Shown piece after piece: positions 1 to 64,000 of a stretch of DNA of 64,000 nucleotides. The stretch is from a virus (Duplodnaviria > Caudoviricetes). How positions within the stretch are numbered: position 1 is the first letter of the stretch; each line of letters opens with the position of its first letter. The notes under the pieces are model-generated. The model was not told where the DNA came from, searched no databases, and worked only from the letters and a program-made list of their open reading frames with translations. The DNA lies in IMG/VR virus record IMGVR_UViG_3300028048_001915, positions 23,268-87,267 of that record; one strand, written 5' to 3'. Both the position numbers and the translations under genes were made by a program.

Positions 1-214
1 TGAAGCATTCTACAAAGAACCAATTTATCTCCTACTTTAACTTCTGCTTTGTCCAAGTAAGGATAATATTTAGTTAATACGCCAATATGGAGTTTAGATG
101 CATTAACTTCTTTTTTAACAGTAGTTTCCAAACTATCCTCAACAACATTATGAATAATAGGAGTTATAGCACTAATTAATCGGCCATCTGTAGCAGTTAT
201 GTTATTTGATTTTT

Positions 215-1507
215 TCATGTTGTTGTCTCCTCAGTTGTTTCTTCATCTTCACTTTCTTCCTCGTCTTCATCACTTTTTGCTTCTTCCGGTTCACCAAATC
301 CTGGAGGATAATCAGCTAATGTGATATTAGTTTCCCATCCTGGAGAAGCAGATTCACTATGAGAACATTTTGTAATATACATATAACCATCTTCGTCAAA
401 GCTTGGAATGTATACTCTAACCCATTTTCCTTGTTCCCATAACGGAGAACCAATAACTTTACATTCTATTGTGTGGCCGTTGTCTCTTTTGATTTTAGCC
501 CATTCTGTATTAGCGAATGTCTGTGCTTCTTCTAATGTTTCACAGGGAACTTCTTCAACACTGGACTCTGTGTCACTACTTGAATCATCAGAGGATGTAG
601 TATCTGTTGTGGTGTTTGTGGTGTTATCTGTAGTAGTAGTTGTAGTTGTGGATGAAGTATTCGAGCTTGATGAATCCGACTCTTTTGTTGTAACAACCCT
701 TTTAACCGCATCCATTTCAGCTTTTTTCTCACCAAACCTTTCAATTAATTTTTCATCACGAAAGACAATGTCTTCACCACCTTGCCAATGCACAGTCAAG
801 AAGTTAATTGTTTCAGGATTAATATCAGTAATGTTAATGCTTTTTTGGATAATATCTCTACCTTCAATTAAAGATAATTCAGCAGTTTCAGGGTCAGGAA
901 TCTTATTAATAAAAACAGTATCGTTAACTACACGACATTCAATTTCTCCATCACGCATTTTAAGAATATCTTTAATTGCTTCTTTGATTGTTGATGCAGA
1001 TGAACCATCATCACTATCCTCTCCACCACCAGCCAATATTTTCTTTGCCAGTTCCTCTGGTGTTTGACCATAAACATAATTCACATACTGTTTATTTTCC
1101 TGGAAAAAATAATCTGCAGATTTCCCTAGGTATGGTGCGATAGATGATCCACTACTGAAATTATCATCATGTGCTCTTACTAAAGGTTTATTTTTTAAAT
1201 CTTCTTTGGTAATCCATGAATGAGCTGTCCATGATGCAAAAGCAAACCATGCATATTTCCAATGATAATATCCATTTTTGATACCATCACGAAAATCAAC
1301 GTAAGTACCGATATCACTTCCACCAACAATGAAAATTGCTACTTTTCCTGATGATGAACTTTTTAAACCAGAAGATTGAACAAAATTTGGACCTACACTT
1401 AATCTTTGAGCGGTGTGTCCTTTGCTTTCAAGAACTTTACATACTCTTTCAATTAAGTTGGATTCCCCACCTACAATGTTATCGCATCCAACAATATAAT
1501 CAGTCAT
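215..1507 (-). CDS. Baseplate hub-like tail protein (C-terminal hub half) with an uncharacterised N-terminal alpha/beta domain
   Basis: Lies downstream of the tape measure gene. The C-terminal part (IECRVVNDTVFINKI...ECKVIGSPLWEQGKWVRVYIP...MYITKCSHS...WETNITL) resembles YqbQ/late-control-D hub proteins. Contains a Thr/Ser-rich linker. Confidence 0.5.
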   Translation of the reverse strand: MTDYIVGCDNIVGGESNLIERVCKVLESKGHTAQRLSVGPNFVQSSGLKSSSSGKVAIFIVGGSDIGTYVDFRDGIKNGYYHWKYAWFAFASWTAHSWITKEDLKNKPLVRAHDDNFSSGSSIAPYLGKSADYFFQENKQYVNYVYGQTPEELAKKILAGGGEDSDDGSSASTIKEAIKDILKMRDGEIECRVVNDTVFINKIPDPETAELSLIEGRDIIQKSINITDINPETINFLTVHWQGGEDIVFRDEKLIERFGEKKAEMDAVKRVVTTKESDSSSSNTSSTTTTTTTDNTTNTTTDTTSSDDSSSDTESSVEEVPCETLEEAQTFANTEWAKIKRDNGHTIECKVIGSPLWEQGKWVRVYIPSFDEDGYMYITKCSHSESASPGWETNITLADYPPGFGEPEEAKSDEDEEESEDEETTEETTT

Positions 1508-1522
1508 AATTATAATACTCCT

Positions 1523-2581
1523 TTAACATGCTCCATTAGCTTGGAAATCCCATAAACTATTCATTTTCATATTTTGATAAACTTGACCAAGGCTACGTCT
1601 ACTGTACCCTGGGTCTGAATCTTGCCATTGCCCATCAACATAATATTGAACCCAAACATGCCCTGGGCCATGAACACCACGAGCTTTAAGTTTAACTGCT
1701 TGAGCCATTTGGTAACCCAAGTTAGCACGGTCACAACAATTACTAACACCTGATTTCAAAACTTCTGATGCACATTTATGATGGTTACTGTAATTTGGTG
1801 ATGGGTATTTTACATGATCACAGATAAAAGCAGTGATAGCATTAGCTTTGGCTTTTGCAGATTTTTTGCCTTTACAAACTTTCTTTGCCATTGCTTTTAC
1901 ATCACCGGAAACTTCACCGGAAAATTCTCCACCCTCATCATCATCTTCACTTTTAGAAACATTACTATAATCAATTACCTCATCAGCCATTCCTGTGAAA
2001 TCAACTTTAGGTTTTAAACCAGCCGTTTTAATCATCTCTTCTAATATGGCTGACATTTTCATTTGAGTGAAATCAAACTGGTATTTCTTATCTAAAAGTT
2101 TTGTCATTCCAGATAATGTTAAATCAACACCATTTTCACTATAAGTCTGTTCAGTAATGAAACCTAATAGTACTGGTGTTAAATCATCTAAATTAGTTGT
2201 TTGACCATGTTCTTCCCAAGTTTTACGAAGACAAGTACGAACACCTTTATAGAATCTTTTTTTATCAACTGATGGTACACTGATGTTTCCATTATTATCT
2301 ATAGCTTCATAATCATAATCATAATTAGAATCAAATAAATCTCCATAATAATAAGTTTCCAATATTTCGCCTTGATGTAATTTAAATCCTTCATCATTTT
2401 CCTCAATTTCTTCATCCTCTTCCTCTTTTTCATCTTCTTCTTTCTCAGAGTCTTCTGAAGATTTTTCACTATCTTCTTCTTTATTACCCATATTAGGTTC
2501 ATAAGGGACAAAGTTCTCTTCATCGGTTTTATAAACTTCAAAAAGGTTACGAGGAATACTATAACTAGCTACTTTAACCAT
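1523..2581 (-). CDS. Tail-associated protein: hub-like N-terminal half plus transglutaminase-like (Cys-His-Asp) peptidase, a candidate virion pseudomurein endopeptidase
   Basis: C-terminal motifs NCCDRAN, GHVWVQY and WQDSDP form a papain/transglutaminase-type triad like that of PeiW/PeiP-type enzymes. Located in the tail module. Confidence 0.65.
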   Translation of the reverse strand: MVKVASYSIPRNLFEVYKTDEENFVPYEPNMGNKEEDSEKSSEDSEKEEDEKEEEDEEIEENDEGFKLHQGEILETYYYGDLFDSNYDYDYEAIDNNGNISVPSVDKKRFYKGVRTCLRKTWEEHGQTTNLDDLTPVLLGFITEQTYSENGVDLTLSGMTKLLDKKYQFDFTQMKMSAILEEMIKTAGLKPKVDFTGMADEVIDYSNVSKSEDDDEGGEFSGEVSGDVKAMAKKVCKGKKSAKAKANAITAFICDHVKYPSPNYSNHHKCASEVLKSGVSNCCDRANLGYQMAQAVKLKARGVHGPGHVWVQYYVDGQWQDSDPGYSRRSLGQVYQNMKMNSLWDFQANGAC

Positions 2582-2584
2582 AGT

Positions 2585-3178
2585 TTAACTCCTGCTTTTA
2601 AGTTTATCTTTAATTTCCTGTACCCATTCTTCTTTAGTTTTGTTGGATGTAGGTGTAGTGACTTTATTATCTTTGTTTGTATTAACTACTTCAGTAACAT
2701 TAGATTCTGTTTCTGTATTCGTAGCTTCCGCATTTTCTTTTTGTAAAACATCTTCTGGAACAACAAACAAATCGCCAGGAATATTTGGTTGTTCTTCAGG
2801 AATTTCTTTAATATCAACTCTTAAAGTAATATGGTCTGGTGAAGCTTCTTCATCTTCACGTTCAATAGTAATTTCAGCTTTGAATTTACCACCCATATAT
2901 TCAGAGATAACCTCACATTCTTTGTTCATCATTTCACGGAATATTTCATCAAAGATTCTGGGGTTTCCTTCAGTATAAACCTCAGTATTGAAACTATATT
3001 CACGACCCATATACTCTCCACGAGTTACTTTTTCCGTACCACCTAACAGTTTTTGACGGTTTACTTTACGATAATTATAAGAAGTAGTTGAAGTAAGTCC
3101 CTCAGCATAGAATGGATATCCATCTATTTCAACTGTTTCATTAACTCCATTTACAATATCTTTATACATGTTTGGCAT
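2585..3178 (-). CDS. Putative distal tail/baseplate protein
   Basis: Immediately follows the tape measure gene; beta-rich N-terminal domain. Confidence 0.35.
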   Translation of the reverse strand: MPNMYKDIVNGVNETVEIDGYPFYAEGLTSTTSYNYRKVNRQKLLGGTEKVTRGEYMGREYSFNTEVYTEGNPRIFDEIFREMMNKECEVISEYMGGKFKAEITIEREDEEASPDHITLRVDIKEIPEEQPNIPGDLFVVPEDVLQKENAEATNTETESNVTEVVNTNKDNKVTTPTSNKTKEEWVQEIKDKLKSRS

Positions 3179-3181
3179 GGG

Positions 3182-6100
3182 TTATGCAACTCCTTTTGGA
3201 TTTGGATCATATAAGTCAAGTGATTCTAAAGCAAGAATTAACATTTGTTTAGCTTCTTTTTGTGTCATGTTACGAGCATCAACAGGGATTGCACCTTCCT
3301 GAACAATAATAGTGGTGTTATTACCATTATTAGTTGGTGGTGCAGGACTTGCCATTAATCCCATTGATTGTAATTGTGATGGATTTAATGGTCCCATTGC
3401 AACATCTAATGATGGATTACCAAATCCATCAACAACTGATTTACCTGCAAGATATGCGGATGTGTTTAATGGACCATATGAATCAGTGATTGCTTGATTA
3501 GTATATCCCATTTCTGCGCTCATTGCACGATATATATCTCCAGGAGAACCACTGTTAATACCATTTTTAAATGCAGCCACTATTTCTGCAGCACCATTTT
3601 GAGCAACTGATTTAGCTGCATTTATACCATTTTGAACCGCAGATGTCATGAAACTCATTTCCGCATTCATTGCATCAGCTAATTTTAAAGTAGATTTGAA
3701 ACCATCAGTAACATTAGTACCTAATGATTGTCCACCACTTGAAGCTGCACCGCTTGCACTTGATATACCTGATGAAACACTGCTTTGGACAACACCTCCT
3801 AATGGTGATAATCCTGATTGAATACCACTAACAATTTGAGAACCAATACTCATTGCAGGAGCTGCAAATCCTCCAGCAGCACTTGCTAATGTTGTACGAA
3901 TAGTAGTTAATGCAGTATTAATACTATTAAGTAATCCATTAACATCACCAATACCAGCATTAGTCATTCCAGATAAATAATTCGCAACTTTGCTCACAGT
4001 TTCAACAGCTAATCTTACTCTTTCAGCAATATCTGGTGAAATAGTGACTCCACCAAATTGTGATAATTGTGTTCCTGCTTGTTTTAAATAACTTAAACCC
4101 ACGGAAACTCTTTGAATAAAACTAAGGTCAGGTATATTGGTTATTTGTATGCCTGCTAATTTACTGGCAACTTGATTAATTTCATTGATGGCTTTGTCAA
4201 TACTGCCTTGAATATCAGTTCCGCCGAATAATCCTCCTTGAATCCATCCAACGAAACCACCATCATAACTTTGTGCTACAGATTTAATTGAATCTAAACC
4301 TGATTTTAAACTACCTAATGCATTAGAAACATTTTGTATTTTACTTCCAATATCTTGTGGAACATCGGATATAGTCCAAGTGCTTAAAGCGGAAGCTGCT
4401 TTTTCAATATCTGTTTTCACATTAGTTAATGCAGTTTGAATATCTACTCCACCGAATAATCCTCCAAGTAGACTATCCCAGTTTTGACCATCACGTATAC
4501 TACGTAATGCACCAATCGCATCCCCTACAGATTTAAGGCTATTGCAAACATTTTGAATATTCTGTGCAACACTCTCAGGTAAAGGTGATAAACTAGAAAA
4601 TTCCTGTAATTTACTAGATGCTTTAATAATTTCATCTTTTGCTTGACCAATACCATCAGATATACTACTGAAATTTAATACTCCAGCAATCCAATTACTA
4701 ATACCGGTGTTAATATTAGTCCAGGTCATAGCACCCATAGCATTAGACACCGCACCAAGACTATCACTAATTGTTTTAAGATTTGTTGCAATAGATGGAT
4801 CAAGTTTAACATCACCGAAACTTTGAAGTTCTTTAGCAGCTTCTTTCAATGCACTACTTGCAGTTTTTAATGGTCCAGTTATACCGGTGAATAATGTAAT
4901 CATACTGTTAATGCCGACAAGTATGCTAACTCCGGTCATTGCTAGCATTGCAGCACCAATCCAAGCAAGACCAGTAGCTATCTGTTTGATTCCTTCAATA
5001 CTCCCTTTTAAATCGATACTGTCGAAGTTTAGGGATTGCATGAATTCACCTAATAATTTGATGAATAGCATTGCTTCTGCAGCTATTCCTGCTATTATTG
5101 GAATCATTATTGCTACTACTGCTGCTAATGCTAATGCAGGTACAATCATGGATGTGAATGCTGCACTTAATGATGTTGTTGCTGCTGCGGCTGCTTCTGT
5201 TCCAGCTGCTCCTGCTTCCATTGCTGGTGCTGCTGCACCCATTGCTCCAGCTGCTTCTGCAACTCCTTCAACTCCATCAACAACATCATCTATTTCTGAG
5301 ACTACTTCCGTCGCTCCACGAAGACCGGAGATTTTATCTTTTAATCCACCGAAAACATCAGTAAAACTGAATCCACTAATGCTTTGGTATAATGATTTGT
5401 TTAATCCGTTTAATTTGCCTTTTATATCAGGCATTTTAATATTTTTAATTGATGTTCCGAAACTAGATAATTTACCACTAATGGTACTGGCTACATCTCC
5501 TAATCCACCAAAACCTTTTTTCAATCCATTTTGTAATGTTTCACCAAAGCTGAAATTTTTAATGCTTGATGCTATTTTAGTGAACGGTGCTGTTATTTTT
5601 CCTTTAAAATCCAAATCTTTGATTGAGGAAAATGCCTCTGTTAATTGGGTTTTAAATCCAGAGAATTTATTTTTAATAGCACCTGTAAAAGTCATTTGTG
5701 AAGCTTCTTCAGCTAATTCCCATTCTTTAATTAAATCATCATCAAGAAAATGACTTCCTTCTTTAAGTGCTTCAGATAATTCTTCAGTTGATTTTTTACC
5801 AAAGATATTTTCAGGGTCAAAACCAAGATCACTCATTCTAGTTTTTGTAAGTCTCTCTGCGGTTTCAGCATTGATTTTATTGATTTCTTCAAAGACACCA
5901 TCTTTTTTTTCAAGTTCTTTAAGGTATTTTGCTAAATCTTTGTTTTGGTTTTTACTATCTTTTAGCATGTCTGCTGCGAACAATGCATCGGTACCAGCTT
6001 CAACAGCTTTTTCTCCTTTACCTGCACCTTTCGCAGCTTCGGCACCTGCAGCACCCATACCAGTAACATTAGCACCCATTTCTCCTGCATTACCTACAGT

Positions 6101-7090
6101 AGACATTGCATTACTCATACCTTTAACTGCATCAGTAGCATCATTAGCAGCTTCAGCAACATCACCAGCACCTTTAATCCAAGACCTTAACTGTTTAATA
6201 CCTGTACTAATATCCTCAAAACCACGAACAGCAGTACTGACATTAAATAAAGCACTGTTCATTACATCAATACCCTCGCCAACAAGGAGGATACTAGCAG
6301 TTAAATTACCTCCTAAAGCATTATCTAAATCCAAGAAACCTCTTTTAACATCTTTAATCACTGGTAAGAATTCATTACCAATTTTCTTACCACCACGACT
6401 AAAAGCTTTTTGGATTAAAGCATCAAGACCTTGGTTAGTTTCCATTAACTCTTTAGTAGAACCCATTACCTCAGTAACTGCCTCCATGAATCCACGAACA
6501 TCTTTCTCATCACCACTCCATTTACCAGTACGTTTTAACGCATCTTCAGATACACCGTACTGGTCTAATGCAGCGAAAGCACCTTTAATACCTTTAGACA
6601 AAGACATCATTGCAGTTTCAGCTAAAGCAGTACTACCAGTTTGAGCTAATACAGCCGCACCAAAGTTAGCCATATCATCAGTAATATCTTTAACTTCAGC
6701 ATCAGATGCACCAGTTGCGGCTTTAAATGCATTCAAAGCAGGGATTAAATCTTGCATTGAAGTTAAACTAGAATCAGTAACTTTATCAACAGTATCATAT
6801 AAATCTGCAGCAGCTTCTTTAGTACTAGTCATATTGTTAATAAGTACCTTGTTGGTTTCTGCTTTACTTGCATTACCAAATATAATATCAGAAGCAGATT
6901 TACCACTGTTAAGTGAACCTATTAAACCATCACTAACAGTACTTAAGTTAGCCATACCTGCAGTCATACTAGCTAATGCTGCTTGGGCGGATGAAGCCAT
7001 TGATTGAACATTATTATCTATTTGTCCAGTTACTGAACTAACTTCATCTTGTGCTCTGAATATAAGCATAAGCTCTTCCATACTCGCCAT
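3182..7090 (-). CDS. Tape measure protein
   Basis: 1302 aa, Ala/Gly/Ser-rich helical repeats and a hydrophobic segment, located after the tube and chaperone genes. Confidence 0.9.
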   Translation of the reverse strand: MASMEELMLIFRAQDEVSSVTGQIDNNVQSMASSAQAALASMTAGMANLSTVSDGLIGSLNSGKSASDIIFGNASKAETNKVLINNMTSTKEAAADLYDTVDKVTDSSLTSMQDLIPALNAFKAATGASDAEVKDITDDMANFGAAVLAQTGSTALAETAMMSLSKGIKGAFAALDQYGVSEDALKRTGKWSGDEKDVRGFMEAVTEVMGSTKELMETNQGLDALIQKAFSRGGKKIGNEFLPVIKDVKRGFLDLDNALGGNLTASILLVGEGIDVMNSALFNVSTAVRGFEDISTGIKQLRSWIKGAGDVAEAANDATDAVKGMSNAMSTVGNAGEMGANVTGMGAAGAEAAKGAGKGEKAVEAGTDALFAADMLKDSKNQNKDLAKYLKELEKKDGVFEEINKINAETAERLTKTRMSDLGFDPENIFGKKSTEELSEALKEGSHFLDDDLIKEWELAEEASQMTFTGAIKNKFSGFKTQLTEAFSSIKDLDFKGKITAPFTKIASSIKNFSFGETLQNGLKKGFGGLGDVASTISGKLSSFGTSIKNIKMPDIKGKLNGLNKSLYQSISGFSFTDVFGGLKDKISGLRGATEVVSEIDDVVDGVEGVAEAAGAMGAAAPAMEAGAAGTEAAAAATTSLSAAFTSMIVPALALAAVVAIMIPIIAGIAAEAMLFIKLLGEFMQSLNFDSIDLKGSIEGIKQIATGLAWIGAAMLAMTGVSILVGINSMITLFTGITGPLKTASSALKEAAKELQSFGDVKLDPSIATNLKTISDSLGAVSNAMGAMTWTNINTGISNWIAGVLNFSSISDGIGQAKDEIIKASSKLQEFSSLSPLPESVAQNIQNVCNSLKSVGDAIGALRSIRDGQNWDSLLGGLFGGVDIQTALTNVKTDIEKAASALSTWTISDVPQDIGSKIQNVSNALGSLKSGLDSIKSVAQSYDGGFVGWIQGGLFGGTDIQGSIDKAINEINQVASKLAGIQITNIPDLSFIQRVSVGLSYLKQAGTQLSQFGGVTISPDIAERVRLAVETVSKVANYLSGMTNAGIGDVNGLLNSINTALTTIRTTLASAAGGFAAPAMSIGSQIVSGIQSGLSPLGGVVQSSVSSGISSASGAASSGGQSLGTNVTDGFKSTLKLADAMNAEMSFMTSAVQNGINAAKSVAQNGAAEIVAAFKNGINSGSPGDIYRAMSAEMGYTNQAITDSYGPLNTSAYLAGKSVVDGFGNPSLDVAMGPLNPSQLQSMGLMASPAPPTNNGNNTTIIVQEGAIPVDARNMTQKEAKQMLILALESLDLYDPNPKGVA

Positions 7091-7096
7091 ACTGCA

Positions 7097-7324
7097 TTAC
7101 CTCATTCTTCTTCTTTTATTACGATTCTTTTTAGCTTCTTGCTCTGCTTTTCGGATTTGTCTTTGTTCTGATTTTATAATCTCACCATACTTTCTCATGA
7201 GCATGATGATGTCTAAATGATTTCTTTTGTAAATTACTTCGCTGATAGGTATTCCAAGATGTTTACTGACACGGAAATAAACTTCTCCGAGAAAACTATC
7301 TAACAGCTGGAAATAAGTCTTCAC
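7097..7324 (-). CDS. Tail assembly chaperone, second ORF (probably reached by frameshift)
   Basis: Overlaps the 3' end of the upstream chaperone ORF in the +1 frame, has a GTG start with no obvious SD, and directly precedes the tape measure gene. Confidence 0.55.
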   Translation of the reverse strand: MKTYFQLLDSFLGEVYFRVSKHLGIPISEVIYKRNHLDIIMLMRKYGEIIKSEQRQIRKAEQEAKKNRNKRRRMR

Positions 7325-8048
7325 GGAAAGTTTCAGTTAATTGTAAACGATTACGGACTTCGTGGAATAAACTTACACGGGTGGATAAGTCAACTTCTTG
7401 CCAGAATTTAATATTATCTTCAAAACTAGTTTCAGTATCATCAACAAATTCAATACGATCGGCTAGGAATTCATTGATGACATTGATAAGGAAATCATTG
7501 TCTTCTGCTTTTTCATTAATTTTATCCATGACGGATTTGTACATTTTAGTTTCTTCTGGTGACATTGGTTGTTTATTTTGAGCTTTACTGACAACTTTTC
7601 TTTCATTAATGTTTAAATCATCAAATAAACCAAATTGGTTGTCTTGTGCTTCAAGGTATTGTTTATCAGTGAATGGTTTGATACGCATTTGTAAAAGGAA
7701 TTTCTCACCATTCAAGTAATAATTCATATCTATACGGTAACGATTTTCATCATGGATTAATCTTAAGAGTTCAGATTGTGTTTTAACAATTTTTTCTGAT
7801 GTTTCAAGATTCTTTTCAAGTTTATCCGCATCATATTCTTTGAAAAATCCACGATAATCTTTTAATAATGATAAAATATCTTTTTGTTCTTTTTCTGTTA
7901 ATTCTTCTTTATTAATACATTTATCAACTAATTTCTTCTCATCGTCTTCTAAATAATCATAAGGTAGTTTTTTACATTCTCTTGGATATTTAGTGTCCCA
8001 TAAGAATTTTTCTGTTGTTTCACTTACCATAAGTCTAATCACTTCCAA
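7296..8048 (-). CDS. Tail assembly chaperone
   Basis: Sits between the tail tube and tape measure genes; acidic helical protein. Confidence 0.6.
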   Translation of the reverse strand: MEVIRLMVSETTEKFLWDTKYPRECKKLPYDYLEDDEKKLVDKCINKEELTEKEQKDILSLLKDYRGFFKEYDADKLEKNLETSEKIVKTQSELLRLIHDENRYRIDMNYYLNGEKFLLQMRIKPFTDKQYLEAQDNQFGLFDDLNINERKVVSKAQNKQPMSPEETKMYKSVMDKINEKAEDNDFLINVINEFLADRIEFVDDTETSFEDNIKFWQEVDLSTRVSLFHEVRNRLQLTETFREDLFPAVR

Positions 8049-8118
8049 AAAAATAATAATAATATAATTTTTTAAAAAAAAAAATAAAAGATAAAAACAT
8101 GAAAAAAATATCTTGTTT

Positions 8119-8523
8119 TTATCTTGGGTCTTTAAATCCTAATGCAATAAATTCTAAATCAAAGCCTAAACCTTCATCTTCCATAGTTGGGTTAATGGAT
8201 TCGATACGGCAATGTAAAAGAGTTCCTATTTCTTTGTAGTCCCCTTCATCTCCGTAAGCATAAACACTTATCGGGAAGTTGATACGTTTAGCTTGATATT
8301 GTCTGCATAATTTTAAGAATTGTGGAGCAATACCGTTTGCACTTCCACTATATTCGTTTTTACCTCCAGCATATCTGTAAGGGTCACGACTATTGGTGGG
8401 TGTTTTTGTATTGTTTTCGGTTGATATTTCAAAATCAAAATCTTCACAGATGATAACTTCATTATCTAATCTTAATTCCGCTAAGTCATAGCTGTTGTCA
8501 TCTGGGTCAACGGTGATAGCCAT
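8119..8523 (-). CDS. Tail tube protein
   Basis: 134 aa beta-rich protein directly after the sheath-like gene. Confidence 0.65.
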   Translation of the reverse strand: MAITVDPDDNSYDLAELRLDNEVIICEDFDFEISTENNTKTPTNSRDPYRYAGGKNEYSGSANGIAPQFLKLCRQYQAKRINFPISVYAYGDEGDYKEIGTLLHCRIESINPTMEDEGLGFDLEFIALGFKDPR

Positions 8524-8525
8524 AT

Positions 8526-9680
8526 TTAATTACCTCCTGCAACTGTAGCGTTTGGTGCTTCAATGTACATGCTGAAACCAATAAATAGGGTTGAGTTAAC
8601 TGGTATGGATACTCCTTCAGCTAATAATCTGTAAGGATTAGTACCTGATTCAATAACTTGGATTTCGGTTCCATTCATCATATAACCATTATCTAAGAAT
8701 TTATTCACGATAACATCAACATCGGTTTGACAATAAATGATATTGACTTCGGTTTCGTTTCTTTTGATTTGATGATATAATGCAACATAGACTTCTCTGA
8801 TTAATTGGTCTACGTTTCTTCTTGCATGTAATAAACAATCATTTGCCCTGCTGTCCTGACTTGCAGCAAAAGCTGTGGAAACGGCAAGGTTAATTCTTGG
8901 GTGTATTTCACTACCTGCGAGTTCATCTTTAATGAATATAATTCCTGCAGCTTGTAACTCGTTTTCTTCAGATGGTGTACGTTTATTGAATTCACCTGGT
9001 AGTATACTTCTGAAGTCAGTGTATCCTGGTTCTTCATAGTATGGGGTGGTGAATATTTTCGCTAATATTCTTCCAAAGTATTTTGGCTCACATAACCCTA
9101 AACGAGAGCTTTGAATATATGCTTCTTGTTCATCATCAGTGTAAGTTTTTAATTGAGCATCAGTAGCACCAGCAATAGTATAATATGCTATTCTTGGATT
9201 ACCATACTCATTATCTGCTTTAATACTTGTTAAAGCACTATTCAATATAGCTAATACCTTAGCTTTATCATCTGCTTGTTTGAAACCAACATATACTTCT
9301 GCAGTTACTTCTCTTTTACTTTTTGCTAATTCCATAGCTGCAATCCATGGTGCAGCATTAGCAACAGTAGCAGTCCCTAAGTCAATTACATAAACATAAG
9401 GAATTCCAATATCTTCTGATTCGTTTTTTCTTCCTTCAATGAAGAAATCTTCTAATACTGCTAATAAAGGATTAGTTGCAGTGTCGGTTCCTATTCCTCC
9501 ATTTGCAACAGTTCTTTTAGCTGCAGTGAAACTTTTGAATTTTTGTATTCCTGGTGCAGGTGTTGAGTTTCCAGTGATACCAATGAATATTGGTATTTGT
9601 GCTCCTTCACCAGATAATCCAGGATTACTATCCCCTTCATAATATCTTACTTTTGGGGTTTCAGTGATGGTTATTGCCAT
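8526..9680 (-). CDS. Tail sheath-like protein (contractile tail)
   Basis: 384 aa. N-terminal PKVRYYE..IPIFIG and C-terminal RRNVDQLIREV...IPVNSTLFIGFSM match the sheath pattern; followed by a small tube gene. Confidence 0.65.
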   Translation of the reverse strand: MAITITETPKVRYYEGDSNPGLSGEGAQIPIFIGITGNSTPAPGIQKFKSFTAAKRTVANGGIGTDTATNPLLAVLEDFFIEGRKNESEDIGIPYVYVIDLGTATVANAAPWIAAMELAKSKREVTAEVYVGFKQADDKAKVLAILNSALTSIKADNEYGNPRIAYYTIAGATDAQLKTYTDDEQEAYIQSSRLGLCEPKYFGRILAKIFTTPYYEEPGYTDFRSILPGEFNKRTPSEENELQAAGIIFIKDELAGSEIHPRINLAVSTAFAASQDSRANDCLLHARRNVDQLIREVYVALYHQIKRNETEVNIIYCQTDVDVIVNKFLDNGYMMNGTEIQVIESGTNPYRLLAEGVSIPVNSTLFIGFSMYIEAPNATVAGGN

Positions 9681-9684
9681 GTTT

Positions 9685-9927
9685 TTATTCTCCTATAAAA
9701 TTTTTAATTATTTTGTTAAGTTCATCAGTGGTGATTGATGGTTCAATGTCCTCAATACTGTAAATTTCTTCTTCAGCTTTGTATTGAGGTAAAAGACCAG
9801 CTAATGATAATGCACCAACAATAATGTAAGTTGGTGTTGGATTATCCCTAACCGCTTCATAAAGAATTAATTTCTCTTGTTTTGGTTTAGGAGTATCCTT
9901 TTTCTTATTCTCATTCTTTTTACTCAT
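9685..9927 (-). CDS. Hypothetical virion-module protein
   Basis: Tightly packed ORF in the late operon. Confidence 0.4.
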   Translation of the reverse strand: MSKKNENKKKDTPKPKQEKLILYEAVRDNPTPTYIIVGALSLAGLLPQYKAEEEIYSIEDIEPSITTDELNKIIKNFIGE

Positions 9928-10535
9928 AATTCAGTCTCCAATTCAAAATCAGTGAATGGTTTACCACCAATAGGATAGTATTGGTAATAATCCATGTTCA
10001 GTTTGAAAATAGTTCTTAAAACTTGACCTGTTGGATCCAATTCATCTAAATCAGTAACACTATCAACATGGAAAGTGTTTTTAACGATATGATGTGATTG
10101 GAAAAATGATTGGTAATGGTTAATATCAGGGCATTGGTTTTTCTTTGCCCTTGCATTTGTATCTGTACGAGTTAACGCTTCGCATCTGCTCTTCAATATA
10201 CTACATTCATCATCTTTATAAAATTTACAAGTGGAATAATGATTAGCTTCTGCTTGAAGTATACGATTATTCACTTGTTTTATTAATTCGTGGCGTTCCT
10301 TTTCAGTGTTACACCAGATATTAATCCATATATTGGAAGAATATCTTTTCATGATATATTCCGCACCATCTATTTGAGCATATCTTCTGCGAACGAATTG
10401 TTCGTCAGCTTGATTAATTGTAAAACATGGAGTGCGGTCTATTTCAGAATAATTTTTAACAAAAGGAACAATTTTACCATCTAAAAATAAATGATTAGCC
10501 AGTAAATTCAAGAAAGCAGTTTCCATGGGAAACAT
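9924..10535 (-). CDS. Tail terminator-like protein
   Basis: Position before the sheath gene; TPCFTI...INIWC pattern of gpU/gp17-like terminators. Confidence 0.5.
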   Translation of the reverse strand: MFPMETAFLNLLANHLFLDGKIVPFVKNYSEIDRTPCFTINQADEQFVRRRYAQIDGAEYIMKRYSSNIWINIWCNTEKERHELIKQVNNRILQAEANHYSTCKFYKDDECSILKSRCEALTRTDTNARAKKNQCPDINHYQSFFQSHHIVKNTFHVDSVTDLDELDPTGQVLRTIFKLNMDYYQYYPIGGKPFTDFELETEL

Positions 10536-10544
10536 GATTTTTTT

Positions 10545-11006
10545 TTATAATAATCCGTTTTCTGATAAAACTTGATGATAATATTCTTTAAACTTAGGTA
10601 TTGACCTATTCAATGTACGAGTAACAAATGGGTTTGCTGCAGTTCCTGGATGGTTAACTTTACGTGCAAAAACAGTGTCACCTCCAGTTTCAAAAACAAG
10701 GAACTTACCATTTTTTGGTGTGATAACATGTGGTCCTGTACCATATTGAACATCCTGCCAATAAGTACGGCCATTGCTTCTTGCATTACTATGTAGTTCA
10801 CCAACTAATTTAGATGGTTTGCGTTTAGTAATGCTTCGACGAAGGTTACCTGTTTTAATTGGTGCTTCTCGTCTAGCTATATTATTGGCTTCATTCAAAC
10901 CATAATCTAATGTATCACTAATCATATCAGAATGTTTTTTACCCTTTAATCCAAGTTTTTTATAATATGATGATCCGAATTTCACATCTAAACTAAAACT
11001 AATCAT
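10545..11006 (-). CDS. HK97 gp10-like tail completion protein
   Basis: APIKTGNLRRSI, VQYGTG and HPGTAANPF motifs typical of the HK97 gp10 family. Confidence 0.8.
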   Translation of the reverse strand: MISFSLDVKFGSSYYKKLGLKGKKHSDMISDTLDYGLNEANNIARREAPIKTGNLRRSITKRKPSKLVGELHSNARSNGRTYWQDVQYGTGPHVITPKNGKFLVFETGGDTVFARKVNHPGTAANPFVTRTLNRSIPKFKEYYHQVLSENGLL

Positions 11007-11353
11007 CGAGTATTCACATCTTGTTTTCTTTGTTTTTGAATAGTCATTCTTTTATGATGTATAATATGATTCCAAGTTTCTATTGAACCTAAAATACTAT
11101 ATTTAACACCATTAATCATTATAAGGTCAGTATCGTAGATTTCAGTATCAATACTCATATAGACAACATAAGTATCCTGCAATATCTTACCGAACTGTTC
11201 CATAGATGATTTAGGAGATATTGGTTGAAAATCAACTTCAACAGTATCCCTTAAATTATATTCTGGTAATGGTTCACCCCATTCAGTATATTCTCCAGTT
11301 GTTTGGGAATAAGAGTAAATATCCATTATTTCATTAGGAAAAAATGGTGGCAT
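11003..11353 (-). CDS. Head closure (SPP1 gp16-like) protein
   Basis: 116 aa beta protein between the connector and gp10-like genes. Confidence 0.6.
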   Translation of the reverse strand: MPPFFPNEIMDIYSYSQTTGEYTEWGEPLPEYNLRDTVEVDFQPISPKSSMEQFGKILQDTYVVYMSIDTEIYDTDLIMINGVKYSILGSIETWNHIIHHKRMTIQKQRKQDVNTR

Positions 11354-11354
11354 A

Positions 11355-11855
11355 CTATATCATCCTCGCAGTGGCATTATAGCGGTTTTTCAAATCAGTT
11401 ATCATGGAATTGATAACTCCCCATTGTCCAGCACTAGTATCTAATGAAACTGTTACTCCACCTTCACTAATGCTGGAAGCTCTTTTATCCCAACCCGGAG
11501 TATTCTCATATTCCATCATCAAATCAATGATAGCGGAATAATCCTCTTCAGGAATACAATACATATATTGAACATATAACAGGCCAGTATAATTATCATC
11601 TAAATATATTAAACCAGATTCTTCATCAATAAGACAATCATTTAAACAGATACATTTTTTATCAATCTTTATTTTATTAATTGAATGTAATGGGTAGTGA
11701 TCTAAAATTATCACATCCCCATCAAAATCACGTGTTATTTGTTTTGCAGGTGTAGGTGATAATGGTAGACCGGTTTGTACTGCTAATTGTTTGATTAATA
11801 ATTCCCTTGTTGGTTCAGAATCAATAATTTCTTCAGTATTCTCTTCATTAGTCAT
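11355..11855 (-). CDS. Head-tail adaptor/connector protein
   Basis: Follows the capsid gene; SSISEGGVTVS motif typical of gp15/gp6-like adaptors. Confidence 0.6.
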   Translation of the reverse strand: MTNEENTEEIIDSEPTRELLIKQLAVQTGLPLSPTPAKQITRDFDGDVIILDHYPLHSINKIKIDKKCICLNDCLIDEESGLIYLDDNYTGLLYVQYMYCIPEEDYSAIIDLMMEYENTPGWDKRASSISEGGVTVSLDTSAGQWGVINSMITDLKNRYNATARMI

Positions 11856-11894
11856 ATTTTCACCTAAAAAATAAAATAATTAAAAGAATTAATT

Positions 11895-12218
11895 TTATTC
11901 TTCAATCATTACAAATTCAGCTTTATTATTTCCCGCAACAACAGTTATATTTCCATAATACTGTTCATATCCCTCTTTGATTCCAAGTAATTCATAAGTT
12001 CCTACAGGAACATTAGTTATATTACATCCCCCTGCAGAACCTGTAGTGCCCTCGTATTCATCACCAGTAATTCCATCAGAAACAAGAACATCTACACCTT
12101 GTAATGGATTACCTGATTCATCTTTAACAGTTACATTAACATTACCTGTTTGAGGAGTATCATCAGTATTATTATTTCCGGTATTTTCAGGATTCCCCTC
12201 AAGGACTGGGATCTGCAA
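11895..12218 (-). CDS. Carboxypeptidase-regulatory-like/Ig-like beta-sandwich domain, probably a frameshifted C-terminal extension of the capsid protein
   Basis: VTVKDESGNPLQGVDV...TTGSAGGCNITNVPVGTYEL...KEGY pattern. Overlaps the MCP stop in the +1 frame and has only a TTG start. Confidence 0.65.
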   Translation of the reverse strand: MQIPVLEGNPENTGNNNTDDTPQTGNVNVTVKDESGNPLQGVDVLVSDGITGDEYEGTTGSAGGCNITNVPVGTYELLGIKEGYEQYYGNITVVAGNNKAEFVMIEE

Positions 12219-13161
12219 TACCTGTGATTAAACCGTTTTTGTATTCTGCTACGTTTTGAGCAGTAACAAATGATACAATTGCATCACGTGTACCTAATTT
12301 GTTAGTTGGTAAATCAGTTAACAAAGTAGGAGCAAGTAATCTTTTAACTTCAATAGTTGCAGAGTCAACAAATAACATGGAATCTGATTCAAGATTGGAA
12401 TCAATTAAGATAGGGATTTCTGCACCGTTTGGAGCTTCGTAAGCTACAACTCTGTGTCCTAAACCAATGTCTATTTTGTCATTGTATCTTCTGTAAGGTG
12501 CAACAATCTTTTTAAGTTGTTTAGCAACAAGGTTAGTAGTTACAATACAATCAGGAGTACCATTATTTTGGTCAATGATGTCAGTTAACATATCATCAAT
12601 AAGGTCTTCTGTGATTGGTTCGTCAGTTAAAGTTTCTTTGTTAGTAATAACTTGGTTTACGAAACCTTTGAAATCTTTATCACTAGCAGCACCAGTACCT
12701 TGTAAGAGAGTGTTATCTAAATCGTTAGTGACTTTAATGAAACCATCTTGGATTTCAGATTGGATTAAATCAACAACATTATTACCCATTTGAGATAACA
12801 TGGAAACATCAATAGGGTAGATTAATGTTTTCATTTTCTCCATTCTTTCTTCATAAGATGAAGCTACTGCAGCTGGAATATCATCATCTTCATTAATGAA
12901 TTGAGATACACCAGAACTGTTTTTCAAGTAGAATGCAGCGTAAGTGCTACTGAAGTTATCATCCACTCTTCCTTTTGATTCAAGGAATCTGAAATATGGT
13001 GCTTTTTCAAATACACGAGTTTGTAATTCTGGACTGTATGCAATTTGCATTGATGCTGGTGCAGCATCAGATAATTGCATAGCTTTCTGTAAATCAGCTA
13101 TTTGTTTATTTTGTTTTTCGAATTCAGCTTGGATTTCTTTCATGGTTAATTCTTCGGTCAT
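12199..13161 (-). CDS. Major capsid protein (HK97 fold)
   Basis: 320 aa after the protease-scaffold gene; DNTLLQGTG..DFKGF and DCIVTTNLVAKQL patterns. Confidence 0.85.
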   Translation of the reverse strand: MTEELTMKEIQAEFEKQNKQIADLQKAMQLSDAAPASMQIAYSPELQTRVFEKAPYFRFLESKGRVDDNFSSTYAAFYLKNSSGVSQFINEDDDIPAAVASSYEERMEKMKTLIYPIDVSMLSQMGNNVVDLIQSEIQDGFIKVTNDLDNTLLQGTGAASDKDFKGFVNQVITNKETLTDEPITEDLIDDMLTDIIDQNNGTPDCIVTTNLVAKQLKKIVAPYRRYNDKIDIGLGHRVVAYEAPNGAEIPILIDSNLESDSMLFVDSATIEVKRLLAPTLLTDLPTNKLGTRDAIVSFVTAQNVAEYKNGLITGIADPSP

Positions 13162-13229
13162 GGTTAATCCTCCAAAATATAAAATAAAATATTTAAAATT
13201 ATATTAAAATGGTTAAAAATGGTTTAATT

Positions 13230-14381
13230 TTATAATAATGATTTAATCAAGTCTTCTTTGGTTTGTTTAGCAACTAACATTTCAGCTGCTTCACGACTTG
13301 TGAATTGGTCTTTTTTAGAATCATTATCTTGGGTTTTCACAGTATCTTCATCATATTGGAACTCAGGGTCACGTTTATCAGATAAATCTTTAAATAATTT
13401 ACCCATTTGTTCTGATACTGCTTTGTCAACAGTTGATTTAACTGTTTCAGTTACATCTACTTCTGGAATCATTTCTTTGATTTCAGATTTCATAGATTCT
13501 AATTCAGAATGGAATAATCCTTTAATATCATCTAATGCGATAGATTTTTCTTCCTCAGGTTTTTCCTCTTCTTCATCTACTTCTGCTTCAGGAGTTTCTT
13601 CAACTTCTTCCTCAGGTTTTTCCTCTTCTTCTTCAGATGCAGATTTAATAGCATCTTTAACAATTTTTTCTAATTGTTTAGAAACTGATTGAACAGTATC
13701 ATTTTTAATTTCCTCTTTCATAGGAATTAATGCTTCATTGATTAAATCCTTAACATCTTCTTTAGTTAAAGTTTCTATTTCATTTTCGGCCATATTATCA
13801 ACCTCATTTTTCATAATTGTATAACATGCACCAGTCAAACAAGTAGATTTAACTAATCCTTTGCTTGTAGTGATGGTTCCATAGGTGTCCCAGTTAGCAG
13901 GCATACCTGTTAAGGAGATTTCACGTAAGGTGATGTCTTTAATTTCCCACCCACCATCTTCAAGTTGGGTGTGTTCAGTTACTCTCCCTCCAATAGACAA
14001 TCCGAGTTTAACTCCAATATCTAACATGTCTCTGATTTCATTGGCATATTTCGGCAATATTTTAGCTTTAATTCTTAAAGAATAAGCATCAGTATCTATT
14101 ACCCCAGTGATTGCTCCAATGATACCATCGAACAATCCATACCAATGATCACCATGCAAGTTTAAACCTGCTTGCAATTGTCTTTTCATTGACTCAATTG
14201 CAGATGGAGTTACTATGTCATCTTGAAGGTCTTTATTTGTTGTTGAAGCTATTCCTTCTATTGTTAATGAACCGTCCTCATTGAGAGTATAACTTTTTGT
14301 GGTGTCCGGATAGATTTGAGGACGTGCATAGAGTTGGAATTGCTTATCTAAGACTTCAGTTGTCATAATATTTGTTTCCAC
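13230..14381 (-). CDS. Prohead maturation protease fused to an acidic scaffold domain
   Basis: IEGIASTTNKDLQDDIV, LHGDH (His), GLSIGG (Ser) and LREISLTGMPAN motifs; Glu-rich C-terminal half. Confidence 0.85.
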   Translation of the reverse strand: METNIMTTEVLDKQFQLYARPQIYPDTTKSYTLNEDGSLTIEGIASTTNKDLQDDIVTPSAIESMKRQLQAGLNLHGDHWYGLFDGIIGAITGVIDTDAYSLRIKAKILPKYANEIRDMLDIGVKLGLSIGGRVTEHTQLEDGGWEIKDITLREISLTGMPANWDTYGTITTSKGLVKSTCLTGACYTIMKNEVDNMAENEIETLTKEDVKDLINEALIPMKEEIKNDTVQSVSKQLEKIVKDAIKSASEEEEEKPEEEVEETPEAEVDEEEEKPEEEKSIALDDIKGLFHSELESMKSEIKEMIPEVDVTETVKSTVDKAVSEQMGKLFKDLSDKRDPEFQYDEDTVKTQDNDSKKDQFTSREAAEMLVAKQTKEDLIKSLL

Positions 14382-14420
14382 AATCTAATTTTTTTTACAT
14401 ACTATTTTTTTTAAATGGTT

Positions 14421-14485
14421 AGTGGGTTTCAGGGTTTGAACCTGTATTTTTTTTAAAAAATGAAGATTAATTTTTTTTAACCCAC
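14421..14485 (-). ncRNA. tRNA-like element 1 (acceptor stem plus T-arm, no D or anticodon arm)
   Basis: Minus strand reads GTGGGTT ...A/U-rich 35 nt... ACAGG TTCAAAC CCTGA AACCCAC T: a perfect 7-bp acceptor stem and a canonical T-loop. Confidence 0.6.
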
Positions 14486-14511
14486 ATGCAAAAAAGGAAT
14501 AAAAAAGTATA

Positions 14512-14566
14512 TCTTATTTTTAATTTTAGGGGAGGACCACCTCTCCCTAAAATATTAAAAATAAGA
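14512..14566. other. Long hairpin in the intergenic region
   Basis: TCTTATTTTTAAT-TTTAGGG-GAGG [ACCA] CCTC-T-CCCTAAA-AT-ATTAAAAATAAGA, about 24 bp of pairing. Confidence 0.6.
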
Positions 14567-14829
14567 AAAATTTTGTTTTAAAACACATACATAGAGAGAT
14601 ATTTTAAAAAATGAAAAAATCGCACAAAAAAAAATTATTCATTTTTTTTATAGTGTTTCTTCTTTTATTTTTTTTTTTATTTTAGCAAAAAAATATGGTA
14701 AACAATGAACAGGGTTTTTTTTTAGAGATAATAAAAGAACCTGTCTTTTGTTTTTGGTTTTAGTTAATGTTTTTTTTTTGGCATTAATAAAGGAAGTGAA
14801 AAAAATGCATTAACCTATTTTTAAACGGT

Positions 14830-14872
14830 AGGTGGGATTTAGGAATCGAACCTAAACAAAGATGTTCCCACC
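14830..14872 (-). ncRNA. tRNA-like element 2 (43-nt minihelix)
   Basis: Minus strand reads GGTGGGA ACATCTTTG TTTAGG TTCGATT CCTAAA TCCCACC T: perfect 7-bp and 6-bp stems with a canonical TTCGA T-loop. Confidence 0.7.
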
Positions 14873-15095
14873 ATTAGTGACAAATAATAAAATATTTTTT
14901 TTTGATAAGGGAGAAAAAAAAGAAAGGAGGAAAAAATATAATTTAATAAAAATTGAAAAAAATAATTAATGGCTGAGCTATGTGTAAAAGAATAAGTTTT
15001 TCAAATTTTTTTTATTATTTTCTTTTCTTTTTTAAAACTCCCAAAATATGGTGACATAATATGAAAACTAAATATTTTTATAAAAAAAATTAAAA

Positions 15096-15419
15096 TTAAG
15101 TTGTCATAACTGAATCTTCAGTAATAATATTTAAAACTTCAAATATATCTTCAAAATAAGCTCCAAAAGTATATCTTTCACCATCAAAAGTGATAAGGAC
15201 ATTTCTAAGTTCATCCTTAAAAGTCCATTTATGAACATTATCTTCTAAAGAATATTCTGCATCTTGCCAATAATCATCTATCATATTATATGATAACCAT
15301 TCAGGGCATGTGATGTTTTCTTTATCAAATAATTCTTTAACAAACATAAAATTATTCCTCATTAAATTTTTTAGTGAAATATTCATAATGTTTTGGATAT
15401 AATTGTTTATATTCTTCAA
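15096..15419 (-). CDS. Small protein downstream of the MuF toxin-like gene (candidate immunity protein; true start probably at the internal MFVKELF)
   Basis: Abuts the MuF stop codon; small and acidic. Confidence 0.4.
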   Translation of the reverse strand: MKNINNYIQNIMNISLKNLMRNNFMFVKELFDKENITCPEWLSYNMIDDYWQDAEYSLEDNVHKWTFKDELRNVLITFDGERYTFGAYFEDIFEVLNIITEDSVMTT

Positions 15420-17190
15420 AGTTAATATCTTTTGTTATTTTGCCTTCATCAGCATAATATTGGATTGTAATCTTTTTCTTTTGTTCAGTAGGATTTGCTA
15501 ACATATAACTAATATATCCACCATGTTCAGCATAAGATTCTTCTCTTGCAGTATTTGCATACCATGTGAAACCAGGTAAATCATCTTTATTTTCTGATTT
15601 CAAATGAATCTTAGAATATTCATCAGTATAGCAATTTCTAATATGATTATTATCATCCCACTCTTTTTTTGTCTGATCCATACTATGAGTGAATTCATGA
15701 TGAATAGTTTTTTTCCAGGAAGTTATCATATCCTCTTCTTGATTCCACAAGAAAGCATATCTTCCTTTACCTCCACCTTTGAAGTATTTAGGATTAATCA
15801 CAATCCTATGATTGAAATCTTCTTGTTCTGGAACAAAACGTTTACTTGCCATTTGCGAGTATGAATTATATCCTGCAGTTGTTTGGTCAAAAGAATCATA
15901 ACCAGATTTAGTTGGCCTATGAATAATACCTTGACTAGTATTTTTAAACCATATTTCACGAGTTTCATTTCTTAAAACTAGAGGTACTTTGAATACTTCA
16001 TGTATAATCTCGTTTGGAGTAGCTATTCCTTTTTTTAAATATGATTTAACCGCACCTTCTTCAAAACGTAACACAAAGTCACGTCCATCATCAAAGGTTT
16101 CTACAAATTTATGGTATTTTTTACCATCATAATCATAAGTTTCTAATCCTTGATAATCAATACCATGGAATTTAGCTAATTCATCGAAAGTGAAATTGTT
16201 TAATTGTTCTAATGATAAGCTTTCATTTAATATTACTGATGGTGTATCTTGTGGTGGAGTATTAGTGAATACTTGTTCCCAATCATTGATTGGTGTTAAG
16301 TTAACAGTGAATGGAACATTCTCTGATGGCTTAACCTTACTCTCCCAAACAGACAAGTAAGTGCAACGGCAATGAGGATGAAACGGTGGATAAGCACCAC
16401 CTTTAATCAAATCACGAATATTATGAACTCTCTCATCACCACGATTCTCAAAGATAATCTTATCATCTTTATTAAACTCATAAGCATATCGTAAACATAA
16501 AGTACAAACATTATCATCTTCAGCAGTTAACAATTTAACTTCTGTATAACCCTCATTAACATAAGACTGTAATATACCAGTATTTTGTATACGGCTTATT
16601 TCAGTACGAGCTATCATTGTAGCTCTTTGTCTTGGAGTGAATGTACTTCCAGGTAATTGAGTAACACCTAACTCTAATAATTTAGGTGCAAGACTTAAAG
16701 GATTCTCGCCTTCAATAGCTGCACGAGTCAATCTATTCTTGATGGCTCCTCTTAAATCATCATTTAATCTTTGAATCAGACCATAATTATAATTTCGTGC
16801 AAATGCAAAAGCTAAACGGTCAGTGTCAGTGTATCTTAAATGTTCGGCAATGTTACTATATCCTTTGGCTTTACCATAATCATATATTTCTTGGAGTAAT
16901 CCATCAATAGTTTCATATTTACCTGATAATATGTTATCCCATTCTTCATCCAATGACTCCCATATTTCTTGTTGGTAATATGCTTCGTTGAAGAAGAATT
17001 CTTTAGCTTCAGGACTATCAATCCATTTTACACTGGCTTGTAATGTATCATCTATTTGTTGTGAGATTAATCTGTAATATTTCATTAGTTGGATATTATC
17101 TTTTAGACTTTTTTCCGTGAACTCTTCCTCGAGTTCTAGGTCTTCAATTAGTAATTGGTTGGTTAATATCCTATCTTCTGATGAAATCAT
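15352..17190 (-). CDS. MuF/SPP1 gp7-like minor head protein with a C-terminal zinc metallopeptidase-like domain
   Basis: RATMIARTEISR, CTLC and PPFHPHCRC MuF motifs; the extension carries HHEFTH (HExxH) and a downstream EESYAE. Confidence 0.8.
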   Translation of the reverse strand: MISSEDRILTNQLLIEDLELEEEFTEKSLKDNIQLMKYYRLISQQIDDTLQASVKWIDSPEAKEFFFNEAYYQQEIWESLDEEWDNILSGKYETIDGLLQEIYDYGKAKGYSNIAEHLRYTDTDRLAFAFARNYNYGLIQRLNDDLRGAIKNRLTRAAIEGENPLSLAPKLLELGVTQLPGSTFTPRQRATMIARTEISRIQNTGILQSYVNEGYTEVKLLTAEDDNVCTLCLRYAYEFNKDDKIIFENRGDERVHNIRDLIKGGAYPPFHPHCRCTYLSVWESKVKPSENVPFTVNLTPINDWEQVFTNTPPQDTPSVILNESLSLEQLNNFTFDELAKFHGIDYQGLETYDYDGKKYHKFVETFDDGRDFVLRFEEGAVKSYLKKGIATPNEIIHEVFKVPLVLRNETREIWFKNTSQGIIHRPTKSGYDSFDQTTAGYNSYSQMASKRFVPEQEDFNHRIVINPKYFKGGGKGRYAFLWNQEEDMITSWKKTIHHEFTHSMDQTKKEWDDNNHIRNCYTDEYSKIHLKSENKDDLPGFTWYANTAREESYAEHGGYISYMLANPTEQKKKITIQYYADEGKITKDINFEEYKQLYPKHYEYFTKKFNEE

Positions 17191-17213
17191 AGAAAATCAC
17201 TTATTATTTCTTT

Positions 17214-18539
17214 TTATATATTATATTCTTTACCTAATCTTTCCATTAACAAAGCCTTTTTCAAAGCTTTAGCCTCAGTATCAGTATGAGGATTAATCAA
17301 AGTCGCATCCTCAACATTATCAATTGTAGGTGCTAAAGCAAACTGACTATAATTCATTGGCACATTACCCCAATCAACAGGGTCTAATCCATAATTGGAT
17401 CTAACTTCATTAATATAAGTTGAACCATTTCTTAATTGCTTATCTTCAATCTCGGCACGGTTTAATTTATTCTCAGTATCCTCACGATTAAATTGGAATA
17501 CTTCACTGAAACCACTACGGCCAAGACTTTTATTAAACTGGTCTTCAATTACACGGGCCGTACCATTCAATACTTTTTGGAAGTCCTTGTTCTGTGATTC
17601 ACCAGTACCCGAACCTAAAGAAGCGGTTTCGATAATATCTACTTTTGCTGGTGGAACACCAAAGTTAACCAGGATAACATCACGACTATATTTCATCAAG
17701 TCCAGGAATTCCATGTCCCTGTTACTGTTAGATGTTCGTAGGTAGTTAGCTGCTTGTAAGATTAAAGTACCTTTCTTATTTTTGTCTTCTTTTAATCTTT
17801 TACGGTTAGCTTCAACAGCTACTTGTCCTAAGTCTTTATCAAAAGTAATGATACCTCTTGGGTCTAAACCACTATTTTGAAAGATATTTTTATTATGGTC
17901 CTTACCTAAAATCTCTAAGGTAATATCTGCAGATATTGAATCTATTAGACTGGTTCCCCATTTACTACCTTTTAATTCGATTTTAGGTTCGTAAATATGA
18001 ATTAATTGGTCGGGTTCATATCTTATCTGGGTATTTCTTATACCCCATTGATTAGTGTCAGGATCCCATCCAATTAATTCTGTTGGAATGAATTTTAACC
18101 CATTAGGTACGCGGTCAAATACTCTATCATGATTAACTTCAATGAATGCATCGCCTGTGCATTTCCATGAAGGTAGTATTTGTTTGACTAAACTACTGAA
18201 TGTAGCTTCATCATATAAACCTGATGGATGGTTGAATAAATTATTTAAATAGTTAACACGAGCAAAATCAACATAATCTGTTTGTGGATTGTTAATACTG
18301 AACCCATTGTTTAATAATTCATCACAGTAAACTCCACAGCATCTACGAACCCACGCATTGTAGTGGAATGCGTCATAGTACGTTTGTAGTAGGTTTATGC
18401 TTTTATCTTGATTAGGGAATGCCCATTTATATTCACGAATATATGATTCAAGTAAACTATTCATTTCTGGTTTTCTTAATAATGGTAGTTTATTTGATAA
18501 TGAGTTAACTATTGATTTAGCTGTGTTAATTATTCCCAT
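17214..18539 (-). CDS. Portal protein
   Basis: 441 aa after the terminase; TGDAFIE, GTSLID, FGVPPAKV and INEVRSNYGLDP motifs. Confidence 0.9.
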   Translation of the reverse strand: MGIINTAKSIVNSLSNKLPLLRKPEMNSLLESYIREYKWAFPNQDKSINLLQTYYDAFHYNAWVRRCCGVYCDELLNNGFSINNPQTDYVDFARVNYLNNLFNHPSGLYDEATFSSLVKQILPSWKCTGDAFIEVNHDRVFDRVPNGLKFIPTELIGWDPDTNQWGIRNTQIRYEPDQLIHIYEPKIELKGSKWGTSLIDSISADITLEILGKDHNKNIFQNSGLDPRGIITFDKDLGQVAVEANRKRLKEDKNKKGTLILQAANYLRTSNSNRDMEFLDLMKYSRDVILVNFGVPPAKVDIIETASLGSGTGESQNKDFQKVLNGTARVIEDQFNKSLGRSGFSEVFQFNREDTENKLNRAEIEDKQLRNGSTYINEVRSNYGLDPVDWGNVPMNYSQFALAPTIDNVEDATLINPHTDTEAKALKKALLMERLGKEYNI

Positions 18540-18591
18540 AATCTTATTTCTCCTTCTCTTTTTCCTTATTTTTTTTATATTATTCTTTTTT

Positions 18592-20007
18592 TTATAAATC
18601 TACAATATCAAATACAATATCTCCAATAAAGTTATCATTAAGATAGTTAAATATGTGTGAAGTAGCATCCACAATGTCGTCATTTTGACCATTAGGGAAT
18701 GCTTTGAATTCATTAATGAATATTTGTCTTAATTTATCGTCAGCTATATCAACATAGACTTCACCATCAAATATTTTATTTTTCAATGGTGTAGCACGGT
18801 CAGCTTTACTATTGTTAGGAACAGCTTTACCTCGTTCTACAAAGTAACCTATTAATTGCTCTTCCCATTCATCGAATAATATTTGGCCTGCAGCAGCCAC
18901 TCCTGTTTCAATAACATTAATATTATCATGACCATCAAAATGGACTTGATCTTTAACAGTATTTTTTGTATTTTTACCGAATTGACCATATAAGTAATCA
19001 GTGATTAATACACTTTTATTATCATCTAAAACATACATTGGTACACCGGCGGTGTAATCGTTTTTACCAGGGTCGCTTGAAGCTATATCGTAACCCCGAC
19101 CCATTTGTATAGTTTCCATATCTGGACGATACCAATGTATTTTACTTAAGTCAAAGAAGTCTGATGTATCATCGATTGGTTTCTGTTGGTAGATAGATTG
19201 GAATACTCTTTCACCAACGGATTCTCTTTTCTTTTCTAATACTTCTATACTGTATCTTTCCGGCCATAATGGAGTTCCATCATCTTTAATAGCAGCGAAT
19301 TCTATGAAGTAGTAATCATCTGCACGATCTCTTTTGAATACTCCCTGCAGGTCTCCACTTGACCAGCGAGTATGGAGTAAAACAAGCTTCGTTTGGGGTT
19401 CGATACGTTGTTCTATGATTGTATCAAACCAATCTACCTTTTTCTGCAATAATGTTGGGGTTATATCTTTAAAACCAGAATATATATCATCGAGAATTAT
19501 GTAATCTGCATCTTGACCTGTGATTGAGCCGTCCGCTCCAACAAGTCTTATGCTTCCCTGATATAATGTACCTTCACGGTCACAGAACATTAAATGGTCT
19601 TTTGCATGTTTAATGTCTGATAAGTAAACATTGAAGTATTCACCATAACGGGCAACAGCTTCTTTTAATTGTATACCAAACTTTTCAGATAAAGTAGCTG
19701 AATTATTCACAATTAAAATATTCAAATCAGGGTCTTGGAATATTAACCATAATGGAAAAGCTAATGTAACCATACTTGACTTTGAGTGTCTTGGTGGCAT
19801 TGCAACACATAAACGCTCAATATCACCTAGATAAACCATTGTCAATAATTCACTTAATTCATTAATATGATCTGCTTCAACAATATCTTTATATCGTGAA
19901 GCAATAAATGTCATGTAAAACTCATACAAATCATCTAATATTTCCTCCCAATCATCCACCGTCAGATTTTGATTTGGATTTAGATTTTCTAAGCTTTCGT
20001 TTGGCAT
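18592..20007 (-). CDS. Terminase large subunit
   Basis: Walker A PPRHSKS, Walker B YIILDD, nuclease motifs GYDIA and DDIVDA. Confidence 0.92.
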   Translation of the reverse strand: MPNESLENLNPNQNLTVDDWEEILDDLYEFYMTFIASRYKDIVEADHINELSELLTMVYLGDIERLCVAMPPRHSKSSMVTLAFPLWLIFQDPDLNILIVNNSATLSEKFGIQLKEAVARYGEYFNVYLSDIKHAKDHLMFCDREGTLYQGSIRLVGADGSITGQDADYIILDDIYSGFKDITPTLLQKKVDWFDTIIEQRIEPQTKLVLLHTRWSSGDLQGVFKRDRADDYYFIEFAAIKDDGTPLWPERYSIEVLEKKRESVGERVFQSIYQQKPIDDTSDFFDLSKIHWYRPDMETIQMGRGYDIASSDPGKNDYTAGVPMYVLDDNKSVLITDYLYGQFGKNTKNTVKDQVHFDGHDNINVIETGVAAAGQILFDEWEEQLIGYFVERGKAVPNNSKADRATPLKNKIFDGEVYVDIADDKLRQIFINEFKAFPNGQNDDIVDATSHIFNYLNDNFIGDIVFDIVDL

Positions 20008-20578
20008 TTAATCTCTCACGAATCTTATTAGTATCAAATAATTGACTTAAATCATTCATATTATTCTCAACATTAACTTCAACATTATTCTCTTGACTTT
20101 TAATGAAATCCAAATACAATTTTTGTGCATTACGTTTTTCACTAGCAACATCTTTCCAGGAAGTATTTGAATCAGGGTCATCAGCTTCAGATTCCATCTT
20201 ACGAACTGCATCAGGATAATCACGACTAACATCAAGCAAACCTTGAATTTGTTCCGCAGTAGCTTCAGCTATTCCTCTACCAATAACGGTTCCTTCCTGA
20301 ATAGCAGCAGCTCTATCCGTAACATGTTTTTTTTCAATGGATTTCTTTTCATTATCCACAGGGTTTTCATGTTTCTTTTTAAGATTAACATCCGCTATAT
20401 CCAAAGCTTCTGCTTCAAGATTATCTTTCTTATATCTGCTAATCGCACCATGACCAATGTCTTCATTATATTCCTTTTTCAACCAACGAGATATTTCACG
20501 TGAAGACTTACCCTCACGAATCTTATCCATGATTTCATTATAATGAATTGATTGTGCTACTTTACTTTTTGGTGGCAT
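19952..20578 (-). CDS. Putative terminase small subunit
   Basis: N-terminal HTH-like region (GKSSREISRWL) in the gene directly upstream of TerL. Confidence 0.55.
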   Translation of the reverse strand: MPPKSKVAQSIHYNEIMDKIREGKSSREISRWLKKEYNEDIGHGAISRYKKDNLEAEALDIADVNLKKKHENPVDNEKKSIEKKHVTDRAAAIQEGTVIGRGIAEATAEQIQGLLDVSRDYPDAVRKMESEADDPDSNTSWKDVASEKRNAQKLYLDFIKSQENNVEVNVENNMNDLSQLFDTNKIRERLNAKRKLRKSKSKSKSDGG

Positions 20579-20628
20579 GGTTATCTACATCCGAAGACTA
20601 TTTTTCTAATGTTTTGTTTTGTTTCATT

Positions 20629-20674
20629 TGTTCCGGAACAATAATGTTCTGTTTCGAAACACTGTTGCGAAACA
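20629..20674. repeat. Three TGTTnCGnAACA palindromes upstream of terS
   Basis: TGTTCCGGAACA 20629-20640, TGTTTCGAAACA 20650-20661, TGTTGCGAAACA 20663-20674. Confidence 0.75.
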
Positions 20675-20694
20675 GGTAAAAAGAATATTAAATT

Positions 20695-21135
20695 TTAATG
20701 CACTAATTGGAAATATATATTCACAGCAATAGTTATTACAGTGAATATTGCACCTAAAATTAGCATTTGATTATTAAAACGTCTTTGGTCATCTTTCTCT
20801 TTATCTTTAATGCTATCTTTCAAGTTTTGATAATCTGTTTCAATTGTTTTTAATCGGAGTTCTAATTCAACATCTCCTTTATTTGAATCTACTTTGAAAT
20901 CATTGAAACCTTGAACTAAGATATCTAATTTTTTATCCATTTCATTCATCTTAGTATTCAATTCATCAATCCTCTTTTCCTTATAATCTGCACGAGCTTC
21001 TAACTCAGCAGTTTTTCGACTAATGCCTTGAATTTGTTCTTCATGTATACAGTTATGTTCAGTATGCATCTTCTTCACCCACTGCATCACTGGTATTAAT
21101 ACTATCATATCCTGCAGCAGGATCAACTGTTTCAT
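20695..21135 (-). CDS. Coiled-coil protein with a C-terminal transmembrane helix (lysis/membrane associated)
   Basis: Heptad-rich body and a C-terminal LILGAIFTVITIAVNIYF segment. Confidence 0.5.
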   Translation of the reverse strand: MKQLILLQDMIVLIPVMQWVKKMHTEHNCIHEEQIQGISRKTAELEARADYKEKRIDELNTKMNEMDKKLDILVQGFNDFKVDSNKGDVELELRLKTIETDYQNLKDSIKDKEKDDQRRFNNQMLILGAIFTVITIAVNIYFQLVH

Positions 21136-21367
21136 TTAACTTCGCTTCATAATTTTCAATTGCCATTTGTTCAGCCACATCAACACGTGTGTTTTCTGTT
21201 GATTGAACTATAATGTAACCTGCAATCCATACTATGAATGGTGCTAAGTATGCGAATTGTTCGGGGAGTATTTGTGCTAATGCATCTTTCCCTAAATATG
21301 ATATTGCTCCTGCGATGAATACTATTGCATTCGCTGCTTTACTTTTATATTTATATGTTTGTGTCAT
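21059..21367 (-). CDS. Holin-like small membrane protein
   Basis: Two N-terminal hydrophobic helices and an acidic tail. Confidence 0.45.
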   Translation of the reverse strand: MTQTYKYKSKAANAIVFIAGAISYLGKDALAQILPEQFAYLAPFIVWIAGYIIVQSTENTRVDVAEQMAIENYEAKLNETVDPAAGYDSINTSDAVGEEDAY

Positions 21368-21402
21368 TGGATGATGGTCTCCTTTAAATTTTATATTTTG
21401 AT

Positions 21403-21580
21403 TGGTGATGTCAGGGTTTGCACCTGATTATATTTGAAAAAAGAGAGAGAAAAAAAATTTTAATCTAAAATTTATAAGTCTACAGGAAAATTAATTTTTT
21501 GAATGAAATCTAAAAAAAGATATTGTTACCCATTATTTTTTTAACACCTTTCACCAACCCTCTTTTTTTTATACATCACC
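21403..21580 (-). ncRNA. tRNA-like element 3 (acceptor stem plus T-arm enclosing a ~150-nt insert)
   Basis: 5' GGTGATG (21580-21574) pairs with 3' CATCACC (21410-21404) plus discriminator A. T-arm is TCAGG TGCAAAC CCTGA. Inner AAAAAAGAGGG can pair with CTCTCTTTTTT. Confidence 0.65.
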
Positions 21581-21590
21581 ATATCCATTT

Positions 21591-21803
21591 TTATATGATT
21601 AGGATTTTATATGGATAATCCGCTTTTCTTAATCCAACATATTCTATTGATGCACGGGTTACTAATCCGCATTCTGTACAATAATCTAGGCAGTGTTCTT
21701 CATTATGGATTACTCTGCCTTTGCATTCTGGACATTTGTCGAAGTTGAGCTCTGCTCTTATTATCTTCGCTCTTTTAAGCGGTTTTGATGTTATGGGTTT
21801 CAA
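21591..21803 (-). CDS. TFIIB-type zinc-ribbon protein
   Basis: CPECKGRVIHNEEHCLDYCTECGLV matches the TFB zinc-ribbon pattern. Confidence 0.7.
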   Translation of the reverse strand: MKPITSKPLKRAKIIRAELNFDKCPECKGRVIHNEEHCLDYCTECGLVTRASIEYVGLRKADYPYKILII

Positions 21804-21850
21804 TGTTATCCTTCTCTATTATACTATAGTAATTAGTCGCAACATTCTGG

Positions 21851-21883
21851 AATAGTAAAGTATAAAAAAGTAACTTTTCATTA
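21851..21883 (+). promoter_or_regulatory. 33-bp motif (copy 1; 31/33 identical to 62960-62992) containing TATAAAAAAGTAAC and the palindrome AAAAG-TAA-CTTTT
   Basis: AATAGTAAAGTATAAAAAAGTAACTTTTCATTA. Confidence 0.7.
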
Positions 21884-24528
21884 TATATTAATTGGAAGAG
21901 GAAAAAAATAGGAAAAATATTTTTAATATTTTTTTTTAGGATTTTCTTTTCCTATTGTGTTCACTATATGAGAAATGAAGTGTTATTCCCCTCAATTTTA
22001 TGTTGAGGGGGGTAGAGTTTTATTCTATGTTTTGGAGGAAAAAATTTTGGATAAAATGAGATAAGTGAAGGAAAAAAAATGTTTTTTTTATGATAGGAGG
22101 TTATTTTTTTTACTTTTTTTAATATTACATTCTGTGTATATGTTTTTTAAAAAAAATGGTGTGGTATCTTAATTATATTTAAAGATGACTTTCTTATGGA
22201 AATATTATATTTTTTTTTTACAAGTTTTATCTCTTTTAATTCAATTTTTTTCTCTTAAAATAGAATAAAAAAAATAGAATATTTGGCACCTAATTTGGTG
22301 CTGAAGAGTACTTTGAAAACATTTAAATATATGTTTTTATAAATATTTATACATAAACTTAATACTAGTATACTGTTTATGTGTTTCTGTTGTTTGTCTT
22401 ATTATCAACTGCCATTGGTAATAAGATCCAACATTCTATTTATGAAATCTTATTTTTTTAAAATTTCCATATTTAAATATAATCTTATTTTACTCAAATA
22501 ATAAAAAAATAGAATATTTGTTTAGCATTTTTGATTTTATTAGTAATTTTTTCTAAAAATAGTATTCATAATAAAGTAATAATAAAAAAAATTGTTTTTA
22601 ATTTGAATGGTTTTATACTCTACTTTTTTTGGAAAAAAATATTATGCTTTTATTCTCATATTAATCCTAGTCCTCTTTGAATAAAATCTATTTCATTTTT
22701 ATCTTCAGTGTAAAATACTGGAAAATTATTAAATAATACCCTATAACCTTTAATATGAGTATTATTAACTTTATTTGGTTTGTATACTTCTGTGAAACTA
22801 CATTTATATAGACCATGATTCCATTTATCACTATCTTTTATTACAACACCCATATTATTCATGACATGGAAAAACTCATCAAATACTACTTCAAAGCTAA
22901 TGGTATCCATGTAACGTGCAATTTTTAATAAATTACTAATATCTAATTCACAGTCCTGACAATTAGTCATGAACTCTATTGATTCATGTTTATTAAAATT
23001 AATAAACTTATCATGTTTATTGCAATTATGCCCTAATTCATGTATGAAATTTCCTGTATGTTTACATTTGCTACAACAAATATACAATTATATCATCCCT
23101 TTAAATACAATTTTTAACCGAATATTATTTTATTTTTCTAAGTATTCTTCATTATCTGTCGCAATATATTCTTCCATGACTTCAGGTAGATCGTTGAATG
23201 GTATATCGTATTTGTTGCAGATTTTTTGTAATTGGTCGAGTGTTTGTGTTTCTTCTTGTTCTATTTCGAAATAACGGAATATTACTTGTGGGTCTATCCA
23301 AGTTGTATCTCTTTTTATTTTGAATTCTTTTTTTAAGAACCATTCTTTGAATTGTTCGTATCTGTCAGTCATTCTTCCACTTCCTTATTAAATGTCTTAA
23401 AAATGCCTCTTCATCACTTATTAAAGGTTCTTGATTCATTAATTGTTTTTTTATTTCTTCTATTGATGGCTTCTTCCCAGTATCAACAAAAATAACATGA
23501 TTCAATATAGTAGGAAATCGTTTTTCAGTCATTCAAACACCTCCTTTTTTAATTCAAGATAAACACGTATACTATCCAGGGAACCTACTGCGCATACATC
23601 AAGATTTTCTTTTAAAAATTCTTTAACCTCGTTAGGATTACCTGATAATTTATTGTTCTCAAATAAATCATTTAACTGCCTTGTTAATGTTCTTGTATTG
23701 GCTTTGATTGTTATTTCAGTCATCGTTATCACCATCACAAATAGAATGTAAATATTGCCATGTTTCATACTTCATAGGAATAGGAAGAGATAATACAAAT
23801 TTTGATAGTGAAATATTGAATTTATCATTTGCCTTTGTCATCTCTTTCAAACTCTTTGCTATACCACTAAACTTATCTTCCATTCTTCTTTCAGTCATTC
23901 CATCACTCTTTTTCAAAATATTCACACTCAAAACCATACAATTCCTGTCCTTTCAAACATACTTCATATTCATCTTCACCAACAAAACCATCACCCATCT
24001 TCCAATCCCAATCATGCCACCCACATTTATTACAATCAATAACTGCCTTAAAATCTTCACAATTTTTATTTGGTTCATGTCCTTTTGAACAACAAAAAAG
24101 CAGACCCATACCTAAATCACCATGATAACATTTACGACAATTATCTGGAATTCTTCCTGAATTCTTATTTCGACTTGTAGTTTTATATCTTATTATATTC
24201 TTCTTCGTCTTATTTCCATTCATAATAATAATCCTCCCAGTAATAATCCAGTAATAAATGCTAAAATCATACAAAATCGTAAATACCATGTGGGGAATCT
24301 TTTTTCAGTCATTCTAAATCACTTTTTAAATCATTTACTTCACGATATAATAAAAGTTCACAACTTTCATCTTTACCATATTTCGCACGATATTCCTCCA
24401 ATATAAGATAAATATGTTTTTTCCATTTCCTATCTTCAAAATAACTCCTAATAACTGCATAAACAATTACACAAAGTAATAATTCAAATGTCATAATTAC
24501 TAAATCCAATAAAGTAAATGATACAATT

Positions 24529-24999
24529 TCAGTCATCTGAATCACCAAATAATCTTTTATTTTTTTCTTTAATCTCTTTAGTGTTTTCTTTTAATTCATC
24601 AAGATACTCTTGAAATTTATCCGATACTTCATATCCTTTCTTTATTGCTCTTGAAATTTCAGACATGAATAAAGAGTTTGCATTAAAATAATGTATACAT
24701 TGTAATTTCCAAAATTTAATATCATTATCTTGTTTTAATTCTTTAATTGTTTTATCTTGCTCATTTAATAAATCACAAACAGTATCTGCTTCCACATGAT
24801 ATTCATATACATAATCCCAGTATTTATCACTTGCAGATTGCAAAATAGCATCTTCATACTCTTCAATATCTATATTATCCTTTTTAGCCGTTTCAAATTC
24901 TTTTTTCTCAAAATCCTCTAATGTTTTATAGTCTTCGCTTTCTGTATCTAAAAAATAAACATATTCATCATCAGTTACACTAATATATCTTTCACTCAT
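24529..24999 (-). CDS. Hypothetical protein, MTEK/LLN paralog family
   Basis: VCDLLNEQDKTIKELKQ motif. Confidence 0.55.
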   Translation of the reverse strand: MSERYISVTDDEYVYFLDTESEDYKTLEDFEKKEFETAKKDNIDIEEYEDAILQSASDKYWDYVYEYHVEADTVCDLLNEQDKTIKELKQDNDIKFWKLQCIHYFNANSLFMSEISRAIKKGYEVSDKFQEYLDELKENTKEIKEKNKRLFGDSDD

Positions 25000-25005
25000 T
25001 CAGGA

Positions 25006-25299
25006 TCACCATCTCTTCAATTCCTCGTTCACATAATCTTCACATACACAAGTAGTACAATTACATTCTACTTGATTTGATTTTATCATTGCATTGATTA
25101 TTCTATCTTTCATTGATGCATTCTCTTTTTCCAGTTCAGTATTTTGTTTGTCTGCTAATTCTAATTCTTCACGAAGAAGATTAATATATTCATCTTGCTT
25201 ATTCAATAAATCAACAACTTCTTCTCTGTTTAACTCAAATTTCCCTTCTACAACAGGACATTCAGTATCATCACCAATTTTAAATCGTTTTTCAGTCAT
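25006..25299 (-). CDS. Hypothetical protein, MTEK/LLN paralog family
   Basis: MTEKRF start; EVVDLLNKQDEYINLL motif. Confidence 0.55.
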   Translation of the reverse strand: MTEKRFKIGDDTECPVVEGKFELNREEVVDLLNKQDEYINLLREELELADKQNTELEKENASMKDRIINAMIKSNQVECNCTTCVCEDYVNEELKRW

Positions 25300-27159
25300 A
25301 CAACATCACCATTATAAATTAAACTCCATACTTAAACCATCAAAACTAAAAAAATACCTCTGCCCATAATTATTAGTATATTCAAAAGTACAACCGAACT
25401 CCTCACAAAAATCAACTAATATATTTAATGGGATTTTAGATACATTAGAAATGTCTAATCCAAATGAATCACCAAAAAACATTAGTTTTACTTTTATTCC
25501 ATTATTACGCATAAATTCTTCACAATCAAATTTAAATTCTCTTTTACTTCTCTCAAATTTCTTTTTTATATTATTCAAATCAATAACATCTTGTTTAAAT
25601 CGTTTATTTTCAGTCATTTCAATCATCATATAAAGTTATTTCTAATCTTCTTTTATTACCGATTGCATCTTTTAAATCAAAACAAATTGTTCTTTCTGTT
25701 TCAATTGACAATTTATTTTCACATAACATCTTACTGAACATTTCACCATTTTCTGTGAATATTTGCTCCAAATACATTATAAAACTCATACCATTTTGAA
25801 TTGGTTTTATTTTTTCAGTCATCATTCCACTTCCTCTAATTGTTTTTTAATAGATTTACCATATATTGCTTCTAAATCTTTTTTATGTTTTCTTACAAGT
25901 AATTTATAAGGAAATAAATCATTTAACAAATCTACAAGGACTTTGGCATCTTCGGGGCTAAAAACACTTGCTACATTTTCAGTATAACCATTATGTTGCA
26001 TCATTATCCAATGTGAATCGTGATAAAATCGTTTTTCAGTCATATTAATCACCTATTAAATTTTCCCCATACTTTTCTTTCGTTTTTTGATTCCATAATC
26101 CAAACAACTGGATTTTTCTTGTAACGACATGACCCCAGATTTTTAATCTTCATCTGATATGGTCTATATCTTCCTCTTGTACTAATTCTTTTCGTAAACC
26201 TGAATGAATAATGAAGTAACCATAATTCCCAGATAGGTAAAATAGGGTTCAATGGATTACTATAATACCTTTGGTGCTTTGAAAAATTTGATTTATGAAT
26301 ATAAGTCATTCCACATCACCTAATTCTTATAAACTATCCCTTTCCCTCATCTTTTTATTAGCCACATCATAATCCCATATTTTCAATGGGTAAATACCTT
26401 TTTCTTTTAATAATTTAACCATCTCCCCTAATATCACATTAGGCTCTGTCCGTATTCCTGCCCGTACTTTTGCTTTTGCATATGCTATTTTCCACATTTT
26501 ATCTAATTCTTTTTTATTAGGCAGTTCTTTCGCATTGTAAAGATAATGTTCTGTAAATTCCCAATCAAATGAAGTTAATGCAATTATTTCAGTCATCATA
26601 TATCACCATTTATTAAACATTATATTTCCTCAATATTCTATTAAAGAAACCTAAATTATAATTAAAACCATATGGGGCAATGTCCTTATCTTCAAGAACA
26701 AACAACCAAGCAACACAAACTTCTGTCATAAGACTTAATGAGATTCCCCTTTCATCTTCTGCCTTTGCTTTACCAAATTTGGCATCAGAAACTAATTCTT
26801 TAATAATATTCTCTTCTGTCCATCTTTTATTAACCACCCAGTTATCAACATATTCACCTTTAACTTCTATACCTATTGTTTTTAGTTCATCAACAGTTAG
26901 ATAATCCACTAATCTTTTAGCAAACCTTTTATCAAACATTGTTTCTAATTTCTCATAATTTTCCAATATTTCTTGTTTAGTTTTCATAATTAATTACTCC
27001 AATGAATTATTTATTTTCAGTTATTCAGAATCCTCATTCATCATCATATCTTTTTTCTTCATCTTCAATCTCTAATGCTTGATACCCACATTCAAGACAT
27101 AAAGTACAACAATGTCCTGATTGCAAAACACAGTATGTTATTTCATCACTCATTCAGGA

Positions 27160-27654
27160 TCACCTTAAAATTTCGTAATCTTGTCCATTCATAAATACTA
27201 TCTTATCATTACTTGCTAATTCTGTAATTCTTTCTTTTAATCTTTCATTTTGTTTTTTCAAATAATCTATATAATCATCTTGACTATTTGATTCAATTGT
27301 GCATCGTAAAAATTTGTTTTCTTTTTTTAATTTTCTATTTTCTTTTGCTAAATCGTATTCTTTCACTTCTGAATAGAATAAATCTTCTAATGCATTTTTA
27401 ACTTTTTCATCTTCACAATTGTTTATAAATTCTTTTAACGATAAGATACGATTATTTATATTCTCATCCCTAATTTCACTTAATCGTTTATACCTTTCTT
27501 TTTCTCGTTTTAACTGAATATTCTTTTTTTTTAGTTCTTTGTTCTGTTCTTTTAATTGTTGATTTTTTTTATCTAATCCATTCATTACTTCAAGAAAAGC
27601 ATTTGTCTGCCATCCATGCACAGTTTTCCAGGTAAATCGTTTATTTTCAGTCAT
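27160..27654 (-). CDS. Coiled-coil hypothetical protein, MTEK family
   Basis: MTENKRF start; long heptad region. Confidence 0.5.
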   Translation of the reverse strand: MTENKRFTWKTVHGWQTNAFLEVMNGLDKKNQQLKEQNKELKKKNIQLKREKERYKRLSEIRDENINNRILSLKEFINNCEDEKVKNALEDLFYSEVKEYDLAKENRKLKKENKFLRCTIESNSQDDYIDYLKKQNERLKERITELASNDKIVFMNGQDYEILR

Positions 27655-28669
27655 TATTAATCACCAATATAATATTCACAACCATCCGCACTTGACAAAA
27701 CTTGTTCATGTGTCAATGCACAATAATCATTACAATCCTCACCATCTGTCTTTTTTTTATAAGGTTGGAATAAATGATTATTACAATACAAACACCATGT
27801 ATCCCGATATATTTTCCTGTTAATCCTTTTTTTATATTCCACCATAGTATTTCACACCTCTATATGTGATGGCTCGTAACATTCAAATGGAATATACACC
27901 ATAAAACATTCATTATCAGATTCTTCATTATTATGACAATAAAGAATTATTTTTAATTTACTCCTTTCCACCATAGCTGCTTCACTAACATGATCTGCAG
28001 CAGTAACTGGGTTAACGAATATGAAAAAAGGTGGTGTATATGGTAATCGTATTAATTCCCATTGTCTAAATTTCAAATAAACACCTGATATATCATAATA
28101 ACTGTCATGTATCTGCATGTAATGGTTTTGCCATAATTTACGGTTGATTTTTTTGATTAACCATCGGCTTTTACGATTTAATTCATTGTTTAAACCATTA
28201 CATAATCCGCCAATATGTTTTGCTGATTTACGAGTCATAATCATTAATACCTCTTTGTATTTAATATACGGAGAGCTTCTATTAACCCCTCATTTTTACC
28301 TTCAAGTTTAATTCGTGAATCTTTTATTTGACTTATTATGTCGTTTAATTTTTTAATAGTTGATTCATATTCATCAATAGATTCATTCTGTTTTTTTATT
28401 TCTTTTTTCAATCCCTTTATCTCTTTTTCTAAACGAGTTATTTGTCTGCTTTTTTCCTCACTTAAAGATTTATATTTTTTCTCATCAACCATAACTTTAG
28501 TCTCCTTTGTTTTTAATATACTCAAACATTTTTCTCTCTAATTCATCCATTTTACTAACAATATTATTCATATGATTAATATCTGGATTTTCTTGTTGTT
28601 TCAAATTATTCAATATAGCTGAATATTCCAGGTATTTTCTGCAATAATTTTTGAAAGGATTATCGTTTT

Positions 28670-29029
28670 TCATGCAGCACACTCCCCATAGTTTTTAACG
28701 TCTAATCCTTTTAACATATTCCAGTTTAAACCTTCATTGTTTAATGTTTGTGTTGCTAATTCTTTATTCACGATTATTATAGTGTATCCTTGATTGTTGC
28801 ATTTTTGGAATAATTTTAATAGGTTAACAGAGCTGAATCTGAGAGTTTTTTTGTTTGATGTTATTGCGAATACCCATGTGTATCCTTTTTTTGTAGATGC
28901 ATTGGCTTTTTTGATATTAACGAATCCGGTTTTATTTCTTGTTGTTTTGAATCTGTTAGATTGGTTATGGTTTATTTTTAGTTTATTCTTTTTTAGTGCT
29001 TCTTCGAATAATATTTTTAATTTAACCAT
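28670..29029 (-). CDS. Putative AP2-like nucleic-acid-binding protein
   Basis: NKTGFVNIKK...KKGYTWVF...FSSVNLLKL pattern; basic protein. Confidence 0.35.
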   Translation of the reverse strand: MVKLKILFEEALKKNKLKINHNQSNRFKTTRNKTGFVNIKKANASTKKGYTWVFAITSNKKTLRFSSVNLLKLFQKCNNQGYTIIIVNKELATQTLNNEGLNWNMLKGLDVKNYGECAA

Positions 29030-30646
29030 TTTTTATTTCACATCCCACCATTTTCTATTAGTTTTTTTTAATTATCACTCTTTTTTAATTTCCACTGTTA
29101 CATTATGGTTGTCTTTTAGTAATTCTTGGAAATCTAATCTCCAACTGTCCTTGAATTCAGGATTATCTGCAACATATAAACCATCAATACTGGTTAATTC
29201 ATGTTCATATGATTTATTACGTTTCTCAAGAGTGTGAGAATAATCGGCTAATTTAATAATGATTTTGCCCGTAATCTCATTACTTTCTAATAAAGATTTA
29301 ATCATTTTACTGTTTATTTTATCATTAATTATGAATCCTAAACTTATTCCACATATGAAGAGTAATATGAAACTTATTGTCATCATAACTGGTTCAATCA
29401 TAATTTTATACCTCTCCTTTAAAAAAATAATAAATAATGGAATTTTTTTTATAAATAAACTCCATTAATTAAAGTGAATAATTTTCCAGGACCTTGCATT
29501 AATCCATCATCATAATTTTTAATAGAAACTTTCACTTGATCTTCAGGCATGCCTAGTACATTAGCTAGCATCCATTTGGATGGTACGAAGTTATGTTCTT
29601 CTGCTTTGAAATGGACTCTTAAGTTATTGTTTTTCTTTGTTACGTATATTGTGATGTTTGGGAAAACATCTAATAATTTCATTGCTAATTCTTTTTCATT
29701 CATTAAAAATCATTCCTCCATTTTTTTTCTTGTAATTTTTTTTATTATATAGAATATTGCTTAAATATCTCATTTACTAATTCATTGAATTTTTTATCAG
29801 GATTTTCTTCTATTTTAGCTAATATTTTAGTAATATCCCTACCCTGTATGTTCGCAGTGTTAATTTTAGTATACTTAACATATTTTGTATACGAAGTTCC
29901 TGCTTAACTCCACGTAATTCTTCGTTAATTTCATTTAATTCATATGATTCTTTCATTATTTTATTCCTCCATGCAGTCTTCTAAGTAGGTATGGTCTACT
30001 AATATTATTTTTTCATTGTTTAGTGGGCTTTTTAGTATGTCCACTAGTTTTGATTCATATTGTTTTATGCCGATTTTTACTTGGGCATTGTCTGGGCATT
30101 GTTCCAGATATTTTTTTAGTTGTTTTACTGTTAGTGGTTTCATTGCATCCTCCCTGTGCTGATTTGGATTATTGGATATCCATCAACCATTCCATTATTT
30201 CTATTTTTTATTGTTGGTCTGTTTAAATGAAAATCAGCGACATTAATATAGAATGGGTTTCTTAATGTTGGCCCATTCCTATTGTAGTTTTTTCTAATTT
30301 TATAAGCTACCATAAGCCAAACTCTCCCAAGGAATTAATTTTTCCATTTTTCCACACCCATTAAATTTTTACCATAAGTGGTCCCAGGATAAAGTCTTAA
30401 CCTGACCCACCTTAGCCTCCTGATGATAAATATGGTCACCATAAACATAACCCATACTATTACCATAATCAATCAAATGCTTATACCAACCTTTACGAAT
30501 ATTCAAATTAGTACCACGACTTATTCTTCCTATTTTGACTAAAGCAGATTTGTAGCTGAAACCTTCATCTAAGTAGGGTTTGATTTGTTCAAACAAATCT
30601 TTTGTTTCGTTTTTTCTTTCTGCTGTAGTTTGTTCGACTATTGTTA

Positions 30647-31594
30647 TCATTTTTTCACCCCATATCTTTTGATAAAATCGATAAAATCAATTGGATTAAT
30701 ATTTTTTAACCCGTAAACACTATGGTATTTGTCATGGCAGAATTTGCATAATGTAACACCATTATTCTCATTAACAGCTAGTTCGGGGTTTTCTTTGTAT
30801 CCGAATAGGTGGTGTACGTGTAGGTGTTTGTTTAATCCGCAGCAGATGCATTGTTGATTATCTCTTGATAATACTTGTTTTCTCCAGTTATCGTATCCTG
30901 GTACTTCATCTTCACGAGTTATGGTGATTGGTTCATCTGATTCTTCGATTTTAACTGCATCAGATACGAGTAATTGGATTTTACCGCCTCTATATTCATT
31001 TGGGCTGTATCTTCCGATTAATCTGATATGGTCTCCATTTTTCCATTTATCGAAGTCTGCACATTTGTCTTCAAATCTTGCTTTGATTATTATACTGGTG
31101 TCCTCGTCATAGATTTCAACATATTGTGAGTAAACTGCCTTTCCTATAATATCATCTTCTTCCACAATAGGGTTACTCATATTTTTTATTTTACAGTCTA
31201 ATGCTAGGAATTGGGTTTTTCTTAAATCAATTTCATTTAATTTAATGTATAATTCATCAGGTTCTGTTCCCATAATGTTGCATAATTGGTGGAATTCCTC
31301 TATGGATATATCCATTCTTGCATTACACATAATAGCTTGAGATAACCCTTCTATAATACCAATATTTTTTAGAGTATTTGTATCTGTTAAAACAGATAAG
31401 TTAATATATATACCACATAAACAAACTTGTGGATTGTCGTTCAAACTTTGTTCTTCTGAATCACGGTGAAACCATATAAATAAATGCTCCGTGAGCCTAT
31501 CCTCTCCATATTTAAAAGTACCTGGAACACAAGTACGATATTCGATAGTATAATTTTCAAATTCAAGTTCTTGAGTTTTCCCCATTATTTTCAC
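30647..31594 (-). CDS. HNH endonuclease with an upstream OB-fold-like region
   Basis: C-terminal WRKQVLSRDNQQCICCG...HVHH...NGVTLCKFCHDKYH. Confidence 0.8.
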   Translation of the reverse strand: MKIMGKTQELEFENYTIEYRTCVPGTFKYGEDRLTEHLFIWFHRDSEEQSLNDNPQVCLCGIYINLSVLTDTNTLKNIGIIEGLSQAIMCNARMDISIEEFHQLCNIMGTEPDELYIKLNEIDLRKTQFLALDCKIKNMSNPIVEEDDIIGKAVYSQYVEIYDEDTSIIIKARFEDKCADFDKWKNGDHIRLIGRYSPNEYRGGKIQLLVSDAVKIEESDEPITITREDEVPGYDNWRKQVLSRDNQQCICCGLNKHLHVHHLFGYKENPELAVNENNGVTLCKFCHDKYHSVYGLKNINPIDFIDFIKRYGVKK

Positions 31595-31604
31595 TCTCCA
31601 TCTT

Positions 31605-33338
31605 TTATTTTCCTATTGGAATTTTCACTTTCCTACGTTTACGAGTAACATCCAAACCATCAATAGCTTCCAAGAAATACTCATTAAACAAATACCTATA
31701 ATTAGATAATAAACTTTCAAAATCCGCATCTAAAACATAAGTAATACAATAATCATCCATATCACGTATACCTCTACCATAAGCCTGCATTAATGGCATG
31801 ATAGTTTGATACATATACCAGGATAAATCATATCTTTTACGAATGTTGATCTGTTTTCCTGCAAGACTTGGGAAAGGCATTTTATATAATATTTGGAATC
31901 TGCATTTATCACCTTTAAAATCAACTCCATCTTTTACACCCGCACCTATGAGTATTGTTGGTTTGCGACTTTTTTCGAATTGTTCGATGAATTTGCTGCG
32001 GTCTTTTCCTCCAGCTATCATTATTTTATGAGTGGTGGATAATTCTTGTTTTAACCACCATGCTTGTTGGTTGCTGGATACATGGATTACTCCTTTTTCG
32101 TTTTTGTGTTTGTCGAGTATTTCTTCGATTTTGTTTAATCCGTTAATGTTTTTCCAGTTTCCTCGTTTCATATTCCCCACATAGTCTCTGATTATAGGCC
32201 TATTCTTACGTGGGAATGGTGATTTTACGTATATGTAGTATGTTTTTTCTGGGTTGAGTCCTATCCAGTAGCAGAATTTTTCTTTGTTTCCTAATGTTCC
32301 TGTCATGAATAGTCTTGTTCCTCCGAAGTGTAGGAGTGTTTCACTGTAGTCTTTTATCATTAATGGTTTGAATTCTGCTTTTAATCCGATATGATAATCG
32401 TCTTGTTGGATCTCTTTTTTGGTTGGTATTTCGATGATTAAACTATTGTCTTTTAATTGTTTTCGTAACTCTTCAAATTGGTTAATTTTTCTTTCATAAT
32501 GATTTAATGTATCATCATTGAAAGAATCTGATATGCTCATGTTTTCACGGCCACCATAAGTTTCATTAATATACCTTGTGAATTGGATTTTTGTTTCATT
32601 GATTAATTTTTCACATACTCCAATCCAGTATAATGGACCTTCCATTTTCTTTAAAGTTAAACCATGTTCTAAACCATCAAAAATATCAAAATCATAATCT
32701 TTTTTAATGGTTTTACGATTCAATGTTACTGTTACTAATTGCATTACTTTTTTCTCAAAATTATGAGTTTCATCCAAGATTAACAAGTCTCTTTCAGGTA
32801 ATGCTTGTGCAAAGTTTCCAGCATAATATAAATAATCATAGTTAGTGATTATTGCTGGTGAAAGTAATGCTTCCTGTATTGCTTGATTGTATGGGCAGTC
32901 TCCACATTTTTTAGGTTTTTTAGGTTTCTCCGGTGCAGCATATTTTCCAGGATTTTGTTTATGTTTTTTTAATGCTATACTGTAGCTTTCTAACATTTTT
33001 TGGTATTGTTCGTTAATGTTACATGGTTCGCAGGAGCCATCATAATTACATGGGTAATTACTTCTTCCTTTGATTTCTTTTAACATATCTTTGAAATCAT
33101 GTAGGTATTGTTCCTGGAGTTGGTTTGTCATTGTGCAAATGTATGTAGTTTCGAAGTAGTTTGCTATAGTTGTTGCAATAGCGGATTTTCCTACTCCGGT
33201 TCCTGCTTCCAGAATAATATTTTCATATCCTTTATTGATTGCTGTTAATATTTCATCAATAATTTTTTCTTGTTCTGGTCTTGGATTATATCCTTTTAAA
33301 CTCCATTTTTCCATATTCATTATTTTTTCACCTCCCAT
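31605..33338 (-). CDS. DinG/XPD-like SF2 helicase
   Basis: EAGTGVGKS (motif I), DETH (motif II), GVDFKGD and QAYGRGIR. Confidence 0.85.
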   Translation of the reverse strand: MGGEKIMNMEKWSLKGYNPRPEQEKIIDEILTAINKGYENIILEAGTGVGKSAIATTIANYFETTYICTMTNQLQEQYLHDFKDMLKEIKGRSNYPCNYDGSCEPCNINEQYQKMLESYSIALKKHKQNPGKYAAPEKPKKPKKCGDCPYNQAIQEALLSPAIITNYDYLYYAGNFAQALPERDLLILDETHNFEKKVMQLVTVTLNRKTIKKDYDFDIFDGLEHGLTLKKMEGPLYWIGVCEKLINETKIQFTRYINETYGGRENMSISDSFNDDTLNHYERKINQFEELRKQLKDNSLIIEIPTKKEIQQDDYHIGLKAEFKPLMIKDYSETLLHFGGTRLFMTGTLGNKEKFCYWIGLNPEKTYYIYVKSPFPRKNRPIIRDYVGNMKRGNWKNINGLNKIEEILDKHKNEKGVIHVSSNQQAWWLKQELSTTHKIMIAGGKDRSKFIEQFEKSRKPTILIGAGVKDGVDFKGDKCRFQILYKMPFPSLAGKQINIRKRYDLSWYMYQTIMPLMQAYGRGIRDMDDYCITYVLDADFESLLSNYRYLFNEYFLEAIDGLDVTRKRRKVKIPIGK

Positions 33339-33811
33339 TCTGTTGGGTAATTTTCTTTTACGTATTGCCAGTCATCGAATAGTTGTTGTTGATCTTTTAG
33401 GTCATGTGTGTAATCTTGGTATGCGTCGAATAGTATGTCTTCGAGTTCTTCTTCATCTTTGATTTCAAGTATTTTCATTACTTCTTCCATGTCTCTTGGG
33501 TCTGGTTTTCCTCCTCCTCGGTATGGTGCCCAGATTCTTAGCCATGCATCACTGTTTTTCTTGTTTCTGATTTTTTCTTCCATGTTTTCTTCATAGTAGG
33601 TGTCTTCGAGGAGTAGGTAGATTTTCATTTTTGCCATGTTCATTGCTTTTTGTTGTTCTAGTAGTTCTGCTCCCCTTTGTTCTCCGTTTTTGTCTGTGTA
33701 GTCTAACCATGATTCTAGGCATTCGGTGAAGAATTTGCTTAGGTTTGGTATGTGTTTTTTTGCGATTGTTAGTAAGTCTTCATCGATTGATAATTTGATA
33801 TCTTTTTTCAT
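33320..33811 (-). CDS. Ribbon-helix-helix-like N-terminal domain protein
   Basis: MKKDIKLSIDEDLLTIAKKHIPNLSKFFTECLE resembles an RHH/CcdA-type N-terminus. Confidence 0.45.
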   Translation of the reverse strand: MKKDIKLSIDEDLLTIAKKHIPNLSKFFTECLESWLDYTDKNGEQRGAELLEQQKAMNMAKMKIYLLLEDTYYEENMEEKIRNKKNSDAWLRIWAPYRGGGKPDPRDMEEVMKILEIKDEEELEDILFDAYQDYTHDLKDQQQLFDDWQYVKENYPTEWEVKK

Positions 33812-33887
33812 TTTTTTCCACTTCCTTTTTTTAATACTTTTTTGTTTTTTAGTAATACACTCGTGAAGGGTTTAACCCCTACAATCC

Positions 33888-33928
33888 AAATACGACCGTA
33901 CGGTCATAACGGTCGTACGACCGTATTT
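33888..33928. promoter_or_regulatory. GC-rich nested palindrome (candidate origin or operator)
   Basis: AAATACGACCGTACGGTCATAACGGTCGTACGACCGTATTT contains 12-bp and 16-bp perfect palindromes and four GACCGT/ACGGTC hexamers. Confidence 0.6.
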
Positions 33929-33969
33929 CAGTATACCCCCTATATAGCGAATTCGGTGTAAAATAAATT

Positions 33970-35946
33970 TTACAAAATACTCTTCCTAACATTAGAAACA
34001 GCCTCCTCAAAAATCATATCCAAATCACAACTCCTACTCTTACAAATAGGACCCAATTCCATACGAACATCAGACAAAACACCATCATCCAAAATACCAT
34101 CATTCATCTGAATACGAGCACGTAACATCCTCTCAGCATCATTAACAACCAACATCTCACTATCAGACCACACATGCTCCAACACACCCGCAGTCTCAGG
34201 AGACAAACCAATAGACTCCAAAGCCTTACTATAAATACGAATAGCATTACGAGCATCATCAACACTAACAACATCAGACAAACGAGTCTTAGCCTTAGCA
34301 ATACTCAAACGCTCAATAGCCTTCAAATCCCTAGCAGTAATAGGCTTAGCAGAATCATCACCCTGAGCAACATTACGAGTACTAACATAAAATTCAGTTA
34401 ACAAAACCTTAGCCTCATCAGACAAAACCGGAAAACACTCCATCTTAGCATAAGTAATATACTTCTTAAAACACTCATCAGACAAAGCCTCAACATCATT
34501 AACAAACCGCTCCTTATTCAACAAATTAGTAGCTAACTCACGGTCTTTCTTTTCATCAATAATATCTTCTAAAGCAAAAACCAAATCAAACCTAGATAAA
34601 TTACTATCTGGAATATCAATCTGTTCTTTCACAGTCTTGTAACGATTAAACTTACTATATTTCGGATTAGCACAAGCTAAAATACTTGTACGGGCACTCA
34701 TATTCTGAACCAAACCTGCTTTGGCAGAAGATACAGACAATTGTTCCATAGGCTCATTCAAAGACTTCTGAGTACCCGCACTAAGCTTATCATATTCATC
34801 AATACATAACAAACCAGTATCTGCTAAGACAACAGCACCTGCTTCCATAGCCCAAGTACCAGTCAATTCATCTTTAACAGCAGACACAGTTAAACCGGCT
34901 TTACTTGTACTTGTACCAGCAATACTGATAATTTTAGGTGCACGCTGATTAACCGCAGATATAATTTGTGATTTACCAATACCTGGATCACCAATTAATA
35001 AAATATGAATTGTCCACCTATCCATTTGACTAGTTTTAACACTATCATTAGATGGTCTAGCACCCTCAAATAATTGCAACAATAAACCTTCCTTAACAGT
35101 ATCATAACCATAAATCTCAGGAGCTAAAGTACCAACTAATCTATCATAAATATCCTCTTGTTGAGATAGTTCATGAATCATTTTTTTATCAGATTCAGTA
35201 ATCCTATAATCCTCAAAAGCATCATCAACAGGAGCAATATTATGCAAGTTAATCATGAATTCAAACTCATTCTTATTAGGTTCACTTTTCTCAATATCAA
35301 ACTTACCAAAAATATCACAAACATCACCAGCTTTTAATTTATGCTGAGGTGAAGCTAAATAATCAGTCATATAACCTTTGAACTCACGACTAACACCACC
35401 TTGACGGAATTCCAAAGGTTCTTCTAATTTAACATATCGAGTATTTTTAAAAGTGCTGCTTTCAGTTAATAATCTGAAAGATCTACCCCCACATTCATTA
35501 CATAATGAAGGCACAACAACACTTTTACTATTAGACATATCAATATAATGTAAACGCATACAACCTCTACATTCAAAAGCAGCTTTTTCAATCTCAACAT
35601 GTATTGGAGTGATATTTTTAATCATAGCTTTAGTACTGATTAAATCACCATTATATGTTGTATCCAAGTCATGTAAGAGTACATTTGGAGGTATGTCAAC
35701 TAATTTAAAAGTGATATGGTGTTTTTCACTTCGGTTTTTATTCACTTTTTCTTCAGCGTAAGCTAACATTGCTTCCCATGATAAATCAAAAAGATTTTTA
35801 TCTAAAAGTTCTAAAAAGAAGTTATTAACCAAAGTATAATCTATATTTACTTTGGTTTGTGTCTTACACTCTTTAGCATAAGCCAATTCTTCTTTATAGT
35901 TTTCTTTTATGAAGTTCATGAAAAGTTTTTTGGGATTAGCACCCAT
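33970..35946 (-). CDS. mcm: MCM replicative helicase
   Basis: CRGC/CNEC zinc finger, Walker A GDPGIGKSQ, Walker B LCIDEYDK, arginine finger SRFD. Confidence 0.95.
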   Translation of the reverse strand: MGANPKKLFMNFIKENYKEELAYAKECKTQTKVNIDYTLVNNFFLELLDKNLFDLSWEAMLAYAEEKVNKNRSEKHHITFKLVDIPPNVLLHDLDTTYNGDLISTKAMIKNITPIHVEIEKAAFECRGCMRLHYIDMSNSKSVVVPSLCNECGGRSFRLLTESSTFKNTRYVKLEEPLEFRQGGVSREFKGYMTDYLASPQHKLKAGDVCDIFGKFDIEKSEPNKNEFEFMINLHNIAPVDDAFEDYRITESDKKMIHELSQQEDIYDRLVGTLAPEIYGYDTVKEGLLLQLFEGARPSNDSVKTSQMDRWTIHILLIGDPGIGKSQIISAVNQRAPKIISIAGTSTSKAGLTVSAVKDELTGTWAMEAGAVVLADTGLLCIDEYDKLSAGTQKSLNEPMEQLSVSSAKAGLVQNMSARTSILACANPKYSKFNRYKTVKEQIDIPDSNLSRFDLVFALEDIIDEKKDRELATNLLNKERFVNDVEALSDECFKKYITYAKMECFPVLSDEAKVLLTEFYVSTRNVAQGDDSAKPITARDLKAIERLSIAKAKTRLSDVVSVDDARNAIRIYSKALESIGLSPETAGVLEHVWSDSEMLVVNDAERMLRARIQMNDGILDDGVLSDVRMELGPICKSRSCDLDMIFEEAVSNVRKSIL

Positions 35947-35969
35947 ATTCTACCTCCAGATGTCAATTG

Positions 35970-36887
35970 TTATTCGACTAATTCTTTTTTAGCTGTTCTG
36001 TATTCATCTAAAGTTACTTCATTTTCTTCATATAAACGAAGTAACTCTGCTACGATATTTTCACGAGTTACCTTTGTTTTATTTGCTTGTAAGTTTGCAA
36101 TAGCTAAACCTACTTGAGGGTACTCTTCTTTTAATACTTTGATTGTTTTCTTTTTAGGTTTAGATTCTTTTTTAGGTTCCTCATTTGTTACGAGTTCTGC
36201 TTCCACTACTTCAGCAGGTTCCTCCTTAACTACTTCTGCTTTGGTTTCGATAGGTTCATTTTTTGGTTTGTTTGGCCTATCAGCAGCAGTTTTTTTAACT
36301 GTTTTTTTCACAGTTTTTTTACTTTTCTTAACAGATTTTTTCTCAGCACCCCTCTCTTCTGCAGAAACTTCACCTGCACCTATAAGGTCAGATATTGCTC
36401 TGCTTTTTGCCCTTGTATGTGCTGTTGATGGGACATCGTGTTCAGCATTGCTGAACCTACCACGTAAAATGAAATTACTTGGTGTTTCTTTATCTGCTGG
36501 ATATTTAGGTGTTCCTTTGTATCTGATTTTATCATATATGCTGCAGGACCCTACTGCGGTAGCTGATCTACCATTTGGTAGTACTGCTCTGACGTAATAT
36601 TTAGCAGAGACGATTTGATTTGTCTCGTCTCTTGTGATTTCTTCATTGACTACTTCATCTGAAATATTGAATGCTGTAGCTAATTTCCTCCATGCGGATT
36701 TCTTTTTTGCTTTTTTGTCTCCGATTTGTTGGTAATCGGATTCGTCTAATAGTCTTTCGACTAATTCTTGATAATTGTTCATGAATGCTTCTGCTGCATC
36801 CACGTCAACTATGTCAAATTGGTTTACTATGGAAGTTGGTGCAGTAGATTCAACTACTGCTACTTCTCCTGTCATTTCTTCAGCCAT
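35970..36887 (-). CDS. Putative single-strand annealing protein (Rad52/Red-beta-like)
   Basis: KSAWRKLATAFNIS...AVGSCS...AHTRAKSRAISDLIG pattern; located next to MCM and SSB. Confidence 0.5.
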   Translation of the reverse strand: MAEEMTGEVAVVESTAPTSIVNQFDIVDVDAAEAFMNNYQELVERLLDESDYQQIGDKKAKKKSAWRKLATAFNISDEVVNEEITRDETNQIVSAKYYVRAVLPNGRSATAVGSCSIYDKIRYKGTPKYPADKETPSNFILRGRFSNAEHDVPSTAHTRAKSRAISDLIGAGEVSAEERGAEKKSVKKSKKTVKKTVKKTAADRPNKPKNEPIETKAEVVKEEPAEVVEAELVTNEEPKKESKPKKKTIKVLKEEYPQVGLAIANLQANKTKVTRENIVAELLRLYEENEVTLDEYRTAKKELVE

Positions 36888-36901
36888 TATAAATCACCAT
36901 T

Positions 36902-37288
36902 TTATTCTTCGTAGTATTCTTCATCATCTTCTTCATAGATGACTTTGCGGTCTGGATCTACTTGGACTTTATAACTCCTTGTTGGGTATTCCTGGTCTTC
37001 TTTTGGTGGAATGATTTTCACTAATTCCACATGTAAAAAGTCACCGATTGCTACTTTTTTGTAGAATCTTTGTAAATGTGCATGTGTAGGTAAGTGTTGG
37101 AGTAATGGTTCTCCTTCTTCATCTTCACCTACTTCCAAAACCATGCCTTTACGACCGTAGCTGTCTTTGTAAAATTCGTATAAATTCCCTTCCACATTAT
37201 CCCCTACTTTTTCAAATTTAGGGTATTTTGTGAAGTTGTTTTCTTCTTCAGGTTCTAATGTTTCCCATGCCATAATTTTTGCCTCCAA
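36902..37288 (-). CDS. OB-fold ssDNA-binding-like protein
   Basis: GDNVEG...IGDFLHVELVK..RSYKV beta-barrel pattern with an acidic C-terminal tail. Confidence 0.55.
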   Translation of the reverse strand: MEAKIMAWETLEPEEENNFTKYPKFEKVGDNVEGNLYEFYKDSYGRKGMVLEVGEDEEGEPLLQHLPTHAHLQRFYKKVAIGDFLHVELVKIIPPKEDQEYPTRSYKVQVDPDRKVIYEEDDEEYYEE

Positions 37289-37289
37289 A

Positions 37290-37604
37290 TTAGTTTTTTA
37301 TGAATTGCATACAAACAAAACGCAATTCTATATTATTTAATTCAATTTCGCTTAATTCTGTGAAATGTTTAGGTAGTTTTCCTCCTTTAGTGAATATGCT
37401 TATGCATACATCATCAGGGTTGATGATTATATTTCCAGGATTGTATTCTAATCCTAAACATTTGGCCAGATCTTTATGTCCGACCATTGATTTTGCCCCG
37501 TAGCATAGGGCTTTAAATTCTTCATAACTTAGTTCTTTTTGGATTATGAGTACATCATAATCCGATAACATCGCTGGGCTGTACCCGTTGATTACATACT
37601 TCAT
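37290..37604 (-). CDS. AcrIII-1/DUF1874 (STIV B116-like) viral ring nuclease homologue
   Basis: YVINGYSPAML...EEF...SMVGHKDLAKCLGLEYN...D...GGKLP matches the family pattern NxFSxxML / S-x-x-GH / GGRLPEG. Start at the ATG at 37604 with an AGGAG SD. Confidence 0.7.
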   Translation of the reverse strand: MKYVINGYSPAMLSDYDVLIIQKELSYEEFKALCYGAKSMVGHKDLAKCLGLEYNPGNIIINPDDVCISIFTKGGKLPKHFTELSEIELNNIELRFVCMQFIKN

Positions 37605-37757
37605 TTTTTCACAACTCCTTCTCTTCTTTGGTTTTGCCTTATGAGGCATTTACCTGGATTGTTATAATAATTGTCTAGGTCTTCGCAGCCGTGTATGCAT
37701 TGACCGCAACAATTGTCATTGAAGACCAAGATGTTTCTTTGAGTATAAGCTTCCATT

Positions 37758-38000
37758 TTATGTGAGTCCTCCATTATAATAGACATTTGCTTCTGTACCA
37801 GTTAATCCGGCACCATATTTTACGAATATTAATACTAAGGTTATCATTAGGATGATTATTCCGAAGAATATTATGTATGGTGCGATTTTGTTGCACCATT
37901 TCTCAAACCTGCTACGTGTGTCTTTGTGGAGGCTTTTCGGTTTTTTGAAATTATAACCAAAAAGTACTAGGAATAATTGTACAATGCCTATAATGTTCAT
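37758..38000 (-). CDS. Small membrane protein
   Basis: Two hydrophobic segments. Confidence 0.45.
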   Translation of the reverse strand: MNIIGIVQLFLVLFGYNFKKPKSLHKDTRSRFEKWCNKIAPYIIFFGIIILMITLVLIFVKYGAGLTGTEANVYYNGGLT

Positions 38001-39066
38001 AGTTTCACCTCCTGAATGTGGCTAGCTATTTTTAAGATATCCTCACTGTTTTTGAGGATTATACAGTGTAAGTATGCATTATCCTTTGTTGTTGTGTGTG
38101 GGATGTCCAATGATTCCACTAATGTTCTCATTGCATTGAATGACCCATCTTTTGTGGTTAATTGCAATGCGTATTCTGTTGATATTGCTCGTGGGTTGTA
38201 ATTTGATTGTCTTGCTACGAAATTACATGGTGTATTATAGTTTTCATGGAGATATCCTTTGATGTCTTTTTCTGCTAAGAGTATGTCATTCATTGGATCA
38301 CCTCTGGTGCATCCATTAACATGTCCTTTAACTGTCTTATTTTATTGAGAATTACTGGTTTGTGTTGGTTGATGTAACTGTATTCTGAACCGTAGAGTAT
38401 TGCTTCAGCTCTTCGGATTTCCAGTATTTTCTCCCATTGTTTTATGTGGAGACTGTAATATTTTTTATCTCCTAACATATGGGATTTTATCCCTTTTTTG
38501 ACTACATGAGCCTTGATTTCTTCTTTGATTTCTTCTTTTTCTTCTTGTAAAGAAGAAATGCTTTTTTCAAAATAAGTTTTTGAGGTAGCATTCATTCTAC
38601 CACCCCAGCATTCCATGGTACACTATAAACCATATGAATATCTACATCAGGCACATAATGTTCACTGTTTAAAATTAGTACTGGTGGGATACTCCAGTTT
38701 TTCCAAGCATTTTGTAATGCTTTTAATGGTGTTTTCCCACTTGAGATTGGTGCACCATAATCATCACCATATGGTACATTATGGTATACTCTGAATCTGT
38801 CATTATATTCATCTAATGCATATAAGTGTGCATTATGGTGGAGTATATTATATGGTGCTTGTTTTTTCGCTTTTTTGTAGATGTTTTCTAAGTCTTCTAT
38901 TGCTTCTATGAGTTCTGTTTCATCGATTCCACAGTATTTTATTGTGGAGAATGATGGGAAGCTTGTTTTGTAGACTCTTTCATTAGATAGGAATGTTATA
39001 ATTTCCATTAATTTATCTGCTTCCCTACTTAATTCAGTAGGGTTTTTTGTTAAGCGGTAGTTGTTC

Positions 39067-39222
39067 CTATTCATTAGAAACACCACCATTTAAAAGTAGT
39101 TCTTTTAGTTCATCATAGCCTTCACTTCTTCTGAGGTGATCTATGATTTCTTTTTCGGTGCCTATGATGGCACCGTTTATTGAGAGGGCGGGTTGCCCAT
39201 TATAGTTGACTATATCTAACAT
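39067..39222 (-). CDS. 51-aa first gene of the leftward operon (not in the ORF track)
   Basis: ATG at 39222 preceded by CCTGCGAGGATAA; MLDIVNYNGQPALSINGAII...; overlaps the next gene. Confidence 0.55.
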   Translation of the reverse strand: MLDIVNYNGQPALSINGAIIGTEKEIIDHLRRSEGYDELKELLLNGGVSNE

Positions 39223-39298
39223 ATTTTATCCTCGCAGGAATTACTAGATGATTTTTCATGACGGCCATCATGAAATTTCATCTGCATATTAATGTTGG
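39214..39298 (-). promoter_or_regulatory. Structured leader element, copy 1 (hairpin with TGGCCG loop plus CCTGCGAGGATAA before ATG)
   Basis: Hairpin 39246-39283; 13-mer TTATCCTCGCAGG at 39226-39238. Confidence 0.55.
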
Positions 39299-39322
39299 TT
39301 TTGCTATTATTTAAATGTTACT

Positions 39323-39436
39323 ACTATTATAATAGTTATAATCGTTTCTACTATAAACTAAATAAACACAAAATATATATAAGTGACTTCTTACAGACTA
39401 TATTATAACTATTATAATAATTGAAACTATTATAAT
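39323..39436. promoter_or_regulatory. Three ACTATTATAAT operator-like repeats in the divergent promoter region
   Basis: Copies at 39323-39333, 39408-39418 and 39426-39436. Confidence 0.6.
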
Positions 39437-39466
39437 GATTAAAATATTTAATCAAGGTGATTTAGA

Positions 39467-39637
39467 GTGAAAAAATATACAACAAAAGTAAATTATGCGA
39501 ACCTCCAGAACAATTCATTAAGATGCGGAATACCAAAAGAAATAGTAGACCATTTACAAATTGAACCTGGAGATAGTGTAAAATGGATACTTGATGAAAC
39601 ATCAGGAACCGTAACTGTTGAAAAATTAGATTTATAA
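39467..39637 (+). CDS. AbrB/MazE/SpoVT-family DNA-binding protein (56 aa; not in the ORF track)
   Basis: GTG start after an AAGGTGAT SD; SLRCGIPKEIVDHLQIEPGDSVKW is the swapped-hairpin signature. Confidence 0.8.
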   Translation: MKKYTTKVNYANLQNNSLRCGIPKEIVDHLQIEPGDSVKWILDETSGTVTVEKLDL

Positions 39638-39792
39638 TAATAATTTAATTTTTTTATAATTAAAAAAAAGCTATATAAATTGACGATAGCTTTCGCTAAA
39701 GCAATTAAACTTCTCCTTTCGTTGGAGACTATATAAAAATATGTAAATAAGTTTATATAGCATTTTAGACTTATATAATTACAGGTTACGGA

Positions 39793-39887
39793 ATACATCT
39801 TATCCTCGCAGGTAACTTGTTTTTATGTAACCAAAAAGGTATAGGTGAGGAACGGCCATTCCTACGACCCTATACTTTTTTTATGTT
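39793..39887 (-). promoter_or_regulatory. Structured element, copy 2 (hairpin with TGGCCG loop plus CCTGCGAGGATAA)
   Basis: Hairpin 39833-39881; 13-mer TTATCCTCGCAGG at 39800-39812. Confidence 0.55.
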
Positions 39888-39953
39888 ACAAATATTATAT
39901 TGTAAAAATCTACTTTTATATAATTTTCTAAAAAACTAAGAAAACTATTTTTT

Positions 39954-41093
39954 TTAATCAGTATCTTTTAACTCAATATGATTTTTAATAATATTCAAAA
40001 TCCTTTTTTTATAAGAATAAATATCTGAAACATTCTTAATATCTATTTTATCACCTATTTTCATTCCATTATGTCCTACTTCAACATTGTCAAATAGTTC
40101 TATTTTTAAATTATCCTGGTTATTGAAATGGAATCTGACAATTGTATAAAATTGATGATCATCTAATAACACATTACAGTAACTTTTACGGTCACGAATT
40201 GTTATTCTTTCACTGTCTGTTACTTCTGCAGCTATTGATTTAATGATATAATATCCCTCTAATTCTTCAGGTGTTGTGACTATATCATCGGTTACTGGTG
40301 CTTCTTTTTCAGTTTCTTGAACTTCTTCTTTTTCTTCAGATACATCTGTTCTTGCTACTGCATCAGCTAATCTTTTTTCTACTTTTTCATTGATAATTTC
40401 AGTAGATACACTTGTAAGTATTAATCCAAATCTTTCTTTAATTGATTGGGTTAACACTCCATCATATACTTGTTTTCCTATTGTTTTAATGAATTCTTCT
40501 GATGGGTCTTCTAATTCATTTATTAATGTTTTTTTGATTAAGTTACGATATTTTAAGTCATCTGCTCTTGTGACTATTTCATCAATATCGAAGTTGTTTT
40601 TAACGAATTTTTCTAATTCTTTTATATCATTTTTTGTAAGGTTTAATAAGTTAATGTCCAGGAATGGTTTTTCAGCCATTCTGTTATTATCATCACCTGT
40701 GGTGAAGAATTTATATTCAACACCATTAGTTAGGATTCCTATTTGGATGTCTGTGATGCTGAAGTATCTGTATAATTGTGAGATGTGATCACTTGTTAGT
40801 GGGTTGTTTACTTGTTTGCATTCGATGAATATTATTGGTTCATCATTTTCTAATATTGCTAAGTCGACTTTTTCTCCTTGTTTTGTTCCTACGTCTGCAG
40901 TGTATTCTGCTCTTACTTCTGCAGGGTTGGTGGTGTCATATCCTAGTATTCTTAGGAATGGCATTATTAATGCTATTTTTGTTGTTTCTTCGCTGTCGAT
41001 GTGCTCGAGTTTTGTTTTTATGTCTTTACAAAATTCTTTCACTTCATTTTCAAATGACATTTTTATTCGCACCTTCCTTTTTTTGGTCTTCAT
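39954..41093 (-). CDS. Type I restriction HsdR N-terminal-like PD-(D/E)xK nuclease domain protein
   Basis: EETTKIALIMPFL..LGY...KVDLAI...IECK...QLYRYF...ILTNG. Confidence 0.8.
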   Translation of the reverse strand: MKTKKRKVRIKMSFENEVKEFCKDIKTKLEHIDSEETTKIALIMPFLRILGYDTTNPAEVRAEYTADVGTKQGEKVDLAILENDEPIIFIECKQVNNPLTSDHISQLYRYFSITDIQIGILTNGVEYKFFTTGDDNNRMAEKPFLDINLLNLTKNDIKELEKFVKNNFDIDEIVTRADDLKYRNLIKKTLINELEDPSEEFIKTIGKQVYDGVLTQSIKERFGLILTSVSTEIINEKVEKRLADAVARTDVSEEKEEVQETEKEAPVTDDIVTTPEELEGYYIIKSIAAEVTDSERITIRDRKSYCNVLLDDHQFYTIVRFHFNNQDNLKIELFDNVEVGHNGMKIGDKIDIKNVSDIYSYKKRILNIIKNHIELKDTD

Positions 41094-41305
41094 TATTATA
41101 TTGTCTTGTTATATATTTAAATGTTTTTATAGGCTTATTTTAAACATTATTCAGTAAAATAAACATTTTATTATGTGTTTGTTTAATGATAAATTGGAAA
41201 ACATATGGGAATCATTTTTCACTGTTTAACAAAAAATAATAAAAATTACTGAAATGTACAAAAAAAAATATAATAAAAAAGAATAGAAAAAATTAACTCA
41301 AACAT

Positions 41306-41767
41306 CTAAAATGTCAAACTATCAATAATATGAGCCTCTTTGTTCATACCCACCTTACCAGTATGATAAGTGAATTTAATTGGTTTATCAACACTTAATT
41401 CAAAATCACCATTACCAGTGTTCTTAGTACTGATTTCACCATATTTCACTCCAAGATTATTCCTTATATCTGCTTTTTGACTAGTGTCCTGATATTGAGT
41501 CATAAAACCTCTCGCAAAAGCAGGTGATTCCTCACATAACTTATCATATTCATTATAACCTAAGTAATATGGTGTTCCATTAATAACAATTGCAGCATCA
41601 TACCCACTTTCACTAGCTGGACCATTCAAACTGTAGAAATAGAATGTGTCTGAGGTTGTTGCTTCTATTGTATCTGAAGCAGTTACTATTCCAATTAATG
41701 TTGCTCCTATTATCAGTAATGATAGTAGCATTATTATTTTTTTCATCATAATTAGTTCATCCTCCAT
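41306..41767 (-). CDS. Secreted or membrane-anchored protein
   Basis: MKKIIMLLSLLIIGATLIGIVTA signal peptide-like N-terminus. Confidence 0.6.
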   Translation of the reverse strand: MEDELIMMKKIIMLLSLLIIGATLIGIVTASDTIEATTSDTFYFYSLNGPASESGYDAAIVINGTPYYLGYNEYDKLCEESPAFARGFMTQYQDTSQKADIRNNLGVKYGEISTKNTGNGDFELSVDKPIKFTYHTGKVGMNKEAHIIDSLTF

Positions 41768-41768
41768 T

Positions 41769-42182
41769 TTAATATTTTAATTTTATTCCACAATGTGGAC
41801 AATTAGCCCGTTGACCCTTGAAATTCTTACCGCAAGACCCACAAGTATAAGTTTTATTTGGGTTTGGGAATGATGGTCCTACACGGACAGCATTGTTCTG
41901 AGACCTGCTTTTAGCCCAACGGTAGAAAAAGAAAGTTACTATTAATGCAAGTATAACTCCTAATAATGGTCCGAGAATTAATACGCCTATGAATAGTGTT
42001 ATGAAAAATGCTATGATAGTTACCATGTATCTTCCTACACTGCTGGTATTGTCCCCGCCTCTTCCGGTTCTTGCTGCTCTCATTTGGTTTCCACATACAG
42101 GGCATTTGTATACTCCTCTTTCTTCTTCACTTGTGAACCCGCAGGCATCACATATATAATCGAAATGTGCCATTTTTTTCAC
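41769..42182 (-). CDS. Membrane protein with two zinc ribbons
   Basis: CDAC..CPVC, two transmembrane helices, CGSC..CPHC. Confidence 0.7.
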   Translation of the reverse strand: MKKMAHFDYICDACGFTSEEERGVYKCPVCGNQMRAARTGRGGDNTSSVGRYMVTIIAFFITLFIGVLILGPLLGVILALIVTFFFYRWAKSRSQNNAVRVGPSFPNPNKTYTCGSCGKNFKGQRANCPHCGIKLKY

Positions 42183-42242
42183 CTCACTATATTATATTTT
42201 TGTGTATATTAGGTTAATATATTTTTATTTTTAATCGAAAGT

Positions 42243-42276
42243 TTTAAAAAAGTAACATATTATTAAATACACACAA
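42243..42276 (+). promoter_or_regulatory. TWTAAAAAAGYAAC promoter-like motif upstream of csf1
   Basis: TTTAAAAAAGTAAC at 42243-42256 followed by ATACACACAA, which is also present at 48885-48894. Confidence 0.6.
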
Positions 42277-42315
42277 TCAAATCCAAAGGAGGAATTAAAT
42301 ATACTATTTAGTGAA

Positions 42316-42936
42316 ATGTTATGTAACACATTAAACATAACTCCAGAAACTGGTGAAATATCTGGAGAATGTTGTATATGTAAAAAACATACTGAAACTG
42401 GTTTTAAAAAAAAATTCAGTGGAAATTTCACATGTGCTGATTATATTAGTACTGGTGAAGTAATATGTCCAGAATGCCAATATTTAGTTAAAAATAGTAA
42501 TGAATATCGAAGAACGATGTTTCTTTTAACAGAAGATGAATTAATTAAATTCAAGAAGAAAGAAGCTAAAGATATAGTATTTAATTTACCTGATAAACCA
42601 TTTTATATTTATTTAACTAAAACTTGGCAGAAAATAGGGTGGATACGGATGAATGAAGTATATAATCCAAGTAAAGATGGAATAATTAATTTTTTAGTTG
42701 ATTATGATATTATTCATACGAATATGGATAACTTAAAAAAACATTATGATAATATCCACATCCTAAGAGAATTGAAAATACCTAAAACAGTATTAGAAAC
42801 TGGAAAATTAGAAATGCATCATTTTAACAAAATAAAAGATGAATACGATATCAAAACTGCTAGAAAATATAGTAAATATCTTAATTCTATGTCTAATAAT
42901 CCAGTTTATGATTTAGCATTATATTTGGAGGATTAA
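42316..42936 (+). CDS. csf1: Type IV CRISPR large subunit Csf1 (Cas8-like)
   Basis: N-terminal CCIC...CPEC zinc finger and PDKPFYIYLTKTWQKIGW motif; first gene of the csf operon. Confidence 0.75.
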   Translation: MLCNTLNITPETGEISGECCICKKHTETGFKKKFSGNFTCADYISTGEVICPECQYLVKNSNEYRRTMFLLTEDELIKFKKKEAKDIVFNLPDKPFYIYLTKTWQKIGWIRMNEVYNPSKDGIINFLVDYDIIHTNMDNLKKHYDNIHILRELKIPKTVLETGKLEMHHFNKIKDEYDIKTARKYSKYLNSMSNNPVYDLALYLED

Positions 42937-42940
42937 TATA

Positions 42941-43324
42941 ATGGAAGATGATTATAAAACTCAAGAAGAATTAGAAATGACAATTGAAAAAGATTTAGCT
43001 TACTGCTTGGCAAATGTATATCGAAAGATTCCTTGGAGGAAAATAGGTGTTAAATCTGCACATAAGTTTTTTGTAGATCGTATACGTGCAAGTAGTAATA
43101 GTCGAAATTTTAAGGAATTTTTAGATGTGTTCACACGAAAATGTAATGTAGAATTTGTTAGATTAGATACTGAAATTATTGATTTTTTAGAAGCACATAT
43201 TAATATTACTATGATGTTACTTCGTAAAGAATCAACTTTTATAGCTAATTTAGCATTGGAAAAAGTAGATGAGTTAAAGAAAGCTGAAAAATTGGCTAAA
43301 ACTGGTCAAAAAACATTAATATAA
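42941..43324 (+). CDS. cas11: Type IV-B small subunit (Cas11-like)
   Basis: 127 aa all-helical protein between csf1 and csf2. Confidence 0.6.
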   Translation: MEDDYKTQEELEMTIEKDLAYCLANVYRKIPWRKIGVKSAHKFFVDRIRASSNSRNFKEFLDVFTRKCNVEFVRLDTEIIDFLEAHINITMMLLRKESTFIANLALEKVDELKKAEKLAKTGQKTLI

Positions 43325-43344
43325 AAAAAGGAGTTTGAGTATTT

Positions 43345-44193
43345 ATGGAAACTTTAAAAATAAAGGGAAATTGGACTGCATTATCTCCAATCCATCATGG
43401 TGGTTCTGAGGATTATGGTACTACTAAATTAATTTTAACATTACCTACAGTAGTTATTAATCCATTAACAGGTGAAGAAGAAATTGATAATATTCCTGCA
43501 ATTCATGGGAATGCTGTTAGAGGATATTTAAGACGTTTGATAATGGATGATTTTTTAACATTATTAGATTATGAATTAGATTCCAAAAAAGTTTATCATT
43601 TCTTATTTACTGGTGGAATACTTGAAGCATTAGATAGTAAAGATAAAGGAGCGATTAATTTAACTTTAAAAAAACAGATTCGTGAGTTAATTCCACCAAT
43701 AAGTTTGATTGGTTCTGCTTTAGGAAATCAGATGATTCAAGGAAAGTTAAAAGTAGGAATGGGTGATATTGTTTGTAGTGAAACTAAACATTATATTGAA
43801 GATTATAGTGATTATGATTTCAGTGCATATAATCTTAAAGGATCTGATTTTGGTACGAGATTGGATGATTTGAAAGAGGGTAAAACAGATGATGATGAGC
43901 AAGCTCATCAGATGAAATATGAATTTGAAACTTTAATTAGAGGTACTAAATTTACTCATGAATTTATTTTAGAAGACTGTAATAGTATAGAAAAGGCTTG
44001 TTTCCATAGGATGATTAAATTATGGGAAGAAAGACCTTATCTTGGAGGTAAATCTGGTACTGGTTATGGTAAAATTCGTTTGGATTATCCTAGTTTAAAT
44101 GATTTGGATGATTTGGATTATCTTAATTATATTGAAGATAATAAAGATGAAATTACTAATTTGTTAAATGAGTTAGTGAAAATATGGAAATAA
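43345..44193 (+). CDS. csf2: Type IV CRISPR backbone Csf2 (Cas7 RAMP)
   Basis: ALSPIHHG, PAIHGNAVRGYLRR, FLFTGG, PPISLIG, QMKYEFE and G-rich loop LGGKSGTGYG. Confidence 0.92.
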   Translation: METLKIKGNWTALSPIHHGGSEDYGTTKLILTLPTVVINPLTGEEEIDNIPAIHGNAVRGYLRRLIMDDFLTLLDYELDSKKVYHFLFTGGILEALDSKDKGAINLTLKKQIRELIPPISLIGSALGNQMIQGKLKVGMGDIVCSETKHYIEDYSDYDFSAYNLKGSDFGTRLDDLKEGKTDDDEQAHQMKYEFETLIRGTKFTHEFILEDCNSIEKACFHRMIKLWEERPYLGGKSGTGYGKIRLDYPSLNDLDDLDYLNYIEDNKDEITNLLNELVKIWK

Positions 44194-44909
44194 AAAAAGA
44201 AATCATGCAAAGAATACTTGATTATAGTAGTGGATGTAACTATTCTCCATTAGAAATAGTGATGGATGTTACTCCACCTATTTATATTACAAGTCCATGG
44301 TTGCATCTTGATAGTATTTTAACATATTTATGTCTTCGTGATGCATTAGGTGATTTATTTTATATTATGCCTTCAAATGAAAAAATTGATGTTAGTTTAT
44401 TAGATGTTCCATTAATGAAAACAAGTGATGTGTATCATAGCAGTGTTGGAATATATTATAAACCAAGATTATATCGTGACACTATATATAAAAGATTCAC
44501 TGATAAAGAAACCCATAAATTAACTCGTAAACAACAAAAAGGCAGAATCAAAACTAATCAAGGCCATTTTAAAGATTTTATGATAAATCTCCCAATATTA
44601 ATCACAGATAAAATAACATTTTACTGTAATGGAGATAAAGAAGAAATAACTCGATTATTATCCTATTTAACTAATATTGGGAAAAAAACAAGTATTGGTA
44701 GCGGGAAAATAAGAAAAATAACTGTTAACTCCATTAATGAAGATTATAGTTTCTTTAAAAATGAAAAAATTATGAGGCCAATACCTGCAACTTTAGATGT
44801 GCCTGTTGTTCCAGGCATGGTATTTGAACAACAACCATACAAACCACCCTACTGGGATAAAAATAATGTTTGTATGTGTATTGTTCCCGAGAATCAATTG
44901 CAAATGTGA
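44184..44909 (+). CDS. csf3: Type IV CRISPR Csf3 (Cas5 RAMP)
   Basis: HLDSIL, GHFK, IGKKTSIGSG, RPIP and YKPPYW motifs. Confidence 0.9.
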   Translation: MEIKKEIMQRILDYSSGCNYSPLEIVMDVTPPIYITSPWLHLDSILTYLCLRDALGDLFYIMPSNEKIDVSLLDVPLMKTSDVYHSSVGIYYKPRLYRDTIYKRFTDKETHKLTRKQQKGRIKTNQGHFKDFMINLPILITDKITFYCNGDKEEITRLLSYLTNIGKKTSIGSGKIRKITVNSINEDYSFFKNEKIMRPIPATLDVPVVPGMVFEQQPYKPPYWDKNNVCMCIVPENQLQM

Positions 44910-44915
44910 TTTACT

Positions 44916-45614
44916 ATGAGATTACTATTAAAATTTAACTCATCAGAGAAAATAAATCCTTATCAAATTTCTAAATTTGAAATACAGGGATTTATTTATT
45001 CTTTATTAAAAGGAACACGATATAATTATCTTCATGATAGAAAGGGGTTTAAATTTTTTTGTTTTAGTAATATTTTCATAATTAAACAGAAATATCATTT
45101 AATTATTAGTTCACCTGATCCAAAGATGATAAAAACATTATATTATAAATTAAAAACAATGGATACATTAAGATTAGGAGAAAAAATATATTCTATAAAT
45201 GAATTAATTTTAATAAATCTTCCTAGAAAATTTAATTATTTCAAAACAAGTACACCAATAATTTTATTCCATAATCAAACAAGAAGTAACCATTGCTACA
45301 GTTTTAAAAAAGATGATATTAATTATGCATGGTTTTTTGAACGTTTAAAAGATAATGCTTTGAAAAAATATAATGCATTTTATAATGATGAGTATTCTTT
45401 TGAAGGTCCTTTATTTTCATCATTTAGTTTTAAAAGAGAAGTTGCTATGGACTTTAAAAGGAAAAACCATAAATTTGTTTTAATTGGTTCTTTGTGGGAT
45501 AAATTAGATTATGATTATACTAAAGATAATATCAAATTCTATAAATTTATTTATGAAAATGGTCTTGGGGAAAAGAACGGATTAGGTTATGGAATGTTAA
45601 ACAATGTTAAATAA
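44916..45614 (+). CDS. cas6: CRISPR RNA-processing endoribonuclease Cas6
   Basis: KGFKFFCFSNIF, IISSPD, TSTPI and C-terminal GLGEKNGLGYGML G-loop. Confidence 0.92.
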   Translation: MRLLLKFNSSEKINPYQISKFEIQGFIYSLLKGTRYNYLHDRKGFKFFCFSNIFIIKQKYHLIISSPDPKMIKTLYYKLKTMDTLRLGEKIYSINELILINLPRKFNYFKTSTPIILFHNQTRSNHCYSFKKDDINYAWFFERLKDNALKKYNAFYNDEYSFEGPLFSSFSFKREVAMDFKRKNHKFVLIGSLWDKLDYDYTKDNIKFYKFIYENGLGEKNGLGYGMLNNVK

Positions 45615-45626
45615 AAGTGATTTAAA

Positions 45627-46412
45627 ATGCACCCTGATAATAATATGCCAAGAAGAACACGATTAAGCTATGAGATGCACAGTAAACATAAATCATATCA
45701 AGATAATATTAAATTAGCTGAAGAGAATATTTCAGAAATTTTAAATTCAAAATACAAACCAGTGATTGAATATTCTGGTGGGAAAGACAGTCTTGTATTG
45801 TTACATATGGTTATGCAGCAGGACAATACTGTGCCCATTTTCAATTATCATCCTGGTTATGGGAAATATGCTAAGCAGATTTATCGTACACAGAAAACAC
45901 ATAATGAGTTAATGCGTAGTGCAGAGATTGCAGGAGCTATGGATTTGACCGTAGTCAACACCCCTTTTTGGAACGGAGAAAAATACTTAATTGGAGATTA
46001 CTTCCCAATGTTATTTAATTTCATGAAAAAAAGGAATTGTGATTTAGAGTTATTAGGTATTCGTGGCGGTGAATCTGTTACACGTAAACATCGTGTTAAA
46101 GGGCCATTAATTCGTATGGAGGGTCAAAGAAGAGTATCTTTCCCTATCCGACATTTAACTGTTGATGATATATGGACATATATTATTACAAATGATTTGT
46201 ATTATATATCTCATTACGACAAATATGCCCAAGTATATGGTTATGAAAATGCAAGATTTACTAGTTTATTTAATGAAAACAATTTAGATGTTGGAGGGTC
46301 ATTTTTCTTTGATAAGATTATATTATCTGAAGAATCTAATCAACAAGCAGAATTACATGAAAAATGGTGGACTAGAATAAATAAATTAGATGGAGGTGAT
46401 AATTATGGATAG
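45627..46412 (+). CDS. cysH: PAPS/APS-reductase-family (CysH-like) adenine nucleotide alpha-hydrolase, the type IV-B accessory protein
   Basis: PP-loop SGGKDS, LGIRGGES..R, PIRHLTVDDIWTYI. Confidence 0.85.
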   Translation: MHPDNNMPRRTRLSYEMHSKHKSYQDNIKLAEENISEILNSKYKPVIEYSGGKDSLVLLHMVMQQDNTVPIFNYHPGYGKYAKQIYRTQKTHNELMRSAEIAGAMDLTVVNTPFWNGEKYLIGDYFPMLFNFMKKRNCDLELLGIRGGESVTRKHRVKGPLIRMEGQRRVSFPIRHLTVDDIWTYIITNDLYYISHYDKYAQVYGYENARFTSLFNENNLDVGGSFFFDKIILSEESNQQAELHEKWWTRINKLDGGDNYG

Positions 46413-46424
46413 TAAAGGTAAAGA

Positions 46425-47219
46425 TTAAGGGGATTTATTCCTCTTAATTTTTTTTAAAGAAGTAACCACATCTAATGCATCAAAAATAGTATCATATAAA
46501 TCTGTATCGTAAGTTTTACCATCAATACTTATTGTTCCACGCCATTTTCCTAAATGAGGGATATAATAAACATTATTCCAATAAGATAACTCAGTATATG
46601 TTAAATCAAACTGTTTTAAATACTGATAAATAAACTCGCGAGTGATACCATTATCAATATCTTCAACAACATCATATATACTCATACCTTGCATTTTGCA
46701 GGATAATAAGTAAGGTACTCCTCCTTTTTCTTCAATAAGACTATACATTTTCATTGTTTTTTTAGGAGTGCGTTTAACATAACCTAATTCTTTTTTGGTA
46801 ATGTTCTCTTTTTTTAGTATTTCTGTGATTGCATGGTCTAATGTACCTTGCTTAACATTTAGCTCATCTGCAAGTGTGGTTATATTATGTCCTTCTTTGA
46901 ATTTCCGCTTTAAATAGTTTATTCCACCAATTTCATTAAGTTTATCTTCTAAACTTTGAGTATAATTGATATTAAAATCATCCCAATTATAACAACTAAT
47001 TTCAATCCATTTGTTTAACGTGATTGGGGATATATTTAACTCTTCAGCGATTTCTCCACGATGTTTGAATTCTTTATTTATAATTTCACTTAATAAATAG
47101 TTTATTTCAGTAACAGATTTTTTAGTTCCCATACGAATCCCCATGAAAAAAAGTAAACTTAATAATGAGTTGACCAAACATTTTTGATCAACCCATAAAA
47201 TGATTCGAGTACAACACAT
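46425..47219 (-). CDS. Multi-HTH protein with a C-terminal AP2-like domain (start probably at MGTKKS, 47131)
   Basis: IAEELNISPITLNKW and LADELNVKQGTL HTH motifs; KWRGTISIDGKTY. Confidence 0.55.
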   Translation of the reverse strand: MCCTRIILWVDQKCLVNSLLSLLFFMGIRMGTKKSVTEINYLLSEIINKEFKHRGEIAEELNISPITLNKWIEISCYNWDDFNINYTQSLEDKLNEIGGINYLKRKFKEGHNITTLADELNVKQGTLDHAITEILKKENITKKELGYVKRTPKKTMKMYSLIEEKGGVPYLLSCKMQGMSIYDVVEDIDNGITREFIYQYLKQFDLTYTELSYWNNVYYIPHLGKWRGTISIDGKTYDTDLYDTIFDALDVVTSLKKIKRNKSP

Positions 47220-47233
47220 GTGTGCTGCACTTA

Positions 47234-47734
47234 TTATATATTTTCAAGTAACTTCTTAAATTTTTCTTTATTATTTTTTCCAGGAATTGATTGGAATTTC
47301 TTCATTTGTGATGGGGTTAATTTGAAACTCACTCTCTCTGTTGCATATTCATAATCTGAGATATTAGTTGAATATATGTTAAAAATAGTATTGAACATAT
47401 TTTTAACTTGTTCTTCTTCAGAAACATTAGTTGATTTGATTTCATTGAGTTTATCTATTAAATCATACTCTAATGTTGCTTCTTTGATATACATCTCTGT
47501 ACTGGCTGAGATGCCCATCCCAGTCATAAACAAGCTCACCATATAACTGAATGATGTAGCATGAACTACATCAAATCCATGATGGCGTGCATAATATCGA
47601 GCAAATGCACACCATCTCGTTGAATTATCTACGATGGATAATGTGATTCCATGTTCTTTGAGGAATTCTTTTAGAACTTCATCAGTCATATCTGCATCAA
47701 TTATCGTATAGTCATATTCATTTTCCCAAAACAT
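47234..47734 (-). CDS. Hypothetical protein
   Basis: ORF in tandem with neighbours and preceded by a GGTGA SD. Confidence 0.45.
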   Translation of the reverse strand: MFWENEYDYTIIDADMTDEVLKEFLKEHGITLSIVDNSTRWCAFARYYARHHGFDVVHATSFSYMVSLFMTGMGISASTEMYIKEATLEYDLIDKLNEIKSTNVSEEEQVKNMFNTIFNIYSTNISDYEYATERVSFKLTPSQMKKFQSIPGKNNKEKFKKLLENI

Positions 47735-47761
47735 TTTAGATCACCATTTTAAAAAATAAAA

Positions 47762-48781
47762 TTAGGGATTGTTAATAATCCCATTTGTTATGAGGTACTG
47801 ATAAAGAGTTTCATCATCAGTAATAAGTGCGATTTCTTCTATGTCTCCTTCTTCGAATAATTGCTCTGCATTTTCACCATATTTTGCATATATCAACAAT
47901 TCTCTTGAAATTGATTGAGCATATGCCTTTTTAAAAGATTCAGTATAATATGAAATGATTTCATCTTTATAATCACAATCATCTTCCCAAAAACTTTTTG
48001 GGATTTCTACAACATACCCATTATCATAAACGATATCACTAACTTTTGTTTCATCATATGTGTATGGGTCTTCATAGTATACATCTTCATGTAGGATAAT
48101 TGTATTTCCATTAAATTTAGGGATAAATCTCATGTAATACTGACAGTCCCAATCAGAGTCATAGTCTTCATATTCTATTTCGAATTTTGCCCCTTCATTG
48201 ATGATTAATATGAGGTTTTCCCTCACATAAGTACGGTTTTCAGTATCGTCTGATTGTAAGATGGCATCATCAATCCAAAGTCCATCATCAGCCAAATCAG
48301 ATTCAAATTGAGCAAGTTCATTTTCTTGCTCAATAGTTGATCCTTTGATAGAAATTCCATCATGGAAGAGGAATCTCCTTGATTGGTATCCTGTACCATT
48401 CCAGAAATACCAGTCAATATCTTCAGCTTCAGAATCATTGATTGTAACGTATCCTTCAACATATACTTCTTCATTTCTGTTTGAAACAATTTTAAATGAT
48501 ACATCAAAAGATTCAAAGTAGTTTATTTCTTCTTTGATTTCTTCTGAAATTTCTCCACCATTGTCGATGAATTCTACAAGTTCTTCTTTGATTTCAGTTA
48601 ATAATTCTTCAGATTCTTTGATGTCTTCTTTTGCTCTTTTGATGACTCTTTCACGTGCTTCTAATTGTTCTTGAGTCATGTTTTCGATATCTAATTCTTC
48701 CATTTTAGCAAGTTTTTCTCTTGCGTTTTCAAGCAATTGTTTTTCAGTGTAATATTCGTTTTCTAAACTCATTTTTTTCAA
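47762..48781 (-). CDS. Highly acidic hypothetical protein
   Basis: 339 aa, Asp/Glu-rich, N-terminal coiled coil. Confidence 0.5.
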   Translation of the reverse strand: MKKMSLENEYYTEKQLLENAREKLAKMEELDIENMTQEQLEARERVIKRAKEDIKESEELLTEIKEELVEFIDNGGEISEEIKEEINYFESFDVSFKIVSNRNEEVYVEGYVTINDSEAEDIDWYFWNGTGYQSRRFLFHDGISIKGSTIEQENELAQFESDLADDGLWIDDAILQSDDTENRTYVRENLILIINEGAKFEIEYEDYDSDWDCQYYMRFIPKFNGNTIILHEDVYYEDPYTYDETKVSDIVYDNGYVVEIPKSFWEDDCDYKDEIISYYTESFKKAYAQSISRELLIYAKYGENAEQLFEEGDIEEIALITDDETLYQYLITNGIINNP

Positions 48782-48867
48782 CTCGAATCATTTTTTTGAG
48801 AAGTTCACTTCTCGTTATACTTATGTTGGTCTTACTAGTATATATACTTTTCTATAAAATAACAAAC

Positions 48868-48894
48868 TTTAAAAAAGCAACTTCATACACACAA
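48868..48894 (+). promoter_or_regulatory. TWTAAAAAAGYAAC promoter-like motif at the head of the rightward operon
   Basis: TTTAAAAAAGCAAC followed by ATACACACAA. Confidence 0.6.
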
Positions 48895-49058
48895 CAATAA
48901 GAAAAAAAATCAAAAAGGAATGTTAACTCATGGATTTATCAGAGTTTATTTACCGTTTCAGTAAAGAATACAGTGTTCAACATCTAGATGATGCTGAAGA
49001 GGGTGTTTTCGTAGATGAAATAGTTGAAGATGTTTACTTAATAAGGAGATATTAAAAT

Positions 49059-49403
49059 ATGGTTTACGTTGTGCATGAAAAACAGAAGGAAATTAAATTC
49101 TTGAAAGAATACTATCCATTAATCAGAGATGGTGTTAAAAGACAAACAATGCGTTTAGCAAATAAAAGATTAGATGTTAATGAGGATGATATTGTAACCG
49201 CAATTTTCCCAGGACTTGATGACACACTAAAAATAAAAATTACGAAGATTGGTTATCGTCAGTTCAAACACATCAAATTAGAAGATGCTGCCATGGAAGG
49301 TTATGATAGTATTAGTGGTTTGAAGAATGATTTAGTTAAAATTTATCCTGATATTAATAAATGGGATAGATTGTATTATTATCAATTTGAATTAGTGGAG
49401 TAG
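49059..49403 (+). CDS. ASCH domain protein
   Basis: IRDGVKRQTMR, DDIV and LEDAAMEGY motifs. Confidence 0.85.
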   Translation: MVYVVHEKQKEIKFLKEYYPLIRDGVKRQTMRLANKRLDVNEDDIVTAIFPGLDDTLKIKITKIGYRQFKHIKLEDAAMEGYDSISGLKNDLVKIYPDINKWDRLYYYQFELVE

Positions 49404-50411
49404 AATATGAAGGTGGATAATATGGCTAAATATACAACTACAAGTTTAATTAAAGAATTAGAGAAATTTCCGGAAGATTTACCGATTGAAACGGAATTAG
49501 CAATGGTGTATAATTATGATGATGATAAAGTCATTGAAGAAACCAGCGGTAAAACATTCACGGGTGAGGAGGATTTATTCAGAATATATGCTAAGTATGC
49601 AACTGAATTAGCTATCTTTGAAGGCTCATGGGAAGAAGATAATATTTCTGATTTGAATAATATCATGCCTAAATATGTTCTTGGATGGGAAGTTGATGAT
49701 CATTGTGGTCCTAATGCTATTTTGAAAAAAGATATTTTAAGTGTATTTTTCCGTTGTTATGCTTATGAGGATGTGGTGAATGGTTGTACGAGGGAAGTTC
49801 TTGCAGAACTTGGATTAACAGGACTTGTTGATGAAATTGACAGTAAAGTTAAAGCACAAGCAAAATACTGTGAAGAGAATAATTTACCGTTATTTGCTTA
49901 TGAGGATGGTGTTTGTTTGTGTGGTAATCAGATTTATAATAAGATTTCTTTGGAAGAGGCGGGTAGTGAGTTGATTACTAGTTGTCCTTATTGTAGTCGT
50001 GCTTTCAATGATTAAAAAGGAAATGAGGAGTTTATTTTATGGTTGGAAGAAATCCTAGATTCATTAATACTGAGAAGTTTATTAATTATTGCAATGAAAA
50101 AGATATAGCAATCTCAAGAATGAACCATTCAAAAGACAAAGTAGTTAATTTAAATGCAAGGGAATTAATTGAAGAGTATGATAATCATTTAACTAAGAAT
50201 GATTGTCTGGATAATTTACGTTCCAGGATACAAAGTTGTATAACATCACATATACCTTATGATACGAATAATGGGGACATGTATTCTGATATAAAGTTTG
50301 TTTCTCCACAACATTTAGCAGATGAACTTACAAGAAAAATATTAGATGATGAAAATATTTCTCGTATTTTACAATTATATTATAAATCAAGATGTTGTGG
50401 GGATGAATTAG

Positions 50412-50744
50412 ATGGGTAAATTTGAGATTTTTGGTATTTTCATGATTATTCTTGCAGTAAGTATCCCAGTTATAATAGCTGTTGGAGTAACAGATATGAA
50501 AGAATGGCATAACGAGACATGTATTATTCTGGATAAATATGAAGACGAATACACTACAATACAACCCATGCCCATGGGTAAAGCAGGAATAATGACTGTT
50601 CCGGTTAAACATCATGATTATTATTTTAACACAACTAAAGGAGTTATACCTGTTACTTCAAAGGAATATAATTCACATAATATTTCAGATACTTTGAATG
50701 TTAGTGTGAATGATAAAGGTCGAGTGCAGGTGATTTTAAATTGA
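50412..50744 (+). CDS. Membrane-anchored protein (N-terminal TM plus OB-like beta domain)
   Basis: Hydrophobic N-terminus followed by beta-rich sequence. Confidence 0.45.
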   Translation: MGKFEIFGIFMIILAVSIPVIIAVGVTDMKEWHNETCIILDKYEDEYTTIQPMPMGKAGIMTVPVKHHDYYFNTTKGVIPVTSKEYNSHNISDTLNVSVNDKGRVQVILN

Positions 50745-51359
50745 ACATAAGCATACAACCACGTTCAGGTAAATGTCATTCATTAAATGAATCTCTTATT
50801 AAGCATGCTATGGAACATCCTAATACTAATAATGTATTTTTATGTCCACCACCATTAATAGATTCTGAATTTGTAACCATTAAACGATTATTAGATAAAT
50901 CTCACATTTGTTATGAAGCAGATGATGAAAATAAAATCATTACATTAACTAATGATTCATCAATACATTTCAAAGCTTCCACTACTGGTGTTTTGAAAAA
51001 GACTCATTATGAAAAAATGATAAGGGATCTCAAAGTAGAGACGGAAGAATTAATGAAGTTTAATGATGATATGATTGAAGGGTTCAGTAATAATCCTGTA
51101 TATCAGAGGTATTTTAAGAAGTGGAGATTAAATGAAAAAAAAGAAGAGGAGTTTTAGAAAGAATGGCTGGTTTGTATAATATAATGAACAGGGAAAGAGA
51201 GACAATCTGTAAAAATTGTACACATTTCAGTTTTAAAATCGACCCTTATTACAAAAAGACTATGTGTACGTATTATGATACGCCTACAGATGCAGAGAGT
51301 AATTTAAAATGTTCTGAATATATGGAACCAGGTGATCCAATATAAAAATTATTTTTTAT

Positions 51360-51448
51360 AGGTATGTATCTAAGATTTTGGCCAAAGGAGACAGACTTAG
51401 AATCTGTTGCATATAGTTGCTACGTGGGTTCAAATCCCACCATACCTA
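51360..51448 (+). tRNA. tRNA-Leu (anticodon TAG), no encoded CCA
   Basis: Acceptor AGGTATG/CATACCT, anticodon arm ACAGA-CTTAGAA-TCTGT, long variable arm, T-arm GTGGG-TTCAAAT-CCCAC, discriminator A. Confidence 0.92.
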
Positions 51449-54028
51449 CTCTAAAAAAAAGATAAATGGAGGATAATACAATGAGTGCTAAACAGTACAT
51501 GCGTGGGCATGAAATATATTATGATGATGAAAAGAAAGCATGGATTTATACCGAAAATGGTGAGCGGGTTTATGATAATGAATGTATTGAATGTGTTAAA
51601 TGTGATAAACCCCCGATTGATGATGTTGATTTTTGTTTATATGCTTTACATGATTGTGATTTTATTAATGCTGCTTGTTGTGGTCATGGTGTTAAACCAG
51701 GTTATATTAAGTTGAAAGATGGTAGGGTATTTCGTGAGGAGGAAGTGTGAATTATGAATAATGAAACTTCTAAAAAAATAGTGGAAAATATGAATAGTTT
51801 TGCTAATTCAATAAAACCACTATCTGAAAAATTAGGAAATTTTAAAAAAGTCCTGGAAAACAATTACCTCATAATCCTAAAAAATTACATAACTAAATTA
51901 TTCCCTTATGCTAATGTGGAAGTGAAAATCATAAATGGCATTGTTAAAATCATTTCAGATAAAGAGTTACATGACATAAATTTAGTTACAATGCAATATT
52001 TGATTGGTATGCGTATTTTAAATTATACAAAGTATCAGACATGTGTAATATATAATTTAGGTCTGAAAAAAGAAGATGAACTAGAAAAAATGTATTTTAT
52101 AGCAAGTACTAAATTTCCACCGTTTGATTTATGTTTAAAGTCTAGTTGTGATAATTGTGCTTTTTCAGAATATCATACAGGATATGATCCAAGAATAAGG
52201 AGGATGATATGAATGAGTTATATGGTACATGAAGGCGGTTGTAGAATAAGTATTGTATATGAATATAGGGATCCTGTTGATAATACTTTCACAAAAAAGG
52301 TTAATGGTGTTGCTGATTATATTGTGTCTAGTCATAAACAAGCAAAAGAATTTAAAATGATACTCCAACAATCTGAAATCATTGTTGAGGAATTGAACAA
52401 ATTAAATGAAGAAATAATATCTTTAAAAAAAGATTTGGCAGTAGCTCAAGCATCAGCATTATTCGATACTGTAACATCAAAAAGAGTTATTGAATTACAA
52501 AAAGAGTTAAAAGAAAAGGATTATGAGGTTAACCATCTTGTTAATAGTATTTATCGTAAAACAGACGAGTTTTATGAAGAAAAAAAGAAGTTGCTTCTTG
52601 AAAATAATGCATTGCGAAAGAAGAATAAACAATCCACTGCTATAGTGGAAGCTGTTAGGAAAACAGAATTAAGTAAAATTCCTACAGATGAATTAGCTAG
52701 GGAGTTATATTCTAGGATGGAGAATTTGGATAAATTGGAGAAGAGTCATAATAAATTGTTAAGTCAACATAAGAAAGCTGCAGTGATGATAGCTGAATTA
52801 AAAAAACAATAACAGATGGGAGGGATATTTTATGGATGAAAGATTAGATTTATGGGATAGTGAAGAATTATACAAGAAATGCAAACAATTTTGTGATACA
52901 TGGGAATTTGGTAAAGAATGTAATAATAGGAAAGGAATGTATGAGTTTCTTGAAGGTATTGAAATGGATTTGTATAATCAAAAGAATGATATAATTAATG
53001 AATTAGGTATTACTGATTGTCCATTTCATAATAGAGATGATTAAACTATGGCAAATGATTTTAGTCATTTATCATGTGAGTATTATAATGATGGTGTTTG
53101 TTTAAATTATTGGATGGTTTATCGGAATGCCTGGAGTATTGATAAATATAATTATTGTTTGAGGGATTTGGAATGAGTTTAAAAAAAGTCAGATTACTTA
53201 AAGGAGTAGATTATGTTTACTGTTTCCTTAAAGAGAAAGTTATTAAGGAAGAAGAATGTGATTATTATGAGCATAATCTCGAATGCGATAAAAATGATGA
53301 TGTTTATGGTAGAACACATAGTAAAGGTACTCGTGCAGGTTATGGATATGCTACTGCTGGGTCTACCAGTGTATTAAATTCTTGTAAATATTGTTTAAAA
53401 AAAGCAGAACAATATGAAGAGTTTTATTTACCCCAAGAAGTTACTAATAAAAAAAGAAAGAAATTATTTGGATTATTCTGATGGTGAGGAGTTGTAAATG
53501 AGTAAAAGAAAATCATTCTATTATAATGATTGGAAATATAAAATCCGGTGGAATGAACGAGCAACACCTTTTATGATTAAACATATGAATTTAGGAAATC
53601 TACAAGGGAAATATCTTCGTGATAGAGGTTTTGGAACTTTAATTAAAATTAGAATGGTAAGGATGTACCAGTTAAAAAGGAAATTTAGGAGTAAAAAATG
53701 TCTCTGGTGGTGATTTGGAATGAGTGAAAAAGAGAAGTTAAATAATTTACTATCTGCACGAATGGAGTTTGGAAAAGCAAAACAAGAATATATAAATTGT
53801 ATTTCTGATTTTCTTGGAGATGCAGTAAATTATATACACATTAAATTTCATGGAAATAAAATGTATGTAACTTTTGAGTCCTTTTGTTCTTTTAATGATA
53901 AGTATTTATTGAAATTTTGTAATGAATTTGGTTTGTTAGCTCCATCAATAGAGTTTAAAGAGTTAAATGAACATCTACCTGTGTATAAGTGGGAATTTAT
54001 TAAACTATTGGATTAAAGGTGATTCTGA

Positions 54029-56032
54029 ATGAGTAGATATGAATATTGGAAATGCTCTGAAAGAGAGGATAAAGAGGGATTTGGTGTAAAAGATATTGTA
54101 AATAATACTTATTATGCTGGTGATGAAGTTATTGATTTGATAAATCAATTATCTATTAAGGCAAATAAGTTTGAAGAAGCTTATAATGATGAAAAAAAGA
54201 AAACCATAAGTTATAAAAAAGTTTTAAAAGATTTAATTAATGGAGATTACATAAAATGACTGAACATATCATAAGCATTGTTAATAAAAACAATTTTAAA
54301 TTTTTAAGAGAAAATAAAACTAATTATTTATTGCCTATTGGGGATATTGAAGCAATGTGTATATTATTTAATTATATTGCTAAGAATGGTACCGTACCTA
54401 ATGTTAATACGAATGGTTGGTGGAAAAAAGAAGAGTTTCAAGAATATTTATCGTATCTGAAATAAGGAGGATTTGGAGTGACTGAGGAAAAACAAGAAAT
54501 AACTCAATGTAATTACTGTAAGTATTTTTTCATCTACCTTGATGGGACTACAACTTGTTTAATGAAAAATGATTATATGATAGTCGATGGAGTTAATGTA
54601 TTTCCAAAAGAATGCAGGGATTATAAAATGAGGATGTGGGTTTAAATGAATGAGAAACAGATTGAGGTACTTGCAGAATATATGGCTGCAGCAGTATATG
54701 CTTTTGGAGGTGAACATGCAAGAGAAAATTTTGTTTATGCTTTTAAAAAAGCAAAAGAACATGATAAAGAACAGTGTCAAATAGTAAAAGGTTATGATAC
54801 TCAACAGATTGAAAAAGATTTAAAAAAAATTGAAGATGAAATGAGGGGGTTAAAATGACTGAAAAATGGATTGTTGATGATGCAGGTACATTAATCAATA
54901 TGGAAACTAGGGAAAATTATGATTATGTGTCAGATGTTTGTAATTTACTGAATGAAAAAGAAAAAAGAATTAAACAATTAAAAAAAGAGAATAACGATTT
55001 TGATGATGCAATAAATGAGATAAGTAATATTTTATTAGAAGCATATGAACAAGGAGTATCAAATCCCTATTTAAAAAGAATAGGGAAAGTAAAATTATAT
55101 GACAGGTGATTGAATGACTGAAAAATTTAAAATAATCAATAATGCAGGAGATTATCATTTGATGAATGGTGATGAAGAATTATGCTATGATTTATGCTCT
55201 CCGACAATGATGCAAGACAACTGGAATAAAGTTGTTGATAAATTAAACAAGCAAGAAAAAACAATCAAGGAATTAAATCAATACTGCATCGCCTGCGATG
55301 ACACACTAACAACAATTATTGAATTAGTAGATGAATTATTAAGCATGACAACAATTAATCATAACATAATAAGTAAAGCATTAAAAGCTATACATAATGT
55401 TGATTTGAAAGAGATGAATCAAGTTAAATATGAAATATTAAAAATTAACAGGAAGGATATTAAATGACTAAAAAATGTTTAATTATTTTATTAATGGGAT
55501 TGTTATTCTTAATCTGCATAAGTACAGTTAGTGCAGAAGAAGTAACAATGAGAGTAGACAGTAAACATATTGTTGGAACCGGAACTGGAAATACACCATT
55601 ATCGCCTGATGAGTATTCTAATGTAGTATATGTTGTTTCGGAAATAAGTGGAGGATATGGTGGGCCTTATATTCTTCAAGAATATCCTGTTTCATTAGAT
55701 GATTACTGTAAAATTAAAATTGGTGATAAAATAACATTAGAAAAACCAGAATATAGGACAGACTCTTGGAAAGTTATTAAAATAGAATAAAAGTGATTTG
55801 GATGAGTGAAAAAAAATTTACTGCAATGGCCGAATTCAATGGTTTCAATGATATCTACTGTGATGATCATGTCATATGTAGTGTTCGAATTGAATATGCA
55901 GATAACCTGATTAACTTATTAAATGGGCAAGAAAAAAGAATAAAAGAATTAGAAGAAGAATTAAAACAATTTAAACCAGTAATATTCAAAACAGAAAATG
56001 GAGATAAAACATTCTATGAAAAAAAAGAATAA
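54029..56032 (+). repeat. Second cluster of MTEK/LLN paralogous small genes
   Basis: 54029 (EVIDLINQL), 54855 (MTEKW..VCNLLNEKEKRIKQL), 55114 (MTEKF..VVDKLNKQEKTIKEL), 55793 (MSEKKF..LINLLNGQEKRIKEL). Confidence 0.65.
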
Positions 56033-56567
56033 ATTAAATGATATACTGAAAATACTACATAACTATAAAGAAGAATATGATTTTCTCGCAAAAGAACACA
56101 CAGAATCACACAACATCCAGCAAGCCATAATCTATGAGGAAAAAAGCAAAACCATAAATGACTTGCTTAACGAAATAACAGGAGAAAAAAAATAATGGGT
56201 AAAAGATATAAAACAGGAAATGTAGGTCGTAAAAGAGGAGTGAAACCAAAACAAATATATTATAAAAGAGAAAAGAAAATTAATGAATTAATAAACCTTT
56301 TCAAAAACAATTATTATGACCATCACAATAGCTTGAATACACTTGAAACATACGCTTTTATGTATCGTTTGAAAAGTGATATTAAACAATTATTCTTTTT
56401 ACAAGAGAATACTCTACATTTACAATCTTATCGTAGACGAAGTATTTATTATCATCAGTTATCTCGTTTTAAACGGATTTATAGTCGATGGAAACTTGAT
56501 ACTAGATATGCTTTTTTATCTTATGTTTGTCAGGTGCCTCCACGTTATGTTATTGAATATAGTAACA

Positions 56568-56581
56568 TTTAAAAAAGCAAC
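56568..56581 (+). promoter_or_regulatory. TWTAAAAAAGYAAC motif upstream of thyA
   Basis: TTTAAAAAAGCAAC. Confidence 0.5.
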
Positions 56582-56624
56582 TTATTACTATCTTTTAATA
56601 TGTTCTGAAGAGGATTGATATGAT

Positions 56625-57311
56625 ATGGAGTTATTAAATAAAGTATTGAAAAAATATCTTTTTGAAATATTGATTAAAGGCCATGATACTGTTAAGGATG
56701 ATAATGATAATATAAAAGAGCATTTATGTAATCATTATCTTATAAGAGCACCTGCAAAGGATAGTAGGGAATTATTATCAGATATTAATGATGGTGTTTA
56801 TGATTTGGAGTATTATCCGTTGAAAGGTGAAGCTTTATTTGATTATGTTAATAGTTTAAATAATCCATCTTTGGATGGTTTTGTTTATACTTATCCTAAT
56901 CGTATATTTGAGCAGAAGTCAACACCATCATCAAATGAATTCATTAATCAATTTCAGATTATATTGAATCGTTTGAATAATAATAGTGGGAGTAATCGTG
57001 CAGTGGCCACGATTTATAATCCTTTCCATGATTGTTATGAGAAAGATATTCCTTGTTTGCAATGGATTCAATGTACTATACGGGATAATCAGTTAATATT
57101 GCATTGTATATTCCGTAGTAATGATGTTTTTGGTGCTTTTTATAGTAATATGTTGTTTTTATCATATCTTGGTTTACGATTAACTGAAGAGTATAATTCT
57201 TATGATTTGAATGATGATGTTGAGTTCCAGGGTATTGATTATCATTGTACAAGTGGTCATATCTATGAGTATAATGTAGATGAAGCTGTGAAATTATATA
57301 AAAGCTTGTAG
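56625..57311 (+). CDS. thyA: Thymidylate synthase (archaeal ThyA type)
   Basis: YTYPNRI, NRAVA, catalytic PCLQ and FRSNDVFGAFYSN (Asn consistent with dUMP specificity). Confidence 0.85.
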   Translation: MELLNKVLKKYLFEILIKGHDTVKDDNDNIKEHLCNHYLIRAPAKDSRELLSDINDGVYDLEYYPLKGEALFDYVNSLNNPSLDGFVYTYPNRIFEQKSTPSSNEFINQFQIILNRLNNNSGSNRAVATIYNPFHDCYEKDIPCLQWIQCTIRDNQLILHCIFRSNDVFGAFYSNMLFLSYLGLRLTEEYNSYDLNDDVEFQGIDYHCTSGHIYEYNVDEAVKLYKSL

Positions 57312-59261
57312 AGGATGTAATATGGGAATGTTTGAGCATGAATTATGTTTAAAATTAATAAGTAAGGATGATGCTGATTCTGAAGAGTTAGGTGATTTTA
57401 TAGTGGAGTTAATGAATCATGAGTTTAGGAATTGGGGTTTTGAGTTTTCGTTGATTCGTATTAAGGAAGTGAAAGAATGAGATTTACTTATCATAAAAAT
57501 CATCATGGTAGTTATGTTGTTGAGGATAGTTTGGAGAAGTTGCCTTTGTTGTTTTTTACTGATTTGAATGCTGTTATTCGTTGTGTTAATGAATTGAATA
57601 ATATTTCTGTTAGTAAACAAGGATTGTTGGATTTGATTGAGAAGAAACAAGGTGAATGTCTTAGACAATCACAGGAGTATGGTGTTCCTAAGGAAGTTAT
57701 TGAAAAATCCAAAGCGAAAATATGTATTTTACAAGAGTTATATGTGGAGTTTGAGGGGTAATGTCTATGAATTTATCCTGGAGTGAAATATACGATATTG
57801 TTCGTGAATTAACTGACAAAATAGAAACTCAAAAAACAGCACAAAAAACAATACCTCGAGTAAATCTAAAAACACTACTCCAAATCATGATCAACTTCGA
57901 CACATTCACATATGATAAAAAAATCAGCTTCAAAATAACAGGTTCTAATGAAAACATCACCTTAAAAATATGGAGAAAATGAATTTATATGACTAATAAA
58001 GAATTAAAGAAATTACAAGACACCACAGAGAATATAAAATATTCAACGGAAGACAATTGTAAGTTAACAAGGAAATTAATCCGTAGAGTTGAAGAGTTAA
58101 CATCACAACAATGTTTAACTAATAATATTCTTATTGAAATGGCTCGTGCGGATTCACGTGAAGATTTAAACGAAAGATTAGATGATTTAATAGCTATCAA
58201 AGAATAAAATGTGGAGGTTATGTTTTTTATGATTAAAGCAATTGATGAACTAAAGAAGACACATGCAAGAATGACTACTTTGTTGAATGAGTTGGCTGTA
58301 TTGGAGGATGGTTTGGATGCTGATTATTCACAGTTAGTGATTGATTACAGGTGGATAGCGAATGAGTTAGAGCATCGTAGAACTACTTTACAGAAACGTG
58401 GTAGGACATTATGAGGTGTTTTAATGAATTTCAATGAATTTGAAAAGAATGTTATTGCGATGAAACAGAAACTTGAAGAAGCAGATATTAAACTAGACAC
58501 TGTGAAAATCGAATATACTAAATTTGATGGGTATAATTGCATTTGGGCTATGAAAGATGATAATATTATAACTTACTTCAAATGGTGATATGGAATGAAT
58601 ATTCATAGAGATTGTGAGTATTATATCCCTGAGAATGATATGTGCCTACTATACTTTGAATTAGGATTCCATGAAATATCACAATATAATAAATGCTTAG
58701 AGGAAGTGATTTACAATGACTAAAAGTGAAATAGATAAAAAATTATCACTATATGGAGAATGTTTTAATCTAAGGTTCTACACTTCTGAAAAAAAATATT
58801 ACCTGTCCTCTCCAAGTTTCAATCCAATGCTGATTGCAGTATATTCAGAAAATGAGAGAGATAAAGCTATTCATTTGTTTGAAGTCCTTGAAAGTTTATT
58901 TCAGAGTTGGAAAATAACAGAAGAACAGTTAAATTATATTCAAAATTCAATTAGTAATGCAATAAAACATCAAAAAACCAAGATTGGTGAAGAAGCATTG
59001 CGAGAGGTGATTAGGGATTATAATGAATGGATGTTAGGTCATAAAGAGGGGTTAGATAATGAGTAAGTTAACTGAATACTTACAAGGTAAAATCATGGAT
59101 TGTGAACGAATATTCGAGAATGTTAATACTGACACCGACCAAGTATTCCTAAAAGGAATGCTCCAACATGGTGGCGAAACCAATGCACTATTAATGAATA
59201 TTGGTAAAAGACAAGCCTACATGGAAGTATTGGATTATCTGCGAAGGAATGGTGGTTTACA

Positions 59262-59465
59262 ATGAGTGATACTGGTGTACCATTAGTATCTGTCCGTATT
59301 AATGATAAGGCATGTGATTACTGCCTTGAATGTGTAAATGTATGCAGTACCGGAGCATTAACATATGACAAATGCTTTGAACATGATGGGGCAGAATGTG
59401 CAAATTGCAAGGTATGTATGGATGTATGTCCAAATGAAGCAATAACAATACTGCCAATGGAGTAA
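59262..59465 (+). CDS. 2[4Fe-4S] ferredoxin
   Basis: CDYCLECVNVC and CANCKVCMDVCP motifs. Confidence 0.9.
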   Translation: MSDTGVPLVSVRINDKACDYCLECVNVCSTGALTYDKCFEHDGAECANCKVCMDVCPNEAITILPME

Positions 59466-59470
59466 AAACA

Positions 59471-59749
59471 ATGAACACTAAAAATAGAAAAGCATTTAAC
59501 AACTTACTCCTTGCAAACTTGATAAAACAATATATCATTTTTAATCAAGGCTGCACAGCTAAGGACATAAGTAAATTTTTAATGGAACATAAGTTTAGTT
59601 TGCAAATCAATTGCACTCCACGAAAGATTAGTGCATTGATACGAGATTATTCTACTCCATCTTCTAATAGTGCGTATAAATGGTTTGGATGTATTGAACA
59701 GGTTAAACGTGCAGGTGAACCTCATGTTTATTATGTTAAAGGGGAATGA
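59471..59749 (+). CDS. Winged-helix-like protein
   Basis: GCTAKDISKFL...TPRKISALIR pattern. Confidence 0.4.
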   Translation: MNTKNRKAFNNLLLANLIKQYIIFNQGCTAKDISKFLMEHKFSLQINCTPRKISALIRDYSTPSSNSAYKWFGCIEQVKRAGEPHVYYVKGE

Positions 59750-60148
59750 ATTATGGTTGGTGAAAATATAAAAATACCAATTAAAGTGAAAACTGGAATA
59801 TTAGAGAAGAAATTAAACGAATTAAAGTTAAATGAAATGACTCCTACAGAATTAGAGGAAATTATCAGAGAGAATATTGAAGTTGTTCTAATACAAAAAA
59901 GACCTTATAGAAAGGAAGTTACTGAAAAAACATTTCATGTAGATTTAAAAGAAATATCGGAGGAAAGAAACTCATGAATTTAGATAATCAGCATTTAATT
60001 GCAATTAAAACAACAAAAGTAGAATATCAAAAGAAAAGAGATATGGAAACTGATAAGAAGAAAAAACAATTATATCAAGCTATGATTGATGATTTAACTA
60101 GTGAAGAAAAAAGGATACTTGGACAAAGTAATATTTTATTAGATAATA

Positions 60149-60904
60149 TTGAAAAAGGAGAAGAATGATACTATGTTTTTAGAATTAACTGACAATATAA
60201 TTCTCAAAGACTGCTTTGAGACAGTAGGAAAAATAATAGATGAAATTATACTTGAATGTGATAGTGAGGGAATGCGTCTTCGTGCATTAGACAGATCACA
60301 TATAACATTTGTGGAAATGGATTTGAAAGGGTCATTATTTGATGAGTATAAATGTGAGAAACCTGAAAAGATTGTTGTGGATTCTACTGAGTTAACAAAA
60401 ATCTTGAAAAGATGTAATAGTAAGGATATACTCAGATTAGAAACTGATGATAGTTATTTAATACTTAAATTTGAGGGTGATAGTAGTCGTACTTTTAAGT
60501 TGGCTTTGATTGATAATGAATATGAATCAGCAGTTCCCCCATCAATTGAACATCCCGTTAGTGTTCCAATACCAACAAATATTTTGGAGGAAATTTTAAA
60601 GGATATGGAATTGTTTGGTGAAACATTAAGTTTCACTGTTGATGAAGATTATCTTATCTGTAACGGTACAAGTGAATTAGGTGATAGTGAAACTAAATAT
60701 TTACATGGTGAACATGTAAGTGAAGTTGTTCGTAGTGTGTTCAATATAGCTAAGATTAAAGACATGTTAACTGCTAAAAAATTATCTAAATTAGTTACTT
60801 TGAAATTAGGTAATGATATGCCTTTGATTATGAATTTTAATATTAGTAATGGTGAGGGAAAACTTGAATTCTTGTTAGCTCCAAGGTTGGAGATGGATGA
60901 GTGA
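60149..60904 (+). CDS. pcn: PCNA DNA sliding clamp
   Basis: GMRLRALDRSHITFVEMDL, LKLGNDMPL and FLLAPR motifs. Confidence 0.93.
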   Translation: MKKEKNDTMFLELTDNIILKDCFETVGKIIDEIILECDSEGMRLRALDRSHITFVEMDLKGSLFDEYKCEKPEKIVVDSTELTKILKRCNSKDILRLETDDSYLILKFEGDSSRTFKLALIDNEYESAVPPSIEHPVSVPIPTNILEEILKDMELFGETLSFTVDEDYLICNGTSELGDSETKYLHGEHVSEVVRSVFNIAKIKDMLTAKKLSKLVTLKLGNDMPLIMNFNISNGEGKLEFLLAPRLEMDE

Positions 60905-61206
60905 TTTTAATGGATGATGAAATAATTCGTGGGCCAGTACCGTTATTGGATAAAACAAAGGAGTATTGGAATCCGACAGTAACTAGGGAAGCACCAGTAA
61001 CAGCAAGTGATGAACCATCATACTATAATAGTAATGGTTTATCACCATTACAAGCATTCCGTAAAGGTTTGTTAAGTGAAGAAGAATATCGTGGATTCCT
61101 AAAAGGCAATATTATTAAATATGCTGTTCGTTGTGATAAAAAGAATGGTGCTGAAGATATGGATAAATGTATTGATTATTGTAAACATTTGAGGGATATA
61201 TTATGA
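60901..61206 (+). CDS. DUF3310-like phage protein
   Basis: GFLKGNIIKYAVRCDKKNGAEDMDKC. Confidence 0.75.
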   Translation: MILMDDEIIRGPVPLLDKTKEYWNPTVTREAPVTASDEPSYYNSNGLSPLQAFRKGLLSEEEYRGFLKGNIIKYAVRCDKKNGAEDMDKCIDYCKHLRDIL

Positions 61207-61532
61207 GTATTATTGATAAAATTAAACGGAAACTTAAAATACATAATAAGCCAGATATTTCCGAAGAGTTAGTGGCCATACTGAAACATCTTACATCAAT
61301 TGATGATACCATTATTGATTTATTAGGGAAGTATTATGGAAAATATGATTTTATAATTGAATATGGTTACAATCAAAGATTATCTGTTAATAAAAATGTT
61401 GTATTATGTATTCAGGGCGAATACTTAGAATATTATTCTTTAAAGGAGGATAATATTTCTCCCGAAACTATTCCTTTAGGAGCCATATATTTACCATCAA
61501 TCATCGCTATTAAACGAAGAGAAGGGTCATAA

Positions 61533-61799
61533 ATGGTTAGTGATGAAATTTTAAAAAGATATGCATATGTAAACTGCAGTACATATCGTGTGAAAGTGTT
61601 AAAGTATTTAGATAATGTTGATTGGGATATGCCTAAAAATATTGCTGAAAAAAATGGGATTAGGCAGAATCATATTAGTAAAGTCTTAAGAGAATTACAT
61701 GAGATTAATTTAATTGAATGTATTAATCCTGAAGCACATAAAGGTAGATTATATCGTATAACTGATGAAGGTCATGAAGTGAATTCAATAAAAAAGTGA
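61533..61799 (+). CDS. Winged-helix (MarR/ArsR-like) transcription regulator
   Basis: PKNIAEKNGIRQNHISKVLRELHEINLI...GRLYRITDEG. Confidence 0.8.
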   Translation: MVSDEILKRYAYVNCSTYRVKVLKYLDNVDWDMPKNIAEKNGIRQNHISKVLRELHEINLIECINPEAHKGRLYRITDEGHEVNSIKK

Positions 61800-61805
61800 T
61801 GCATT

Positions 61806-62462
61806 ATGCATGTATTCGTGGATAACAGGGAACATAAAAGATTAGATGAAATACTCGAATATTACCAAGAAGAAGGGGATGATGTTACATGTGAAGTGTT
61901 AACATTGGATACTGGTGATTTTATATTCGATGATGGCCGTAATCAGGTATGTTTTGAATGGAAAACAATAGCTGATTTTATAGCTTCAGTTAAGGATAAA
62001 AGAGTGTTTAATCAATCTATTTCAATGTATGACGAATTTGATTATCATTTCGTTATCATAGTAGGTACTGACATTGAATTAGAAAATAGTTTAGTAATTG
62101 ATGGTTTAAGACCATCTGCTTATTATGGTGCAATCACTCGTTTAAACACTTACACTACTGTTATTACTGCACCAGATAATCATACTGCTTATGCTTTAAT
62201 GTTATGTCAAGCATGTAAGTGTTTGGATGATAATTTTGTTTATAAAAGATTACCTATTAAATCCCCTAATCCTGCACAGAATCTATTATTAACATGTAAT
62301 AAGATTGGTGAAGAAACTGTTAAATTATTAACAAACGAGTTAAATATTTATAGTTTCAAAGATTTAACACGATTATCCTATGATAATTTAATCAGTATTC
62401 AAGGTATAGGTCCTAAAACAGCAAATATGATATTAGAATATATAGGTGAAACAATCACATAA
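61806..62462 (+). CDS. ERCC4 (XPF/Mus81/Hef) nuclease with C-terminal HhH
   Basis: VDNRE, GDF, EWKTIADF..SV.D.R..Q and IQGIGPKTA. Confidence 0.88.
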   Translation: MHVFVDNREHKRLDEILEYYQEEGDDVTCEVLTLDTGDFIFDDGRNQVCFEWKTIADFIASVKDKRVFNQSISMYDEFDYHFVIIVGTDIELENSLVIDGLRPSAYYGAITRLNTYTTVITAPDNHTAYALMLCQACKCLDDNFVYKRLPIKSPNPAQNLLLTCNKIGEETVKLLTNELNIYSFKDLTRLSYDNLISIQGIGPKTANMILEYIGETIT

Positions 62463-62490
62463 AATGAGATAATTATTTTTTTCCCTTATC

Positions 62491-62964
62491 ATGCAAGACA
62501 TACAACAAAAACTAGACAAATACAATACACCATATGTTCCTGGAGAAAAAAGAAGTCCGGAATATGAAAGACAGATCAGACAGAAACAGACATTGAAAAG
62601 AAGAATAAGTATAGCTAAAAGTTTAAAATATGAAGCTAAATACTTATTAATCAATGAAAATAATCTGGAACAAGTTTATTATTTAATTTCTTTATTCAAT
62701 GATAAATTTAAGATGTTACATAAAAGAGCATCTGAAGAAACAATAATATTAGCTTTCATATTTTATACTGTACGCTTAGATGATAGTCGTATTAATCTGA
62801 ATAATTATCGTATCAGTAAAAAGTATCATTTGAATGATCAGGTTTTTAGTTTGATTATTAGTCGTATGTTTCATATTGTTATGCAGGAAAAGCCTATTGT
62901 TCCGTCATTGACTACTGATTATAATCATGATGTTTTATATGATACTCATGGGAAAATTAAATAG
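62491..62964 (+). CDS. Putative TFB-like cyclin-fold protein
   Basis: Helical; HKRASEETIILAFIFY resembles the TFB cyclin-repeat GRS-EA-AAAC-Y segment. Confidence 0.4.
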   Translation: MQDIQQKLDKYNTPYVPGEKRSPEYERQIRQKQTLKRRISIAKSLKYEAKYLLINENNLEQVYYLISLFNDKFKMLHKRASEETIILAFIFYTVRLDDSRINLNNYRISKKYHLNDQVFSLIISRMFHIVMQEKPIVPSLTTDYNHDVLYDTHGKIK

Positions 62965-62992
62965 TAAAATATAAAAAAGTAACTTTTTATTA
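62960..62992 (+). promoter_or_regulatory. 33-bp motif, copy 2
   Basis: AATAGTAAAATATAAAAAAGTAACTTTTTATTA; 2 mismatches to 21851-21883. Confidence 0.7.
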
Positions 62993-63002
62993 GATAGTAA
63001 TA

Positions 63003-63037
63003 TGAAATAGCTGGAAAACAAATTTCTGGTTATTTCA
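63003..63037 (+). other. RNA hairpin (14-15 bp including three G-U pairs), terminator or small RNA
   Basis: GAAATAGCTGGAAA-ACAAA-TTTCTGGTTATTTC pairs fully only as plus-strand RNA. Confidence 0.5.
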
Positions 63038-63421
63038 ATGCTAAAGCAAATTTGTAAATGGACTATCCAATATTAGGAAAATAACTGTTCATAACCTCGA
63101 TAAATGGAGGATTAAAAATAATAGGAGTATTTTAATATAATAAAAGAAGAAAGATTAATTTGATAATATAAATGCATTTCGATTTTCACGTTCTAGATAT
63201 TAAAAATATCGTAATAGTCTCTCTATATTTTATGAATTATTTACTCCATTTTTTGCTATAATTAAAAAAAAAGGGGAATATATAAAGGAAAAGTTTTCAT
63301 TGTTTAAACATCAATTTACAATTTTTCATCAATTAATCGCTATTTAGTTGGTTGCGGGAACACTTTTTTCTTCTTTTATTTTATTCCTATTTTTTTATCC
63401 CCCATTTTTTGTTTTAATTTC

Positions 63422-64000
63422 TTATCGATATTTATCTAATATATCATCATCACTTTTATTCTCTAAAGCAGCTATTCTTTCCATTATTTGAGATTGTTGT
63501 TTAGTCAAAGTATTTTGCAGTTCTTCGTTTTTATTTTCTAATTCGTTAATTTTTTCTTCCATTTCCCGCCTTACATCTGAAGTGTATACCTTTGTTTCAG
63601 TATTTTCAAGACTTAAATCAGGTATTGCTGCCATGTATGCTTCATACACATCATTATCATCAATTTTAATATAACTAGGGTCTGTTTTCATAGGACTTAC
63701 ATGCCCTTCAATCAAAGAACATATTCTTAAATCACCACAGTTTCGACTTATCATAGTTTCAAAGTATTTCCTGCAAGCATGCGCATGAAATTTAGGGATT
63801 TTCTCTATTGCTTTTTGTTTATCTTCTTTAGATATTTCCCCATTTTTTATTTTTTCATCAATTATTTTAATGTGATGTTCTCTTAATTTTTTATTTTTTT
63901 CAGTAAATGCTTCCGATACAGATATTTGTTGTAATTGACCTTTAAAAAACTTTTTTTTACTTGAAAATAATGAATCTTCTTTTGTTAATTCTAAATTCAT
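63422..64000 (-). CDS. Tyrosine recombinase/integrase, C-terminal part (runs off the window)
   Basis: FHAHACRKYF (HxxR), IEGH and downstream Y; C-terminal coiled coil. Confidence 0.8.
   Translation of the reverse strand: MNLELTKEDSLFSSKKKFFKGQLQQISVSEAFTEKNKKLREHHIKIIDEKIKNGEISKEDKQKAIEKIPKFHAHACRKYFETMISRNCGDLRICSLIEGHVSPMKTDPSYIKIDDNDVYEAYMAAIPDLSLENTETKVYTSDVRREMEEKINELENKNEELQNTLTKQQSQIMERIAALENKSDDDILDKYR

Follow-up and report, generated by a model that had tools for sequence, protein, structure and literature searches.

The head-gene locus and its tRNA-like elements

The stretch of DNA analyzed here (the window, 64,000 nucleotides) belongs to a viral record of 87,267 bp. Its closest GenBank relative is Caudoviricetes sp. 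vir080, whose host is listed as Methanobacteriales, and relatives of its proteins were found in Methanobrevibacter assemblies. On the strength of these GenBank and protein relatives, the archaeal origin assumed in the initial annotation is borne out, and the virus is, judging by sequence, an 87-kb tailed virus of the gut and rumen methanogen Methanobrevibacter. The genes for terminase, portal and a MuF-like protein, a small ORF, an AT-rich gap of 714 bp, the prohead protease/scaffold gene and the major capsid protein gene follow one another on the same strand. In the gap, on the strand of the genes, lies a 43-base RNA element (window positions 14872 to 14830) made of the acceptor stem and T-arm of a tRNA only. 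We call this element A, and the family to which it belongs A-type. The initial annotation described three such top-half tRNA mimics, all on the strand of the late genes, and we recovered the other two at 14421-14485 and 21403-21580. The features to which we refer below are as follows.

13230..14366, minus strand: prohead protease/scaffold gene (Pfam Peptidase_S78) with a Shine-Dalgarno-like motif ahead of it; the downstream gene that the B-type mimic would serve
14421..14485, minus strand: B-type mimic, with a 7-bp acceptor stem, a 34-nt A/U linker, the T-arm loop TTCAAAC and discriminator U
14523..14553, minus strand: conserved hairpin with a UGGU loop in the spacer between A and B (-17.1 kcal/mol, z = -3.37)
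14799..14805, minus strand: T7 run 24 nt downstream of the discriminator of A, a candidate archaeal oligo-T terminator at which transcription may end
14830..14872, minus strand: A-type minihelix, the main element, with a 7-bp acceptor stem, a 9-nt linker, a 6-bp T-stem, the loop TTCGATT and discriminator U
14873..14874, minus strand: conserved A-U dinucleotide (U at -1) directly 5' of the acceptor stem, a candidate RNase P cleavage context or initiator
15096-15419, minus strand: small ORF after the MuF-like gene, which with that gene would form the upstream transcription segment ending at A
15352..17190, minus strand: MuF-like head morphogenesis gene (Pfam Phage_Mu_F)
21403..21580, minus strand: third mimic, with a 7-bp acceptor stem around an insert of ~140 nt, the T-arm loop TGCAAAC and discriminator A
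51360-51449, plus strand: tRNA-Leu, anticodon TAG, with a long variable arm (Rfam 50.1 bits), the sole canonical tRNA of the window

The gene order is kept in relatives: portal, MuF (at times with extra small genes), A, a spacer of 350-450 nt, B, protease and capsid gene. It holds even where identity has fallen to ~35% for MuF and ~50% for the protease. Throughout these relatives A shares the strand of the genes and begins 1-45 nt past the upstream stop codon, often without room for a promoter of its own. The exact protease product was found on one 12-kb contig, which reads through the region. The MuF-like protein of the window has an extra C-terminal region with a weak match to Peptidase_Mx1 (zinc-metallopeptidase), below the cut-off; the MuF proteins of the relatives are shorter.

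Both ends of the linear record (window ~63400-64000 plus genome 1-950) lie within a tyrosine-integrase-like gene (weak PF00589) and carry a direct repeat of ~130 nt, with 44 identical residues at both ends. Given this gene across the ends and the terminal repeat, the genome is probably circular or terminally redundant and the virus probably temperate. No NTP_transf_2 or RtcB enzyme was found to be encoded by the virus.

Fold and covariation of the A-type minihelix

Read back from the minus strand, A has the sequence and architecture that the initial annotation gave it. The 5' strand GGTGGGA (14872-14866) pairs with TCCCACC (14837-14831) in an acceptor stem of 7 bp, a linker of 9 nt leads into a T-arm with a canonical T-loop, the discriminator is T at 14830 (U in RNA), and D and anticodon arms are absent. 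The 13 perfect pairs counted at that stage are all present in the window virus, but the thirteenth, the sixth pair of the T-stem, is specific to this virus, and its relatives have the 7 plus 5 pairs that are standard in tRNA. The MFE fold of A is exactly the acceptor/T-arm structure, at -16.1 kcal/mol (z = -3.09), and a single one of 200 shuffles folded equally well. Folds of this general kind are common in DNA of 27-33% G+C, where a loose scan for an acceptor stem plus T-arm gave 0.67 matches per simulated genome. A strict scan, requiring all pairs to be Watson-Crick, a loop-closing G-C, at least four G-C pairs in the acceptor stem and a TTYRA loop, found a match equal to A in none of 300 simulated 87-kb genomes. 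A chance origin of A is excluded by this strict simulation.

That tRNA scanners would pass over such an element had been expected, and they do. Run on the window, ARAGORN did not call A and reported the tRNA-Leu (51364-51449) as the sole tRNA, and in Rfam A had no tRNA match even at E-values up to 10, the tRNA-Leu alone passing the gathering score. Set beside the canonical tRNA family (RF00005), A has no four-arm cloverleaf, with a mere 9 nt between its acceptor and T stems. What it does have, as do all 11 A-type members, is an acceptor stem stacked on a T-arm with T54, T55, C56, R57, A58 and the pair G53-C61. Its fold is that of a t-element, in being a tRNA-like acceptor/T-arm structure that does not decode.

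Further A-type members were found with a covariance model (R2, 76 bits on A) together with a structure-aware pattern scan of IMG/VR. They come from other Methanobrevibacter viruses or proviruses (L008, L164, L166, L167), from IMG/VR gut and rumen viruses (L185, L186, L194), from a second paralogue in the rumen virus L197 and from host contigs. An IMG/VR pattern made of the 5' strand and linker returned only chance matches in coding sequence, and a second pattern returned only a known relative. The stems of this family are conserved through compensatory change. Across 11 distinct sequences, 98.5% of cells are paired and seven of the 12 pairs have changed on both sides (22 such cells), and four pairs have done so within the three nearest relatives alone. 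None of 500 shuffles reached as high a value, and sliding the partner strand by one column reduced pairing to ~60%. The initial annotation had named full tRNAs at the homologous loci, or stems without conservation, as the observations that would speak against it; the relatives instead carry the same armless minihelix. When the window is aligned with its 81%-identical relative (L002), A, the B-type mimic and the spacer hairpin stand out as conserved islands in a gap that has otherwise diverged.

Conservation extends to positions outside the stems. Over A-type and B-type elements together, all 25 sequences have T54, T55 and A58 as well as the pair G53-C61. C56 is invariant in A-type and not in B-type, where it is usually U, as expected if the D-loop partner is absent. 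Upstream of the acceptor stem, positions -2/-1 read A/T in every one of the 10 A-type sequences that extend so far, and all 14 B-type rows have T at -1. The discriminator may be U, A, C or G among the members, and CCA is nowhere encoded. The A-type linker is 8-10 nt long throughout and shares a motif near AAUCUUKG, which persists where the stems differ, including in the GC-rich paralogue of L197 with its entirely different acceptor stem. In this rumen virus, two A-type minihelices (2334-2373 and 2214-2258) lie ~80 nt apart (120 nt start to start), with unrelated acceptor stems, one of them GC-rich, and linkers that share a motif of the TTCTTTG / CTTTC type.

Could such a structure be a decaying tRNA pseudogene, or a DNA-level palindrome such as a protein operator, with no function as RNA? 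Its look is tRNA-derived, and inverted repeats can covary if the specificity of a dimeric protein shifts. We nevertheless judge this explanation very improbable. The armless form and its linker are common to 11 diverged members in which seven pairs have changed on both sides and almost none is broken, although the flanking intergenic DNA has diverged; within the wider mimic family, acceptor halves pair across linkers of anywhere from 8 to ~215 nt; and the T-loop is asymmetric, with the tRNA invariants in place. Cells that depart from Watson-Crick pairing are G-U (3), A-A (7), U-U (1) and G-A (1), never A-C. Such a spectrum fits RNA made from this strand better than a DNA palindrome. The best explanation is that A is a functional RNA, presumably transcribed, that mimics the coaxial acceptor-stem/T-arm half of a tRNA.

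Three other features of A were considered. A small ORF of 11 codons from the ATG at 14874-14872 was rejected, as L002 and L008 preserve neither its frame nor its length. We likewise set aside a pairing of the linker with a conserved motif before the protease start, since hand alignment gave no more than 4 bp. The acceptor stem of a host tRNA-Asp (L170) is similar, which makes descent from this tRNA conceivable, but no relation to it could be traced in the linker of A.

Sister mimics, spacer hairpin and host copies

The B-type mimic scores 23 bits against the Rfam tRNA model, below threshold, and 67.7 bits with our own model R1. Its family comprises 14 sequences, with 95.8% of cells paired and five pairs changed on both sides. 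In the window virus it lies 54 nt upstream of the prohead protease ATG, and in all relatives it lies 29-54 nt before the protease start codon with a Shine-Dalgarno-like motif in between. The third mimic, a weak match to R1 (22.8 bits), lies 35 nt upstream of the first late ORF (21059-21367) and heads the late operon. Its homologue in a 77-kb relative (L159) shows a compensatory change in the T-stem. In relatives A follows stop codons, and its sisters precede start codons.

Between A and B, the spacer hairpin has a UGGU loop closed by a G-C pair, an upper stem of 3-4 bp and a bulged A, and in its 5' half it is similar to an extended Shine-Dalgarno sequence. In L002, L008, L161 and L165 the lower stem covaries. 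The hairpin is constantly found downstream of the A-type minihelix, in viruses (L002 ~3801-3830, L008 ~3818-3840) as well as at a host locus (L180 6093-6133).

This host locus makes the A-type family not strictly viral. In three closely related Methanobrevibacter species, an A-type copy lies 1 nt past the stop codon of a TPR-repeat gene (L180, G050:C77, 6027-6066, and its counterparts in G053 and G061); a T7 run and a UGGU-loop hairpin of the same kind come after it. The neighbors are clearly chromosomal: thymidylate kinase, CofH, ComDE-like genes and the primase small subunit, with coenzyme M and F420 biosynthesis represented. Because of these neighbors, we conclude that the module is common to host and virus, and it may have been transferred in either direction. 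No IMG/VR virus with the host-locus variant was found.

A second candidate host copy has a different origin. In genome G048 (L181, G048:C66, 8437-9554), a 397-nt block that runs from A across the spacer into the first few bases of B shares 93% identity with the virus of G022 and sits beside cas1/cas2-like genes. It is followed by a fragment 90% identical to the N-terminus of a viral helicase and by other viral scraps, among them sequence that follows a truncated protease elsewhere in the same genome. Given the adjoining helicase and post-protease fragments, we rejected this copy as an independent host gene and regard it as part of a scrambled provirus remnant.

Copies in host DNA raise the question of an attachment site, or of a relic of integration into a tRNA-like host gene, in which the likeness to tRNA would be inherited from the target. 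In its favor are the host-chromosome copy adjoining the TPR gene, the 93% identity of the 397-nt block between virus and host-like contig, and the integrase-like gene in the virus. That gene is, however, 38 kb off, across the ends of the record, and A has neither an adjacent integrase nor a second flanking copy; genomes bearing a provirus have one A-type copy each and hence no attL/attR pair. An attP needs just the 3' part of a tRNA, yet the 5' strand of A covaries with its 3' strand. The host-like contig is a scrambled provirus remnant, and IMG/VR yielded no virus with the host-locus variant. We consider this origin highly unlikely.

A candidate processing mark on the late transcript

RNase P, tRNase Z and the CCA-adding enzyme recognize a tRNA by its acceptor-stem/T-arm half, and the parts lost from A are the decoding parts. 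Among the roles put forward in the initial annotation, the genomic context favors processing by RNase P and RNase Z: in relatives A is just past stop codons and its sisters are just before start codons. Putative cleavage would also agree with the archaeal RNase P RNA in the host genomes, the conserved U(-1) and the lack of an encoded CCA. The variable discriminator would argue against a specific aminoacylation role for A, which shows neither the conserved discriminator identity nor the 3' CCA of an aminoacylatable tRNA-like structure.

The reading that we favor, and to which we give about even credence, is that A, in the manner of a t-element, marks the viral head-gene message for cleavage by host RNase P and tRNase Z. 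In this model, transcription would read through the region and the three mimics would punctuate the late (head-gene) transcript of the Methanobrevibacter tailed virus. A would close the terminase-portal-MuF segment at its 3' end, while B and the third mimic would create the 5' ends of downstream messages, those of the protease-capsid genes and of the first late gene, respectively. Host RNase P may cut at the conserved U(-1)/G(+1) junction and host tRNase Z after the discriminator. These cuts would release the minihelix together with a spacer RNA of ~340 nt, and would separate mRNA segments needing very different protein yields, for example those for portal and capsid.

Several observations sit less easily with a processing mark. 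A TATA-like box lies ~25-33 nt upstream of some copies (L185, possibly the window), and many are followed by a T-run, so that these could be independent small genes. The linker motif is kept where stems differ, for which a mere cleavage mark has no need. Finally, cutting a copy that begins 1 nt past a stop codon leaves an mRNA without a 3' UTR.

Alternatively, A may be a small non-coding RNA gene in its own right, expressed from an archaeal promoter of its own and ending in an oligo-T terminator. The mature minihelix of ~40 nt, possibly CCA-tailed, would then act in trans through its 8-10-nt linker, perhaps by binding or titrating a tRNA-binding protein, maybe a host defence factor. Because of the conserved linker and the TATA-like boxes before some copies, we keep this alternative in play, although on balance we find it unlikely. 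The linker is shared by members with differing stems, the GC-rich paralogue of L197 included; C56 is invariant in A-type but not in B-type; several copies have a T6-T7 run behind them (at a distance of 4-27 nt in L002, L008, L161 and L167), and copies like that of L185 have the TATA-like box; and the A-T-G context at the start fits a pyrimidine/purine initiator. Yet the copies of the host TPR locus, L167 and L161-163 start 1-14 nt past a coding stop with no TATA-like box at -26, and no partner protein or target is known for the putative role in trans. A more specific version, in which a mature CCA-tailed RNA of 40 nt acts through the linker and the elbow-less top half, for instance as a decoy or sponge for a host factor that binds tRNA acceptor ends (a defence nuclease or transferase, an elongation factor or the CCA enzyme), strikes us as distinctly unlikely.

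tRNA-like 3' ends shield plant viral RNAs, and in a similar manner A might remain on the upstream mRNA as a 3'-terminal stabilizer. Transcription would stop at the T-run, tRNase Z would trim to the discriminator, CCA would be added, and the tRNA-like end would protect the mRNA of the MuF segment from 3' exonucleases. The placement of A, just past stop codons and just ahead of T-runs, agrees with this, and as CCA is not encoded tRNase Z would not be blocked. A perfect acceptor/T-arm stack with a conserved U(-1) should, however, be a substrate for RNase P, which would cut A off, and the B-type and third mimics lie 5' of genes, not 3'. We therefore think a stabilizer improbable.

If the favored reading is right and host RNase P and tRNase Z do cleave the mimics, then tRNA punctuation serves tailed archaeal viruses to split a late operon into separately stable messages, a logic known from mitochondria and not from archaeal viruses. 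This would explain how head genes with very different protein yields are expressed from one strand, and it would offer a compact natural part of ~40 nt for RNA processing in methanogens, where genetic tools are scarce. If the element instead acts in trans, it would be a natural "top-half tRNA" with a role of its own, common to methanogens and their viruses. The family in any case presents a natural acceptor/T-arm "top half" without the decoding half, which bears on ideas about the origin of tRNA. Annotation pipelines miss these elements entirely.

In the searchable literature, t-elements are described in organelles and in Haloferax, and we found none for archaeal viruses or Methanobrevibacter. 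The initial annotation, which knew of no description of such a family in archaeal viruses, agrees with what we found, and the use of a top-half tRNA mimic as a processing mark is likewise not described for these viruses there. t-elements of plant mitochondria were reportedly treated by Hanic-Joyce and Gray in 1990. There, mRNA ends arise where RNase P and RNase Z cleave these elements (Forner et al. 2007, PMC1920247). They lie inside longer transcripts, adjoining the 5' or 3' ends of mRNAs, and gain non-encoded C/A at their 3' end (PMC1920247). The likeness to A is in the conserved T-arm motif and acceptor stem and in the want of a working cloverleaf. The plant elements differ in being degenerate organellar cloverleaves of ~70 nt, whereas A is 43 nt long, has no D and anticodon arms, has a conserved linker of 8-10 nt and is encoded by an archaeal DNA virus, where its cleavage is a prediction.

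A precedent from an archaeon is the t-element upstream of the 5S rRNA in Haloferax volcanii, where, by the account that PMC4326828 gives of Hoelzle et al. 2008 and 2012, processing by tRNase Z makes the 5' end of the downstream RNA. According to the same account, both RNase P and tRNase Z act on this t-element in vivo when it is put next to another RNA, so that it works as a portable signal (PMC4326828). It belongs to a haloarchaeal host chromosome, beside rRNA, and has no sequence relationship to A; unlike A, it is, as described there, not part of a family of three per genome and does not flank protein-coding virus genes.

There are parallels beyond t-elements. The tRNA-like domain of tmRNA has an acceptor stem and T-arm with an insert at the place of the anticodon arm, and is in this closer to the B-type and third mimics than to A. 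It is bacterial, with the G3-U70 alanine identity pair and a tag reading frame, whereas in A the pair 3-70 is U-A and there is no tag frame; ARAGORN found no tmRNA in the window, and the combination of G3-U70 with an internal tag frame is absent. Synthetic acceptor/T-arm minihelices are model substrates for RNase P, tRNase Z, the CCA-adding enzyme and some aminoacyl-tRNA synthetases. They share the architecture of A, a coaxial stack of 12 bp closed by a T-loop, but are laboratory constructs forming a continuous hairpin, whereas A is natural and conserved and has a 9-nt bulge between its stems. The tRNA-like 3' ends of MALAT1 (mascRNA) and MEN-beta determine where these long transcripts are cut and finished, by recruiting RNase P, RNase Z and the CCA-adding enzyme; they are eukaryotic, nuclear and full cloverleaves without homology to A.

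Related elements occur in two further viruses. The published virus vir080 (L015, BK063677) has an acceptor/T-arm element with an insert of ~104 nt at 5281-5415, in the gap before the packaging genes (R1, 26 bits), and no B-type element precedes its protease gene. In L184 (G022:C108), the small genes ahead of the terminase have a B-like element upstream of them, at 6770-6878 on the minus strand (R1, 30.8 bits), in a position that corresponds to that of the third mimic of the window.

Follow-up and report, generated by a model that had tools for sequence, protein, structure and literature searches.

A tRNA-like element whose acceptor-like stem and T-arm close around a long, variable insert was found on the minus strand at 21403-21580 of the window, the 64,000-nt stretch of DNA analysed here, which comes from an 87-kb IMG/VR virus record. 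Comparison with related loci indicates that selection acts on the acceptor/T-arm helix, its strand and its position. By analogy with known t-elements, we judge the chances to be even that the element is a t-element-like signal, unusual in carrying a large insert, that host RNase P and tRNase Z cut. Relatives of the virus came exclusively from Methanobrevibacter MAGs or from rumen and gut viromes, and the phage collection gave no DNA or protein match naming relatives.

Structure and genomic position of the element

The element consists of a 7-bp end-to-end stem (P1), a discriminator A and a T-arm of 5 bp with a 7-nt loop, arranged around 146 A/U-rich nucleotides (Table 1). An initial annotation of this DNA had described a perfect 7-bp acceptor stem with discriminator A and a perfect 5-bp T-stem with a 7-nt loop, and both were confirmed on the minus strand (GGTGATG with CATCACC and A at 21403; TCAGG with CCTGA around TGCAAAC). 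The P1 pair equivalent to 3-70 is U-A, not G.U, and no CCA is encoded after the discriminator A, where ATC is found instead. With 60-nt flanks the pair probability was 1.00 for P1 and 0.77 for the T-stem. The interior contains a TTGGTG motif at 21557-21552. The further interior helix that had been proposed (AAAAAAGAGGG with CTCTCTTTTTT) exists and comprises 11 bp including one G.U, but it is one among many possible A-run/T-run pairings and is common only to the near-identical element of L087.

Table 1. Positions in the window of the parts of the tRNA-like element and of the genes around it.
Feature	Position	Strand	Remarks
P1 5' strand, acceptor-like, GGTGATG	21574-21580	-	Kept in L006, L028 and L087
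Optional helix 2, 5' strand, AAAAAAGAGGG	21558-21568	-	In the MFE structure
Interior, 146 nt, 79% A+U	21428-21573	-	Replaces D and anticodon arms; oligo-T runs of 7, 8 and 6
Optional helix 2, 3' strand, CTCTCTTTTTT	21437-21447	-	In the MFE structure
T-stem 5' strand, TCAGG	21423-21427	-	Pairs with CCTGA
T-loop, 7 nt, TGCAAAC	21416-21422	-	U54, C56, A58 and closing G53-C61 kept; G instead of U at 55
T-stem 3' strand, CCTGA	21411-21415	-	Pairs with TCAGG
P1 3' strand, CATCACC	21404-21410	-	Stacked directly on the T-stem, giving a 7+5 bp helix
Discriminator A	21403	-	A in 18 of the 23 elements of the family
Zinc-ribbon ORF, 70 aa, upstream of the gap	21591-21803	-	TFIIB-type; PF08271 E 9e-4, below cut-off
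Membrane-type ORF, 102 aa, downstream of the gap	21059-21367	-	Two hydrophobic segments; first gene of the block leading to terminase and portal
Coiled-coil/TM ORF, 146 aa, then 208-aa ORF		-	Follow the 102-aa ORF in the gene row
Large terminase	18592-20007	-	In the gene row
Portal	17214-18539	-	In the gene row

The element lies inside a 223-nt gap (21368-21590) within a row of minus-strand genes, beginning 10 nt past the stop codon of the 70-aa ORF and ending 35 nt ahead of the ATG of the 102-aa ORF. All three are on the same strand, and we infer that the element is co-transcribed with both flanking genes. The 70-aa zinc-ribbon ORF is kept upstream of the element or of the gap in nearly all of the ~50 related loci, which makes its product a candidate transcription factor of the virus for the early/late border. 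The genes that follow the 102-aa ORF include a possible small terminase ahead of the large terminase and portal. The element had been placed before a holin-like gene; its location ahead of the 102-aa ORF and the late genes stands, but the holin label has no Pfam or PHROG match behind it. Between the GGAG Shine-Dalgarno sequence and the ATG of the 102-aa gene lies CCATCATCC (21370-21378, minus strand), which is complementary to GGTGATG with one G.U; this complement is also present in L006 and L087 and absent from L028. A bona fide tRNA-Leu gene (Rfam 50 bits) is located at 51360-51448 of the window (+), on the opposite strand of the record.

Taken by itself, the single sequence is not beyond chance. 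Its minimum free energy was -35.2 kcal/mol (z -1.95), with 9 of 200 shuffles folding equally well. A T-loop-constrained acceptor/T-arm scan gave 7 matches in the 87-kb genome compared to ~4 in shuffles, a looser acceptor/T-arm pattern gave a number of matches equal to the shuffle background, and ARAGORN and Rfam reported nothing at 21403-21580. The evidence that is far beyond chance is carried by the relatives.

Conservation and covariation in related loci

The 102-aa protein was used as the anchor for the search for relatives, its ~90 homologues leading to ~90 loci that were fetched. Of 51 distinct loci, 20 had an acceptor/T-arm element on the sense strand within 500 nt ahead of the homologous gene, compared to 0.01 per locus in shuffles, each such element having a T-arm, a 7-nt strand next to it and, 51-223 nt upstream, a 5' strand able to pair with that 7-nt strand. 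Five further loci had the T-arm with a 5' partner that matched at 6/7 positions or was undetected. The layout occupies the same site in roughly half of the ~50 related loci: it follows the zinc-ribbon gene, and 23-95 nt separate it from the start codon of the 102-aa homologue. It is absent from the other half or so, including some loci with 75%-identical downstream proteins (L090-L094), and because of this absence the element must be regarded as dispensable. In element-less relatives (L008, L015, L022 and others) the gap, 150 nt upstream of the 102-aa homologue, often holds a hairpin rich in G+C instead (in L022, TTGTAGAAGGGGA...TCCCCTTCTACAA), which may be a functional substitute for the tRNA-like element.

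The 23 elements of the family gave 20 distinct end-sets, and covariation over all groups was computed from a manual parse because the 5' strands came out misaligned when all groups were put through MAFFT together. Across the 12 stem positions of the 20 distinct versions 96.7% of pairs were canonical, compared to 63 ± 3% (maximum 75%) with the 3' halves swapped, and two to five pair types were seen at every position. In a 13-sequence alignment 92.6% of cells were paired with double changes at 9 of the 12 pairs, and none of 500 shuffles matched the observed paired percentage or the covariation score. The T-stem changes from A-U to C-G in L006 and L028 (TCCGG/CCGGA) and is wholly different in sequence yet still paired in L030 and 15 other versions. 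Within P1, pair 2 changes from G-C to C-G in L030 (GCTGATG/CATCAGC) and pair 5 from A-U to G-C in L058 (GGTGGT/ACCACC). Conservation of the end pairing had been set beforehand as a refuting test, and the pairing was found to be kept in relatives with compensatory changes; their occurrence across many lineages indicates that the pairing is under selection.

Seven G.U and one A.C were found among the cells of the 20 versions that are not Watson-Crick pairs, and this 7:1 excess argues that it is the gene-sense RNA that folds. T-arm motif hairpins with a G-C closing pair were counted 31 times in sense and never in antisense in 275 kb of loci. The T-loops of the family are TTCAAAT, TTCGAAT, TTCGATT, TGCAAAT and TGCAAAC, with a TGCAAAY loop in 7 of the 20 distinct versions and mostly TTCRAAT-type loops in the remainder. 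The element starts 2-10 nt past the upstream stop codon in the window, L006, L028 and L016, and its 3' end is separated from the downstream start codon by 23-95 nt across the family. In L063 just 23 nt remain before the start codon, which leaves no space for a separate promoter there.

Some loci showed signs of extra copies. L074 has a canonical T-arm and 3' strand at 1433-1457 (+) (GGCGG TTCGATT CCGCC CCACAAC A) with no detectable 5' partner, and L070 has a weak second model match (27 bits) at 325-433 (+); both are possible tandem second copies. The same provirus segment with the element occurs twice, as L028 and L029, on one 130-kb MAG contig at a distance of 77 kb, which could reflect two related proviruses or an assembly duplication.

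Variability of the interior

Interior length ranges from 51 to 223 nt across the family and the interiors are largely unalignable. Those of group A (146, 223, 213 and 71 nt) have little in common beyond a TGGTG motif, and the window's own interior is unconserved in relatives save the near-identical L087. The closest relatives (L002/L003) are 97% identical to the window from the T-arm downstream and 72% identical upstream of the 5' strand. A relative with such 72%/97% flanks has an unrelated interior that is 77 nt longer (223 compared to 146 nt). The mosaic junction is sharp and falls at 21427/21428, exactly at the T-arm, so that the two stem halves belong to different exchange modules.

Sense-strand T runs were present inside the elements of L006, L028 and L030 (2-6 runs each) and absent inside 13 of 18 other elements, those members being rich in A runs. 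Interior similarities among the 23 elements were co-oriented, except for one trivial 12-nt antisense match. The larger subgroup of relatives has two recurring interior motifs, TGGTG and an AT-rich palindrome containing TTCRAWT. A BHB intron and a short tag ORF had been suggested as features to look for in the interior, and neither came to light: ARAGORN was negative with introns of 0-300 nt, a custom hBHBh' scan returned only A-run/T-run matches with at most one G-C pair in the central helix, and no sense-strand ORF of at least 20 aa was found.

Comparison with known RNA classes

The element has the 7-bp acceptor stem and discriminator of a tRNA, covarying in relatives, and its T-arm keeps the stem, U54, C56, A58 and G53-C61 of the tRNA consensus, position 55 being G, not U. 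No D arm or anticodon arm was detected by ARAGORN, intron mode included, and the Rfam tRNA model (RF00005) had no match at E ≤ 10. Two low-threshold ARAGORN tRNA calls in relatives were spurious, their stems being unpaired, and the element of L030 scored 26.9 bits with the Rfam tRNA model, just below the cut-off of 29. A canonical tRNA or tmRNA was rejected: nothing at the site was called by ARAGORN (default, intron and tmRNA modes) or by Rfam, whether at the gathering threshold or at E ≤ 10. An intron-bearing or split tRNA was also rejected, as the ARAGORN search with introns was negative and there is no tRNA body for splicing to restore.

The initial annotation had likened the architecture to tmRNA or Y RNA. 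What holds of that comparison is a conserved tRNA-like domain that closes around a long insert and lies on the same strand as the late operon; kinship beyond this layout is not supported. As in the tRNA-like domain of tmRNA (RF00023), the two paired ends form an acceptor stem beside a T-arm and close a large interior. RNase P processes precursors of the tmRNA type. Unlike the window element, tmRNA has G3.U70, a CCA, a resume codon and tag ORF, pseudoknots, a conserved interior and SmpB. The window element has U3-A70 with ATC after the discriminator, it lacks a tag ORF or conserved mRNA-like region, neither the ARAGORN tmRNA mode nor the Rfam tmRNA models matched at the site, and the virus has no SmpB (PF01668). 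Trans-translation is not known from archaea. Y RNA and bacterial YrlA, partnered by Ro60, likewise are non-coding RNAs containing a tRNA-like module. YrlA, though, has a Ro-binding stem made by its ends and carries its tRNA mimic internally, the reverse of the topology found here, and no Ro60/TROVE protein (PF05731) was found in the virus. MALAT1/mascRNA and the MHV68 TMERs have a tRNA-like fold that draws in RNase P and/or RNase Z and so defines the ends of neighbouring RNAs, which is like the role proposed below. These are eukaryotic and herpesviral systems with compact cloverleaf-like folds and another enzyme context, and no homology is implied.

Other candidates were rejected as well. An 11-codon ATG frame that follows GGTGATG is not kept in L006, where ATG TAA is found. 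For a C/D-box reading (GUGAUGU ... CUGA), the C-box-like bases are those of the P1 strand and the motifs are missing in the larger subgroup. An attP site or host tRNA fragment found no counterpart, since the tRNAs of the host MAGs lack this T-arm and acceptor within 3 mismatches. TATA-like motifs in or upstream of the element lie at positions that are inconsistent between loci, in an AT-rich background that makes them uninformative, and gave no usable promoter placement.

A candidate processing signal for host tRNA enzymes

RNase P, tRNase Z and the CCA-adding enzyme all recognise a tRNA by its acceptor/T-arm helix. Both enzymes of tRNA end processing are represented in the hosts: all three Methanobrevibacter MAGs examined, each with a provirus, have an archaeal RNase P RNA (RF00373), and two of the three have RNase Z (TIGR02651) above cut-off. 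A t-element upstream of the 5S rRNA of Haloferax volcanii is cut by RNase P and tRNase Z and has been reused to release RNAs (PMC4326828), and in plant mitochondria t-elements mark the ends of mRNAs (PMC1920247).

Two further acceptor/T-arm mimics occur in the same operon as the window element, on the same strand and with the same 7+5 bp top-half design. The one at 14421-14485 (-) has a 33-nt connector and scores 23 bits with the Rfam tRNA model, below cut-off; its T-arm (ACAGG TTCAAAC CCTGA) is nearly identical to that of the window element (TCAGG TGCAAAC CCTGA). The other, at 14827-14872 (-), has a connector of 9 nt. Unlike these two mimics, the window element has 146 nt with T runs between its halves, lies at the boundary between regulatory and late genes and has a syntenic family of its own.

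We favour a t-element-like punctuation reading because the constrained helix is the target of RNase P and tRNase Z, the enzymes are present in the host, t-elements have an archaeal precedent and two further mimics are found in the operon. Like t-elements, the window element has an acceptor-like stem stacked on a T-arm with the T-loop consensus, has no decoding part and lies on the sense strand at a gene border, the family being sense-only. It departs from their compact tRNA-like size: t-elements are compact degenerate cloverleaves, whereas here, in an element of 178 nt, the halves are split by 146 nt (51-223 nt in relatives). It also differs from described t-elements in the G at position 55 of its T-loop and in occupying a conserved syntenic site in a methanogen virus. 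On these likenesses the element is most likely t-element-like in function and has the topology of the tmRNA tRNA-like domain.

Under this proposal, RNase P would cut at the 5' end, 10 nt past the upstream stop codon, and tRNase Z would cut right after the discriminator A, 35 nt ahead of the downstream start codon. The cuts would part the zinc-ribbon message from the late-operon message, which would gain a short defined leader, and a 178-nt RNA would be freed that is a by-product or, possibly, a small RNA. Both transcription across the element and its cleavage are things that we infer, the latter by analogy. We further assume, from the processing of tmRNA precursors and minihelix substrates, that archaeal RNase P and tRNase Z would tolerate an insert of 146 nt.

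Oligo-T is an archaeal terminator. Many transcripts may stop at the interior T runs before the 3' half is made, which is in tension with the t-element reading.

Attenuation and a competing hairpin

The same T runs bring up a regulatory leader or attenuator at the early-late boundary, in which they would stop most zinc-ribbon transcripts and read-through transcripts alone would complete the tRNA-like fold, altering the stability, processing or translation of the late mRNA. We consider this rather unlikely as the function of the element. The window element does have T runs of 6-8, with 2-6 such runs in L006, L028 and L030, and it lies right at the junction of a regulator-like gene and the late block, but 13 of the 18 other elements have no interior T runs, and because most relatives avoid them attenuation is not the general function of the family. 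In the window, CCATCATCC between the Shine-Dalgarno sequence and the ATG could pair with GGTGATG as well, and the absence of this complement from L028 tells against such a role. Attenuation could in any case go together with RNase P and tRNase Z cleavage and is not an alternative to it.

A structural observation in the larger subgroup bears on the same question. In this subgroup (L013, L016, L021, L023, L024, L032, L039, L063, L073, L075, L077 and L081) the 5' strand of P1 has a further pairing partner, an adjacent strand on the other side of a G(A/C)(G/A)AA loop, as in GCTATG-GAGAA-CATAGC. Over 13 relatives this proximal hairpin was 98.6% paired with 3 of 6 pairs doubly changed. It is mutually exclusive with P1, and for about two thirds of the 13 relatives the thermodynamic model prefers it to P1. 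A second helix overlaps the proximal strand in this subgroup. An attenuator in the larger subgroup would use the covarying hairpin, often favoured over P1 in the energy model, as its switch by competing for the 5' strand; the window's group has no proximal competitor hairpin, which weakens the attenuator for the window element itself. The two covarying partners of one 5' strand point to a switch, or else to an intermediate of folding.

A covariance model of the larger subgroup found one copy each in 5 of 103 Methanobrevibacter genomes, a lower bound that covers the larger subgroup only, as the model misses the window's own element. Four of the five copies lie between zinc-ribbon and 102-aa homologues and the fifth (L102) is elsewhere. 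The L102 copy (1501-1614, +) lies within ~560 nt of non-coding DNA, is followed by T runs and is near a 158-aa ORF. Together with the competitor hairpin, this copy hints at more than a passive cutting mark. One such possibility, to which we assign a low probability, is a tRNA-mimic RNA switch gating the early-to-late transition of methanogen viruses, or an excised RNA that is a functional tRNA-like small RNA. In the switch only read-through transcripts would adopt the tRNA-like fold, and in most relatives the competitor hairpin would have to be displaced as well; expression of the late operon would then be licensed once RNase P, tRNase Z or another tRNA-binding factor recognises the fold.

Other explanations

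A stand-alone small RNA gene acting in trans, its tRNA-like ends serving maturation or stability with possible CCA addition in the manner of a tmRNA, a Y RNA or a viral tRNA decoy, appears quite improbable. The interior of the window's group is unconserved despite flanks that are 72-97% identical, its T runs would truncate the RNA, it holds no sense ORF of at least 20 aa, the element shows no G3.U70 and no tmRNA match, and the virus is without a SmpB or TROVE gene. Set against this are a layout like that of the tmRNA tRNA-like domain closing a large interior, the different gene context of L102 with its non-coding DNA and T run, and the interior motifs (TGGTG and the TTCRAWT palindrome) that recur in the larger subgroup.

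The tRNA-like acceptor and T-arm sequences, the score of 26.9 bits for L030 against the Rfam tRNA cut-off of 29 and the absence of the element from about half of the relatives would also suit a decaying viral tRNA gene remnant or an attP-type copy of a host tRNA 3' end that is now functionless. We hold this to be very unlikely: compensatory changes across many lineages indicate pairing under selection, the 5' strand is kept across unrelated interiors, no host MAG tRNA has this T-arm and acceptor within 3 mismatches and the element is not at a provirus end.

Least credible of all is a DNA-level site, either inverted repeats around an invertible promoter segment or a cos, pac or recombination site at a module boundary: a 9-bp perfect inverted repeat (TGGTGATGT/ACATCACCA) does flank an AT-rich segment just upstream of the terminase block, and it is within the element that homology breaks between the 72% block and the 97% block, but such a site leaves unexplained the T-loop consensus, the 7 G.U to 1 A.C and the 31 sense to 0 antisense T-loop motifs, the interiors of the 23 elements share their similarities in the same orientation apart from the one trivial 12-nt match, and four independent assemblies of the window's type have one orientation in common. 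An invertible segment, att or cos site was rejected, with no opposite orientation, no identity to a host tRNA 3' end and no location at the end of a genome.

Implications for methanogen viruses

Methanobrevibacter is the main methane producer of the rumen and gut, and the element defines a conserved syntenic RNA family in its viruses. The family shows selection on the "top half" of a tRNA only, with inserts of 51-223 nt tolerated. Almost nothing is known of how the long late transcripts of archaeal viruses are shaped and timed, and our search of the literature found no description of tRNA-like processing signals in these viruses. If the proposed cleavage is true, archaeal viruses would join the systems that use tRNA punctuation and t-element processing, the family would be a natural test of the amount of foreign RNA that archaeal RNase P and tRNase Z accept in their substrates, and its members would offer portable processing modules for methanogen genetics. 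The competitor hairpin of the relatives makes them a directly testable candidate for an archaeal RNA switch and, were the switch reading true, it would be the first archaeal riboregulator based on a bistable tRNA mimic.

Follow-up and report, generated by a model that had tools for sequence, protein, structure and literature searches.

A subtype IV-B CRISPR effector cassette with a host-type Cas6 in a tailed virus of Methanobacteriales

The window analysed here, a 64,000-nt stretch of an 87,267-bp virus record (IMG/VR IMGVR_UViG_3300028048_001915), carries on its plus strand, at positions 42316–46412, six co-oriented and tightly packed open reading frames (ORFs) encoding Csf1, Cas11, Csf2 (Cas7), Csf3 (Cas5), Cas6 and a CysH-like enzyme. 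Intergenic gaps are 4–20 nt with a 10-nt overlap at csf2/csf3, and dN/dS values of 0.08–0.24 across all six genes indicate purifying selection. The same six gene calls had been made in a preliminary description based on the DNA letters, and every one of them is now backed by a profile or structure match. The upstream region (42230–42315, plus strand) contains a promoter-like box, TAAAAAAGTAAC, at 42245–42256, preceded by CGAAAG, as well as a GGAGG ribosome-binding site. The plus strand of the window has five copies of the box where 0.12 are expected, and we consider it a probable promoter element of the virus. The cassette holds these six genes only: no DinG/RecD helicase, effector nuclease or adaptation gene lies inside it, and two replication-type helicases of the virus sit 6–10 kb away on the opposite strand.

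The first gene, csf1 (42316–42936, plus strand), encodes a 206-aa type IV large subunit (TIGR03114, E=1e-3) with a CxxC...CxxC zinc finger, the cysteines of which (C19, C22, C51 and C54) are invariant in 10 homologues. Its profile matches three solved type IV-A Csf1 chains (8rc3_G at 5e-4, 9n3y_A and 7xfz_A), and a weak precomputed PF27781:Csf1 match is found on the homologue in the related virus L005. The product of cas11 (42941–43324, plus strand) is an all-helical small subunit of 127 aa, identified from its AlphaFold model (pLDDT 91.5). Foldseek alone returned no significant match for this model; re-alignment with VIA gave one, the predicted fold resembling the type IV-B Cas11 chain 7jhy_g (Z=9.5, rmsd 3.9, 110 of 127 residues aligned) well above the next matches to the model, which are likewise Cas11/Cse2 chains. 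A profile comparison additionally gave a weak match to Cas11c 11fs_N (E=0.048). The Cas7 backbone subunit is encoded by csf2 (43345–44193, plus strand, 282 aa; 954 representative relatives), which matches PF03787 RAMPs (2.8e-5) and, as its best family though below the equivalog cut-off, TIGR03115 (1.7e-8); its top PDB matches are Cas7c of type IV-C (11fs_C, 7e-14) and Csf2 of type IV-B (7jhy_e, 5e-8). The Cas5 subunit encoded by csf3 (44184–44909, plus strand, 241 aa) matches TIGR03116 over its full length (7.5e-23), and precomputed PF27782:Csf3 matches are found on its homologues. Both Csf2 and Csf3 thus match type IV profiles, as expected from the preliminary description. The last gene (45627–46412, plus strand) encodes a CasCysH-type PP-loop enzyme of 261 aa (PF01507, 1.4e-10), in which the SGGKDS PP-loop is invariant and no C-terminal catalytic Cys is conserved; its fold matches PAPS reductase (6vpu, 7e-9) and also TtuA and FAD synthase.

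The subtype was assigned from architecture and PDB matches. A Csf2-type Cas7 and a Csf3-type Cas5 are type IV features. The small zinc-finger Csf1, which is not Cas10-like and has no HD domain, the Cas11 subunit, the cysH-like gene lacking the catalytic Cys, the lack of helicase, nuclease and adaptation genes in the cassette and the lack of an array are all features of subtype IV-B, in agreement with the IV-B-like label proposed earlier. Subtype IV-B also typically lacks Cas6 or Csf5, with 12 recorded exceptions, and since an intact cas6 is present at 44916–45614, we classify the cassette as a variant of subtype IV-B rather than a typical representative. Subtype IV-C was ruled out because the first gene encodes a 206-aa Csf1 and no large ORF for a Cas10-like HD subunit exists in the cassette. 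Subtype IV-A was ruled out because the cassette has no helicase, an array is lacking and Cas6 is of the TIGR01877/type I-B kind, not Csf5.

The virus belongs to the Methanobacteriales tailed viruses of gut methanogens, which bears out the archaeal tailed-virus setting suggested in the preliminary description. Its large terminase subunit (TerL) has 67% identity to that of a Methanobacteriales virus, and a spacer from a Methanobrevibacter type I-B system matches 31 of 34 positions in the close relative L005. The two ends of the record share a direct repeat of ~125 nt, so the genome is probably complete; the CheckV completeness estimate is 100%.

The cas6 gene (44916–45614, plus strand) encodes a host type I-B-like endoribonuclease of 232 aa that matches TIGR01877 with 102.5 bits (4e-29), above the curated cut-off of 58.65. 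Tyr28, His40 and Lys46 align with the catalytic Tyr31, His46 and Lys52 of PfCas6, and the C-terminal G-rich loop is present. Across the viral Cas6 set Tyr and His are invariant, while Lys is found in 20 of 23 sequences and replaced by Arg in the other three. Judged by alignment, the catalytic triad is intact. The closest cellular relatives are type I-B Cas6 proteins of Methanobacteriales (44–49% identity), whose loci have the order cas6-cas8b-cas7-cas5-cas3-cas4-cas1-cas2 with arrays and cas6 at the head. In a Cas6 phylogeny, one of the checks that the preliminary description had called for, the 26 viral sequences are monophyletic (support 89) and placed among the cellular Methanobacteriales Cas6. 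The tree and the identities indicate a host-type origin for the viral Cas6, which appears to have been taken from the type I-B systems of the hosts.

Searches of the full 87,267-bp record found no CRISPR array, which extends to the entire genome what had earlier been noted for the window, and no Cas1, Cas2 or Cas4 is encoded anywhere in the virus genome. Three methods were applied to G000 and to the complete contigs G001 and G002: finders of tandem and of direct repeats, and a custom spaced-repeat scan (9–12-nt seeds, spacing 40–120). The last was extended to 11 of the other related loci, L039–L044 not among them. All that emerged were coding repeats, tRNA arms and low-complexity matches. Separately, L005 contains an 18-nt pair 88 nt apart among small ORFs, which is not found in the window. 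That the cassette is part of a conventional CRISPR-Cas system with an array missed in an incomplete record is very improbable: IMG/VR labels the record as 'linear', but completeness estimate and terminal repeat speak against a missing portion, two related virus genomes (82 and 77 kb) are also without arrays, and adaptation genes are lacking.

We likewise consider it improbable that the guide is a non-canonical RNA encoded by the virus, such as a solitary repeat unit or a structured or tRNA-like element elsewhere in the genome, and processed by Cas6. The virus does have several non-coding gaps, ~8 kb in total, and the IV-B loci of Fuxiviridae contain a two-repeat mini-array (PMC10541130). However, no spaced repeat of at least 18 nt was found in the three full genomes, and no site with fewer than 8 mismatches to either of two 29-nt Methanobrevibacter I-B repeats was found in the viral loci. 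A permissive Rfam scan gave no CRISPR-DR match, its sole match being a tRNA-Leu. The operon has no internal or directly flanking non-coding space besides the promoter region. Only one non-coding block beside the cassette is conserved in relatives, and it was assessed as a guide locus and rejected: it is the promoter, of ordinary TATA-box type, and the leader of the gene next door. The suggestion of the preliminary description that orphan non-coding loci serve as guides finds no support.

Comparison of related loci points to repeated gain of Cas6 and to a case of its loss. The cassettes of L003 and L019 encode a different Cas6 family, with 24–27% identity to the window Cas6 and 35–43% to a Methanobacterium type I Cas6 (L043), from a gene located after cysH. 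A homology search with the L003-type Cas6 gave only 9 relatives, and we therefore judged from pairwise identities where in cells it came from. The presence of two different families in IV-B cassettes implies that Cas6 was recruited at least twice. In L044 the Cas6 is still of the window type, but the genes run csf3-cysH-cas6. Conversely, the near-identical virus L006 has a precise, clean deletion of cas6, and Cas6 is missing from most relatives (L006, L017, L018 and L020–L024), indicating that it is not essential to the cassette.

These patterns bear on two further explanations. According to the first, Cas6 alone would be an anti-CRISPR decoy that competes for pre-crRNA or holds the products, starving the host Cascade, and its position in the operon would reflect co-expression only. 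A host-type Cas6 with seemingly intact catalytic residues fits such a role, as does a cas6 that can be deleted with the rest of the operon undisturbed. Yet IV-B cassettes specifically have acquired at least two Cas6 families, Cas6 stays linked to the cassette through rearrangements (csf3-cas6-cysH and csf3-cysH-cas6) and no stand-alone viral Cas6 was found among the loci examined; recurrent recruitment and retained linkage argue for functional coupling of Cas6 with the cassette, and we regard the decoy as distinctly unlikely. According to the second, the complex would act as a canonical IV-B system on non-crRNA cargo (heterogeneous or cellular RNAs), with the CysH-like enzyme driving function and Cas6 as an accessory or decaying passenger. 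The sole purified IV-B complex, from Mycobacterium sp. JS623, carried heterogeneous RNAs but none of the co-expressed I-E crRNAs (reviewed in PMC8175902), and the many relatives without Cas6 and the natural deletion in L006 point the same way. Against a passenger stand the purifying selection on cas6 (dN/dS 0.19), the conservation of its catalytic residues over a clade of 58–92% identity and its gain on more than one occasion, and we judge this explanation unlikely.

The reading that we favour, at a little short of an even chance, is that Cas6 cleaves the pre-crRNA of the host and thereby supplies the viral Csf complex with host guides. We infer the RNA substrate, its loading and the biological outcome as follows. 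In Methanobrevibacter-like hosts, during infection or lysogeny, the viral Cas6 would bind and cut host pre-crRNA at the host I-B repeat (of the GTTTAAAATAGAC...GAAAT type), and the resulting crRNAs would go into the viral Csf complex. Once loaded, this complex would bind nucleic acid complementary to the guide, and the CysH-like ATP-pyrophosphatase-type enzyme would act as effector. Overall, host guides would be diverted from the host Cascade, host spacer memory would be turned on rival mobile elements, or both. The preliminary description had proposed a defined processed RNA, possibly pirated host crRNA; the intact triad, the I-B kinship of Cas6 and its repeated recruitment strengthen this proposal, which stays conditional. 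Also in favour are the lack of a viral array or repeat, the purifying selection and the spacer match to L005, and crRNA recruitment by type IV-C offers a precedent (PMC13676074). Weighing against host-guide capture are the JS623 complex free of I-E crRNAs, the L006 deletion and the relatives without Cas6. Moreover, with just 44–49% identity to host Cas6 the repeat specificity may have drifted, and it is not obvious why a viral Cas6 would be needed in hosts that produce mature crRNAs themselves. A broader version, in which archaeal-virus IV-B systems are guide-RNA pirates that repeatedly capture a Cas6 matching the resident type I system and use the CysH-like enzyme to modify or mark the target, is a real possibility but doubtful.

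For subtype IV-B, a host-type Cas6 within the cassette names both a candidate RNA, host type I-B crRNA, and an enzyme to assay, making the idea that IV-B borrows host guide RNAs directly testable. Natural controls are available as operons with and without cas6, two independently recruited Cas6 families and differing gene orders. If guide piracy is true, subtype IV-B would gain its first defined RNA cargo and its first function. Such piracy would also be a novel form of interaction between viruses and their methanogen hosts in gut and rumen, and would tie IV-B mechanistically to the crRNA borrowing recently shown for type IV-C.

The preliminary description overstated the novelty of the cassette. 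IV-B in archaeal viruses has been published for Fuxiviridae of Bathyarchaeia (PMC10541130) and a Methanoperedens virus (10.1101/2023.08.02.551345), a spacer of Methanobrevibacter olleyae matches a viral contig with csf2-csf4 (PMC9723712), and the survey of Pinilla-Redondo et al. records 12 IV-B loci with Cas6 as rare exceptions, without analysing them (PMC7038947). A Cas6-bearing IV-B in an archaeal virus is therefore not categorically new and is a rare but recorded variant. New here are the Cas6 triad and Methanobacteriales I-B kinship, the second Cas6 family in relatives and the clean cas6 deletion in a near-identical virus.

With subtype IV-B (JS623 Csf complex, PDB 7JHY; PMC8175902, PMC7038947) the cassette shares the csf1-cas11-csf2-csf3 core, a mobile carrier, a cysH-like gene with an SGGxDS PP-loop minus the catalytic Cys, and the lack of helicase, nuclease, adaptation genes and array; unlike typical IV-B, it encodes an intact Cas6 within the operon, and its Csf2 is nearer by sequence to archaeal IV-C Cas7c (7e-14) than to JS623 Csf2 (5e-8). 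Archaeal-virus IV-B cassettes, for which a role in counter-defence or inter-element conflict has been proposed (PMC10541130; 10.1101/2023.08.02.551345; PMC9723712), likewise consist of a virus-borne effector module that includes a cysH-like gene and is not accompanied by adaptation genes. Whereas Fuxiviridae have the mini-array and no reported Cas6 (PMC10541130), the window virus has a host-type Cas6 and no array; the Methanoperedens virus, too, has no reported Cas6 (10.1101/2023.08.02.551345). Compared with Methanobacteriales I-B Cas6 (L004, L025, L026, L027), the viral protein has the same length, Tyr/His/Lys residues and G-rich loop at 44–49% identity, but the viral copies group in a separate clade and belong to a type IV operon without cas8b, cas3, cas1, cas2 or array. 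Finally, IV-C1 (PDB 11fs) is an archaeal type IV effector whose Cas7 is the closest solved Cas7 to the window Csf2 by sequence. In Thermococcales, IV-C1 usually has no array of its own and relies on crRNAs recruited from co-occurring systems; a Cas6 is encoded in some IV-C loci and does not form a stable part of the complex (PMC13676074). IV-C is chromosomal with a Cas10-like HD-nuclease large subunit, whereas the window cassette is carried by a virus and has a small zinc-finger Csf1 and a CysH-like accessory enzyme.

Six ORFs occupy positions 42316-46412 of the window on the + strand, separated by 4-20 nt and with a single overlap of 10 nt, in exact agreement with the six-gene operon proposed in the preliminary description from the sequence alone. 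The first gene encodes a 206-aa Csf1 with a CxxC...CxxC zinc finger that is invariant in ten homologues; the gene matches TIGR03114 weakly, and the top PDB matches of its profile are three solved Csf1 chains from type IV-A (8rc3_G, E=5e-4). No sequence-family match was found for the second gene product (127 aa), which we assign to Cas11 from its predicted helical-bundle fold (pLDDT 91.5). In structural comparison this model comes closest to the Cas11 chain in the IV-B complex 7JHY (Z=9.5, rmsd 3.9 Å, 110 residues), with type I Cas11 or Cse2 subunits next at Z of about 4-5. The next three genes encode a Csf2-type Cas7 (TIGR03115, 1.7e-8; PDB type IV-C Cas7c, 7e-14; IV-B Csf2, 5e-8), Csf3/Cas5 (TIGR03116, 7.5e-23) and a Cas6 that exceeds the NCBIfam curated cut-off (TIGR01877, 102.5 bits). 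The last is a PP-loop protein of the PAPS-reductase family (PF01507, 1.4e-10) with fold matches to CysH, TtuA and FAD-synthase; its SGGKDS motif is invariant and no catalytic cysteine is conserved, which fits the CasCysH signature as described, namely a PP-loop motif without the conserved catalytic cysteine (PMC8175902). The csf1-cas11-csf2-csf3-cysH core is common to archaeal and bacterial relatives (e.g., Ignavibacteria, Csf2 40% identity), confirming the IV-B architecture. Many Csf2 relatives of 400-480 aa (P0309, P0320, P0325 and others) align through their C-terminal ~230 residues only; these Cas7 proteins carry about 180 additional N-terminal residues, which may reflect a fusion.

A 12-nt box, TAAAAAAGYAAC, is present in five copies in the window versus 0.12 expected, all on the + strand (21863, 42245, 48870, 56570 and 62972) and inside similar 33-47-nt stretches upstream of gene blocks. 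The box is likely a virus-specific promoter element, one copy of which would drive the IV-B operon. The csf1 frame stays open 5' of the ATG at 42316 (window 42289-42318), where the upstream codons read ILFSEM, resembling MIFSEM, the N-terminus of the homologue in the related locus L020. Since the frame is open and GGAGG lies 7 nt ahead of an in-frame ATA at 42301, translation of csf1 may in fact begin at a non-ATG codon. The 379-aa product of a - strand gene about 1.2 kb upstream of the operon (39954-41093) has an HSDR_N / PD-(D/E)XK nuclease domain; no homologue of this protein was found beside the cassette in relatives. Downstream lies an inverted block (46425-48850, - strand) with a conserved 70-nt TATA-box promoter and leader at 48782-48850; homologues of its genes at 47234-47734 and 47762-48781 come after cysH on the same strand in the related loci L002, L005 and L020.

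The evidence favours an archaeal tailed virus as the carrier of the cassette, as the preliminary description had supposed. Genes for a terminase, a portal, a head protease and tail proteins lie in the window, and the terminase is 67% identical to its homologue in 'Caudoviricetes sp. vir080', a virus with Methanobacteriales as its stated host. Contigs with close cassette relatives were binned into Methanobrevibacter and Methanobacterium MAGs, bin labels being possibly unreliable, and a type I-B array of Methanobrevibacter includes one spacer with 31/34 positions identical to the related virus L005. Among 328 Methanobacteriales species genomes only 5 contain the cassette, as expected of a mobile element. 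CheckV completeness of the 87,267-bp record, of which the window forms the final 64 kb, is 100%, and its first ~130 nt repeat its last ~126 nt (window 63875-64000), the first few bases excepted. With this direct terminal repeat of about 125 nt at both ends the genome is most likely complete, although IMG/VR labels it linear.

The absence of a repeat-spacer array, reported earlier for the window, extends to the whole 87-kb genome; neither the complete contigs of two viral relatives (82 and 77 kb) nor the 11 other related loci scanned contained one. That an array was nevertheless missed is barely conceivable to us. A permissive Rfam scan detected no CRISPR-DR family. We consider a hidden virus-encoded guide quite improbable. 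Cas1, Cas2 and Cas4 were not found in the virus genome.

The viral Cas6 is apparently intact. Its Tyr28/His40/Lys46 align with the catalytic Tyr31/His46/Lys52 of Pyrococcus furiosus Cas6 (3pkm), as does the C-terminal glycine-rich loop; the catalytic Tyr and His are invariant among viral sequences, and Lys is present in 20/23, with Arg in the other three. Against one relative, 72-86% identical, dN/dS is 0.08-0.24 across all six genes (0.19 for Cas6), indicating purifying selection on the cassette. The nearest Cas6 relatives in a large protein database are a clade of metagenomic proteins (52-92% identity), followed after a clear step by named Cas6 proteins of Methanosphaera, Methanobrevibacter, Methanobacterium and Methanothermobacter at 44-49%. 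All four cellular genes inspected head a type I-B cas6-cas8b-cas7-cas5 locus; cas3-cas4-cas1-cas2 continue three of them (not L026), and arrays adjoin three (example repeat GTTTAAAATAGACAGTATTGTATAGAAAT). In a FastTree phylogeny with modest support, 26 virus-type Cas6 sequences form a single clade (support 89) attached among cellular sequences.

Relatives differ in their Cas6. The order csf3-cas6-cysH of the window recurs in L002, L005 and L007; L044 has csf3-cysH-cas6, with a Cas6 of the window clade (61% identity), and L006 has a Csf3 identical to the L005/L007 version and a cleanly deleted cas6 ORF. L003 (rumen virus, Csf3 51% identity) and L019 (Methanobacterium MAG contig) carry, after cysH, a different Cas6 family, 24-27% identical to the window Cas6 versus 35-43% to that of L043, a Methanobacterium type I locus. 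This second family is also found (46% identity to L043) in cysH-less type IV-like cassettes on two small Methanobacterium-MAG contigs (L039:248-5399, L040:1128-6287), ordered as two unannotated genes (about 230 and 140 aa), csf2, csf3, DUF6610, cas6, QueF-like and TRM-like methyltransferase, content that hints at type IV effectors linked to 7-deazaguanine or nucleic-acid modification enzymes. No Cas6 was found in the cassettes of L017, L018 and L020-L024. Judging from the two families, the differing gene orders and the L006 deletion, the cassettes acquired Cas6 at least twice, the sources being distinct families of cellular type I Cas6; its linkage survived rearrangements, and Cas6 is also losable.

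Other variation was observed as well. DNA-modification genes lie between csf3 and the cysH-like gene in L020:11582-13927 (PAPS-reductase+DUF3440, GNAT, ParB_N), L019:6347-7677 and L018:7174-7872 (the latter two with N6/N4 DNA methylases). A copy integrated into a genome of the Methanobacteriales (L041, G280:C31, 191-kb contig, 8522-12070) runs csf1-cas11-csf2-csf3 and then directly into a tyrosine integrase, without a cysH-like gene or cas6. The contig end of the cas6-deleted L006 (1-430) carries clustered, iteron-like tandem repeats of ~30-80 nt (TTTTAAGT.TGGTAGATAG-type units).

An intact and selected Cas6 of host type in a virus with neither array nor repeat of its own, different cellular Cas6 families recruited independently, and both target-binding subunits (Csf1, Cas11) and the CysH-like protein fully kept: together these would be difficult to account for unless the RNA acted on came from the host as a CRISPR repeat transcript. 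Given this combination and a type IV-C precedent, we tentatively favour, at somewhat less than an even chance, capture of host crRNA: the viral Cas6 would cut host pre-crRNA and load the Csf complex with host guides, either diverting them (anti-CRISPR) or aiming host spacers at competing elements. That Csf1, Cas11 and CysH are all conserved speaks more for an active, RNA-guided role than for a passive sponge. Cas6 acting as a stand-alone decoy seems rather unlikely to us. Several points count against host-crRNA capture. The natural cas6 deletion in L006 shows that Cas6 is dispensable for the cassette, the one IV-B complex to have been purified was associated with heterogeneous RNA (PMC8175902), and 44-49% identity to cellular Cas6 leaves room for a changed repeat specificity. 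A canonical, Cas6-independent IV-B function, which the deletion would suit and the repeated recruitment of Cas6 would not, we consider unlikely.

A Cas6-bearing viral IV-B cassette is not categorically new. Archaeal-virus IV-B cassettes have been published from Fuxiviridae, with a mini-array (PMC10541130), and from a Methanoperedens virus (10.1101/2023.08.02.551345); a csf2-4-bearing contig has been linked to Methanobrevibacter olleyae (PMC9723712), and Pinilla-Redondo et al. recorded 12 Cas6-bearing IV-B loci without analysing them (PMC7038947). The value of the finding lies in a testable handle on IV-B function, with natural controls among the relatives. For host-crRNA capture, type IV-C offers an experimental precedent: array-less IV-C complexes load crRNAs belonging to co-occurring systems, and the Thermococcus onnurineus IV-C locus encodes a Cas6 that does not form a stable part of the complex (PMC13676074).
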